Part shown: positions 1 to 64,000 of the stretch, in pieces | Layout: the number at the start of each line of letters is the position of its first letter | How positions within the stretch are numbered: the stretch's first letter is position 1 | Assembly (NCBI GenBank): GCA_002104945.1 | Contig: MCFH01000046.1 | Span: 248,001 to 312,000, forward strand | Length of the DNA: 64,000 nucleotides | Reading direction: 5' to 3' | Source: Piromyces finnis finn | Lineage: Eukaryota > Fungi > Neocallimastigomycota | Program-made: the position numbers and the translations under genes | The notes under the pieces: generated by a model | The model's input: only the letters and a program-made list of their open reading frames with translations | Database searches by the model: none | Told to the model about the DNA's origin: nothing

Positions 1-284
1 CTGAACATTTAAAGAGACATAATAGAGTACATACTGGTGAAAGACCATTTGCATGTGATGAGTGCCATAAACGTTTTTCAAGATCAGATAACTTAGCACA
101 ACACAAGAAGACTCATCGTAAAGATAAAACTAGAAAGACTAAGAAAAATAGTAAAAAGGTTAACAATACAACAGTCTCTAATAATGCTTCTAACGCTTCT
201 ACTACAACAACTGTTCAACAGCTTGCTACTAACAATACTGTTAATACTGTTAATAATATTCAACATACTCCAGTTATTGTTTAG
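1..284 (+). CDS. C2H2 zinc-finger transcription factor, 3' end (Msn2/Seb1/SteA-like finger pair); 5' part outside window
   Basis: Frame from nt 3 reads [38 protein letters not shown]... to TAG at 282-284. It has the TGERPF linker and the CxxC...HxxxH pattern. Confidence 0.85.
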
Positions 285-1154
285 AAAAAAAAAATTGAAA
301 AAAAAATTCAAGTAATATGAAATTAAATACTTTCTCTACATAAAATATAAAAATTAAAGATAATATTCTTATTAATATAAAGAGTATTATGAATGTAACA
401 TATTAGTTAATAAGTTATTATAAAACATTATAGAATCTTAAATTATTTTTAAAAATAATAATGGTTAACTAAATGTTATAAAATAATTTTAAACGATGAT
501 TCATTTTTTTTTTCAATTAATTTATTTTATTATTATTTTTTTAAATATATTAATTTAATCATAATTAAAATTTGTTAAAATTTATTTTTTTTTTTTTTGC
601 TAAAAAAAAAAAGAAAAATAAAATAAATTTAATTACTATCTTTAAAATATAAAACTATTATGATTGCAAATTAATATTTATATAATTAATTTATTATATA
701 TTTTAGTTTTGTAATTTTTTTCTTTTTATTATTATTAAATATAATAAGTATTAGAGTTAATTTTTATAAGTTATAAATAGAACTTTAATTTTTTTATATT
801 AATTATTGTTTTAAAAAATAAATATTAAATAAAAAAGATTTTTAAACACATTTTATTTATTTATATATTTATTAACTATTATAAAAACACATATTTTGGC
901 ACAAAAATGTAATTCTGAACATTGAAATTTATATTGAAAATAAAAATTTAAGATATACAATATTTTATTAAATAATATTTTATATAATTTTTTTTTATAA
1001 AGATGAATAACATATTTCATTAATAGATTATAATAAATGATAAGCAATAAAGATGAATAATAATAATAATAATAATAATAATATAAAGAAAGATAGATTT
1101 TTATACTATAATTCTTATCATAATTTTAAATTATTTTAATATATAAAAAAATTA

Positions 1155-3777
1155 TTACCATTCACCATCGGATGACATACTACTATTATTTTCAACTTTA
1201 ACATTAAAGGTTGTCCTTTCTGGAAGATCCATTGGAATACATATAATATTTTCGTTTTTATATCTCATACATACTTCATCTGGAATGTCTAAATCATAAT
1301 CATATTCATAGTTGTAGCTATGATGGTCATGACTTTTAGCATGACTATTAATATAGCTTACACGTTCGGCGGAAGCTAGCATCACAGTTTTTGCATATTG
1401 TGATGTTGGGTAACGTAAGCCATAAAGTGATACAGGACGTTTTACTTTATTAATTAAATTTAGATGAGTGAGAGGAGCCAATATCCACTCATCATTCTCT
1501 TCATCATAAGTAACTCTTTTTTCAATTTTTGCTCTATCCTTTTCAGGAATAAAGTTTTCAATGATGGAAGTTTTAAGGTTGAGATCCCTTGATATTTCAC
1601 GAATAGTATCTAAAAGATCTTCTCTTTCTTTACGGAATTCATCTTGTAAGTCACATATTTCAGATTTTAAAGCTTGGAAACGCTTCCAAAGTTTTTGTAA
1701 TTTCCGTGATTTCACATCAGCTTCTTCTTGAAGTGAAGCATAATGTTCTTCCATTTGTAATTGTGTTTCTTGTTTTAGTTCTAATTGACGTTGAAGCTCA
1801 CGTTCTATACGCCTCTTTTCTTCAATCTTTAATTGTGTTTCTTCTAATTCTCTTTGTTGAGAATTGACACGGTCGAAGATATTAACACCACCAATTAATA
1901 ATTTTTCTTCCATTTTCTTTAATTTGGAAGACATTTCCATACGAGATTGTCTTTCTTTGGCTAATTCATCCACTCTTTCTTCTAATTCTTTGATAACTTT
2001 TTGCTTTTCTTCATTTGCAATATCTTTAGACTCTAAAAGTTGTCTTTTTTCTGCTTCAACTTCTGCTTGTAATTTCTCAATTTCTTCTGGAGGTAAAGAA
2101 GACAATGGATCAAGTTCTTGATCTTCTTCATTTTCACCACCATCATCATCATTTTCTTCATCAGTATCATCATTTTCTTCATCTTCAGATTCATTTTCTT
2201 CATAAATTTTATTTTCATTCTCTCTATCCCCTTCTTTTTTAGTTTTAGGTTTTTTCTTTTTTACAATTTTCTTTACAATACGTTTAATAACCTTGATATT
2301 TTTATCTCCATTATTTTGTGTTTTTGTTTCCAACATTTTGCGAAGTCTCTGAATTTCTTCTTGATATTCACGAAGCATAGCATCTTTCGGATCTTCGTTA
2401 ATTTTTGGCTTATTCTTAATATTCTTTGCACGATTAGCATAACGAAGAGTAGATAATGTTTCATCGTAGTTATAACTTGCTGGACTTAATGTAGCGATCA
2501 TTAAAGTTCTTTACCAAAATATTATTAAATAATAAAATTTGATTTAATAATATGGTATTAGATGCAATTTAATTTTATAATTTTATTAATAAATACAAAC
2601 TTAAATAATAAAAAAGATTAAAAGCTTACTTAGAATTACCACCAAGAGAGTCTTGTAAAAGCCTGGTTAATTTTGAATCACGATATGGAATATGCTTACT
2701 TTTGCCATCGACTAATGCAGAAATACAATTACCAAGAGCTGAGAGTGATAAATTAATTTTTGTGGCTTCTTTTAATCTTTCACCAGTAGCTCCTGTTTTA
2801 CTTTGTCTCTCACTACCAGCTAAATCTACTAAATGTAATTTACCAGCATAAAAATGATCCTTTCCATCAATACCTGTGTCACAGCATTCCACAGTAATAG
2901 TAAAGATAGAATGTGATCTTGAAGATTCCGCATTCATTAATGTAGCTCCTACAGCTCTATTTTTATTACCTTTGTTCATTAAGTTATCAATTTCTTCTAC
3001 ATTTTTCACAACATATGAAGATAGATCTTTTACATATACTCCTGTTTCTGGATTTTCTTTTAATTCTAATTTTTTTTTAGTATCTTTTCCTAATAAATCT
3101 TTAATTTCTTCATTATAAATTTCTAAATAAGAAACTCGAACCAACCATTTTTTTTGAGTAGTTCTTGAGATATGTGAAAAAATATGATCAAATGCATTTG
3201 GAATAATACCTCTTAGTTCAGGTGAACTTTTACTTCCTTGCATAGAAAATGTTTTACCTGAACCAGTTTGACCTTATAATGTATATTTATTATTGTTATT
3301 TGAACATATAAATATGTAAATATTTTTTAATAAATTTAAATAATTTTTTCATCATATCTCTTTTTTTTACCATATGCAAAAACAGTCCCATTAAATCCAT
3401 TTAATACACCATCAATGATATTTCTTGCTGTTTGGTTATATACATCAATCTATAATTTAAAATGCAGTAATATGATGAGCTATAATTAATACCATAAATT
3501 TATTATCACTTATTAAATTATAAAAAAATATAATATATACTTGTTTACAATCTTCATCGAATACTGTATCGAAAGTGAATGTTTTTTTGATTTCTTCATT
3601 TGTTTTATCTTTATTTAATGAATTACTACTACCACTACTATTATTATTTTCTTTACAATTTGTAATACTAATTTGACCTACTTTTGGATTAATATCAACT
3701 ATTTTTTTGTAGCCTCCTTGTTTCTCCTTTTCGTTAAAAGGACGACATCTAACACACACAATAACTGACTCACTCAT
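1155..3777 (-). CDS. Kinesin-2 (KIF3B/C-like) motor subunit, 4 exons
   Basis: Motor motifs CVRCRP, AYG|QTGSGKT (P-loop, spliced), [13 protein letters not shown] and [22 protein letters not shown]|TLMIA. A coiled-coil stalk follows, then tail motifs [11 protein letters not shown] and [18 protein letters not shown], resembling KIF3B tails. Introns at about 3540-3451, 3370-3274 and 2628-2510. Confidence 0.9.
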
Positions 3778-4714
3778 TTCTTAATAAATTTAAAAAATGT
3801 ATATCTACTATATAAATTATTTTCCTATTTTATAAAAAATTTTAAAAAAGGGAAAAGAAGTAGAATTATATTATATCTACTTGTTACTAAATATTTTATA
3901 AAACAAGTAATAGCCTTATTATATAATTCAATATAGGTAGAATGCTCTAATATTTAGATATTTCATAAAAAATTTTATATTTTATTCTATTTATTTTATA
4001 TTTTTTTTGATATATTGTTTATTATAATTTATTTATTTTAAACTTTACTTTAGATGTACAAACCTTATTATAATTGTTCTTATTTATTTATTATTATAAT
4101 GAAAATTATGTATTACTTGAATTTTGTATAAATCTTATTATATTAAAAATAATTAAAAATTTTAAATATTTATTGAAAACCTTAAAATGGTTAAAAAACT
4201 TTAAAAAAACCATAACAAATTTTATTATTTTAAATTTTTAGTGTAACCTATTATTATTTTTATCTAAAAAGTTTATTTTTATTTTTATTTATTTATTTTT
4301 TTTTTAAAAGAGATAATATAACATTTTAATAGTATTGAAATAAAACAAAATAGAAAAAATGAGAAAAACAACAACAACAACAACTAAATTTAATATTCAC
4401 TAAAAATAGAAGAAATATATCAAACGATATATTATGGATAACTTTTTAATTTAAAATATATACCGACCGAATTTTATTTAATAACTATTAAGAGTATTAT
4501 ATTTTTTCTTTAAGTTGAATTTATTATAAAGATATAATTGATAATAAAATTGTTTATTATATCTTATAATTTTAATATTAATGTATTATAAAAAGATAGT
4601 GAATGTTAAATTAATAAAATATGTTGAATATATATGTATATTGACTTTTAGAATTACTTATAATTATTATTTTCTGGTAAAATCTTTTTTTTGGTCATAA
4701 GAAACTTATTTTTT

Positions 4715-5469
4715 TTAGATATTAATTTCCCCTCTTTTTTCTAGTGCTTTTGAATTAATAGTTTTCATATATTTATCAATATCTGTTACATTATTTTTTA
4801 AGTTTAAAGGATATATCCATACAGGATTTAGAAGATCAAATGAAATAAATTTAATTGCATAGTAAATGCATGGCATCTAATATAAATAATTAATTTAAAA
4901 TAAAAATTAATATTATATAATAACAAAAAAAAAAAGTCTATGAATACTTACAGAATAAGTAATAAATATTATATTTGTAAATAAAGATTTTTCTGCTGAT
5001 TTACAATAGTTGACTCTTTTGATGTCATAAGCATTCCGATTAACACAATCCAAAGTTTCCAATTTATTTCCAAAATAAATGCAAATTAAAGAGGAGTATA
5101 ACCCAATAACTATATTAATTAAAGCATAAATCATTAATACTTGTCTATTATAAATAAGTAATGACCATAAGCCTATAGCGCCAAATGGGATTTGCATTAA
5201 GAAACAAATCATTACTGTTATATTTACAATATGACTACCATTAATAATCCAATAAAATACAACAGCTATACATCCTACCTATTGTATTATTTGTAAAATA
5301 TTTTTATTACTTCATTATTTTAACATTTCGAATATTATAATATACACCATATGATATATAAAGTTAAATTTCTATATAATATTGTGTTTCATTTCATCTA
5401 GAAAGTTACCAATTGACCTGTTATGAATATAGAAAGAAGATAGTAAGATAAGGGCTTTTTTAAATTCAT
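4715..5469 (-). CDS. Small four-transmembrane protein of unknown function, 3 exons
   Basis: ATG at 5469, 60-nt exon 1 with GT donor at 5409. The spliced frame MNLKKPLSYYLLSIFITGQL|VGCIAVVFYW...TYS|MPCIYYAIKF...EINI* is open, with four hydrophobic segments and two Cys in the TM3-TM4 loop. Confidence 0.6.
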
Positions 5470-5860
5470 TTTCTTTTCTTTTTTTTTTTTTTTAATTGGT
5501 AATATTACATTGGTTTTTTATATCTTTAATTTTCTTTGAGAATAATTATAACATTTGTTATATAGCGGAGTTATATTAATATAAATTTAAGAATTATTTT
5601 ATATATATAGTGTAACAATCTAATATATTTATAATGATGATTGGGAAGAAAAAGAATATATTTTAATATAGAAGTTTATTTATTATAAAATATTTTAAAT
5701 CCAAAAAGAAATTTCATTATTAGTGATTTGAAATTTACTTTAAAACAATTTATATAATATATATTATTTAAATTTTGTTTTAATATCGAAAGAATAGTAG
5801 AATAATAAATTATTTAAAAATCATATATAAAATCATTGTTATATTATAAAAATCATTTAA

Positions 5861-7718
5861 ATGGCTAATAGAACTGTTTCTGATGCAAGGAACATTCACG
5901 GGACAAATCCCCAATATCTTTTAGAAAAAATTATAAGAAGTAGAATTTATGAATCATTATACTGGAAAGAAGATTGTTTTGGTTTAACAGGTTAATATTA
6001 AAAGGAAAACGAAGATATTATATAAATAGATTTCATTAGATTGTTTGAAAAGAAATGTTTTATTTTTTTATGTAATATTTCAATAATAATTAGATTTAAT
6101 TAATATATAAATGAAAAATAAAAAAAAAAAAAAAATATTAATAAAAAAGAATATTTTTGAAAAAAATTATCCATTTATTAATGTTAAAATATATTATATT
6201 TTAATATTTGATCATTATAGTTGTTTCTTTAATTGATAAAGCAGATCAACTTACTTGTATTGGTGGTCAATATGGTAATCAAAAACCAACAGAATTTCTA
6301 TGTTTAACACTTAAATTGCTTCAACTTCAACCAGAAAAAGAGATTATTATTGATTTTATTAGAAATGAAGATTCAAAGTAATTATTTCAATATTGATAAA
6401 AATCAATTTAAAAGAAATTTAAAGTTTAAATAATTTTTTATATATATTATACTTTAATCAAAATTCAAATTTACCATATATTAACATATCCTTATTTAAT
6501 ATAAATTATTTTTAATTCAATTCAATAAAACATAATAAAGATATCTTCGAGCATTAGGCGCATTTTATTTTAGATTAATAGGAGATTCTGTAGAAATTTA
6601 TAAATATTTAGAACCTTTGTTATATGATTTCAGAAAATTAAGAAGACGGTTACCTGGTAATTTATCATTTAAAATTTAAGATAATATTTTTTAATTATAT
6701 AATTAAATGAGAATGAAATGTATATATAGTATATTATTATAACTCTATTTTATTAATATTATTGAAAATATTTTAATATTAAAATAACAGATGGTGCTTA
6801 TGATATTATCCATATGGATGAATTTATTGATAGTTTATTAAGAGATGAACGTATTTGTGATACCATTTTACCTCGTATTTTAAAGAGACAAGTATTAGAA
6901 GAAAATGAAGAATTAGAGCCAAGGGTTAGTTTCTTAGAAGATGAATTAGAACAAGAAGCACTTGCTGCTAAAGAGAAGGAAAAAAGCAGTACAAGATCAA
7001 GATCTTATAGTAGTGTAAGAAAAGGATTATATAGAATATATAATATATAAATCTAAATTAAATATTAATCAATATTATTAATTAATAAATATAGAGTTCA
7101 AGTCGAGGTCGTAGTTCAAGCAGATCAAAGTCAAGATCTCGTTCACATCATCGTTCGTCAAGACGGAGTATTAGTAAAAGTAGGAGTAGATCAAGAAGTA
7201 GAGATAGAGGAAGAAGAAGACGTAGAAGCTATAGTAGAAGCAGAAGCTATAGTAGAAGTAGAAGCTACAGTAGAAGTAGAAGCTACAGTAGAGGTAAAAG
7301 TTATAGTAGAAGCAGAAGCTATAGTAGAAGTAGAAGTAGAAGCTATAGTAGAGGTAGAAGTAGAGATAGACATAGTCGTCATCGTAATAGCAAAAAAAGA
7401 AGTTACAGTTCGAGCTATAGTAGAAGCAGAAGCAGAAGTAGAGATAAATATAGTCGTAGTAGAAGCCGTAGTCGTAATCATAAAAGATATGATGATAATG
7501 ATAGATATGATAAATCAAAAGATCAAGATAGTAAAAACAGTAAAAAGAAATGGAATAAGAAGAAAGTCAATTCTTTGTTTAAAGGGGGATCTTCTAGTAA
7601 TAAAAACAATAAAGATTCTGATTCTGAGCAAGGTAGTAATGATGGTGTTAAAGAATCAATGAGTATTGAAGAAACCAATAAACTTAGAATATCTCTTGGT
7701 CTTAAACCATTACAATAA
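5861..7718 (+). CDS. PRP38: Pre-mRNA splicing factor Prp38 (PRPF38A-like) with long RS domain and C-terminal HIND motif
   Basis: N-terminus MANRTVSDARNIHGTNPQYLLEKIIRSRIYESLYWKEDCFGLT, then KPTEFLCLTLKLLQLQPEKEII and MDEFIDSLLRDERICDTILPRI. The last exon is SR-repeat rich and ends ESMSIEETNKLRISLGLKPLQ*. Confidence 0.93.
7096..7470 (+). repeat. Coding low-complexity tandem repeats (AGTAGAAGCTATAGT-like) encoding the RS domain of Prp38
   Basis: Repeated agtagaagc/agtagaagt units translate as SRSYSRSRS. They also produce the antisense shadow ORFs at 7171-7518 and 7191-7481. Confidence 0.8.
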
Positions 7719-8188
7719 TTAGTCAATTAAACAATTATGTTAATATAATTAAATACATATTATCAATATTTTTATAAAAATGTAACTTATCTATTTTTTT
7801 ATAGTAAATCTTGTTATTTATACCAATATCAAATGTTATAAATAAAAAATCAAAAGTTTAAAATATAATTTTGTGTATAATTAAAAAAATTTTTTTGTGG
7901 GAATTTTTAAATTCGTTCCTTTTTTGGAAGGAACTTTGTAAATGCTATAATAATCAAAAATTTATTTTTAAAAATATTTTTCTGAAGCATCCTTTATATA
8001 TATTTAATAAAAGAAATAACAGAAAATATTTTAATTTGTCTTATCAAAATCGGAAATTCGATTAAAATTACTATTTGTTTATTTTAATAATATATATTTT
8101 TATTAATTTTTTTTATACATGCTATACTTCTTTCTTATATTGAGAAAATAAAATTAACTAAATAAAAATTAAAATTTATTAAAACATT

Positions 8189-9999
8189 CTAATCTTTTTT
8201 CATAATTAAACAAATTGGAACGTGATCACTAGCACCGTAACATTTAGTTCTTTTTAATTAAAATAAATAAGAAAATAATTAATTATTGTGTTTTATAATA
8301 TATAATATATAATTATTGGTATAATTACCTAATAACAGAATCTTTAATCAGTGGCATAAGCTTTTCACTAACAACAAACTAAATTATTATTATTATTATA
8401 TAGTAATAAATATTACAGTAATAATGGTAAAAATAAAAATTATTTAATATATGCAAATTTTTTGATATAAATTTATTAATTATTAGATTAATTTTTACAT
8501 AATCCAAACGCCAGCCAATATTCTTTGCATGACAATTGAATCTGAATGAAAAGTATGAATATATTTGATCCTTAGGATGGAAATGTCTAAAAGTATCTAT
8601 TCTTGGAGGATTACTTGATAATATTCTTGAAAAATCAGTTCTTTCTTCAATAGTAAAACCAGCAGATCTATAATTAATATTAGTAAAGAAACAATTTAGA
8701 TACTAATATTATAATATACTATAAAATTAATATTAATTTAAATTTATACCTAAGATTTGTGTCTGGCTTTGCTAAATCAATTTTTTGGTGTGAAACATTT
8801 AAATCTATTACAGAAAGTAATATAATAATCAACATTAGCAACAACAATAACAACAACAACAACGATAATATTAATAATACCTCCAGCCCAAATAATTGGC
8901 TTTTTTTCTTCCAATTTTTTAAAGAATTTTTCAATGGTAGCATTATATTCTTGTTTGAAATCCAAACGTACTAATTTATTTCCTGCATTTGGAACATAAG
9001 TGGCAATTAAATAATATTTTTCAAATTCCAATACTAAGTTTCTTCCCTCTTCATCAAATTTTTTAGAACCAATGCCATATTGAACGTCAAGTGGCTTTAT
9101 TTTCGAAAATACTGCACATCCTGAATATCCTTTTTTAACAGTTGAAAATGTCCAATATTGATATGGATAATCTTTCTTTGATATTTCGTGAGATGGGGAA
9201 TTTAGTTTTGTTTCCTTTTATTTTATCAAAATAATATGGTATATATAAATGATATAGAGAAAATAATATATATAATATGGTTTTGATGTTAAATTAGTAT
9301 ATAAAATTGGTATACAATTAAAGGTATATAAATTCACAAATGCACATTTACTTTTTTATAAATGATAAAAACTAATATATGTTATATATATTATTTTTCA
9401 ATTTTGAAATGAAATTTAATATTTTATTTTAATTTTATCTGAAAATATATAAAATTGTAATAATTAAATATTATAAAATTTTAAAATCTAGAATTACTAT
9501 TGATATATATATAATAACTACTTACTTGAATACAGATAATATCAGGATTTTCAGCTTCTAAGTATTTCTTGAAACCTTTTTTTATAGATGCATTGAGTGA
9601 ACCTACATTATATGATACAATTTTCATTTCTTTTTCTTTGTCAATTGGTTCAAAATTAAATTCTAATTCGTTAAGTCCTGGGTTTAGTAAGGTTTTTTCT
9701 TCCTTTTTGACATTTGAATCTTGTTTTAACTTTTTAAAAGCATTAATTTTATCTGAAGATTTTTCTTCTTTATCAATTTTGCGTTTTTTCGAAGTTGTGG
9801 TTGTAGTAGTTTCTTTTTCAATTACTTCATTTTCATTTTTTTTAGTTTCTTCACTTTCAATTTTTCTTTTTTTAACTTCCTCTTTTATAGTATCTTCTTT
9901 TTTATCATTTTTTTCAGTTTTTTCATTTTTTTTAGTCGTTTCAATTTTTGTATAAAAGCTTGTTATTTTTTTGTTTTTTGAACTTCTTGTTGTTACCAT
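8189..9999 (-). CDS. ExoIII-family AP endonuclease (APE1/APEX1-like) with Lys/Glu-rich N-terminal extension, multi-exon
   Basis: Motifs SYNVGSL, DIICIQ, KKGYSGCAVFSK, TYVPNAG, GG|DLNVSH, SAGFTIEER, IDTFRHFHP, GWRLDY and GASDHVPI. Stop TAG at 8189-8191. Confidence 0.9.
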
Positions 10000-10703
10000 T
10001 ATGTTAAAAATATATTGAATCTATTTAAATTATAAAAAAAGTCTTTTTATTTATTATTTTTAAGTTGTTAATTTTCAATTATTAATAATATCAATGTTGT
10101 TAATTAATTATGTTTATTATAATACTATAATCACTAATAATGATAATAGTGCTTTATATATATTTTAGAATTAAACAATTTTTTAAATTTAATTTTCTTC
10201 GCTGAAATACTGATATTTATATAAAAATTTTATTTTTTTATTAAATTAATTTTGTAATAAAGATAAAAAATGGATAATCAATCAAAATAATTTATATATT
10301 TAGATATTTTTTTATAATAATAACAACGAAAAAAAAAAAGTTAGTTACATAAAACAAAACTTTATCATTTATTTTTCCCTATTTTTTTATTTTATTTTTA
10401 TTATTAATAGCATTATTTTCATTTTGTTTTAAATACATTTTGGATTATGGAATGGCAAATTATATATTTAATAATAATAATAATAAAAAAAAAGAAGTTA
10501 TTTATCAAAATTTAAAGGAAAAAAAATAAAAGTTTGTTTATGCTTTGGAAATAGTATGTTAAATATAAATTGTTAATATAAATAACATTGAAATGAGATA
10601 CTTGAAAATATACAAAAGAATTATATTCCAATTATATATTACTAAATAAAAATTACATGAAATGATTAAATTTTTATTATTTTCAAAATCTTATTTTCCC
10701 TCA

Positions 10704-11476
10704 TCATTTACAATTATTATTTTTTTCTCTTTCTTCATCTTGTTTTTCGAAAGATTGTTCTTCTTTTATATTTTTATCAATGTCATAATTTTTTAATAAA
10801 TTATATTGTATAGGCTCAGCTTTAATTGAATATGCTAAACATTCCTTGGCTTCTTCCCAATCAATATATACACGTCCTAAGTGAACTTTACGATAGTGAT
10901 CAACTAATGCTAAATACTGATCTGATATAAAATATTTATTTAATCTATCGGATGTTGGATATATTTGTTCTTCGGGATGCCAACTATAGATTTAAATATA
11001 ATTATATTTTACATGATGTTTATGTATTAATATTTATTAATTAATAATTATTTTCTCAACTATTATTTATAATTTAAAAAAAAAAAAAAAGTTATATTTA
11101 CAATTCTGGCTTTTGGGTTTTTCTATTAATAACATGACCAAGTTTAAATGCCCATGATACAGCTGCCAATCCATGTTCTCTCATATCTTTATTCAAGTCA
11201 ACTAAATATATAAATATATATATATATAATTTAATAATTATTAACATTTATAAAAATTTTATATATAAATTTTTGATTTTTGTTAAATAAAAATATAAAC
11301 TCGAATAATTACATAGTAAAGATACAAAGTATCCATGAAAAGCCGGATTAATAAACATATATCCTTTTTGTGAATAAATTGCTGCGTTATGAAAGTGCTC
11401 TGGTGTATCACATAAACCATCACGATCTATAAATATGGGTTTATACCATTTATATATTTAATATTATAATTACTAT

Positions 11477-11507
<31 letters not shown>

Positions 11508-13911
11508 AGTCTATAAAAATTATTTTTTGATAGTTTTATAATTATGATAAAATTGATTATTTGCATTTTTATACCTTTTAATTTTGCTAATGAAATCATT
11601 AAATTACTAATTTTTCTACCCATCTTTAGGCCAGGAAAACGTTGTCCTGGACACTGTGGTCTTTTGGTAGTAAAAGTTCCACGAGGATTTTGCATACAAA
11701 CCCATTCAATTTCAGTGATTTTCATTTCAGGTACAACATTTATATTTCTCTCTAAGAATTTTATAAGTACAGAAGCACCTTTTTTACTTACTATTAAAGG
11801 TGTTAATTTCTTTTTACGTATTTCTTCTGGAGATGTTGGCTGAAGTGAAAAATCCATTCTTGCATTTGATCTATTTGAGGCTAAACTATCTCTACTTGAT
11901 GTCATTTCATTTTTTTCTTTCTCTTGGATTTCTTTTTCTGTTTGTGTTAAATCTTCTTTTACTACATTTACATTATCATTAGAAAGTGATATTATTGGAT
12001 CAAAGAAGTTTTCAGAGTTTGTATTATTAATTGTTTTTTCATCATTACCATTAATATTTGTAATGGTGTCCTTATTTGAATTTTCAGGATTGGGTATCAA
12101 ATGAACAGGAATTGGGGAAATAATTTCCTCATTATCATTTTTATTTTTATTATTTTCTTCATCTTTTTTATCATTAATTTCTTCTGTTGATAAATTAACA
12201 TCAGATTTATTATTATTTTCACCTGATATTGATTCTTGGGATGTTTCTGGAATAGGTGGTGATTTTGGAGTGCTAATAACTGGTGCAACAGGTTTTTCTT
12301 CTTTTATACTATTATTTAAGAATGAAAAAATAGAATTGATGACATTGGAAGCTGTCATTGGTGGTTGACTATTTCGTTTATTAGTATTAGTATTATTACC
12401 AAATGTTAGATTATTAATAAAATAACTAAAATCAATTGAAGAATGTTTATTTGAGGAATGTTTTTCATTTTCATCTTTAGGCATGCTAAAAAAATTTTTA
12501 CTCTTATTAGGTTTTTTAAGAATTCTAGATGGATCTTTTTTAACGTCTGTATTTGCATTTGGATCTAAAGGTAATTTATTATTATTAACTTTATCACCAA
12601 TAGTATCTGCTTCAATATTTGATTTTTCATTATGTACTTTGCTATTAAATGATATAACATCTATTGTATCATTATTTTCATCTTCATTATTTGCATTAAT
12701 ATTTTTTCCAACAGTAGATACTTTTTTTTTATTTTCCTTCATAGTTTTAATATTTTCGACTTTTTGAAGTTCTTCATCTCCTTCGTCTTCTGAATAAGAT
12801 GATGAAGATGAAATTTCCATTACATCAACATCTACATTACTTCCATGGTTACTTGATGGATCTGATTTGCGATTCAAAGAAAAACCCCTACTTAAAAAAT
12901 TATATCCTGAAGTTGAGTTGTTTTTATTATTCGTCTGATTTTTTTGATTATCTTCATTAGATGATTCATAAGTATTCTGAGAAGAACTAATTTCTTTTTT
13001 TAAATTTCCTGCTAATGGTTGTCGATTATCTACTTTAACAAAATCTGATAGATCTTTCAATTTTAAAGATTTTTCTTTTTTCTTTTCTTTGTCATCTTTT
13101 AGATAATCTGGTTTGAATTTACGCTTTTCTGGAACGTCCGGTAAAATATCTATAATTTCAGCTTCATTATTTGTCATCCGATTTGCACGATATTTCAAAT
13201 CTTGATAAGCCTTTAACTGATATGTAACAAGATCCTTTTTTCTCATAAACCTAATTTAAATTCATATTATTAAGATTATCCATTATTATTTATTTGTATA
13301 CATAATTAAATTGTATTTTTTATTAGTAATATTATGGGGAAAAAATAATATAAATATATTTAATGGTAATGATTAATTATAAAAAATTAGAATTATTTAT
13401 ATTTATTTATTATTTATAAACTAACATATCCATTAAAAAGTTTTTTTCTGTAATTGGTTGGTCCACATTATTCATTAATGATCTATCTAATAGAGATAAG
13501 CGATGAACAAATTTATCTTTACATTCCATACGAATAATAGGTTGCCCATATCCCATATTTTTAAGATCTTCTATAAAGCCATTTTCAGTTAAAATTCTAT
13601 TGAAATAATATATATAACATATTTATAAATTATATTAATATTTCTTTTATACAACTAATATTTATATCTAAAATATAGTTTAAATATACTCGATATGAAT
13701 GAAATAAAATAATAATTAAGTTTATAAAAAATTACTTGTAAAAATCTTCTTCAGTGTATTCGCCTAAAAATTTTGGTTCTGGATCACTACCAAAATCACA
13801 ACATAAATCCGAGTCACTAAAATTAAAGTCTGGCATTGTCATTGGATTGGCATTTAAATTAAGCTGACGCCTTAAAGCTTCAAAAGTATTTGAAAATGAT
13901 AAATGTTCCAT
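10704..13911 (-). CDS. Uncharacterised protein resembling the accessory (non-catalytic) domain of some bacterial HDAC-family proteins, split by a long low-complexity insertion; multi-exon
   Basis: Spliced frame: MEHLSFS...PKFLGEYTEEDF, ENGFIEDLKNMGY, [N/S/K/E-rich insert], EIEWVCMQNPRGTFTTKRPQCPGQRFPGLKMG, DRDGLCDTPEHFHNAAIY...FINPAFHGYF, WHPEEQIYPTSDRLNKYF...*. GT-AG junctions are consistent. The family resemblance is from memory only. Confidence 0.65.
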
Positions 13912-14013
13912 TTTTATTTCTTTATGTAATATTTTTGAACAGAATAATTTTTATAGGTCTTCAAGTATTTTTTCAGGTTTATGCTTTATTTAAATATTAA
14001 CTTGTTTTTGTAT

Positions 14014-14056
<43 letters not shown>

Positions 14057-16134
14057 GGAATTAAAAGGTATTTATAATACAATTTTTATCTTTATAATTA
14101 TTGAATAGCCTTTTATCTTAATTTTAACTTTTGTAAATTAAAATAATTCAAAGGCAGTAAGATAATTATTTATTCGGATTTGTTATATATATTAAAATTC
14201 ATTTTACTTAATAAACATTAATATATGAATAAGTTGAATAATTTCGTTACTTTTTTATTTCTTTTTTATTTTTATTATTTTTTCTTTTAGACAAATTTTA
14301 ATTTATAATTGTTTAATTTTTTTTAGTCAATACATTGCTTAAACTTTTAAACAAAGGTAATATAAACTCTTCGTTACTAATATCTTGTTATCTTTATAAA
14401 ATATGCCTATAATAATATTATAAATAAATTGTAAAAACAAATTTTATTAAAGTAATTAGTTATAAAAAAAAAAAAAAGAAAAAGAAAAAAAGAATATAAA
14501 GTAATAATAAAAAAAAAACTTAAAAATGAAAAAATAAATGAATGAAACACAGAAGAGAAAGCTTTTAATGAAATATTTTTTTAATATATGTACTTACTCT
14601 TATATTACTGATTAATATTGTAATTGTAATATTTTTTTTTATTTGAAAAAAAAAAAAAAAATAACTTTAATACTTCTTTTTATTGTAGGTGGTATTTTAA
14701 ATATTTTTTTTAATGAATTTGAAAAATTTTAATAAAAATAATATTAATAAAATATTATATATGGGAATAATATTAATACTATTTCTATTTTTTTTATTTT
14801 ATTTAAAAAATAAGCAAGTTTTTTTTATCTAATATATTTGATTAATTTTAGTGTAATTTTATTAGAATCAAAACTTTTATTTTTTTATATCAAGCCACAC
14901 AAAATAATTTTATATAATAAACAAATAAAAAAAATTTACTTTTAACATACAATAAATACCAAAAATTAGAATTAATTGTTCATAGATTTTTTTTTTTATG
15001 AAGTTTGTTTTAGTTGTTTTATTTATGTTAACTAGCCACATCTAGTAAATACTAAAAAATTTCATTTTATAGCATAAGTTCTAATATTCTCCACATATAT
15101 ATACTAATATAATCATTAAATTAATGTAGAACCTATATATACCATTTATCGTAAAGAATATCTTTAGGATTAGATTTAAATAAGGTTATAATTTAAAGTT
15201 TATTAATCATGCTATTTTTGTTATTAATTAATTCCAAAAAAAAAAAAAAAATCATATGTTTTTCTTTTTTAATTCTATTACCATTCATTTATTCATTTAT
15301 TTAGGGCAACTTTAAAAAAAATAAAAATATTAGTAATAATAATGGCTCATAATAAAATAAAAAAAAAAAGATATAGATTATAGGCATTTTAATAATATAT
15401 AAAATATAATAATAGGAATATATTTATTTTTTGAACTATATTGTTCTGGTTTTTTATTATTATTTTATAAATTTAGCTGTCATCCATTTTTTTTAACAAT
15501 AAACATTTTTCTTTTTTTTTCTTTATAAGTATATTAAATTAATTAAATTAATTTCTTATAAAAGAAATTGTGGATAATATATTAATAAAACTAATATATT
15601 AAACACATATAATTTTTTTTTTCTTTTTTAACGACAATAAAAGATTTTGAACCTCATAGAACGTAATAATATGCTACATTAAGTTTTTTATAATAATCTA
15701 AATATATTATGAAGTATTCTCTCTGTAAAATACTTATTTAATAAAAATAATTAAAAAAAACATTAAATGTTAGCTTTAATAATAACAAGTAAATAAAGTG
15801 GCAAAGCTAATTAGTATAATAAGATAAAATAAAATATATACAACATTTAAGAATATAAAGTTTAATCACAATTTGAAATACTATAGAAATAATAATGCAA
15901 GACAATAGAGAATAAAATGAATGGATTTGAATATATAAAATATTTATTTATATACTATTTAAATGAAATATAGTTATTACCTTTAAAAAAATATGATTTT
16001 TTAATAATTTATATTATAGCAAAATTTGTAACTATTAAAGTTTATTTTATAATATCAAATGATAGTCTTAATTTATATATATGTCTTTTTTTTTATATAT
16101 TTTCATCGTTAACTCAATATTCTATTAAAAAGTA

Positions 16135-16189
<55 letters not shown>

Positions 16190-16192
16190 ATA
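16135..16192. repeat. (TAAA)n microsatellite
   Basis: About 14 consecutive TAAA units in intergenic DNA. Confidence 0.9.
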
Positions 16193-16495
16193 TTTTCACA
16201 AAGAATTATTCTAATATTATTTTATAAAATAATTATTGATTATTGATCTAATTGATTAAACAATTTCGTAACATAGTGAATTATTAAATGCATTTGTGAA
16301 TCAATTTTAAGCTATTTACTTCAGAAGATTATATTTTATAAACATAAAAATATCATTAATTTTGTTTTATAAACAATTAATGTATATATAATTAATAATT
16401 ACTTTAATGATTATCTTTTGTATAAATATAGAAAAGAAATGTTTATTATTCTTATTTCTTATTTTGTTTTATGGTTAATTAAAAAAAAAAAAGCA

Positions 16496-18635
16496 TTATT
16501 CCTTGTTTTCTTTTTTTAATCTCTTTTTCTCTTGTTTTATTAAAAATTTTTCTCTTACACATTGGATTGATTCACATCTTTGACGATTCATTACTTTAAC
16601 ATATTTTTTTTCTTGAACATTTTTGGAACCAGAACATAATGTTCCTTTCATAACATTATTAATTACATCATTAAATCTTTTTTCACATTTTTGTTTTTCT
16701 TCTTTATCTTCATTAATACTTTTACGTTTATATATAATTTCTAATTCTTGCTTATCATTTTCTAAACTTTGAGTATTATCTATATTTGTATTTTCAGTCT
16801 TGATTTTTTTAGTTTTATGTAATTGATCCATATCCTTCTCATCCACTTTGTTACTATTATTGTCTTCATTTGTTATTTTTTTTTCTTCAGGTTCAAAATG
16901 TCTTAAAGGTTTTTTGATATGGTTATTATTACTAGCATCTGGTAAATATTTTACATCACGGATTAAAGTTTCAATCATAGCTGATTTAATTTGTTTCATT
17001 TTCCATTGGTTAAATACATTTAAAAAGAAATTTTTTGAATTATATATTGGATCATCACTAAAATAATCTTCTAGTCTCCATTGAAATGTTCCTTTTGGAT
17101 AGCCTGTATCTACCAATACTAATGGAAATTCGTCAGCTAAATCATACGATGGTCTTCCTAATTTACCATCATTATGTTGAGATAAATCCAAAAGAGTGTC
17201 GATGATTTCTGGCTCTTCTAAATGTCTACCAATTAAAAATAATATTCCCATGAAAAATCGAACTTGGTGCCATAAAAAGGCTTTTCCACAGACTTCGAAT
17301 ATATACATATCAAATGGTGATGATTTTTCTATATTATACGATTCTTTCTCTTCATTTTTATTTTGTTGTTGTAGAGAATGTTTTTTTAAATATTCATCAT
17401 TTAACTTGTCAGGATCTTCAATAAATACTTCATTGGGCTCAACCTGGTCTGTTGGAATATTAATGGTTTTTTCTAAATGATTCATTTTATATATTTCTGC
17501 CGAGTAAACCGTTCTTCGATAATGTGAATTATATAAGGGATCTATTTTACAAAAATTTCTAAAATCATGAACGCCAACAAGTTTCTTTGCAGCTTTTTGC
17601 ATCAATGGTATATCTAAACGTTGGGCTGGGAAAAAATATTTATAAGTTCTGTAAGTACAATGGAAACGAGCATTGAAATTCTTATCAACTGGTGACCAAC
17701 TGATAATACGAATATCTGAAGGTAAAAGTCTATTTAGTATAGTAACATATGCTAATTCTTCTTTTTTCGGTTGCTTTTTCGACTTTATATATAAAAATAA
17801 ATTTATTTTTTATTGTTAAAAAACATGTAGTTATAGGGTATAAAATAAATATTTATATCATAATATAAAAATATATCGATTAAAGAAAAAAGAATATTAA
17901 AATATTATAATAATTCATTTAAATATCATAATATTTTATCATAATTTTAAAATTCCTCTTATTACTATTAGGAATTTTATCACAATTTTAAAATTAAAAT
18001 AAAATATTTTATCATAATATTTTATTTTAAATTTTAAAAAATTCTAAATTAAAAATACAAGAAAATATATAATCTCATACCTTATTACTTTGATTTTTGT
18101 TGTTACTTAATTCTTCAATAGTTTTATCTTTTTCTGAATTGCAAATCTCATCTATAGCTATAGCGTTGCCCATTTTTGAATTTAAATTTGTATTATCATT
18201 TTCTGATAATTCATCATTTTCCATTAATTCTTTCCATGTGAAAACATCTTCACCATTTGCTGGTAAATTTGACCGAACACATAAATTAACAATTTGGCAA
18301 AATGCGCTTACACCTTTGTCAGTTCTTCCACAACGATTATACCTACAAGATTCTCTATCTTTGATTAATTTCGCAGTCTGAAGAGCTTTAAATAAATGTG
18401 ATTCAATAGTATCAACATTCTCACCTTCCTGGGCGGCATAACCATAATAATTCCAACCAAGATAAGCTATTTTTAATGCTATTGGCCTTTGATTGTATTT
18501 TTTTATATCAAAAGGTCTTTGTTTATGAAAATATTTTTTTTTCCCTTTTCCTATAATATTAAATTCTTTTTCATATGATATTATTCTTTCAATCAATTGT
18601 TCCTTTGTCCATTTATGATATTTTACACTATCCAT
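16496..18635 (-). CDS. PUS3: tRNA pseudouridine(38/39) synthase, TruA family (Pus3/Deg1), 2 exons
   Basis: Motifs IALKIAYLGWNYYGYAAQ, YNRCGRTDKGVSAFCQ (catalytic Asp), LPSDIRIISWSP, FNARFHCTYRTYKYFF, LVGVHDFRNFCK and GKAFLWHQVR. Confidence 0.92.
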
Positions 18636-19125
18636 TTTATAAATTATTAATTCTTCATTATATATATTATTAATTAAATATAGTGTTATTATAATTATAA
18701 AAGATGAAAATAAATAACTTATTTGTTATCCAAAAACTTTTAGTATTAATATTTTATAAAAACTTTTGTGATACGTTAAAAAAAAAAGAAAAAATTATTT
18801 AATAAAATTATTTATAAGAAAAAAAATAAAAAAAAATTTTAATATCATAATTAATTTAAATAGGAAACTTTATTATAATTAATGATAAAATATACATAAA
18901 ATTTTTATAAATATTAGTTTGACAAATATAAAATAAAGAATAATTAAAATATATATGTTTACTAAATTCTAATGTAGCTCATAAATCACTATAAAAAGAC
19001 CATTTATATTAATATATTATTTCTAACTAAATTTTTTGTATAAATGTTTATGTAATATAAATATATATGCATATATAATATATTTTATTTTAAATTATTT
19101 TTTTTTTCCTTCATTATTTTATTTT

Positions 19126-22100
19126 TTATTTCTTTTCTATCTCAGCAACGGGAATTTCCTCAATCGGTGGTTTACTTTCATTTTCTTTCAGATGCGTAGA
19201 AGTATCTTCATATAATTCATTAATATCACTGTTGACATTTTTAATTACATCATTGTTTTCAGTTGTTTTTTTAATATCTTCATCTTTAATTTAAAAAATA
19301 ATAATAAAAACAGTAATAAAAATAATTAATATTTACTTTTATTAATTTTGTATTTTATTTTATCAACTAGATTATTGTAAAAAATATGTCTTCAACAATA
19401 CCTTTTATAAAGCTCTCTACTTTCTCATAATTATTCAATACACGATCAAATGCTGTTGTTGTATTATCTTCTGGAACCTTATATAATTTATTATTTCTTT
19501 TATGTTCTGCGAAAAGACGGTCAACTTGGTTTTGATTAATTGAGGTATCAGCATATAATTTAACAGATTGACTAGTAGATTCGCTTAGGGTTCGATGCTT
19601 AGGTTTTCTAACTCTAGATGTAGGATAATCTTCCTTATTAGATGTAGATAAAGTTGAACGATACTCATTATTATTACATTTTCTAATATTTCTGCCAGAT
19701 GAAGAATTATAAGTATCACCACTAATATGCTTTCCTCTTCTTATAGTAGAGGTTCCAGTGGCATTTGTTGTTGAACAACGCTTTGGTCTAGTTGATTTTA
19801 ATTTAGCACCGTAAATTAATTCAGTCTGCTCCAATGGTGATTTTTCTCTTTTTAATTCTTCGTTATCATTCTTTTTAATTGGTGGTACGTGTTTTTGTTG
19901 TGTTTTTTGTCGTATTGGATAATTTTCTGGGTAAGTAGATATATTTCTTAAATACATTTCTGTAATTAATCTTTCTTTTTTCCATTGATCAACAGAACAA
20001 TAAGGCTTCTTTTCTTTTAATCTTTTTAGCAATGTCTAGTTAATAATATATTAAACAGCATCAATAATTGAAATTAAAAAATAATTTGATACTTATTAAT
20101 TAACAATAATTATAAAATACTTACCATTGATTCTCTATTCATTTCATTTTCTAATCTTCTATTTTGATCTATATGTAAACTTCTAAATACAGGCTCAATA
20201 ACATCATTATTATCATCTAAATTAGATGTACCAACATTATTCTTTCCTTGATAGATCATTCGATTTAATATATTTTGATTATTTTTTCTTATTTCATCAT
20301 CTTTCTCTATATATATTGATAGAATTATAGATAAAATATAAATATTAATATTTAATATATACATAATGTTGTACCTGAAATTTTTCAATTTTAATATATA
20401 TTATATTCGTTTTCTTGCCTTTTTTCATTTGTCTTGCTTTTAACTTTTGATCAATGTGCACATATCTTTTTGGAGAATCATTGTCAACAGTTTTCTTAAT
20501 ATTTAAAATATTCATTTTATGAATAGAATATACATAATTATTCCACATATTTGCCATATAGCGATTGCAAGAAGGCTTTATTGAGACAAAAGCTCTATAA
20601 TTGTTTTTTAAGCTCTTTTTATTAGTACTTTTTTTCTTTTTATTAGCTTTAGTTTTTGTATTAGTATTATTTTTACTTATAGTTGTATTTTTATTGCTGG
20701 GTTTATTACGATTAGTTTTTTTATCATTATTATTCTCACTTTCATCTTCAGAACTATGGATTGAAATATCACCTGCAATTACTCTTTGTCTTTCCATCTC
20801 GATTCTATCCAATTCTTCTTGAACTTTTCTATTTCTTATTTTACCGATATCTGAGTTTTTTATAGCATTTCTTGTGGATAAAGGCATGCCCTTTCTTAAT
20901 TTCTTATCGAAATCTGAATCATCAGGATTTTCATCTCCAAAGTGTATCTTTTTCAATTTTCTATTTTTCATTCCTTCTCTTTTTAGATTTTTCATATTAT
21001 GATTATCATTATCATCGTCTTCGTATTTGTTTTGTTTATCAAGTGGACATGTATGTAATCTATTATGTATTATATTTCTTTCACATGAATTATTCCTATT
21101 TCTCTGTTTTCCAGCTACTGCGGTACGTGGTCTAGGTATTTTATTTTTTATATAGGGATTGCTATTAACAGGATCTACTGTATCTTGATTATTACTTTTA
21201 CTTGTTTTATTATAACTATTATTTGTGCCCTTATTTCTATCCATATTCATATTTTGATGATTTTCGCTATTATCATTTAGCTTATATAAATACGCATTAT
21301 CAAATTCATTTTTATCATTATTGGTGTTATTATTTTTTATCTTTTCATCATCCTTATTTCTATTTCCAGATAATCCTTCATCAATTTCTTTTTGTTCATT
21401 TTTATTGTTATTATTACTGTCATTGCTATTATCATTATTATTGACAGAATCCATATAAATATATTTACTAATATAATCATTATTATCATTATTATTTGTA
21501 TTTTTGTTATTTATACTTGAATATTGCTCATTATTTTGATTAGAGAATAAATTTTTATTACTATTAGTAGATTCATGAATTAAATCATCTTTAATATTTA
21601 TATTTTCTTCCTTTTCTTTATTATAAGATAAGCTTTTATTAATTATATCATTCGCAATTGATCTAGTTTTAATTTCACTAATATTTCCATCTAAATTAAT
21701 ATTTTCATTTTCATTCCCTTCATCATCAATTAAGCTTTTATTAATTATATCATTCACAATCGATCTAGTTTTAATTTCACTAATATTTCCATCTAAATTA
21801 ATATTTCCATTTCCATTCCATTTATCATCAATAACATTTTTATTAGTTATATCATTTGAAATTGATCTACTTTTAATTTCACTAATATTATTTCCTAATT
21901 TAGAATCTTCATTTTCTTTTCTTTTATTGTCATCAGTTGAATTTACATTATCTATATTATTAATGATTGATCTAGTTTTAATTTCATTAGTATCATGTAC
22001 TTCATCATTATTATAAGATTTACTTTCTCCATCAGAAAATTCATCCCCAAAGTTTGTGGTTGTTGGACGAGAAGTTATATCATCATATTCTTCTGTTGCA

Positions 22101-22592
22101 CCATTTGTCTCTGTTTCTGATACAGTTGGAACACTTCTTCTAATAACTTTTGTTGTTGTAATAGTTTTTTCAAAAATTTTTTCTTTTGTCACTACATAAT
22201 CTGAATCTTCATATCTTTCTTGATCACCTTCTGTTAAATCCTGTAATGAATTTTGACTATTACTTTTGATTGTTACCGGTTTTGCTTCATCTACCCCAGA
22301 ATGATATAATTCTTCATCATCACCTATAATTTATAATTTACATTTTATTATTTGAATTGTAATAATAAATAATTATAAATAATTATATATATATAATAAA
22401 TTTGTTAAGCAACATTCTAATCATTAATCTTACTTAAATTTTGGATTTGAAGATCATCATTTTGGTCTATATTTATTTCCAAAACATTAATATTAGGAGG
22501 AAACAGTATTTAGTTATTATAATGTTTTTTTTTTTTAATATATATTGTTCTCTATTTTTCAATTTTAATTTAATACCTCTTTCAGATTCCAT
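19126..22592 (-). CDS. CFAP97/Hemingway (KIAA1430 domain) family ciliary protein with very long Asn-rich N-terminal region, about 5 exons
   Basis: ATG at 22592 opens exon 1 (MESERGIKLK...QIQNL|), which splices into the long exon. The conserved block YRAFVSIKPSCNRYMANMWNNYVYSIHKMNILNIKKTVDNDSPKRYVHIDQKLK...EIRKNNQNILNRM...LLKRLKEKKPYCSVDQWKKERLITEMYLRNISTYP resembles CFAP97D-type domains as remembered. Confidence 0.7.
21595..22000 (-). repeat. Coding tandem repeat, about 4 units of 102-105 bp (34-35 aa; core NISEIKTRSIxNDI)
   Basis: The GATCTA[G/C]TTTTAATTTCA core recurs at about 21660, 21762, 21864 and 21969. Confidence 0.85.
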
Positions 22593-24198
22593 TATTTATA
22601 TATATATATATAATTTGATCAGATATTATATTATATAAATTATAATGAATCTTGCCCTGATTAAACTTTTAGTAACAATAATTATATAAAAAAGAAACTG
22701 TTAAAGTTCTAAAACTGAAATATATTGAAAAAAGAAAGTTCCAATACTATTATTAATTATTACATATATAAATTTGTGGAAATAAACAAGTGGTTATTAA
22801 TACAATATAGCATAAATATATAAATATAATAATTATATTAATAAGAAAACAGTCATTATATTAAATATATCCGATAATTTTTATAAATATTTATAAATAC
22901 ATGTTTTTCATTTATATGAAAACCTTTATATTTATTTATTTATTTGTATATTTTTTAATAATTCAGTTTTTAATTTTAAATAATTTTTTAAAAAATCCCG
23001 TAAATATAAATATATTTTGTTTTTTATTTTATTTTATATCTGATTATATATATTAATAATTTGATATATATAAGTAATATATATACCCACAATTATTTAT
23101 TATTAATATCAATTTATTAATGAAGATCCTGTAATAAAAAAAAAACAATCCCAACTGTAGAATATTGAAGGTATAATTCTAACTTGTTATTTCATATATA
23201 TTTACAGTTCTCAAAAGTTTTTATTTTATTAAAATTTCTTTAATCCTTTTTGAATTTAGTTTTACTCAATAATTTTATTATATATAAAATAAATATTTAT
23301 AATAAATATTATATAATAGAGATAAAATATTACTTCTTTCTTTACACTGTTATTTTATAATTTTACTAGAAATAATAAAACATTAATTTAAGAATAATAA
23401 AACAAAATCATTATAAATAAGTATCATCAACCTTTTAATTTTTAAGGAATAATTTTGTTTAATTTGAAGTTAAAATATTAGTTTTTTTTTATTATTTTTA
23501 TAAAGATTAAGATTAAAATAAAATTATAATATATTTTAGTTATAATTAAATGGAATTATTTATTTATATATATAACATAATCTTTATTTAATTATATAAA
23601 ACGTTAATAAAATACTTTTTTTATTACTATTAAAATTAACAAACATTTATATTATCTATGTTGTTTAAATCATTAAAATTAAGGTTTTTAAAGCTTCTTG
23701 ATATTATTGTAGATGTGTAAGAAAAAAAAAAATTATAATTATTAAAATTTTATAAAAAAATATTTTTTTTTTATCTAAAAAAATATATCCATCATATTAA
23801 TATTTATTTGCTTTATATTATTTTATTTTGCTTTTATTTTAGCGTTATATTTTTATATTTAATGAAAATATATCTTGAATTTATAACTATTTTTATTTTT
23901 AATTTTTTAAATATTTGTAATTTTTTTTATTTGTTTTATTGGGTAATAAATATGTTTTTTGTTAAATATTTTAAATAATTCTTTATTAATTATACTGAGA
24001 TGTATAAATTAATATGAAATAATCAAATGTGTTAAAAGAATATGATAAAAAATTGTTAAATTACTTTTAATATTTTATATGATTTTAATTTTTTTTTTTT
24101 TTTATTTTCAGTTTAAAAGAGTACATTATACAAAATCTTTTAATTATTAGTAAACAATATATTTATTATATAATTTAATATTTTGTATATTTGTTTAA

Positions 24199-24200
<2 letters not shown>

Positions 24201-24233
<33 letters not shown>
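24201..24233. repeat. (TTA)n microsatellite
   Basis: About 11 TTA units just beyond the stop codon of the Nudix/eIF2B-like gene. Confidence 0.85.
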
Positions 24234-24235
<2 letters not shown>

Positions 24236-24252
24236 AATGTTATTTTAATTTT

Positions 24253-26184
24253 TTATAACATGTCAAAAATAACTCTAGCTTTCTTATATGTGAACCATAT
24301 CTTTCTCATTTCTTCTAAACCAATTAAACCATCTTCCATTAAATAACCACTAATTAAACGTGGATCAACTTTTTCGAAATAGACATTACGTACTTCAATA
24401 AATTTATCACTTTCTCTAGTCCACCATTGTCCATATGAAGATGTAACTTCACTGGCTTCATTTTCTTCCATGTTAATTTCATCTTCGTCTTCACCAATTT
24501 TATCTCTTTGAGTTACAACAAAGACAGGAACTTCACCTTCATGATAATAATTTACAGCCATTGCCATACACGCGCTACCCATTTTATTAACAACAGAACC
24601 ATCTTCACCAACAACACGATCAGCACCTAAAAGACAATAAGTTACTTTTTTCGTCTTTAAATAATAAGCTACTGAGGAATCAGTAATTACTGTTATACGA
24701 ATACGTGGCTTTTGAGAATTTGGGAAGTATCTTAATTCATTTTTTGAAATATAATCATTTAAACGTTGAGCCAAATATAAAGCACCTTCATTTAATGGGC
24801 GTGATTCTAAAATAGTAACTTGCAATGTATATGGTTTTGGACTGTTATGTACAGCATGACATAAAGCAAGTAATAGTTTAAAAATAGTTGAACTGAAACT
24901 AACAGTAATAACTGATAAGTTGTAATCAGCTTCAATACCTGAATCTTGATCAACATAATTTGTATCAAACATTGGGAAAAGATGTTGAATAGCATTTCTA
25001 TTGATTCTCTTTTGAACAGTAGCGGCAGAATCTAAATAAGTTTTAATGCTATTAGATAGAGATTCTTGAAATTCTGCAGTATGATCTAATGAACTACCAC
25101 GGGTATCAATAAAATTTTTGGCTTCATTTAAAATAACACTTACATTATTAATAATTGATGTACTCATGGTTGGTCTAATAACGGAAATATGATGTGCTAT
25201 ATTTAACAAATAAAGAAAGGTTTTATTTAAGTTATCAAATTTTTCTCTTGGAGTTTCTTCTGTTGCTACTTTAAGTAAAGCTAATGATTTCCATGTATAT
25301 TCTAAAGCTCCTGATGATCTATCTCTTTGTAATTCATATAAACCGGTATGAATTTTATCAGGTAAATAAACACGATCAATGATATCTTTAAGTTGAGGTA
25401 CAATTTGATAATTATTAATCTTTTGGGGTTCGACAAATGATACTTCACTATATTCAGGATCAAGTTTTATTTTTTTTGGGTCAGTAATAATCTTAAAAAG
25501 ATATGGATGAACTATACCAAATTAATTATAAAATATAGTGAAATAATTAATAATAATTTTTAATTTAAATAAATATCATTTAACATGTAAGTTATTTTTT
25601 TAAAAAAAAGAAAAAAGGTGTGATATAATATCAATATAATATAAATATATTTATTTAATATTGATATTATATAAATGAATAATTCCAAAATTATTCATTT
25701 ATTTATACATACCGACACCTTCTACGCCATTATTTTTTATTTTTAGTGGTTTTCCTGTTCTAATAAAATGTAAATCATGTTCGCTGAAACCTGTTTTTTC
25801 TTTAATATCAGTAAGAGCTCTTTGCAAAAAAGACTTATCATTTGGTTCAAGACTTCCTGTAATACCTTTGTAATTTTCATTATATACCAATAAAAATATA
25901 TAGATTTTAAAATGTATTTATTTTAAAATAACAAAAGTCAAGCAATTTAAATTGAATTTCAAATTATTTAAATTTACTTATTGAGTAAGTTCATTTATAA
26001 AATTTTTACCTCCCCAATGATGTTGATATGATGATACTTTATCGCTTCTTTTTAAAAGTAAAATTTTATTTCCTTGAGTTTGAGGTAATAAAGATTTTTT
26101 CCATTTTGGTATAGCTTGTGGTAACACATTGGTAGGTGGATCACTAATGGTTAACAAAGAAGTAATTAATCTGAGTTGATTCAT
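24253..26184 (-). CDS. Nudix-fold + eIF2B/MtnA/R15P-isomerase-family fusion protein, 3 exons
   Basis: Nudix-like N-terminus: KILLLKRSDKVSSYQHHWG|GITGSLE...RALTDIKEKTGF...VHPYLF. IF-2B-like C-terminus: DRSSGA, RPTMSTSI, ILESRPLNEG, LLGADRV, VVNKMGS and RNVYFEKVDPRLISGYLMEDG. Confidence 0.8.
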
Positions 26185-28609
26185 TTAATATTACCTTTTT
26201 TATTATATTATATATACAATAATTATTAGAAAGTTTTTATTTATTTTGAAAGGTCATTTTATAATTTAATTTAATTCTTGAAAAATGTGGTTTAAAAGAC
26301 TCTTTAATTTATATATTTTTATTTTTATATTTATATAGCTATTATGAATAATTGTGATTATTGTTTTAATTTTCATATTTCTTACAAAATAAGAAATTAT
26401 AGAATAGAAAATAGTTTTTATATATATTAAATATAATTTCCAACAATTTAATATTCAGTAGATTTTTGTATATTGAAATTCGTATTTATTGAAATTGCTT
26501 CTTCAAAATAGTATTATTAATTAATTAGTAATGTTTAAGAATGAGGAAATAATAATATAATTTGTGATTATATATTTTTATAGCGTTTTTATTATTATAT
26601 AAGTATATTTTCTTTTTAAACATTTAATAATATTTTCTATTAAAATTTCTTCTTTATTAATTCATACCTTTATATTTTTTTATAATATTCTCTATTAATA
26701 ATTCGTTTTTTTTTTATATTTTTATATATTATATAAAAAATATTTTTAAATAAAACTGGTTTATTATATATTTTATTTAAAAAAATTTTTTTTATAAAAT
26801 TAAAACTAATAAATTAATGATTGAAATTTTAATTGGAATGAATGAATATTTATTAATTAATAAATGAATAAATGAATAAAAAATATTTTGAATTTAAAAT
26901 TATTCAGTTTATAAATTACAAAAAATATACATTAATAAAATTAACTACTTTTATTAATTATATAGTGTCAATATTATTTATTATACTAAAATTAAATGGA
27001 AATTATTTAACAAATGATTTATATAATAAAGTATCTTTTTATTATATAAAGCATTTTTTTATATAAGTATCTTTATAAATATTATAATCTATTAAATGAT
27101 TTTATATACAATAAAAATATTTTATATATACTCTTATTTTCAATATTGCAAAAAATATAATAATATTTAATATCAGAATTTTATATAAACATATTAAAAA
27201 GATTAATTTCAATTATTTACAAAATTTTATTTGATCTTTATAGTTAATGTATATGTATTTGATGGATTGTACATTTCAATTATATTTTTATTATATATAA
27301 TTTTTTTAAGGTATACAAAAAAGAAGAAATTATTATTATTAAATACAACACATGTTAAATGATATTAAATTTTTATATATTATCAAAAAATAAAATAAAA
27401 TCTATATTTAGAAAACAGTAAAGTAATGAAATAATAAAATAGGTTATATTCAAAAAAGGTTAAGATATATCTATTAAATATAAATACTTTAAATGTCCAT
27501 TTATTATTATTTAAATTTATCAATATATATACACTGGAAGAAATAATCCTTTACCAATCCTTACAATAGAAAAAGGAAAGTAATTTCAAAGTAAAATATC
27601 ATGGCGTCAGAACCGATTAATTTTTTTTTATTACAGCAGATATAATAATATAAAAAATAACGCTCAATTTAAATATATATATTAATATATATAATGATTA
27701 TAAATAAAATTTATAATATGAAAATAAACATTTTTCTTTTTTTTTTTTTAATTATTAATCTTTGTTTTTAATTTAATAAAAAGCATATAATTAAAACATA
27801 CCATTAATGTGTTTATCTAGACGCTTTTTTTTTAAAAAAAAAAAATTACATTTATATATTTAATAGTGTATATATAAATTAAAAAGTCATTTTTTTTTAT
27901 ATTCAATAGTTATTTATATTCAAAAAATTAATCTATAAATATCTCATACTTTACGATTTAATAAATTTTAAAATATTAAATTGAAATCTTTTTAAATTTT
28001 TATTTGTTCATGGTAAATTAAAAACTTATATTAAACGGCCTATACAATGAATAAAAATTAAATGTAATAACGTATCGTTTTAAAATGATTTGTTAAGATT
28101 AATTTATTATTCAAAATAAAATATATTAATCATAAATTAATATTTCTGAAAATGACTTTTATAAAATTTTAATAGATTTTATACTAAATTCTAATATATT
28201 ATATAAATATAGATTAATAATTATTTAACATTAATATATATTTTTATATTTGTAAAACTGAAAATATTAAATATTAAAATTAAGTGACTAACAAACGTTT
28301 ATTGTGGGAGATCTATAAAAAAAAATAGTATCTTTTTTTCTTGAAAATAATAATAATAATAATAATAATAAATTAATAAACAACTAATAATAATGGGAGG
28401 AAAATAATATTGTTACACAAACCTAACACAAAAAATATTAATATATATTAATTATTTTTATATAAATACTTTCATATTTTTTTTTTTAAACTTGTATATT
28501 CTATTTCATTAATAAAATAAATATAAGAAAAAAATATTAAAATTCTATTCATAAATAAGATATATAAAATTCTTATAGTTAATTTAATAGTAGCGAAATA
28601 TATATAATA

Positions 28610-29380
28610 ATGAAATTTTTTGCTATTACCTCAGTTTTTTTATTGACTTTTGTCAATTTTACATTTGCTGCTTGGGAAGCTGTTATTGATAATTCTTTAA
28701 AGGATTATAACACTTTCCATCAATATTGGAATTACAAATATCCATGGGGTTCAGATCATAACGGTTCTGCACGTATGTATGGTAGTGCAGAAGATCATAA
28801 CCATGTATACTTAAAAGATAATACTGTAGTTCTTTTAGCTACAAGAATTAATTGGGATGAAGGTAAGAGTACTGCTAATCCACATCCAGCTATTCATTAT
28901 CACTCTGGTGCTATTCATTCAAAACAAACTTTCACTATTAATGATCAATTCCCAAATTACGAAATAAGAGGTGAATTTATGGCCCCAACTAATGGTGGTA
29001 CATGGCCGGCCTTTTGGTTAAATGGTGCCTGGACCTGGCCACCAGAAATTGATATCCTTGAACTTAAAGGTAGTAATACTAACTGGTTCAATACTTTCCG
29101 CACATCTAGTGATGTATCTACAACCAAAGTTAATATTAGTAACCCAGGAGCATGGCATCAATATCGTGTTTGGATTACAAAGGTCGATAATACTAATATG
29201 GATATTCACTTTTATATTGATGGTGTTTGGAAGGGAAAACACACAGCTAATCACGTTGGTAAGCCTTTCCATTTAATTATGAATTTACAAATGGAAGGTT
29301 CTTCAGGTGGCAATGGTCCAAGTAGTAATACTTATTACAGAGGTAGAAATATCTATGTCGGTAGAACTAGAGCTTATTAA
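28610..29380 (+). CDS. Secreted GH16 glycoside hydrolase, probable endo-beta-1,3-galactanase type (GH16 subfamily 10-like); intronless
   Basis: Signal peptide MKFFAITSVFLLTFVNFTFA, then WNYKYPWGSDHNGSARM and TWPAFWL, with the catalytic ExDxxE motif in WPPEIDILE. No dockerin or CBM. Confidence 0.85.
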   Translation: MKFFAITSVFLLTFVNFTFAAWEAVIDNSLKDYNTFHQYWNYKYPWGSDHNGSARMYGSAEDHNHVYLKDNTVVLLATRINWDEGKSTANPHPAIHYHSGAIHSKQTFTINDQFPNYEIRGEFMAPTNGGTWPAFWLNGAWTWPPEIDILELKGSNTNWFNTFRTSSDVSTTKVNISNPGAWHQYRVWITKVDNTNMDIHFYIDGVWKGKHTANHVGKPFHLIMNLQMEGSSGGNGPSSNTYYRGRNIYVGRTRAY

Positions 29381-29619
29381 GCTAACCTTTTTTAAACATA
29401 ATTATGATAATATTTTTTAAATCTGTATTATAAGAATATCATTTATATATAAAATAAAATTATATTGTACTAAAGTAAAAAAAAATAAAATTAATTTAAA
29501 AATATTATAATAAAAATTTTTTTTACATAATAACTTGGTTGAAATAATTGAAACTTTTATAAAAGTAATTTACATTTCAATTACTGTGTATAAAGTAATA
29601 AAAATTAATATTAATATAT

Positions 29620-29728
29620 GTTAAATATAGTAGTATACCACGTTAACATTTCTAAATATTATTTCTTAAAATATTTAAATTTTTTTAACAATATTTAAAA
29701 ATATTAATGGTATACTACTATACTTAAC
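29620..29728. repeat. Short inverted repeat (21-bp arms, 1 mismatch), MITE-like or hairpin element
   Basis: Left arm GTTAAATATAGTAGTATACCA at 29620-29640; right arm TGGTATACTACTATACTTAAC at 29708-29728. No clear target-site duplication. Confidence 0.6.
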
Positions 29729-30629
29729 GATGATCTAGTAAACTCTCGTAGCATTTTAAAAGGGGCATTTTCTCACTCTCAAATAATATCATTATATTAT
29801 TAATGAAGTCTTTTGATAAAATTCTAATTATAAATCTATTAATTTACTTTTTAACCTTAAAAGTCATATTTTTAAACTTTTAATACATTATATTACATTA
29901 CATTTAAATTATAATAAATTAAACTTTTAATTCATTACATTAGATAATATAATTAAACTCTAATTAATATATATTATTAATAATATACATTGAAATATAC
30001 TATAATATGTATTTTTTATATAAATGTCATTTTCATTTCATTGTCATTAAATACCTTTAAAGTTAAAGTTTTTCAATGGAGTTTACTCCGCAATTTAATT
30101 TTATCTTTAAAGAATGAAAGTTTTTATACAAAATATAAAGCAAGTTTTTATTTTATAACATAGATAAAAGGATACTAATTAATTAATAATACTATTCTAT
30201 ATATTTATTATTATATATTTCACTTTTTTTTTCTTTTTGTTTTTTCAATTATAATAAATGTTATCATGAATTAAAATTTTACTTTATATATATTCGTAAT
30301 ATTTAATTATACTGTATTTAATATACAAAAAATAAACTTTTTATATTAATTTAAAATTTTCAAAAAAAAAATTAATATATAAATAAGAAAATTTCTTTAA
30401 AAATTATCCCTTTTTATAAATAAATAGGAATAAAAATTATCTTTAAAGGTAAATTAGTAAAATAGAAATAAATAAATAAATTAATAAAATAATAAAATAT
30501 AGAAGTTGTAATAATTAATAAAAAATTTTTTTATATATTTAATAAAAATAAAAATTAATATATAAATAATAATTATCTCTCTCTTTTTCAAATTTCAACA
30601 ATTTTAAATAATAATTTAGAATTGAAAAT

Positions 30630-31450
30630 ATGTCTCAAATTACTAAACACGTTTTAAAGCCATTACCATATTCTCTTAACGCTCTTGCTCCATTCATTTC
30701 TGAAGAAACCCTTCGTTATGTAATGAAAAAAAATAAATAATTTTTTAAAAAAATTATATATTAAATGTATGAATCATTTTATTAAATATTATTTTTTTTA
30801 AAAAATAAAAAGCATTATGGAAAACACCATCAAACCTACGTTAATAATTTAAATAATTTATTATTACAAAAGGAAAATGTTGAATTTGTTAACAAGCCAT
30901 TAGAAGATATTATTAAAAACAAATCTGTCAGTGCCGGTCTTTTTAACAATGCCGCACAAATCTGGAATCATGACTTCTATTGGGAATCTCTTGCTCCACC
31001 AAAGAATGGTAATGAAAACCCATTACCATCTGGTAAAATTTCTGAAGAATTAATTAAGAATTTTGGTTCATTTGAAGCTTTTAAGGAACAATTTACCAAA
31101 GGTGATTTTCAATATTACTAAATAATTTTTCTATATTTTTTATTATCTTGTAATTTATGTCTCTAATTATAAAAATATTTCAATATAAAATGTATAAAAT
31201 AGCTTCAATTACCCGTTTTGGTTCCGGATGGGCTTGGCTTGTCCAAAATACTAAAAATGGAAAATTAGAAATTATTTCTACTTCTAATGCTGAAAATCCA
31301 TTAACCAATCCAGACTTAAAGCCAATTTTAACTTGTGATGTTTGGGAACATGCTTACTACATTGATTATAGAAATGATAGAGGAAAATATGTTCAAAATG
31401 CATTCTGGAAATTAGTTAACTGGGATTTTGCTAACAAGAACCTCCAATAA
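30630..31450 (+). CDS. Iron superoxide dismutase (SodB-like), 3 exons
   Basis: Motifs [19 protein letters not shown]|[41 protein letters not shown] and [13 protein letters not shown]. The four metal ligands and the Fe-type AAQxW and SNA signatures are present. Confidence 0.93.
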
Positions 31451-32444
31451 ATAACATAAAAATAAATTTAAATGCTGATAAATAAAAATTCTAAAATGTA
31501 ATAATTCAATTTATACTTGGAAATGCAAATATTAAAATAATACCATAAAAAACAAAAATATTCTAAAATAATAATTATTATTGCAATTTTTATCATAAAA
31601 AACAAGAAAAAGGGACATATGAATAATAATATAAAACAAAAACAATAAAGATTAAAAAAAAAAAAAAAGTAGTTAATTTTTTATTGATATTTTTTAATTT
31701 ATTTTAAAATTATTAAAGATGTTAAATTTGATAAAATTTAAGGTTTTGTGGCTTTTCTTTAATATGTCAATTTTTAAGTTATAAATTATTTTGGTAAAAC
31801 CTAAAAAATATTTTTTCCATGAAGATCGATCGAGATTATATATTAATGATCTAAAAAAAATATTTATTATATTATTATCATAGTTAAATTTACATTTTTT
31901 ATTTATAAATATAAAATATATGATATCTATATTTTAATTATTATTATTTTGTTTGATGTTTTTTTTAATTACTTTCAAAAATATATCAACTATTATTTGT
32001 TAATAATGTAAGGACAATGGAAAAAAAATTATATTTCAAGTTTAATTTCAATGCTATATAAAATTAAATGTAGGAGAGAAATGTATAGTTTCGTATATGA
32101 AGTTTCCATTTTTTTATTTATTTTTTTGAATTATTTCTTTATATTGAAATTTTATTATTATTATTATTTTTTTTATATAATCGAAATTATTTTTCTATAT
32201 ATTATAATAGCTTTAAAATTAATTAATTATTATTTTTTCATTTTTTTATTTTATTTTTTATTTTTTATTTTTTTTGTTTTTCTTTTTATTTCTTTCTATT
32301 TTTATTTAACTAAATTACTATTATATTAAGCTTTATGATATAGCATAAAATAATAGAAATAATAAAAGGCTATTTCTTTCTTTCTTTTATTTTACTATTT
32401 ATTTTTTTTTTAATAATAAACAATAGTATAAATATGTAGATTGT

Positions 32445-34360
32445 TTAGTTCCAAACGCGAATAGTTTTATCATATGAACAACTAACTAAAAGACCATTTA
32501 CATATTCTTCAGATGGTTCAATAAATGTAATGTCACGAACAATAGCCTTATGACCGTATAACTTCTTAACAAGTTTAGCTGTTGGAATTTCAAATACACA
32601 AATAGAATAATCATTACTTGTAATGAAGACATATTGACCATTAGAATGGAAACAACATCTTGGGTTAGTGAATTCATCAATTTGAGCTCCATAGAAAATA
32701 CGTGGCTGAGCATTAGAGCGGTTTCTGAATAAAATGGTTCTTCCTGATTTATTGTCGGTACAGCATAAAATGTATTTGTGATCTGGTGATGGAACTAAAT
32801 TCATTGGGGTGAATGAAACCCAATTATCACCATTAAGATTCATGTTAATTTTGGTTTCTGGGAAACCTTCAATCAAATCAATATAGTGTAAATAATTATC
32901 TTCACGAACACCTACTACAGCTGTATAGATGTTATTATTTTCTGGTGATATTGTAATACAAAGTGATTCACAAGCACCATTATAAGTTTTAGTATCAACA
33001 AGTTCATATTTTGGAATGATATGATTTTGAACATCATGAGTCTTTTCTTCAATACACTTATAAATATTAACAGAATGATCATAAGAAGAAGAAACAATGA
33101 ATTTGCCATCTGGACTGAATAAAGCTTTGGTAACAAATTTTTGATGATTTTTAAATTGTTGAATACATTCATTAGTATCTATATCAACAATGGTAATTTG
33201 ACCATCCATACTTGAAGTTAACATTATATGTTCATAAATTGGATGAGTATCAATTGAAAGAACAGCTCCTTTATGATGTTGGAAAATACCAACGACTTTT
33301 CCGGTTTCAAGTTCTGTAGCACGAACGGATTTATCAATAGCACCTTTGATTTTAAGAATTCAGTAAAGTAGTTATAATTATTAAGTGTTTTATAATATAA
33401 TTGTAATATATTAAAATGAAGAAAGTTTTGTTTATAAAATCATTATATATTATATTAATTATATATAGATATTAGAATACAAATTAAAATTAGAAAAGAA
33501 AAAGAAAAAAGTAAGAAATATTACAAATATTGAAATGATAGTTTGTTAAAATTTAAAATTTTATTTATAAAGAAATTTATATTTACCAGAGAAAATATAT
33601 GACTTATTTTGATTTTCTTCAGATTCATCGAATATCTTGGATGGAAGTTGTTTACTGTGAAGTGATATAATATTGGAATAGTGAACATCCTCAATAGTTT
33701 TTAAGTCATTTTGTGGGTATTTGCCATCACATTCAAACTTTAAATCTTCATCAAGATTTCTTTAAATTTTATATTATATAATAAAAAAAAAGTTAATTAT
33801 TTGAAAAAGTAATATTTTTAAATATTTCGTATATTAATAGAAAACATTTAATATAGAACTTTTATTTATTTATTTATTTTTTTTTTTAGTAATAATATTA
33901 TTAATTTATGAATATTTATATATTTATATTTTTATTTTCTTATTTTCTTAATTTATTAATAATTGATTATTATTTTTAAAATTAATACTTAATTTTTTCA
34001 TTATAAATGCTTTTTTTTTTTTTTTTGCTTAAAAACTAATTAAATTTAAAAATGAATATATAATGAAATAAAATAACTATATATTTACTTTTCTACTGAT
34101 AATTTTGAAAGTCTATCAATAGTGATGAATTCTTCATAGTCTTCTAAAACTGCTAATAAAGTTTTATTTGGGAAAGGTCTAATTGAATCATCAAGGATTT
34201 CTAAATCATCAGAAGCTTCTTCATTGAAAATTTCAAGAGTATTATTAAATCTATTTTCCTTTAAAAATTCTCTAACTAATTTGAAAGCAAAAAGACGAAC
34301 ATCAAGTTTAATGTGCTTTTCTTCCTTTTTTTGAACAGATGGTTTAATAGTGTAATCCAT
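32445..34360 (-). CDS. LisH-like N-terminus + WD40-repeat protein, 3 exons
   Basis: Exon 1 contains KLVREFLKENRFNNTLEIFNEE (LisH-like). WD-type repeats include HKGAVLSID...SSMDGQITIVD, HQKFVTKALFSPDGKFIVSSSYDHSVNIY and GHKAIVRDITF...SCSYDKTIRVWN*. Confidence 0.82.
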
Positions 34361-34770
34361 TTTAAATTTTATTTTCTACTTTGATAAAATAAAATATAAA
34401 TCTTTAATTTTATTAATTGTAAAATATATAAATATATTATCATATTTATTATATTATATAATAATATATTATTATATATTATCTCTATACATTTAATCTA
34501 AATTATTTTAAATAATATTTTATTTATTCATTTCTTAATAAATTTAAAAATAATTTTGGTTATTGTTAAACAAAAAGTAGAACAATGAAAATTTATTGAA
34601 ACAATAATATAAAAATAATTATATAAATCTATCTATATATATATAAATAATTATATATCTTAAGAGAAAAAATAAACAAGGAAATAATAATTTTCAATAT
34701 AAAACATATAAAAATTATAAATAGAATTAAATTCTTTAAATTATAATATTCATAAAAATAAATTTAAAAA

Positions 34771-35334
34771 ATGAGTTGTGGAGGTGGTTGCTGTCCAAGA
34801 AAAAATTACAATAGTGATAAACCTTTATCTAAAAGAATACCTCAAGTTGTTTTAGTATTTGCTATTGTTTGGTTAATTGGTTTTGGTTATATAGCTCAAT
34901 TATTTAATCAACCTACTAGAAAACCAAAGAATAAAAGACGTAATAAGAAAAGAAATAATCGTAACAATGGATTCTTTGGAAAATTAAGTGATGAGCTTCA
35001 TAATGGAAATAAACTTACTTGGGCAATAATAATATTTATTATTGTATTATTTATTCTTCTTCTTATTCGTGTTATTCGTAATCAAGCTAAAAAATTAGAA
35101 AATCAAATTCAAGATAAGTGGGAAGAAGCAATGGCAGAACAACAAAGACGTTATAATGCACGTATGAATGATTATTATGATTATAATGATGAGGATGAGG
35201 ATGGTCCTCGTATTCGCGAGTTAGAAACAGAAGAAGAAGAAGCTCAATGGAGAGAACTTATGGAAAAAGAAAGAAAAGAAAGAGAAAGAAAAATTGCATC
35301 TGAAAATAGTGATGAAGAAAAGAAAACTAAATAA
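34771..35334 (+). CDS. Orphan two-TM membrane protein with Cys-rich N-terminus, charged coiled-coil tail and C-terminal KKxx motif; intronless
   Basis: 187-aa ORF with coding-like composition. It starts MSCGGGCCP, has two hydrophobic helices (VVLVFAIVWLIGFGYIA and WAIIIFIIVLFILLLI) and ends EEKKTK*. Confidence 0.7.
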   Translation: MSCGGGCCPRKNYNSDKPLSKRIPQVVLVFAIVWLIGFGYIAQLFNQPTRKPKNKRRNKKRNNRNNGFFGKLSDELHNGNKLTWAIIIFIIVLFILLLIRVIRNQAKKLENQIQDKWEEAMAEQQRRYNARMNDYYDYNDEDEDGPRIRELETEEEEAQWRELMEKERKERERKIASENSDEEKKTK

Positions 35335-35842
35335 AATATTAAATTAAATTTTATATATATATTTTTTTTATCATAAAGCATAAGATTTAAATTAAATTTA
35401 TTAAATATAAATGCATATAGAATTACTTTTATTATAAATTTTAAAAAGCTTGATGTACATTCTTTATTTTTTCTTTAGTTCAATAACTATATATAATAAA
35501 TTTTAAAATACAAAATAAAATAAACTAAAAACTAATAAGTAAATAAATAAATAAATAAATAAATAAAAAAAAAAAACATAAAACATATAATTCTTATTTA
35601 TTCTTTATCTATTATAGAGTTTTATATTATGTTAAAATATTGTATTTGTTTATTAATAATGATAGTTTTACAAAGATTTAAAAGGAAAGAAATATAATAA
35701 TAATCATAAAATATTTATTTATTGTTATTAGTATTGTGAATAATTATGAACATTTAAATAATTTCAAAAATTCATCTTGGATGATAAATTTGGTTATTGT
35801 ATGTAAAAAAAAATTTTTTTAAAGTTATCTTTTTAAATCATA

Positions 35843-37437
35843 TTAATTTTTTTCTCTCATAACTCTTCTTCTATCACCTAACTCTTTTCCTCTTTTACGT
35901 TGTGCAATACGCTAGAATATATAATAATAATAATAATAAAATAATAATAGTTTAATAAATAACATTCTTGTTTATTTATTTAGTAAATTTACTTTAATTT
36001 TAAAAATGAAATATAGGTACCTCAACAGTGGAATTACCATCCTTAAACTTTGCTTTAAATAATACATTCGCGTTATTAAACATACCTTCCTTTAATGAAA
36101 CAACAATAAATTGAGAGCCTTTAAAACGGGTTCTTAAAAGTTGACCAATATTTTGAGTATGAGATAAATCAAGGGCAGCATCAACTTCATCTAAAATATA
36201 CATTGGTGCTGGTTTAAATTGTAAAAGTGATAAAATAAGTGAAAGTGCAATTAAAGATCTTTGACCACCACTAAGTTCAGTTAAACTTTGCTTCCAGACA
36301 CCACCAAGACAAACCTTAACTTCAAGACCTTGAGTGATAATTTGTCCTTCTGGTGGTTCTAATTTTGCTGAATTACCAGGTAAAAGTTCACTAAAAATTG
36401 AACCAAAGTCACTAAATTATCAAATATTAAGTATAATTAGTATTTCAATTACTTTATGTCATTATTTTTATAATTCTTCAATACAAATTTATGTACTTAC
36501 ACATTAACTTTTTCCCATGTTTTTTCTAAAGCTTCTTTCTTATAACCGTCTAAAGATTTAATAGTTTCTTCAATTTTGCTTTTATCTCTTTTTACAGTAG
36601 AAAACATTTGCTTTAATGATGTTTCTTTCTTTTCAACTCTGTGTTATAAAAAAAAAAATTAATTATTATTCTAATCTATTTAATATATTTTAAAACCACA
36701 CATTTTACCTATCAATGGTATCCATAACTTTCATATTAATTTGTTTTCTTAAACTTTCATGACGTTCTTCAAGTTGTTTTAGTTTTATTTTTGATTCACC
36801 AATATTGTGAGCATTAAAATCATATAGAGTATTTTTCTTTCCAAATAATCTATAATATATTATGAAAAATTTATAATATTAATATAACTATTACTTTATA
36901 TAAAAGAAATATTTATAATAATAATAAAATTTGGAAATATGGAATAAAAACTGATGTATTACGATTTTTGTTCATTAATCCATGGATAATCATTTAACAT
37001 ATTTTTTATTAATCTATGAGAATTTTCTTTATCATTATTAAATCTTTCCAGATCATGCTTAATTTTTTTTATGGCTAATTGGATTTCTGTGTTTTGTTTC
37101 GATAGATTATTTAAATCATTTTCTAATCCTTTTAACTGATCATCATATTGAGAAAGTAATTTTCTTTCCTTATCAAGTTCTTCCTTCGATTTTCGATACT
37201 TTGTCTATAAAATATTATTGTTATAATTTTTATTTTAGTTTAAAAATTGTATAAAATTTTATTTTTAAAAGATATCCTTTAATAATTATTTAATAAACTA
37301 CTTACTTCTGTTTCTTTTATTAAATCTTCAAACTCTTTTAACTGAAGTTTATATTTTTCTAAATTTTGATTGATATTACTTTTTTGATCAACAAAAGATT
37401 GTTTTTCTTGTTCCAATTGGTCTTATTTTAAAATTTG

Positions 37438-37492
<55 letters not shown>

Positions 37493-38993
37493 TATATATA
37501 TATATATATTTCATTATTAAAGATTTTCAATATTAATTGATTATATATATATTAATATATACCAATTTCGCATTGAATAACATCAACATTACGCTGATAA
37601 TTCTGTACAATTTTAGTCTGCTTTAAAATATTCTTCTTTGAATTATTAAGATCAACCTAAATATATAATTTTAAATTCTATATAAATAATATGAAATATA
37701 TTTATAGTATTTATTAATTTATTTATATAATACCTTCATTTGTTCAAGCTTTGATTCTTTATTATTGGCAAAATCATTCATTTCATTTTCAATTCTTTTA
37801 GATTCTTTTTTATAATAAGCTAACTTTTCATTTGAACTCTTTGCAATTTCTTCTTGTTCAACTAATTGTTTTTCAATATCCATTACCATTTGTTTACACT
37901 ATATCATTTATTAAAAAGTAAATATTTAAAAAAAAAAAGATTAATTTTATATATATATATAAAGTTTTAGAAAAGCTAAATTAAATAATTTTAAAAACTA
38001 ACTCGGGCGTAAGAGCTTTTTGAAAGTTGGTCATCTAATAAAGACTGTTGATGAAGCATTAAATCGTAATCCTTTTTACATTGTTTATAAATTATAAGTT
38101 TTTGTTGGTAAGCTTCAAACTCGCTCTTTACATTGTGTTCTTGTTCTTCTAATTCATATAATTGATTTTTAAGTTCCTTCAAATCTTGAATTTTGTTTAA
38201 TATGCCAGCAGAAGTGGGCTTTGCACCACCTGACAATGTACCTGATGGATCATAAATATCACCAGCTAGAGTAACACATCTAGCTTTAACATTTGTTTGA
38301 TTACTATACGATAAGTCTCTTGCAACACTAGGATCTATAATTTAAATAAGTTAATAATTATTTTCTATTATAATTTTTTTTTAAAAAAATGCACTTACCA
38401 TTACAAATAAATGTACTACCGAATACTAATCTCATAGCGGATTCAACCTCATCATCATATCCAATGAGTGAAAGTGCAAGATTTGCTTTATTATGCCATA
38501 TACTTTTAGCTTTATCAACTTTCTAATATTGAATTAAATATATATATATTTACTTTTTTAATATAGTAATATAATTATAACTATATATAATACATATAAC
38601 ATACATTTTGTGGTATTGAATAAGCATTAATTTTATTTAATGGCAATATAGTAACTCTTTTTCTTAAACGACCGCGTTCTAATAAATCTGCACCAACAAC
38701 TTCATTTTCTACTACAACCTTCATTAATAATTAATAGATATAAAATATAATTATATTTTCAATAATTAATAAATTTATTTTTGATTTTTATAATTATATA
38801 TATACTTAAACATACATTATATAATCTTCCACCTGCTGTAATTTCTAATGCTAGTGAAGTATCTATTTTATCTTTTGGAATAGTAACTAATTCAGCAACC
38901 AAACCTTTAATCGTTGATCTATCAAATCCTGGATATGGATCAGTGAAATCAAAGTTTAATGATATCAATTGTGAACTTAATCTATCAATTTTC

Positions 38994-39040
<47 letters not shown>

Positions 39041-41649
39041 AATTAAGATTTATATTATATTAATTTACTAAATAAATATATAGGAAAAATTACATCTCGA
39101 AGATATGACATATCTCCTTTAAAGTTTTCTAATTGATTTATATAACTTCGTTCCTTATTTGGATCAATATCAATATTATCAACTTTATTCTAATAAAAAC
39201 ATATATTGTATATATATTAGATTTTAAGATTTTATAATTTATATATATATATTTAATTTATTGAACTAAAAATTTTTTAAATTTTCATTAATTTTACTTT
39301 TAATTCATTTAATTGCTTTTCGATAATTTCTTTTTCTTTTAATAAATTTTTATTTTCTCTTTCAGCTTTATCAGCCTTTGGTTTCCATTCTTTTAAATCT
39401 TCATTAAGATGACTTATTTTAATTCTAGCTTGTTCATTTTCAGTTGATGCAACTGTCATTTGTTTTTTTGATTCTAATACATTAAATTGTAATTATAATT
39501 AAAATTTGTATATTAACTTCAATTATGCTTAAATATTAATTATTTGTAACTACCTCTAAGTTGCTCCATATAACCGTTTTCATGACCTTCTTTAGCGGCC
39601 ATACCAGTAGTAAGTGTTTGTAATAATTCTTCTAATTTCTGTGTTTTCTTTACTTCTTCTTGATGACTTAATTTAATTTCTTCTAACTTTTTATTTTCCA
39701 TATCATATTCATGTTTTTTCTTTGAAATTACTTTTTCTACCTTTATTATTAATTAATATTAATACCATTATTTATGTAATAATTAATAAATACATATATA
39801 ATCTACCTCTTTAGCATTTGATTCAAGAGATTCTAATGATTTTGCTTCTTCTCTCATACTATCAATTTTTAAATCTTTTTGAGTTTTTATTTTTACTAAA
39901 TGTTTTGAAATTTCTTTTACGGCTTCATCCAATTCTTGAAAACGACCACCTGTTTTCAATTCCTGATATATTGTTATTATTTAAATTTTTATATTTAATT
40001 AAGATATAAAATTTCATTATTAAATAAAACAATAATACTTATAAATTGTTAAGAAATTTTAATTTACTTTCTCTCTATGTAATGTTATTTCGTTTATCTC
40101 TTTTTCCATTATTTTTTTTTGTTCTTCAAATTCATTATATTTATTATTTAATTGGTCTAAAACTTGTTGCTTTATTTGAAGATCTTGATCCGAACGTTCC
40201 AATCTTTCCTTTAAATTATAGTATTTTTATATTTAATAATATATATGTCAAAATTGTTAATTATTTGATTTGTATATTATTGGAAATTTAAAATTTATTT
40301 TGAAATCTAATTCCATTAGTATACCTGATTAATTTGGAAATCATATGCAATAATTAATCTTTTTAAATAATCTAATTCCGTTTCAATTTTTTGGTATTCA
40401 ATAAATTCTTTTTTTTGGTTTCTTAGTTTATCTAATTTTGGGAAGATTTCTTCATTTAAAATCTTGAAATTTTTTTTATTAATTATAATTTTAAATTCAA
40501 ATAATTATTTCAAATAGTATATAATAATAAATAATTTATTAAATGTTATATATAATTTTTTGTTAAATTATACTTTAATAATAAATTATATTAATATAAT
40601 TTTTAAATGTGTAATAAAATAAAATAAAATAAAATAAAATTACAGAAGAAATTTCTTCTAATTTCTTATCCTTTTTTGCCATAGTTTCTCTAGCTTTTTT
40701 CTTTTTCTCTTCAAACATACGTGTACCTGCTGCTTCTTCAATCATTGCTAAAATTTCTGGTGGTTTCATATTTAAAACTTGTGTAATTTTACCTTGCATA
40801 ATTAAAAAATGTGGATTATTTACATTAAGCTGAACGGATTGGAAAAGATTAGCAACATTTTGTTGTTGAGCATTATGTCCATTAATTAAATATTTATTAC
40901 GACCACCAATAATAATCTTTTAAATTAAATTTTAATAACAATTATAGAAATTTGTTCATTTTCTTTAATCATTTTATTTAAAAAATATAATGAATATAAT
41001 CTAATATATTTATATATATACTTGACGAGTGACTGAAATTGTTCTAAATTCTTCATAACCTAAAGGACTTTTTGTTCTATCTTCATTATTAAAAACTATT
41101 GTTACTGAAGCTTTTGTAATACCAGCTTGACCTCTTTTATATACCAAATCTTGTAAATTATTTGCTCTTACCTTTTGTGAAATAACAAAATATAATTGTA
41201 ATTATTAATTGATAAAGAAATGAATATATTTGAAAAGTAGATTTTATAATATACACTATTTGGATTTAATATAATTTCCTCATTATTAAAAAGATTAAAT
41301 TTAATTGAACATGTAATTACATGACTTAAATTGGTTATACCAAGTAAAAAACATATAGCATCTAATATATTGGACTTTCCTGAACCATTCAAACCAGTAA
41401 TCGCATTAAATTGTGGATCCCATCCAGTAATTACTGTTCTCGAGGCATAAGATTTGAAACCTTCAATAATTAATTCTTTTTATTTAAAATAATAATATAT
41501 ACAGAATTAATTTCAAAAAACGAAATAATAATATAATTATTATTTAAATAAAGCAAATTATTCTATTTAAAATGGCTTCATCAATTTAAATTTTAATAAA
41601 ATAAAATATAATTTTGCTATTCAACTTCAATAATACCTTGTATTCTCAT
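35843..41649 (-). CDS. SMC2: Condensin SMC2, many exons
   Basis: MRIQ|[27 protein letters not shown] (Walker A) and [32 protein letters not shown]. Hinge motifs [14 protein letters not shown] and [17 protein letters not shown]-terminal [11 protein letters not shown] and [11 protein letters not shown]. Confidence 0.95.
37441..37491. repeat. (AAT)n microsatellite in an SMC2 intron, followed by (AT)n
   Basis: About 17 AAT units, seen directly. Confidence 0.9.
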
Positions 41650-42085
41650 TGCATTTATAATTTACTAATTTATATTTAAAAAAAAAAGTATTAAGTTTAC
41701 AAATATCTCATTAAAAAATTTTTTTATTAAAAATAAAATATACAGAAATACAAAATAGATTTTGATTTATTAACATATATATATTAAATAAAGTTTTAAA
41801 TTTTTTTTTTTTTTTAATTGTATACTATTTTTCAAAAGTATTAATTATTTATAATGGTATGGTGTTATATATACATTGGTATGACAAGTTTTTTAAAAAA
41901 AAATAATTTTCAAGATATATCTGATCTAACCCTTAATAAATATAAATAATAAATAATATAACATTACAATGTAATATATATATTTAAATTATTCATTTAT
42001 TTTTGTTCAATTAAAAATTTTTTTTTTTTTGTATTATAAAAAATTTTATAAATAACATTTTATAAATTATAAAAAGCAAAAGCAA

Positions 42086-42386
42086 ATGGCAAACGAAGTA
42101 TTACGTGAAGATAAAAGAACAAATTCTCAATTAAGACCAATATCATCAGTATTAAGTTCATTAAATAGAGCAGATGGTTCAGCAAGTTTTTCATTTGGTA
42201 TATTAATTAATTATATATTTAATATAATTAAAAAAAGTTATTAGATTTCAAAATTTAAATTTCAAATCACTAAATAAATTTATTAAAATAATCAATTTTC
42301 AATATTATTAATGTATTTTTATTTTTTATATTTATTGAATATTAAAATAATATATAAATATGATTTAACTAAAATATTAATAATCG

Positions 42387-42419
<33 letters not shown>

Positions 42420-43412
42420 GGAAATTCATCAGTTTTATGTTCAGTATATGGACCACAAGAAGTCAAAATAAAAGATGAATTATTAGATAGAGCTACAGTA
42501 GAAGTTAATATTACACCACAAATTGGAATTGGCTGTATGTTTTTATTATTAAAAATAATATTAGAATTTTAAATATTAAAACATAATATAATTATTTTAA
42601 ATAACATAATCATTTAATTATAATAATAACAGCAACAACAGAAAAGAATATGGAAAGAATTGTTAGAGAAGCATTTAGTGACGTTATAATTACTAGTCTT
42701 CACCCAAGAACTTCTATTTCAATTACTGTTCAAATTACTCAGGATGAAGGATCAGTTAGTTTCATATTATAAGAATACTTTTACGAAATTAATGATATTC
42801 AAAAATATAATATTAATAAATTTTCATTTTAAAATATTAATAATTTAATTTTTTTTGAATTCTTATAATAAAAAAGATAATTTCAACTATTATAAATGCT
42901 GTCTCATTAGCATTAATTGACGCCGGTATTCCACTTCGTTCTACTTTATTATCAGTTACTTGCGCAGTTCAAGAAGATGGTGTAATATTATTAGATCCAT
43001 CTAATGAAGAAATAAAGGTATGAATTAAAAAAATAAATTATGTCTATTTTTTTTTTTTTATTAAAGTTTATTTGGTTTTTTAAACTTTTTTCTATTCAAT
43101 TTATTCTCAGAATGCTACTTCTACGCATGTATTTGCTTTCAGTAATACTTCAAATGATATAATTAGTTCCGAATCTACTGGTACATTTTCTGAAGAAGAG
43201 GTAAAATATAATAATATCCAATAAAACATTTTATATTATAAATATATTTATAGTAAATATCTATTTATTTAATTAATTTATTAATAATACTAAAAATTGT
43301 TTTTTTAAAGTATTTTAAATGTGCTGATATATGTAAATTAGCGGTTTCTTCAGTATTAAAATTTGTTCATTCAGCAATAGAACATAAACTTCAAAAAGAA
43401 CAAAAAAATTAA
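42086..43412 (+). CDS. RRP46: Exosome core subunit Rrp46 (RNase PH family, EXOSC5), multi-exon
   Basis: REDKRTNSQLRPI...LNRADGSASFSFG|NSSVLCSVYGPQEVKIKDELLDRATVEV, LHPRTSISITVQITQDEGS, INAVSLALIDAGIPL and ILLDPSNEE. Confidence 0.88.
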
Positions 43413-43944
43413 ATATATCGGTTAATCTTTAGGAATGCATAATAATAATAATAATAATAATAATAAAAGCTTTTTATATAAATCATAACATTTTAGAATT
43501 TTATATTATTTATATTTTTTTTTATTTTATTGAGAAAAACTAATTCAATAAAAATTAACAAATACATACTTTCTTTAATATATATTTTTATGAAAAATAA
43601 CTTATTAAAAAAAATGAATAAATAAAAAATAAAAAACAAAAATCTAAATAAAATTCATTAAAGGAATTTAATCCTCTATATAATGTATTTATATAAGAAA
43701 CTATTCATTAAAAAATAATATACAAGTTTATTGAAAATTTAAAATTTTTTACTATTTTTTTTTTTTTTTTTTGGTCTGACAATTTATCTATAATACAACA
43801 ATCAAAATATTTTACATTAATATATATTAAAGTTAATTATGAATAATATAATAATTATTATAAATAAGTGAAAAACCAAATTTTAAATTATTACTAATAT
43901 AATATGAAAAAAATAAAAATAAAAAATAAAAAAGTACATAAGAT

Positions 43945-45095
43945 TTAGAATAATAAATAAAAAATAACTATGATATTTATTAATATAATTAATAATTTTG
44001 AGTTTAAAGATCTATTAGCTGATGATGGAAGACTTTTCATATCTTTCTGAGAATTATTGTTGCAAATATCTGTATTATCTGTATAAAAAGATTCCGGAAT
44101 TGTACCTGTAATATAGTTATTTTCAACACAACTATTATCATGTAGATTTATATTATTTTAGTTTATAAATAAAAATTTAGTAGTTTATAATAAAAACTGA
44201 TTAAGAAACTTACAAATATTCAAGATTTAAAGTTTCATAACTTAAACCTTTTGGAAGATCACCAAAGAAAAAGTTATTACCAAGATTTCTAATAAAGTTA
44301 TTAATAATTGAAATTGAAATATTAGAAAATAAAATAATTAGTAATAATAATTATTATTAACATAGACACTTACAAATTATTGATATTAAGATTTTGTCCA
44401 ACTTCTACTGGAATTTCACCTCTTAATTTATTAGAGTTTAAATTACTATATAATAATATAAAATATATTTATGTTAATAAGTAAATTATTTAATATGTTT
44501 ATTATCAAAAAGTAATTTTATATATATTTACAGTTCTTCAATCTTTGATAATTTATGAAAATTTGATGGTATATTTCCAGTAAGTTCATTATTATTCATG
44601 ACACTGTTTAAATAATTTAAATGAGAATTTATATTGAATAACAAGAATATAAAATTAAAAATAAAATAATATTATATTTATATATTTATATGACATACGC
44701 ATATCTTAATTCGTGTAAATCTGCAAATGAATCTGGTATATTTCCATGAAATTTATTGTTTGATATATTTCTGTTGATAAATTATATAAAATTATTTAGA
44801 TAACATTATAATAAATAAATAATATATTTTCTAGTAAGAGTTTAAATTTTACAATTTAATTAAGTTTTCCATATTTCCAATTTTTGAAGGTAATTCACTA
44901 TCAATTTCATTATTTTGAAGATATCTTTTTATTATAATATTATGACAATTTTAATATTATATTAGAAAATTTAAGAAGGAAATAGTTTATAATAATAATA
45001 TATTCGAGAATTATTATATTACTAACAGATATTCTAAATTATTCAATTTAGATACGCTATCCGGCAAGCTCGTTAATTTATTATTACTTAAATCA

Positions 45096-45137
<42 letters not shown>

Positions 45138-45729
45138 AATATAAATATTTAAAAAAAAATTCTATAATAAAATAGACCATATTAAATATTTTAATCTTTT
45201 ATAATAATTACAGATATTTAAGTTCTTTTAAATTTCCAATTGATTCTGGAATAGGACCACTAAGATTGTTATTATTTAAACATCTATGTAAAAATAATTT
45301 TTATAATTCTTAATTAATATCATAAAAATATATTCACTACAAGATTTTAAAGCATTTTAATTATATTTTAAGTAAAATTAAATTAACTTACAAGTATTGT
45401 AAAGAATTGAATTCACCTATTATATCATATAAATCACCACTAATTGTTTTTCCTTCTAAATATCTATAATTTATTTCAATATATATTAATTTATTAATTA
45501 TACTTTTTTATTTATTATCATTTTAATTATACAATACTTACAAATCTGTAATATCATTTTTTGAATTACAGAAAATAACTTCTGAGCTAGCACAACAACC
45601 ATCACTTGTATTCCAATTAACTTCTACATTCCATTTTGTTAAGATATCAGCTAATTTATCACAATCACTTTTACAATGGCAAGCAACAATTAGTACTATT
45701 ATGAGTACACTAAATAATAAGATTTTCAT
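43945..45729 (-). CDS. Secreted, probably GPI-anchored leucine-rich-repeat protein, about 10 exons with one LRR per exon
   Basis: Signal peptide MKILLFSVLIIVLIVACHC and a Cys cap. Internal exons of 69-75 nt encode repeats such as CLNNNNLSGPIPESIGNLKELKYL and NLNSNKLRGEIPVEVG. Hydrophobic C-terminus SSANRSLNSKLLIILINIIVIFYLLF*. Confidence 0.85.
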
Positions 45730-47142
45730 TTTATGAGAATTTTTTATGTATGTGAAATTTGAAGATCGAGGTCTTTAATCTTTAATGTAATAGAATATTA
45801 TTGTATTATTAAAAATTCTAATCAAACTTAGAATTTGTTTTTTTTTTATCTTTTTTTTTTTTAAAATTTCTTTAGTGTATATAAATTTTTATAATTATAA
45901 TAAAAACCTTATTATATAATATCTTATTATATCATAATTGTTTAAATATTACAATAATACTCTTAATATATATTTTAATATTTTTATATTAATAATTTAA
46001 TGTGTTAATAATTCAAAAAGGAAATAAGTAAAATTTTGTGGTTACATTTTTTAATATATAAAAAAGCGGTTAATTTTGATTATAAATAAATATAAATTCT
46101 AATAAATATAATTTTGAAAATTTCCTTATTTATCAATTGTTCTACTTATTTTTTAGGATTTTAATAAAAGAATATAAACTTTATTATATTAAAATTTTTA
46201 ATCAATTTAACCAATACAATATAATATATAAATTATAATATATACAAATTGTGTAACAAAATTTTATACTTCATTTTTATTATTTTTATTTTAAATATTA
46301 CAATATTTCAGTACATTATGTATAATTTCAAAAATGTATGTATTGCATCTTAAAGAATTAATCTTACAAATAATGTAAATGTGGATTTTTTTATTATATA
46401 AATTATTCTCTTCTAATACTAAATTATAATTAATAAAACCAACATATCAAGGATTAAAAAAAATGATTTATGGCCAATCATTGGTAAAAAATAATTTAAT
46501 TTCATTTTATACATAAAAATAAAACATTTAATTATTTATATAAAAATTAAAGAAAAAGAAAATAATTTGTTATATAAATTTAAAAATATTGAATATCACT
46601 TTATACAACATAATATTAAAAGTATATATTTTAAAAGAATAATAAAAATATTATAAAAAAATATTATTAAAATAGTAAATTTTCTTATTATTATTTTATT
46701 GGAATTTAAATTTCATATCTTTATAATTTAAATTCTAAGTAACTATTAATTTCTCTCACAGAAACAAAATAAATATTAAATAATATATACAAAAAATACA
46801 ACAATAAAACAATAGTGTAAGATATAAAATTCTAAGATTAATTCTAAAAGGAAAAATTATATTCAAGTTAGAGAATTATCATTGAATATCTAACATTTAA
46901 TTCAAAATATATGTCTAATTAGTATTTAATTCTTAATTAAAATGGATAACTGATCTTATTATTATATATTAAATTATAAAAAAAAATACTTTAAATAATT
47001 TATAAATATTTTATGCAAGGTTTTCAATAAAAAGTATTATAAAAATATTATTAAAATTTGTATTAATTTTTCTTTTTTATTATTTTAATTTTTTTTTTTT
47101 TTTATATTAAGTATTAATTATATTCAATAATAAATTTTTAGG

Positions 47143-49263
47143 ATGGATTTAATGTTAGGAAAGAATAAAAAAGCTTCATTGAATAAAGATGAAAATAAAA
47201 TTGAACTATGGGTTGAAAAATAGTAATATATTTTTATTACAATACTATATTATAAATTTATTTGTTTCTTTCTATCTTTTTCTTTTTCCTTTTTTTTTTT
47301 TTTTTCTTATCTTTTTTTACTAATATATATTTAAAAAAAAAAAAAAGTCGTCCTAAGAATATGGATGAAGTTAGTTCTCAGGAAGAAGTTGTAAAAGTTT
47401 TAAGAAAAACAATGGAAACAAAAAATGTTAGTTTTTTCTTATTAATATTTGTTATAAATCATATTTTTTATATATGTATATCTATTTATTAATTCATTTA
47501 CATTTATATATATTATATATCAATAATTATCAATAATTAAATATAATATTATGCCCAAATTTTGTTTCTATTTCAATATTTACAAAAACTCAATATTAAA
47601 AATTTTAATATGAATTCTTTCTAAAATGAATAAATTTTTAATTATTAACATCAAATTCTTATAATGGAACATTTATACTATGATCATTAACTAAAATAAT
47701 ATTAATTAAATTCAACCCTAAATTCATTAAATGAATTGTTTTTGATATCAATTATTAATTTTTAATAATATTTATAAATTTTAATTAATTTTAATTTAAA
47801 ATTAAATTGCATTAAATACATATATTATATTTAAAAATAGTTACCACATTTGCTATTCTATGGTCCACCAGGTACAGGAAAAACTTCAACAATTTTAGCA
47901 TTAGCAAGAGAATTATATGGGTAATTTATTATAATATATATTTTGAAAATAATAAATTCTTTGTTCTATGCATATCATGTATATGACAATTTATAATTAA
48001 ATATATAACACTTTATTTTTATTTCATTTCAAAAAGACCTGAATTAATGAAATCAAGAGTTCTAGAATTAAATGCTTCAGATGATAGAGGTATTGATGTT
48101 ATCAGAGAAAAGGTTAAAAATTTTTCAAGACTTGCAGTATCACAAAATACAAAGTAATTATCTTTAAAATATATTATAATAGAAATATATATATATGCAA
48201 TAAATATAAATATAAATATATTTGAAATATATAATTTTTATCAACTATTAATGAAAGTGGAAATGCTTCATGTCCACCATATAAAATAGTTATATTAGAT
48301 GAAGCTGATTCAATGACTAATGATGCTCAAACTGCATTAAGACGAACTATGGAAATTAGTTCAAAAGTTACAAGATTTTGTCTTATTTGTAATTATGTCA
48401 GTAGGTTAGTAAAATAATATGTGTTTATAATAATAACTTTATAGGATTGTTAATTTAACCTTTATATTTATAAACGTAATAAAAATTCTTTATAAATTCT
48501 TTTATTATTATAACATATTATATTATAGAATTATTGATCCATTAACATCAAGATGTGCAAAATTCCGTTTTAGATCACTTGCACAAGAAAGTATGAAATC
48601 TCGTCTTGAAGAAATATGTAAATGTGAAAATATTCCATATACCAATGAAGTAAGTTATGTATTAAAATATAGTCGGTTAATAATTCTTTTTAATATTTAT
48701 CCTTTATTCAAATATTTTAGGCTTTAACTGAACTAATTAATGTATCAGAAGGAGATATGAGAAAGTCAATTACATATCTTCAAAGTGCTTCCCAATTAAG
48801 TAAAATTGAAGGTTCTTTAACACCAAATATGATTTTGGAACTTGCAGGGGTATATAATGTTAAATAATTTACTAATAATAAATATTATATTTATTAACAA
48901 TAATATATATTTAGGTTATTCCAAACGAAATTGTGGATCAAGTAATAAGAGTTTGGATTAAAGGTACATCAAATGAAAAAATGGAAATGGCTAACAATAT
49001 AATTTTATCAGGATATTCATTATCAAAGTTATTAACTCAAGTAAGTTTATATATCATAAATTCATTAATTATAAATATCTGAATAAAAACTAAAAGAAAA
49101 AAATTTAAAGATTAATAAAAGACTAGTTGAAAGTATTGAATATTCCTCAAAAATTAAGTGTTACATGGTAAAATATTTGGGTATGGCAGATAAAGCATTA
49201 GTTGAAGGAGCGGATGAAAAATTACAATTACTTAGTCTATTACATTCAGAACTTCATTCATAA
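47143..49263 (+). CDS. RFC2: Replication factor C small subunit (yeast Rfc2 / human RFC4 type), multi-exon
   Basis: WVEKY|[77 protein letters not shown] and [12 protein letters not shown]. Confidence 0.92.
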
Positions 49264-50093
49264 AGTTTAATATTATTATATATAAAATTATTTTAAATTT
49301 TTTATGATTTATATAAATAATTTAACAATTTATCATCAATATATTTTTATTATTTTTTCAATCATATGTTATAAAACATGTTCAATTTAACATTAATAAT
49401 ACAATAATATTGTTTTATTTTGCTTTTCAACTTTTATATACCTATATTCATATTAACATATTTATAATTTATTAATAAAAATTTAATTTGCAATAGAAAT
49501 GATAAAAGTATATATTTAATAATGATAATGAGTGATATAATTAAAGAAATTAATGAATATTGAATTAATTTATTGTATAAATAAAATAAAATAATTTTAG
49601 CTATTTTAAAATTTAAAACTAAAAAAGTAAATAATAAAATTAAAATTTATAATTTCTTTTTTTTTTTTTTTTTTTACTATTTAATTGATTATTTAATTTT
49701 TTTTTATTTTATTTTATTTTATTTTATAAAAATGAGTTTATAGACTATACGAGAAAATATTACAAAATCTTAAGTATTATTATTATCATTATTAAACAAC
49801 TATAAATATTTTATAATGAGAAAAAAGAATTATTGTAATATATAAAAAAAAAAAAAAGTTACATTATAATAATCCGCAATTTTTTTATTATAACCTTTTT
49901 TTTTAAAAATTGAACCAAAAACTTCTTATTAAAAACATTAAAGAATTTTAAAACAGAAATTATTTATAATTTATAAATAAAATTAATTTTATATTATAAA
50001 TTTTTATAAATGGAACAAAAGTATTATTTGTATTTATTATATATAATATATATATAATAAATTTTTTAATAAAATTCTTAATAAAAGATAAAT

Positions 50094-51100
50094 CTAATTT
50101 TGAATGGAAGCATTCAAATGCAGTTTCAAGCGAGTTTTTCTTACTCCAATTTCTTTTCCTTTTATTAAACTTTTTCTTCTATCATAGTCTCGAAGTGATT
50201 TTTCAGTTATTATTGAACCTATTCTCTTATCATATTCTTCTTTAAATTTTTTATCATCTTGTAAAAGTAATAATTCAGATCTTGCTTTTTTGTTTAAATC
50301 CTCTGTATCTTCATTTCTAAACATTGGATCATTTGGATTATTTAATAAATTGATCCATAGATTTACATCTTCATCGCTCATATCATTATCCTCATTATCA
50401 TCATTGTCACTGTCATCATTATATAATTCATTATCAAAAATAACATTGTTCTAATCATTATCATCATTATTGTTTTTATTCTTAATTTTAAATTTAGGTA
50501 ATTCAATAACTGATAATAATAATTTACAATTACAATTATTATTAGTTATTATTTCATTACCCTTTTTGTCAATAAGAATATTCATATTTTCGTTGTATAA
50601 CTTTTCATATACATTTTGATAAAACTTTCCTTTATAAAAAGCTACACCATTTCTAGGAAAGGATCTATAGCCGATTCTATCGTCAAATATTTTATAATCT
50701 AATATATTATTCATAATGCTTTCTGGAATGTTTTCATATTTCTATCCTTTTAATACTGAATGAGATATTAATTTTGAAGCATATAATTCAGATTGATTTA
50801 ACATACTACCTACATTTGAAAAATTAATTTCTATATTTACGAGTCCTTCGTTTTTCTCTTCAATATCATCTGTCGATAATAATTTCATTTTGTTAACTTT
50901 TTAAATTTACTCACTAATACATCAACATTTGGAAAATTTTCTTTTAAACTTTCTGCCCTCAATTCTCTATCAATAAATTTAACATTTTAATGTTAAAATC
51001 AAAATCATCATAACACTCTAATATATATTTAAGAAATGAACCAAATAATCTTTTAAAAACAATATCGATAGTTGGGTTTATAGTAATATCTCTTTTATTA
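50094..51100 (-). pseudogene. Decayed Rpn / PD-(D/E)XK_2 ('PD-(D/E)XK nuclease family transposase') gene of bacterial type; intronless
   Basis: Reconstructed frame: INPTIDIVFKRLFGS...IKNVKFIDREL...NVDVLV...VNIEIN...SELYASKLIS...KG*KYENIP...NILDYKIF...SVIELPKF...WINLLNNP...KARSELLLL...EEYDKR...KGKEIG. It needs two 1-nt repairs in A runs (about 50985 and 50888) and has in-frame TAGs at 50742-50744 and 50451-50453. Confidence 0.8.
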
Positions 51101-52170
51101 CTATTATTTAGATTTCTTTTTTTCTTTCTTTTTTTTTTTATTTTAAATAATTAACCCACAAAATTAAAATTATAAAAAAAAAATTTTTAACATTAAATAT
51201 ATTAAATATATTTTGAGTATACCCAAAAACTTTAATTTATTTATTAATCTATTTTTTTAATATATATATTAATTAAACATATAACATTGATTTATTGTTT
51301 TTTAATTATAAAGAATGTAATCATTTTTAATTCTTATAATTTTAATTCATATTAATATATAATTATACTATTATTTTGTTTTTGGAAAAAATCTTATTAT
51401 ATAATAACTTGATTATTAATATCATAAGAGAATTTCTTCATTTTATTTATTAGCTCAATATATTAAATATTAAATAACGGTATAGAAAATAATTCATTTG
51501 AAATAATATATTATATATATTAAAATCAATAATTATAATTAAATCAATAATTTTTTTTTTTCATCATATGAAATCTATTTAATTATATTAATGTAATATT
51601 AATTAATACAATATTCTCTAATGATAATATATTTAAATCGAAAAAATAATTTAAAAAAAGATTGCTTATTAATTTATATTATATTATATATATTAAATTT
51701 ATAAATGATAAATACTTATTCGATAATATTTTTTATTATATATAAAGGAAACAGCTTCACCTTTTCAATTATTATTAATTCTTCTAAATAATTTTATATT
51801 TTTTTATAAATAATAATAAAAAACAATTTTATTTTAACATTAATTACATATAAATATAAGAATAAAAATCATTAAGATTTCAATATTAATTATAAATAAT
51901 TCAATTTAATATTCTAAATAAGAATAAGACATTTTGCCCAATAATACTAAATACTCTATAAAAGATTTTTTATAAAAAATTGAAATAAAAAGAATTTAAA
52001 TCATTTCAAAAAAAAAAAAAATTATTTTTTAAAAATTTATTGTAAATAAAAACTTCAAAATAATAATTTATATATACATTTTTTTTTAATAACAATAATT
52101 AAATTTAAAAGAAAAATAAAATTCTATCAATAACATTACCATTTCTACTTAATAATATATAATTCACAAA

Positions 52171-53925
52171 ATGTTTAAAAAGGTTTCAGTTATATTAAGT
52201 TTAATAAGCATTATTAATACTGTCCAATGTTATTCTTGTGATCCAAATACTTGTAAACTTCCAGATTGTCTTTGTCCTTCACACCTTCCTCCAGGTGGTA
52301 TAGATCCAAAAGATGCTCCACAATTTGTCTTAATATCATATGATGATGCAGTAAATGACAGCACTTTCGGTATCATTAAAAATATGTACAAAGGTCTTGC
52401 TCACAGTAATGGTTGTCCAGTTGTTGCTACTCATTTTCTTCAAAATCAATACACTAATTATCATTATGTTCAACAATTATATTCCCAAGGTGATGAAGTA
52501 AGTAATTTTAATATTAATTTATAAAAATGAAGATTTATCAAAAAATAATATTTTACATTATTGAAAAAACAGGAAAAGGAATTATTAAATTATTAATGAT
52601 TTTTTTTTTTTTTTTTAAATAAAAAAGATAGCTCTTCATACTTTTTATCACACTGAGTTAGCCTCACAAAAAGAAATTGAAAGTGGAAAAACCGTTATTA
52701 GTACTTTTGCTGGTATTCCCGAAACAGAAATTAAAGGTTTTCGTGCTCGTAAGTATATTTTAAGATAATATAAAAAATCATAAATATCAAACATAATTTC
52801 AAAGATAATAATAAAATATTTTTTTTATCTCTTTATTTAAAAATATTTATTGTAATTAATAACAAAAACTTTATTATTGATAAATATTAGCATTTTTAAA
52901 ATATAATAATGAATTACTTCAATCTATTCAAAACTTAAAGTTATTATATGATTCAAGTACTTCATCTGTACGTGAAGATACTACATGGCCATACACTCTT
53001 GATAATGGTGTTTCTGATGAATTCGATTGTCAAGCACTTAACATTTGTGGAAGTATTACTAATCATAATGGAATTTGGGAAATTCCACTTTACTCAACAT
53101 TTTATACCAGTATGTTTCTTTATTATAAAAAGAAATTACATATTAATTTTTTTATAAAAATAAAATAATCATTTACTAATTTTATATTATCATATGTAAG
53201 ATAATAATCCTCCAGTATCTATGGATCCACCATATGATGATGGTGCTTTATTAGATGTTTTAAAAACAAATTTTAATAATAGATATAATGGTAATCGTCA
53301 ACCAATGGCTATTGCAGTTCATGCAATTCACTGTAATGAACCAGAAGCTAAAGTTTCACTTTATCGTAATTTCATTAAATGGGCACTTAGTCAGAAAGAT
53401 GTTTATTTTGTCACCTATTCTCAATTAATTGAATACATGAAAAACCCTGTTAAAGCTTCTGAACTTTCTGGTCATCCAGCAATTAGTTGTTCAAAATTCA
53501 ATACATATACTGTTAATGGTAATGAAATATGTGATGGTATTGATAATAATAGTGATGGTAATATTGATGAAGGTCTTGTTGAAAATTGTGGTATTGGAAA
53601 TACTTATTTTTCAACCTGCTTCGGTTGTCCAACTTCTGAACCATCTGTTGATAATCCAAGCCCATCACGTAATGGTAATCGTATTTTAGTTCCATCTATG
53701 GGTTGTACTGAAGGAACTTGGGATCCAATTACTAGTAGCTGTGTTAGTACTACTGGATCTACTTATTTAGATACTACTACCTCGGAAAAGGTTGTCACTG
53801 AAGATAATATTAATAATGGTGGAGATAATAATAAAAGTGGATCATTATCATCATTTATCCCAACATCTATAATTAATATTTCCTTAGTTACTATTTTAAT
53901 TAGCTATATAATTAATTTCTTTTAA
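52171..53925 (+). CDS. Secreted, probably GPI-anchored polysaccharide/chitin deacetylase (CE4, NodB-like), 4 exons
   Basis: Signal peptide, then CDPNTCKLPDCLC, PQFVLISYDDAVN (DD motif), E|IALHTFYH (metal His pair), IKGFRAP|FL, WPYTLD, WEIPL and FNNRYNGNRQPMAIAVH. Ser/Thr-rich stalk and hydrophobic C-terminus. Confidence 0.9.
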
Positions 53926-54464
53926 TAAATTTAAATATATAGATATATAGAAAGACAAATGTTTTTAAAGGCATTAATTATACTTATCATAGAAACAATA
54001 AATATTATTAAACTTTATAAAAAAAAAATTTTTTTTTTTAATGATTAATGTATTTATTCATATCCATATTAAAAGTATTTAAAGTAAAAATTATATATAT
54101 TATTAAAATTTTATTATTAAATATGTATTGAAATTTTTATATATATTTAAATATTTGTTATAAATATAAAAGGAATCTAGTTTAATGATTATAAAAAATT
54201 TTATAAACTTTTTTTCTTTTTTTATTTTTAAAATTTCTTTAAATAGATATGTAGTTACAAAAAAAATGTTTTAAAGAAAATAAAACAATATTAAATTTAT
54301 ATGAATTATATAAACAAAACTATTAATTACAATTATATTACAATTATCAAAAGCATTTTTAGATAGATTATTAAAATGAAATCAATAATTAGAAATTAAA
54401 ATAAAAAAGTTTAAATTTTTTTATACATTTTTTGTGATAGTATTAAGAATTTCATTATTCGTGC

Positions 54465-56096
54465 TTAATGGGTAACAATAATACCATCTTCGAAACCAAC
54501 ATATTCAAGAATTTGTTCTAGTTTATCTTTATATTCTAAATGACCACTAACAATTGAAGATAAATCAATATTTTCAATACCTTCAACATCTACTTTTTGA
54601 AGACCAGCGATATGATTGCAAATTGCACTAGCTCTGAAAAGAAAACTAAGTACCCAATCAGTTTGACAATAGCCATTAATAACCCTACCAGCAGTCATAG
54701 CACGTACTTTCGCCCAATTTAAAGGATTAGACTCTACTGGACAACCAAAAAGATAGACTGAATCAACAATTGAATGACATAAATATTTCGATTTTTCAAT
54801 ATCTTCTAATGCCATTTCATCATCATCATTCATTGAATTATCATTACGTTTTTTATACCATGAAAGGAATGATTCATCATTATTTTTTTTCATATTTAAC
54901 TCAAATGAATAATTCCAAAGCTCTAAAAGGCAATAGTAAATAACTCTTGCACCTAATGAATAACCAACTAGTGTTACTGGTCTTTTACCATGAACATACT
55001 TTTTTAATGTAAAATATTATATATACATTTAATATTAGCTATATTACTTATTATTATCTAAAATATTTATTTTATTTACCTTTAATAAAACTTCTCTTGC
55101 CAAAACTTTACCAGCCTTTTCTGATCTTTAAAAAAGAAAAAAAAATATCCAATTAATTTTTCCTATTATTTCAATAAATATTTTATTTTATTTTTTAACT
55201 AATAACTTTCTCTTTCACCATACTTATCCAAACCGGACGTCCATGGATTATCAATCATTGTACCCATCTGAACAAGTGCTACAGGCCAAATTAAACCTGA
55301 AACAACACCTCCCAACTATTTACAAAAAAATATATAATATAATATAATAAATAAGTAAATAAATAAATAAAATAAACTACAAATTTAAAAAAACCTTTTT
55401 TATTATAAAATATTTTATATAAAAAAACATAACTATACTTACAATAGTTTGTTTTAATAATTGTTTAACTGTAAATGTAATAGAACCACTAACAAGCATA
55501 CTTTCCATTGCTTGTCCTAATTTAATAAGAATTCTTGAATCAAATTTTAAAGCATATATATTACTTGACATTGTATTACGATTATTGATTAAACTTTCCC
55601 ATGGCTTATAAATATCTTCCATATCTTTCATCCATCCAGAAATACAAATAATTACGTGAAGCTTACTAGGTGAATTTTGAACAGGAATAGTTTCAACTGA
55701 ACTGCTATTTTCATTATTATTCACATTAGTTGATTCAGAATCTGAAAGTTCAATATTAACAGAACTTTGAGATAAAGATTTTTGATGTCCAGATCCATTT
55801 TTAGGTGTTAATATTGGACTATTAGTAACACTACTGTTAACACTATTATTATTACTATTATTATTACTGTTGTTGTTGTTGTTATCCTTTTTTTTCTTAT
55901 TCTCATCACTTTTCTTTTTTTCAATAAATTTATTAATTTCTGGGTCAGTTCCTTGATATGGTAATTCAATAAATTTAAATTCTTTTAAACCGCTAAAGAC
56001 TTTATGGAAATTATATGCTATTGATTATTATATAAAAATTAAATTAAAATAATAATTTTATAGTTTGTTAGCATACAAGAATTTAAATACCATTAA

Positions 56097-56170
<74 letters not shown>

Positions 56171-57584
56171 ACTTACCTGTAAGTCCACCACCTGTAAGAC
56201 CAAATAATGCACCAAAAATAGCTACACCAGAAGCAGTGGTTAAGAAAGAACCAATACCAGTCATAACACCAGCTGTAGTTATTCCAAGAAAAGCACCCAA
56301 AGAACCTAACCCTGCTCCTAATGTACCTAAACCAGCACCAACAATTGGGGCAGCTAAACCTCCAGTAACACCTATAATAATACCACTTCCAACAGTAGCC
56401 AGACTCCACATCATCCATTTACTTTTTGCACTTCCTTTTTCATTCTTTAAGTATGGATCTCCCTCACTGCCATTTTCTTTTTCTTTTTGTTGTTCTTCTA
56501 AAGCTTTTTGATATTGTTCCCAAAGTAAGCAACTAACTCGATTTTCTACTTCTGGTATAATAGATGCAAATTCCATATCAATATCTTCTTGTACTTCAAA
56601 AATATAATCTTCACTTGCTTGTTTTAAAAGTTTCATTTCTTTTTTTAATAGAACCTCTTCAGATTTTTCTTCCTCTCCTTCAATACTTATATTTTCTAGT
56701 TTTTGAGAGAGTTCTTTTTCAAACTTTTTTTTTGATATATTTTTATATTCTGAAAGTAAATCTTTTAAGAATTGACGTAAGACTTGTCTTAAACGTGCAT
56801 CATATATATATAAATTACTAGAAACTTGTTTATTTTTACTCTTGAATTCAAAAGTTGAGTTCTTGGTATATTCCATATTTTGAAAATAAAGTAAAAGAAT
56901 TTCAGTTAAACCAGCACATAAAACATTATTGGTATTTCTTTTTTTATTTTTATTATTTGAACGTTTGAGGATCAAATCTTGAAGTTCTTTATCGGAATAA
57001 CCTTCTTCTCCTTTCATAATTTTTGTTTGTTCTGAAAATATTTATTTATAAATTATGATATATTTAAAAATTTAAATAAATAAATAAATAAAAATCATTA
57101 AAAATATTATTTTTATAATTTCATTTAAATAGATATTTATGTATTTATATGATGCAATAATTTTTAACTAAATGTATAAATAATTGATATTTAAAATTTG
57201 AAATAATTATATACCCTTAGCATTAATATTGTAGGTTTTAAATAAAAAATCCATTAAAAGTCGACTCCAACTACTATAATTAGTTAAAGCAGGTATTTGA
57301 AAATTTGAAAAGTCATAGTCATTTTTTGACTTCTTTTCTAAAATTTCATTCTGTTCTTTTTCATAAAACTCTAAATCTTTTAATAGTAATGAATTCATAT
57401 CTACATTATTTTTTTCTATAATTTTCCACATTAAGCCAATAAAAGGTACTGGATTTTTCTTAATTTCGTCCAATACTTTTATGTAATCTTTTGAAGAATC
57501 GTCTAAATTTGTTTGTTGCTGAGAAGAAATTTCCTTCATTTGTGTTTTATTTAATTCATTTTTAATATCCTCTTCGTTATTCAT
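54465..57584 (-). CDS. DUF726 / TMCO4-like alpha/beta-hydrolase-fold membrane protein, multi-exon (5' end uncertain)
   Basis: YDARLRQVL, the Gly-rich KWMMWSLATVGSGIIIGVTGGLAAP block, F|KFIELP, IICISGW, RPVTLVGYSLGARVIY (GxSxG), WAKVRAMTAGRVINGYCQTDWVLSFLFR and VSGHLEY. Confidence 0.87.
56097..56169. repeat. (TTA)n microsatellite, about 24 units, in an intron of the DUF726 gene
   Basis: On the minus strand it follows the donor ACAG|GTAAGT. It explains the apparent poly-Asn and poly-Leu ORF tails. Confidence 0.9.
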
Positions 57585-60176
57585 GACAAAATCTAAGTTT
57601 ATACTTTAGTATAGAAACATGAATTATATAACCAACAGAATTGATAATACCATATAAATGAAAATACAATTTTTATTTATTTAGTCTTTATTTTTTATTA
57701 CATAATTAAAAACTTTTTTTATTAAAGAATTTGTATTTTATTTACCTTTATTTTATAAATAATAATTTAATTATTGAAAATTTTTATATTACTTTTTCAA
57801 TTAGACTTTATAATTTCATAATTTCTATTTTATATAATAATAATAATAATTTATAAATATTTTATCAATTTAGTTTTTGTTTATTTTCCAAATAAAAATT
57901 ATGGAATTAATTTATTTGAATAATAAATTACAAAGAAATTAAATCTTTTTGATATTAATTATTAATCTTCTTAAATATTTTCTTGCAATCTTGAATATTT
58001 TAAATTGATGTTTGAATAAAAAAAAATAAAATTAAAGATTTTTTTTTTTTATTTTATCAGTAATAAAAAATAAATTGAAAAGGATAATATATATACTACA
58101 TATATTGTTAATATATTATTTTATCATTTAACTAAATTTTTAAATTTTTGTATTTATTTATAGTAACATAACCATATAAAAAATAGTTGACAAAAAAAAA
58201 TACTTTTTTTGTAACTTATTATTTTTATTGCTCTGAAAGTTTTTTTATTCAAATGAAATAGAAGAATTACATAAATATTATCGTTTGGTTATAAGTGTTA
58301 AGAAGTACTTTAAAATAATATTTATAATATTCATTCATTCATGTGCAATTAGAAATCAAATATTCATTTTCATTTTGTAGTATACTACAATTAATCTTTT
58401 CATTGTTATCAATTTTTTGAAATTTAAATTTTCGTTGTTACACAAATTATGATAATTAACCATATTTAGAAATTTTTTAAATAAAAAATTAATAAATGTA
58501 TTGGTAATTACACAAATAAATTTTAGGAGGTTTTTAATTAGAAACAAAATAATAAATACCTTTACTATAATAAATTTTAAAAATACAATATTTCAGTTTA
58601 ATGTTATAAAAAGATGTTTAATAAAGTAAAGTAAAAGTACATAATTTCTTTGTCTTTTCTAATAAGTAATAATGAAGATAATAGTTATTATATTTTTATA
58701 TTACAGCGGTAAAAATTTTTAATCAACAATTTCAAATTAAAAAAAGTTAAAATAAATTAAAAAATAATCAATCTAAACTTTAATACTATCTGTAACATAA
58801 ATTATTATTATTACAATTATATTAAAAATTATATATTTTTTTAAATCATTTTATATATAATATATAATATTCATAATATATAAAATATAAAAACTGTTAT
58901 TAAAAATATAGGTTATATTGATATTTCTTAACATAAAATTAAATTAAATTAAATTATAATAATAATAATATTTTATGTGTTAAATTTAAAAATAATGTCA
59001 CTTTACATTCAAAGTATTATATTATTGTAGTTATTTTTTATATTTTGTTATATATAATGTTATAATAATAGTAATAATTAATTAGCTTATAACGTGTACA
59101 ATTATAATTGTAAGGAAAAATCAAAAATTTTGATAAAAATATATGAAAAAATAATAATAATAATAATAATAAATTTTTATAATTACTCTAAATAAAAAAA
59201 AACTTCAAAATTTTAGGATTGAATATTTCTGATTATTTCTTAATTTCAAATCATCCAATATTTTTAACTACTATAGTTAATATTATTAACATATTTACTT
59301 TGTTAAATAACAGAATAGTTCATTATCGATTTTAAAAGATATGAATTATTTTATTAATAATAATAATAAAAAAAATAGCAAAAAATATAGTAACAAATTA
59401 ATAATAACGTTTTAACAATTACAAATCCATTTAAAAATAATTATCATATTATATTAATATATACCTAAATAGATTTCATTATCTTATTTTACAATTTTAA
59501 CCATTATTAGTATATATTTTTATTAATTGTATTTTTTTTTTAAACTATTATAAAATAATGATTTAAGGATAATAAATATTGGAATGTATATATATATGCA
59601 TGATATTATATAATTTGATATGATATTAAAAATGAAAAGTTTTTTTATGTTATTTATTATTAAATATAAATCAATAAATTTAAATTCATTATTATTAATT
59701 ATAATAAATTTTATTTTTAGTAATTAAAAGAAAATTAGAAAGTATAAAAAAATGTATAGTATTTTATAGATTTTAATATTATCTATCATTCATTAATACT
59801 TATCATAGTATTAGAAAGACAAACAATATAATTTTATATGAATTAACAATTTTATAATATTTTAGAAATAAAGATATATTGATTTATTTTCTAATTTTAT
59901 TTTGTATAAATAAAATAAGTAATATTTTTTGTAAATTTTGCTTTAATATGTGATAAAGTTTTAAAAAATAAATGTAAAGGAAAATTTTAAGATTTTTAAA
60001 TTATTTTCATTTATATATTTATTCTTTAAAAAAAGTATAAAAGAAATAATTTAACTAGTAATTTTATTATTTTTAATATAATAAAATAATTTTATAATTA
60101 GGAAGTAAATATTTACTAAACTAAAAGCTTTACTTATTAGTATTATATTATTAATTTTATTAAGATAAAAAGAATA

Positions 60177-61913
60177 ATGGAATTTCATGATAAATATGAT
60201 TCAGAATTAAGAGATGAGGTAAAATTAGTTAATTATTTTATATTTATTAAATTTCATATTAATACTATTTTTTTTATTTCATTTTAAAAATTTTATTATA
60301 ACATAAAAAATTTATTATATATATAAGGATATTATTCCATTTACGACAGAAGCATTAGATATTGTCGAAACAGTTATTTCATTCTTTTGTGATTGCCTAA
60401 ATAAGGATAATCCAAAGTTAATTACATTAACAAATGGAAAATTATCACCAAAAAAAGAAGACATTAATTTGCATCCAAGTCTAGATGGTGATCCAACAGA
60501 AAAAATTTGTCAAAAGACATCACTTTATAAAAATGCCACAGTATTCCAATATGATAAAACCAAAAATACAGAAATGATTAATAATAATCTTAATACTAGT
60601 TTTGATGATTGTATACAAGATACTGAAAAAATAATTAATAAAATTGAAAACGAGTTTCAAAATAAACAAAAGTATAACGATACTTTAATTCTTTCAAGTG
60701 ATAGTGAAGAAGAAGAAGAAGATATAATATCTCAATATAGTATAGCTAAAAAAGATGAAACTGAAATTATTATTGGAAAAAATGAAAAAGAATATAAAAA
60801 AAATAATGAAGTAAATAGTCATGATGAAGCTTTAGTGAAAAATTTAGAAACAACACCAAAAGAAAAAGACAGTTTAAATAAAAGTCAGACATTATCTATA
60901 CTTAAAGAAAAAAAAGAAAGTCAAATTGTAGAAGAAGCAGAAGATGCTAATAGTTTGGATTTCCCACTCGAGAAAATAGAAAATCATTCTAATAAAGCTG
61001 AAAGAGAAGTAGGAGAAGAATTTGTTGAAGAAAATGATAAAGACCCAGATGATAATTTTAATGTTAATGATTCAGTTAAAGAAATTAATGAAGAATTTAA
61101 TGAAAATAGTTCAAAATCTTCATCAAAAGAACAATTGAGTAAGAATAGTGAAAAGGAAATAGAAGCGAGTGATGTAAATGGAAATAATGGTAATGAAGGA
61201 GATAATGAAATTGAAAGTGAAAAGGATAATGTTGAATATATAGAACAAAAAATCATGACTACTCCAATAATTAATAATGAAGAAATGAGTAGCAAGTCTT
61301 CGAGTCATTCTTCACTTGATGGCTATTATTTAAAAAATGCCCAATTTCTTCATGATAGTAATGATAATATTAATTTTATTCCACTTCAAGAAAAAGAAAG
61401 ATCAAATAGAATTCGCTGGAAATATCATATTAAACATCATTCAACTAATAAAAAATTAAAATGTAGTAACTTTCTTATCTATTGGAGTCAACCTTCAAAA
61501 ATAAACCCTGTACCAAAAGCAACTGCAGAAATGTGGATGAATTATTATCATACCACTAATGTAATAATTTTTTCAAAATATATATATGTTAATTATTAAT
61601 ATATATATTCTTTAATTATAACAATTTCATTAACAATTAATATATTATATTATATGTTATTTAGAGTGGAAGAAATGATGCTACCATTACTTATAGATTT
61701 AATGGCTATTACAATACTCATGAAATTAATGTTAATAGATTTATGAAGGAATATAAAAAATACATATCAAATCCTTATATTGAAATTACTAAAGAAAAAT
61801 TTCCAACATTATATACGCCCTTAGTTTTAAATCCAAAAAAATGGCTTCCTGAATTAATTCGTTCAAAATTATTAATCTCAAATGATATTATGAATAAAGT
61901 TTTAGTAAATTAA
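60177..61913 (+). CDS. AKAP14 (AKAP28)-like axonemal A-kinase anchoring protein with long acidic insertion, 3 exons
   Basis: MEFHDKYDSELRDE|DIIPFTTEALDIVETVISFF (amphipathic helix), an acidic low-complexity middle, then RWKYHI...FLIYWSQPSKINPVPKATAEMW and, after splicing, ATITYRF...KKWLPELIRSKLLI. This resembles the AKAP28 domain as remembered. Confidence 0.65.
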
Positions 61914-62429
61914 TAATAAATTAACTAATTTCTAAATTTATATTAGTTATTCAAGCTTTCATATATCTACTTTCATTTTGATTATTAAATTTAAATATAA
62001 TATATATAATTAAGCATTTAAATATGTTTCATTAATTTATTAATTTAAATAAAAATAATCATAGCCTGTAATTATATTCATTTTAAATTAAAATTATTAT
62101 ATATAAAATATAAAATATAATAAATAAATTTTTACAATCTAAAGTTTATGATTTATATAATTTATTTGTTAATAGTTATGATTTTTAAAATAATATGTTT
62201 GTAAAAATTCAAATTTGAAATAGATAAATATGCTAAATTTAATGATCATAATTGTTTTTCTTTGCTTTATTTCCGTATAGAGTTATTATTAAATTAAGAA
62301 AAGTTAAAGCTTATGTATTAAATTAAATTATAAAAGAGAAGTTTTAAAATGTTACTTCTAAAAAACTATAATAAATGACAATATATATATTTTAATTTAT
62401 AAATTTTATCTATATCACAAATTCTAAAT

Positions 62430-64000
<1,571 letters not shown>

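Follow-up and report, generated by a model that had tools for sequence, protein, structure and literature searches.

An old, decayed duplicate of an Rpn-type nuclease gene in the genome of the anaerobic gut fungus Piromyces finnis

The stretch of Piromyces finnis DNA analysed here (64,000 nt, hereafter the window, lying on the contig labelled C174) carries on its minus strand, at positions 50072-51113, a non-functional pseudogene. It is best explained as an old duplicate, made at the DNA level with the promoter region included, of an intronless Rpn nuclease gene, the family of which was probably acquired by one transfer from a bacterium; a probability of about 0.9 is assigned to this reading. 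According to this scenario, an intronless gene encoding a PD-(D/E)XK nuclease (PF12784/TIGR01784) would have been duplicated together with its promoter region, and the duplicate would have come to lie with a replication factor C subunit gene on one side and the gene of a secreted, Cys-rich protein on the other before it decayed. The family itself would stem from a single bacterial transfer into an ancestor of the anaerobic gut fungi, with clostridial proteins as its nearest sampled relatives, would then have gained fungus-specific inserts and a C-terminal extension, and would now be subject to birth-and-death evolution.

A preliminary description of this locus, made by stitching together minus-strand reading frames, had listed a series of peptides, and translation recovered every one of these strings, in order, on the minus strand between approximately 50072 and 51113 and spread over three frames. 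The first peptide reads NPTIDIVFKRLFGS and is followed by NVKFIDREL...NVDVLV, then by LVNIEIN...ELYASKLIS and by KYENIP...NILDYKIF...VIELPKF with an Asn/Asp-rich run behind it, while the closing peptides are NLWINLLNNPNDP...KARSELLLLQDD...EEYDKR...KGKEIG. The pseudogene body corresponds to approximately codons 3-413 of a 475-codon intact paralogue, and its DNA identity to the other copies is 78-83%. When the intact paralogues were compared with the window by tblastn, E values down to 5e-108 were obtained with residues 4 to about 375 covered, far exceeding chance similarity. Furthermore, DNA alignment of the window copy with its intronless paralogues revealed homology that is unbroken across every break in the reading frame.

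Several hallmarks of the nuclease are still legible on the minus strand of the window copy. The codons for the conserved catalytic Asp (within NVDVLV, 50921-50923; alignment column D76 of the 432-aa copy) and Glu (within NIEIN, 50829-50831; column E97) are kept, while the third residue of the catalytic motif is N. The IELPKF motif (50490-50507), identified by translation and protein alignment as the last conserved strand of the nuclease core, is whole; the N-terminal motif is interrupted by a 26-nt deletion, and a short remnant, KGKEIG, is all that is left of the C-terminal array of 4-residue repeats. The Asn/Asp-rich low-complexity insert that had been reported after IELPKF is indeed present (50376-50489); bacterial relatives do not possess it and it differs between paralogues. 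Additionally, the non-coding 5' flank (51114-51372), which includes an A/G-rich tract, is homologous to the region upstream of a head-to-head pair of intact copies on contig C1, and window positions 50388-51372 display 78% DNA identity to C1:2010225-2011243, reaching into the intergenic region of that pair. This non-coding homology, extending upstream as far as 51372, points to a duplication at the DNA level that included the promoter region.

The assignment of the locus to the Rpn/PDDEXK_2 family, as had been proposed from the peptides, is borne out through the intact paralogues. The five intact proteins score 74.8-78.2 bits against PF12784 (PDDEXK_2; curated cut-off 27.4 bits) and 61.5-73.3 bits against TIGR01784 ('Rpn family recombination-promoting nuclease/putative transposase'; curated cut-off 52.1 bits), and thus exceed both thresholds. 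For the window copy, a translation in which every break was filled with X reached 31 bits on a profile made solely from eight bacterial members. In the six-frame PF12784 search of the genome, window positions 50679-50864 scored 24 bits (E 6.8e-4), just under the cut-off, in a match that reads through one TAG. No relevant Pfam or NCBIfam match was obtained with the five separate stop-free pieces of this copy. Its membership of the family is therefore based on the homology to the paralogues (E 5e-108) in conjunction with the 31 bits on the bacteria-only profile. PF04754 (Transposase_31, representing the YhgA-like Rpn proteins) was also considered as the family, and was rejected when a six-frame search of the whole genome returned a single, unrelated match (15 bits, E 0.47); since PF12784 is matched and PF04754 is not, the fungal family is placed in the PF12784 branch.

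Across the rows of an alignment of fungal and bacterial proteins, D76 and E97, numbered as in the 432-aa copy, hardly vary, and columns P16, D19, F22, F26, G27, F208, E210, L211 and K213 are invariant or nearly so. The same holds for P..D..F...FG, two Tyr residues, the F.EL.K of IHFIELPKF, W..F, an Ala/Leu pair, a Tyr and the Gly in the EG-rich helix. The third catalytic residue, Q in bacteria, varies among the fungal proteins: the intact P. finnis copies have H, Piromyces sp. E2 has Q and a fungal homologue from a metagenome has K. An AlphaFold model of the 432-aa copy, of moderate quality (mean pLDDT 64.5), displays a long helix over residues 288-357; a Foldseek comparison of this model to the PDB produced no match at E <= 0.001, and its weak top matches were mostly restriction endonucleases (MspJI, EndoMS, BamHI, EcoO109I and AgeI). 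Similarly, the family profile retrieved RpnA-S (7th0), the sole Rpn fragment with a solved structure, alone from the PDB sequences, with a non-significant E value of 0.21, and none of the PADLOC defence models matched the intact paralogues (best E 0.043). By analogy with E. coli RpnA, the intact proteins would be expected to act as metal-dependent DNA endonucleases.

DNA alignment with the paralogues, and column-by-column comparison to the 475-codon copy, identified six frame-breaking deletions in the window copy (one of 7 nt, one of 26 nt and four of 1 nt), two in-frame TAG codons and a truncation at the 3' end, all described here for the minus strand. The 7-nt deletion (ATGGACT, at 51113/51114, alignment with the 475-codon copy) took the ATG with it and left no start codon in its place, in agreement with the preliminary description. 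The 26-nt deletion (51045/51046) occurred between TTTGG direct repeats, causing the loss of the conserved NEKNKDIL segment and a shift of frame; the 'FGS' that follows FKRL in this copy is a by-product of the deletion between the repeats and not an ancestral reading. Column comparison located the single-nucleotide deletions, each of which shifts the frame, at 51025/51026, 50986/50987, 50886/50887 and, close to the 3' end, 50131/50132. The two 1-nt deletions originally reported were thus an undercount, while the two in-frame TAG codons reported alongside them are real: the first (50742-50744) stands where intact copies have CGG, CAG or CAA and is also present in the pseudogene on contig C157, and the second (50451-50453) stands where intact copies have TAC or AAC. 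Homology stops at approximately 50072, with the final ~63 codons, which encode a helix-rich tail, missing, and 'near full-length' was consequently an overstatement.

In E. coli Rpn proteins, an internal start gives rise to a separate translation product, the variable C-terminal domain, by which the toxic full-length nuclease is blocked, and the helix contains 4-residue repeats, the number of which differs between strains (PMC10400941). The preliminary description had pointed to an in-frame ATG at 50381 as a possible intragenic antitoxin start, and it is conceivable that the pseudogene is functional in this sense, its 95-codon ORF (50094-50381, minus strand) restraining the intact paralogues as an RpnS-like antitoxin or decoy. 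This ORF does span the equivalent of the bacterial C-terminal domain and lies within a stop-free stretch of 118 codons. The ATG exists in the window copy, but it is private to it: the other copies that align there all have ATT or AAT, and none of the five intact fungal proteins has a Met after IELPKF. Moreover, the ORF carries the frameshift at 50132/50131 relative to the ancestral frame, which leaves its last ~12 codons outside that frame, and few of the 4-residue repeats survive in it. Comparison of this ORF with the intact copies gave pN/pS values of 1.2-1.5, with no constraint seen, and chance alone would be expected to leave a run of 118 open codons where ~345 codons contain two stops. 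A functional role of this kind is accordingly considered very unlikely for the window copy, and a gene-within-gene Rpn system is not supported for the fungal family.

The fungal proteins do resemble E. coli RpnA-E (YhgA-like, PF04754; Kingston 2017, PMC5350276; Zhong 2023, PMC10400941) in belonging to the same superfamily, in carrying the NCBI 'Rpn family' label and in their architecture of a nuclease domain followed by a variable C-terminal helix with a varying number of 4-residue repeats. One intact fungal copy contains an array of 12 units of 12 nt encoding RKEG-type units, other copies have different numbers of units, and indels of 12, 60 and 108 nt separate the intact copies compared in the repeat region. 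Conversely, they differ from the E. coli proteins in that PF04754 has no above-cut-off match in the P. finnis genome, in that the intact copies possess no in-frame internal start ahead of the C-terminal domain, and in that phages play no part in a eukaryotic host. Translation of an internal transcript might instead begin at a non-AUG codon, or the nuclease may be controlled by means other than an internal-start antitoxin.

The lesions also bear on whether the locus might be a living gene, the frameshifts of which would represent homopolymer assembly errors, short introns or programmed frameshifts. In favour of this, A runs contain or adjoin some of the 1-nt deletions, and the ones within such runs could in principle be errors of long-read assembly. 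Errors of this sort cannot account for the TAG codons, for the 3' truncation or for the deletions of 7 and 26 nt: the larger deletions remove the ATG and a conserved motif, respectively, both TAG codons are substitutions and not indels, and the last ~63 codons are missing. Introns are likewise excluded, since the DNA homology to the intronless paralogues continues without interruption over every break, and the absence of introns noted in the preliminary description therefore stands. A living gene at this position is thus regarded as highly improbable, and the pseudogene reading is retained.

A census of the genome was performed by a six-frame whole-genome search with PF12784 supplemented by homology to the paralogues, and it identified at least five intact and at least six broken copies, the window copy included. 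The count thus agrees with the earlier suggestion that the family has expanded and includes intact copies, the locus being a decayed one, and provides the tally of intact against broken copies in the same genome that had been proposed. The five intact copies are complete, intronless ORFs of 400-519 aa that lie within ~80 kb on contig C1. Two of these are arranged head to head with 555 bp between them (C1:2008503-2009927, minus strand, 475 aa; C1:2010482-2012041, plus strand, 519 aa), two encode 432 aa each on the plus strand (C1:2078078-2079376 and C1:2084968-2086266), and the fifth encodes 400 aa on the minus strand (C1:2086789-2087991); the product of one intact C1 copy is 100% identical to a P. 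finnis hypothetical protein, and an intact 432-aa protein bears the identifier BCR36DRAFT_341477. Broken or fragmentary copies were found at C1:1988877-1989955, C157:478445-479756, C2:23147-24296 (the most decayed copy) and C24:874543-874941, in two parts on C178, and on C174 (the window copy). All copies on contigs other than C1 are dead.

The spread of copies over at least six contigs, the word 'transposase' in the Pfam name and the resemblance of window positions 49967-50060 to sequence upstream of three C1 copies might indicate that the locus is the footprint of an autonomous mobile element that uses the nuclease as a transposase. Apart from the 3' junction of the window copy, the alignments showed neither terminal repeats nor target-site duplications; the ends of homology differ from copy to copy, and the intact copies are all confined to one region of ~80 kb. 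Additionally, Zhong et al. found no evidence of rpn transposition and knew of no autonomous PD-(D/E)XK transposase (PMC10400941). We therefore consider a mobile element most improbable, and duplication of the gene at the DNA level remains the favoured origin of the window copy.

With regard to its genomic setting, the pseudogene had been placed between RFC2 and a deacetylase gene. On the upstream side lies an intron-containing gene for a replication factor C subunit (Rep_fac_C, 23.9 bits), in keeping with the first of these labels, while the second was not confirmed: the two large exons of the downstream gene, which encodes a secreted, Cys-rich protein, gave no Pfam match, and the genome-wide list of PF01522 matches contains none at this locus. 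The called neighbours of the homologue in Piromyces sp. E2 showed no replication-factor-C or deacetylase Pfam match, and there is hence nothing to indicate a shared locus. Although the family is otherwise almost wholly bacterial, bacterial contamination, misassembly or a separate recent transfer can be excluded with near certainty because the copy has a host-like GC content (22.8%, against 20% for the whole window), lies on a large contig with fungal genes on both sides, shares the Asn/Asp-rich insert and a fungus-only insert of 25-28 residues with other copies, and displays 78-83% DNA identity to copies on five other contigs, non-coding upstream sequence included.

The claim of a bacterial origin followed by long residence in the fungus is upheld by this host-like base composition, by the fungus-specific inserts and by the position of the fungal clade inside a bacterial family. 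In a tree of 68 proteins, the fungal sequences together with one metagenome protein constitute a single clade (100% SH-aLRT), which adjoins a Clostridium perfringens-type group with 91% support; the sample for this tree consisted of word-search matches. Identity between fungal and bacterial members is 23-30%, with the nearest bacterial proteins at 27-28%. The most likely course of events is one old transfer into an ancestor of the gut fungi, with a bacterium, perhaps of clostridial affinity, as its source, the direction and single occurrence being inferred from these relationships. Rumen bacteria are a plausible donor.

Bacterial Rpn proteins of the PF12784/TIGR01784 branch, for instance those annotated in C. 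perfringens, align end to end with the fungal proteins and share with them the N-terminal P..D..FK.LFG.EKNKDIL, the catalytic D, an E.Q-type motif, IHFIELPKF and W..F. Both also have a long C-terminal helix, in which the 4-residue repeats are EG-rich, and two short helices at the end. The fungal proteins are distinguished by the insert of 25-28 residues inside the nuclease core, which the alignment shows in fungal proteins only, by the Asn/Asp-rich insert after IELPKF, which occurs in just two Piromyces genomes among the gut-fungus homologues aligned, and by a C-terminal extension of ~40 residues that weakly resembles TrmB (winged helix) and is rich in Lys at its end. Further differences are the third catalytic residue (H, Q or K as opposed to the bacterial Q), the eukaryotic host and, in the case of the window copy, its status as a pseudogene.

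The family is comparable to other bacterial acquisitions of the Neocallimastigomycota in that a bacterial family has become fixed, has adopted the base composition of the host, has gained low-complexity inserts and has been duplicated (10.1101/487215; PMC11291939), while those transfers mostly concern metabolic or carbohydrate-active enzymes rather than defence-type nucleases. The family goes unmentioned in the main texts of Murphy et al. 2019 (10.1101/487215) and Ciach et al. 2024 (PMC11291939); among the entries listed in the accessible part of the supplement of the latter, PDDEXK_3+AAA_19 xenologs are present and PF12784 is not. Full-text literature searches returned no paper linking PDDEXK or Rpn genes to anaerobic fungi.

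A maximum-likelihood DNA tree of the copies, rooted on the C2 copy, places the window copy below all intact copies and the C157 pseudogene (support 84/88), with a terminal branch of 0.11 changes per site, and this basal branching identifies it as one of the older duplicates. The TAG at 50742-50744 that the window copy has in common with C157 was considered as an indication of a shared dead ancestor and was set aside, as the DNA tree does not pair the two as sisters; the codon may be either inherited or convergent.

Selection on the intact copies was assessed by means of the indels that separate them, since simple Nei-Gojobori counts are unreliable in DNA of 20-24% GC. All eight indels between intact copies are in frame (multiples of three), while 24 of the 34 indels in three pseudogenes (the window copy, C157 and C2) are out of frame. 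The intact copies have thus maintained their reading frame, and their in-frame indels are the clearest sign of selection upon it. Whole-gene Nei-Gojobori ratios, subject to the same unreliability, were about 1 for intact and dead copies alike; by region, and from small counts, they were 0.6-0.67 in the nuclease domain and 1.3-1.5 in the C-terminal part. With pN/pS near 1 between intact copies, constraint is weak or is mixed with diversifying change.

Full-length homologues with 28-54% identity were identified in Piromyces sp. E2, in Orpinomyces and on metagenome contigs, and the presence of such homologues in several genomes makes it likely that the family has been kept over long times. The metagenome contigs bearing homologues are sparsely gene-called and fungal-looking, and one of them contains a CotH/chitin-binding gene. 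Four contig sets (20-45 Mb), guessed to be RNA, contained 70-92% of the sampled words of an intact gene, which suggests that the intact copies are expressed.

These observations leave room for a bolder, and rather doubtful, proposition, namely that gut fungi have kept and diversified an Rpn-type nuclease as a working eukaryotic system, serving in defence against viruses or retroelements or else persisting as a selfish recombination-promoting gene. Such a system would resemble the bacterial anti-phage Rpn toxins in its fast-evolving C-terminal helix, with 4-residue repeats in variable number, and would undergo birth-and-death turnover, of which the window pseudogene would be a cast-off. The window locus itself is a functionless, datable fossil and an ordinary pseudogene, and its value is that of a pointer to the family. 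This family constitutes a eukaryotic branch of a bacterial kind of nuclease; its intact copies, with their frame maintained, occur in Piromyces and Orpinomyces at the least, and several generations of dead ones exist as well. Should the intact genes prove to be expressed and active, they would represent a rare case of a prokaryotic defence-type toxin nuclease that has been domesticated, or that persists selfishly, in a fungal nucleus, and the manner in which a eukaryote controls such a nuclease without an internal-start antitoxin would then become a question.

The TAG at window positions 50742-50744 of the decayed Rpn-family pseudogene is located at the same codon as a TAG in the broken paralogue on contig C157 of the P. 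finnis genome (G000), and intact copies carry CGG, CAG or CAA at the equivalent codon. Despite this common TAG, the two pseudogenes are not sisters in the maximum likelihood DNA tree of the copies, indicating either that the TAG arose by convergence or that the tree fails to resolve them. The DNA downstream of the truncated 3' end of the window pseudogene (49967-50060) is 81.5% identical to DNA that, at three copies on contig C1, lies 300-400 nt upstream, and it might be left over from a tandem arrangement or belong to a common repeat. The downstream neighbour (window 52171-53925, plus strand) encodes a protein with a signal peptide, Cys-rich motifs and a Ser/Thr-rich tail; as it matched neither any Pfam family nor Polysacc_deac_1 specifically, the label 'deacetylase' assigned to it in the preliminary description is unconfirmed.

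Two of the broken paralogues are interrupted by inserted DNA. The copy on contig C178 is split into two parts approximately 2.5 kb apart (G000:C178:965202-965300 and 967843-968529), and the intervening insertion contains a 516-aa ORF which has no match in Pfam and whose start is similar to a retroelement ORF on C1. The latter, a LINE-type ORF within the C1 array with an intact Rpn-like gene on either side (G000:C1:2081281-2082345, minus strand; positions 1281-2345 of the extracted segment L025), matches RVT_1 (44 bits) and Exo_endo_phos (23.5 bits). The second interrupted copy (G000:C1:1988877-1989955) lacks the N-terminal ~77 codons and harbours an insert of ~150 nt, which is richer in GC, ends in a poly(A) run and looks like a SINE-type insertion.

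An intact gene, G000:C1:2010482-2012041, carries two in-frame tandem arrays: a 24-nt unit repeated 6.4 times in the Asp/Lys-rich insert (positions 2198-2351 of the extracted segment L006) and a 12-nt unit repeated 12 times in the EG-rich helix (L006:2589-2733). The copy numbers of such arrays vary among the Rpn-like paralogues.

A divergent homologue (28% identity) was identified on the JGI metagenome contig Ga0302102_10004108 (L030:117-1265), in which the fungal C-terminal extension is present and the core insert is absent; it is followed by a second PDDEXK_2 fragment (L030:1408-1590). Since a CotH/chitin-binding gene and an ankyrin gene are located on the same contig, its source is probably another gut fungus.
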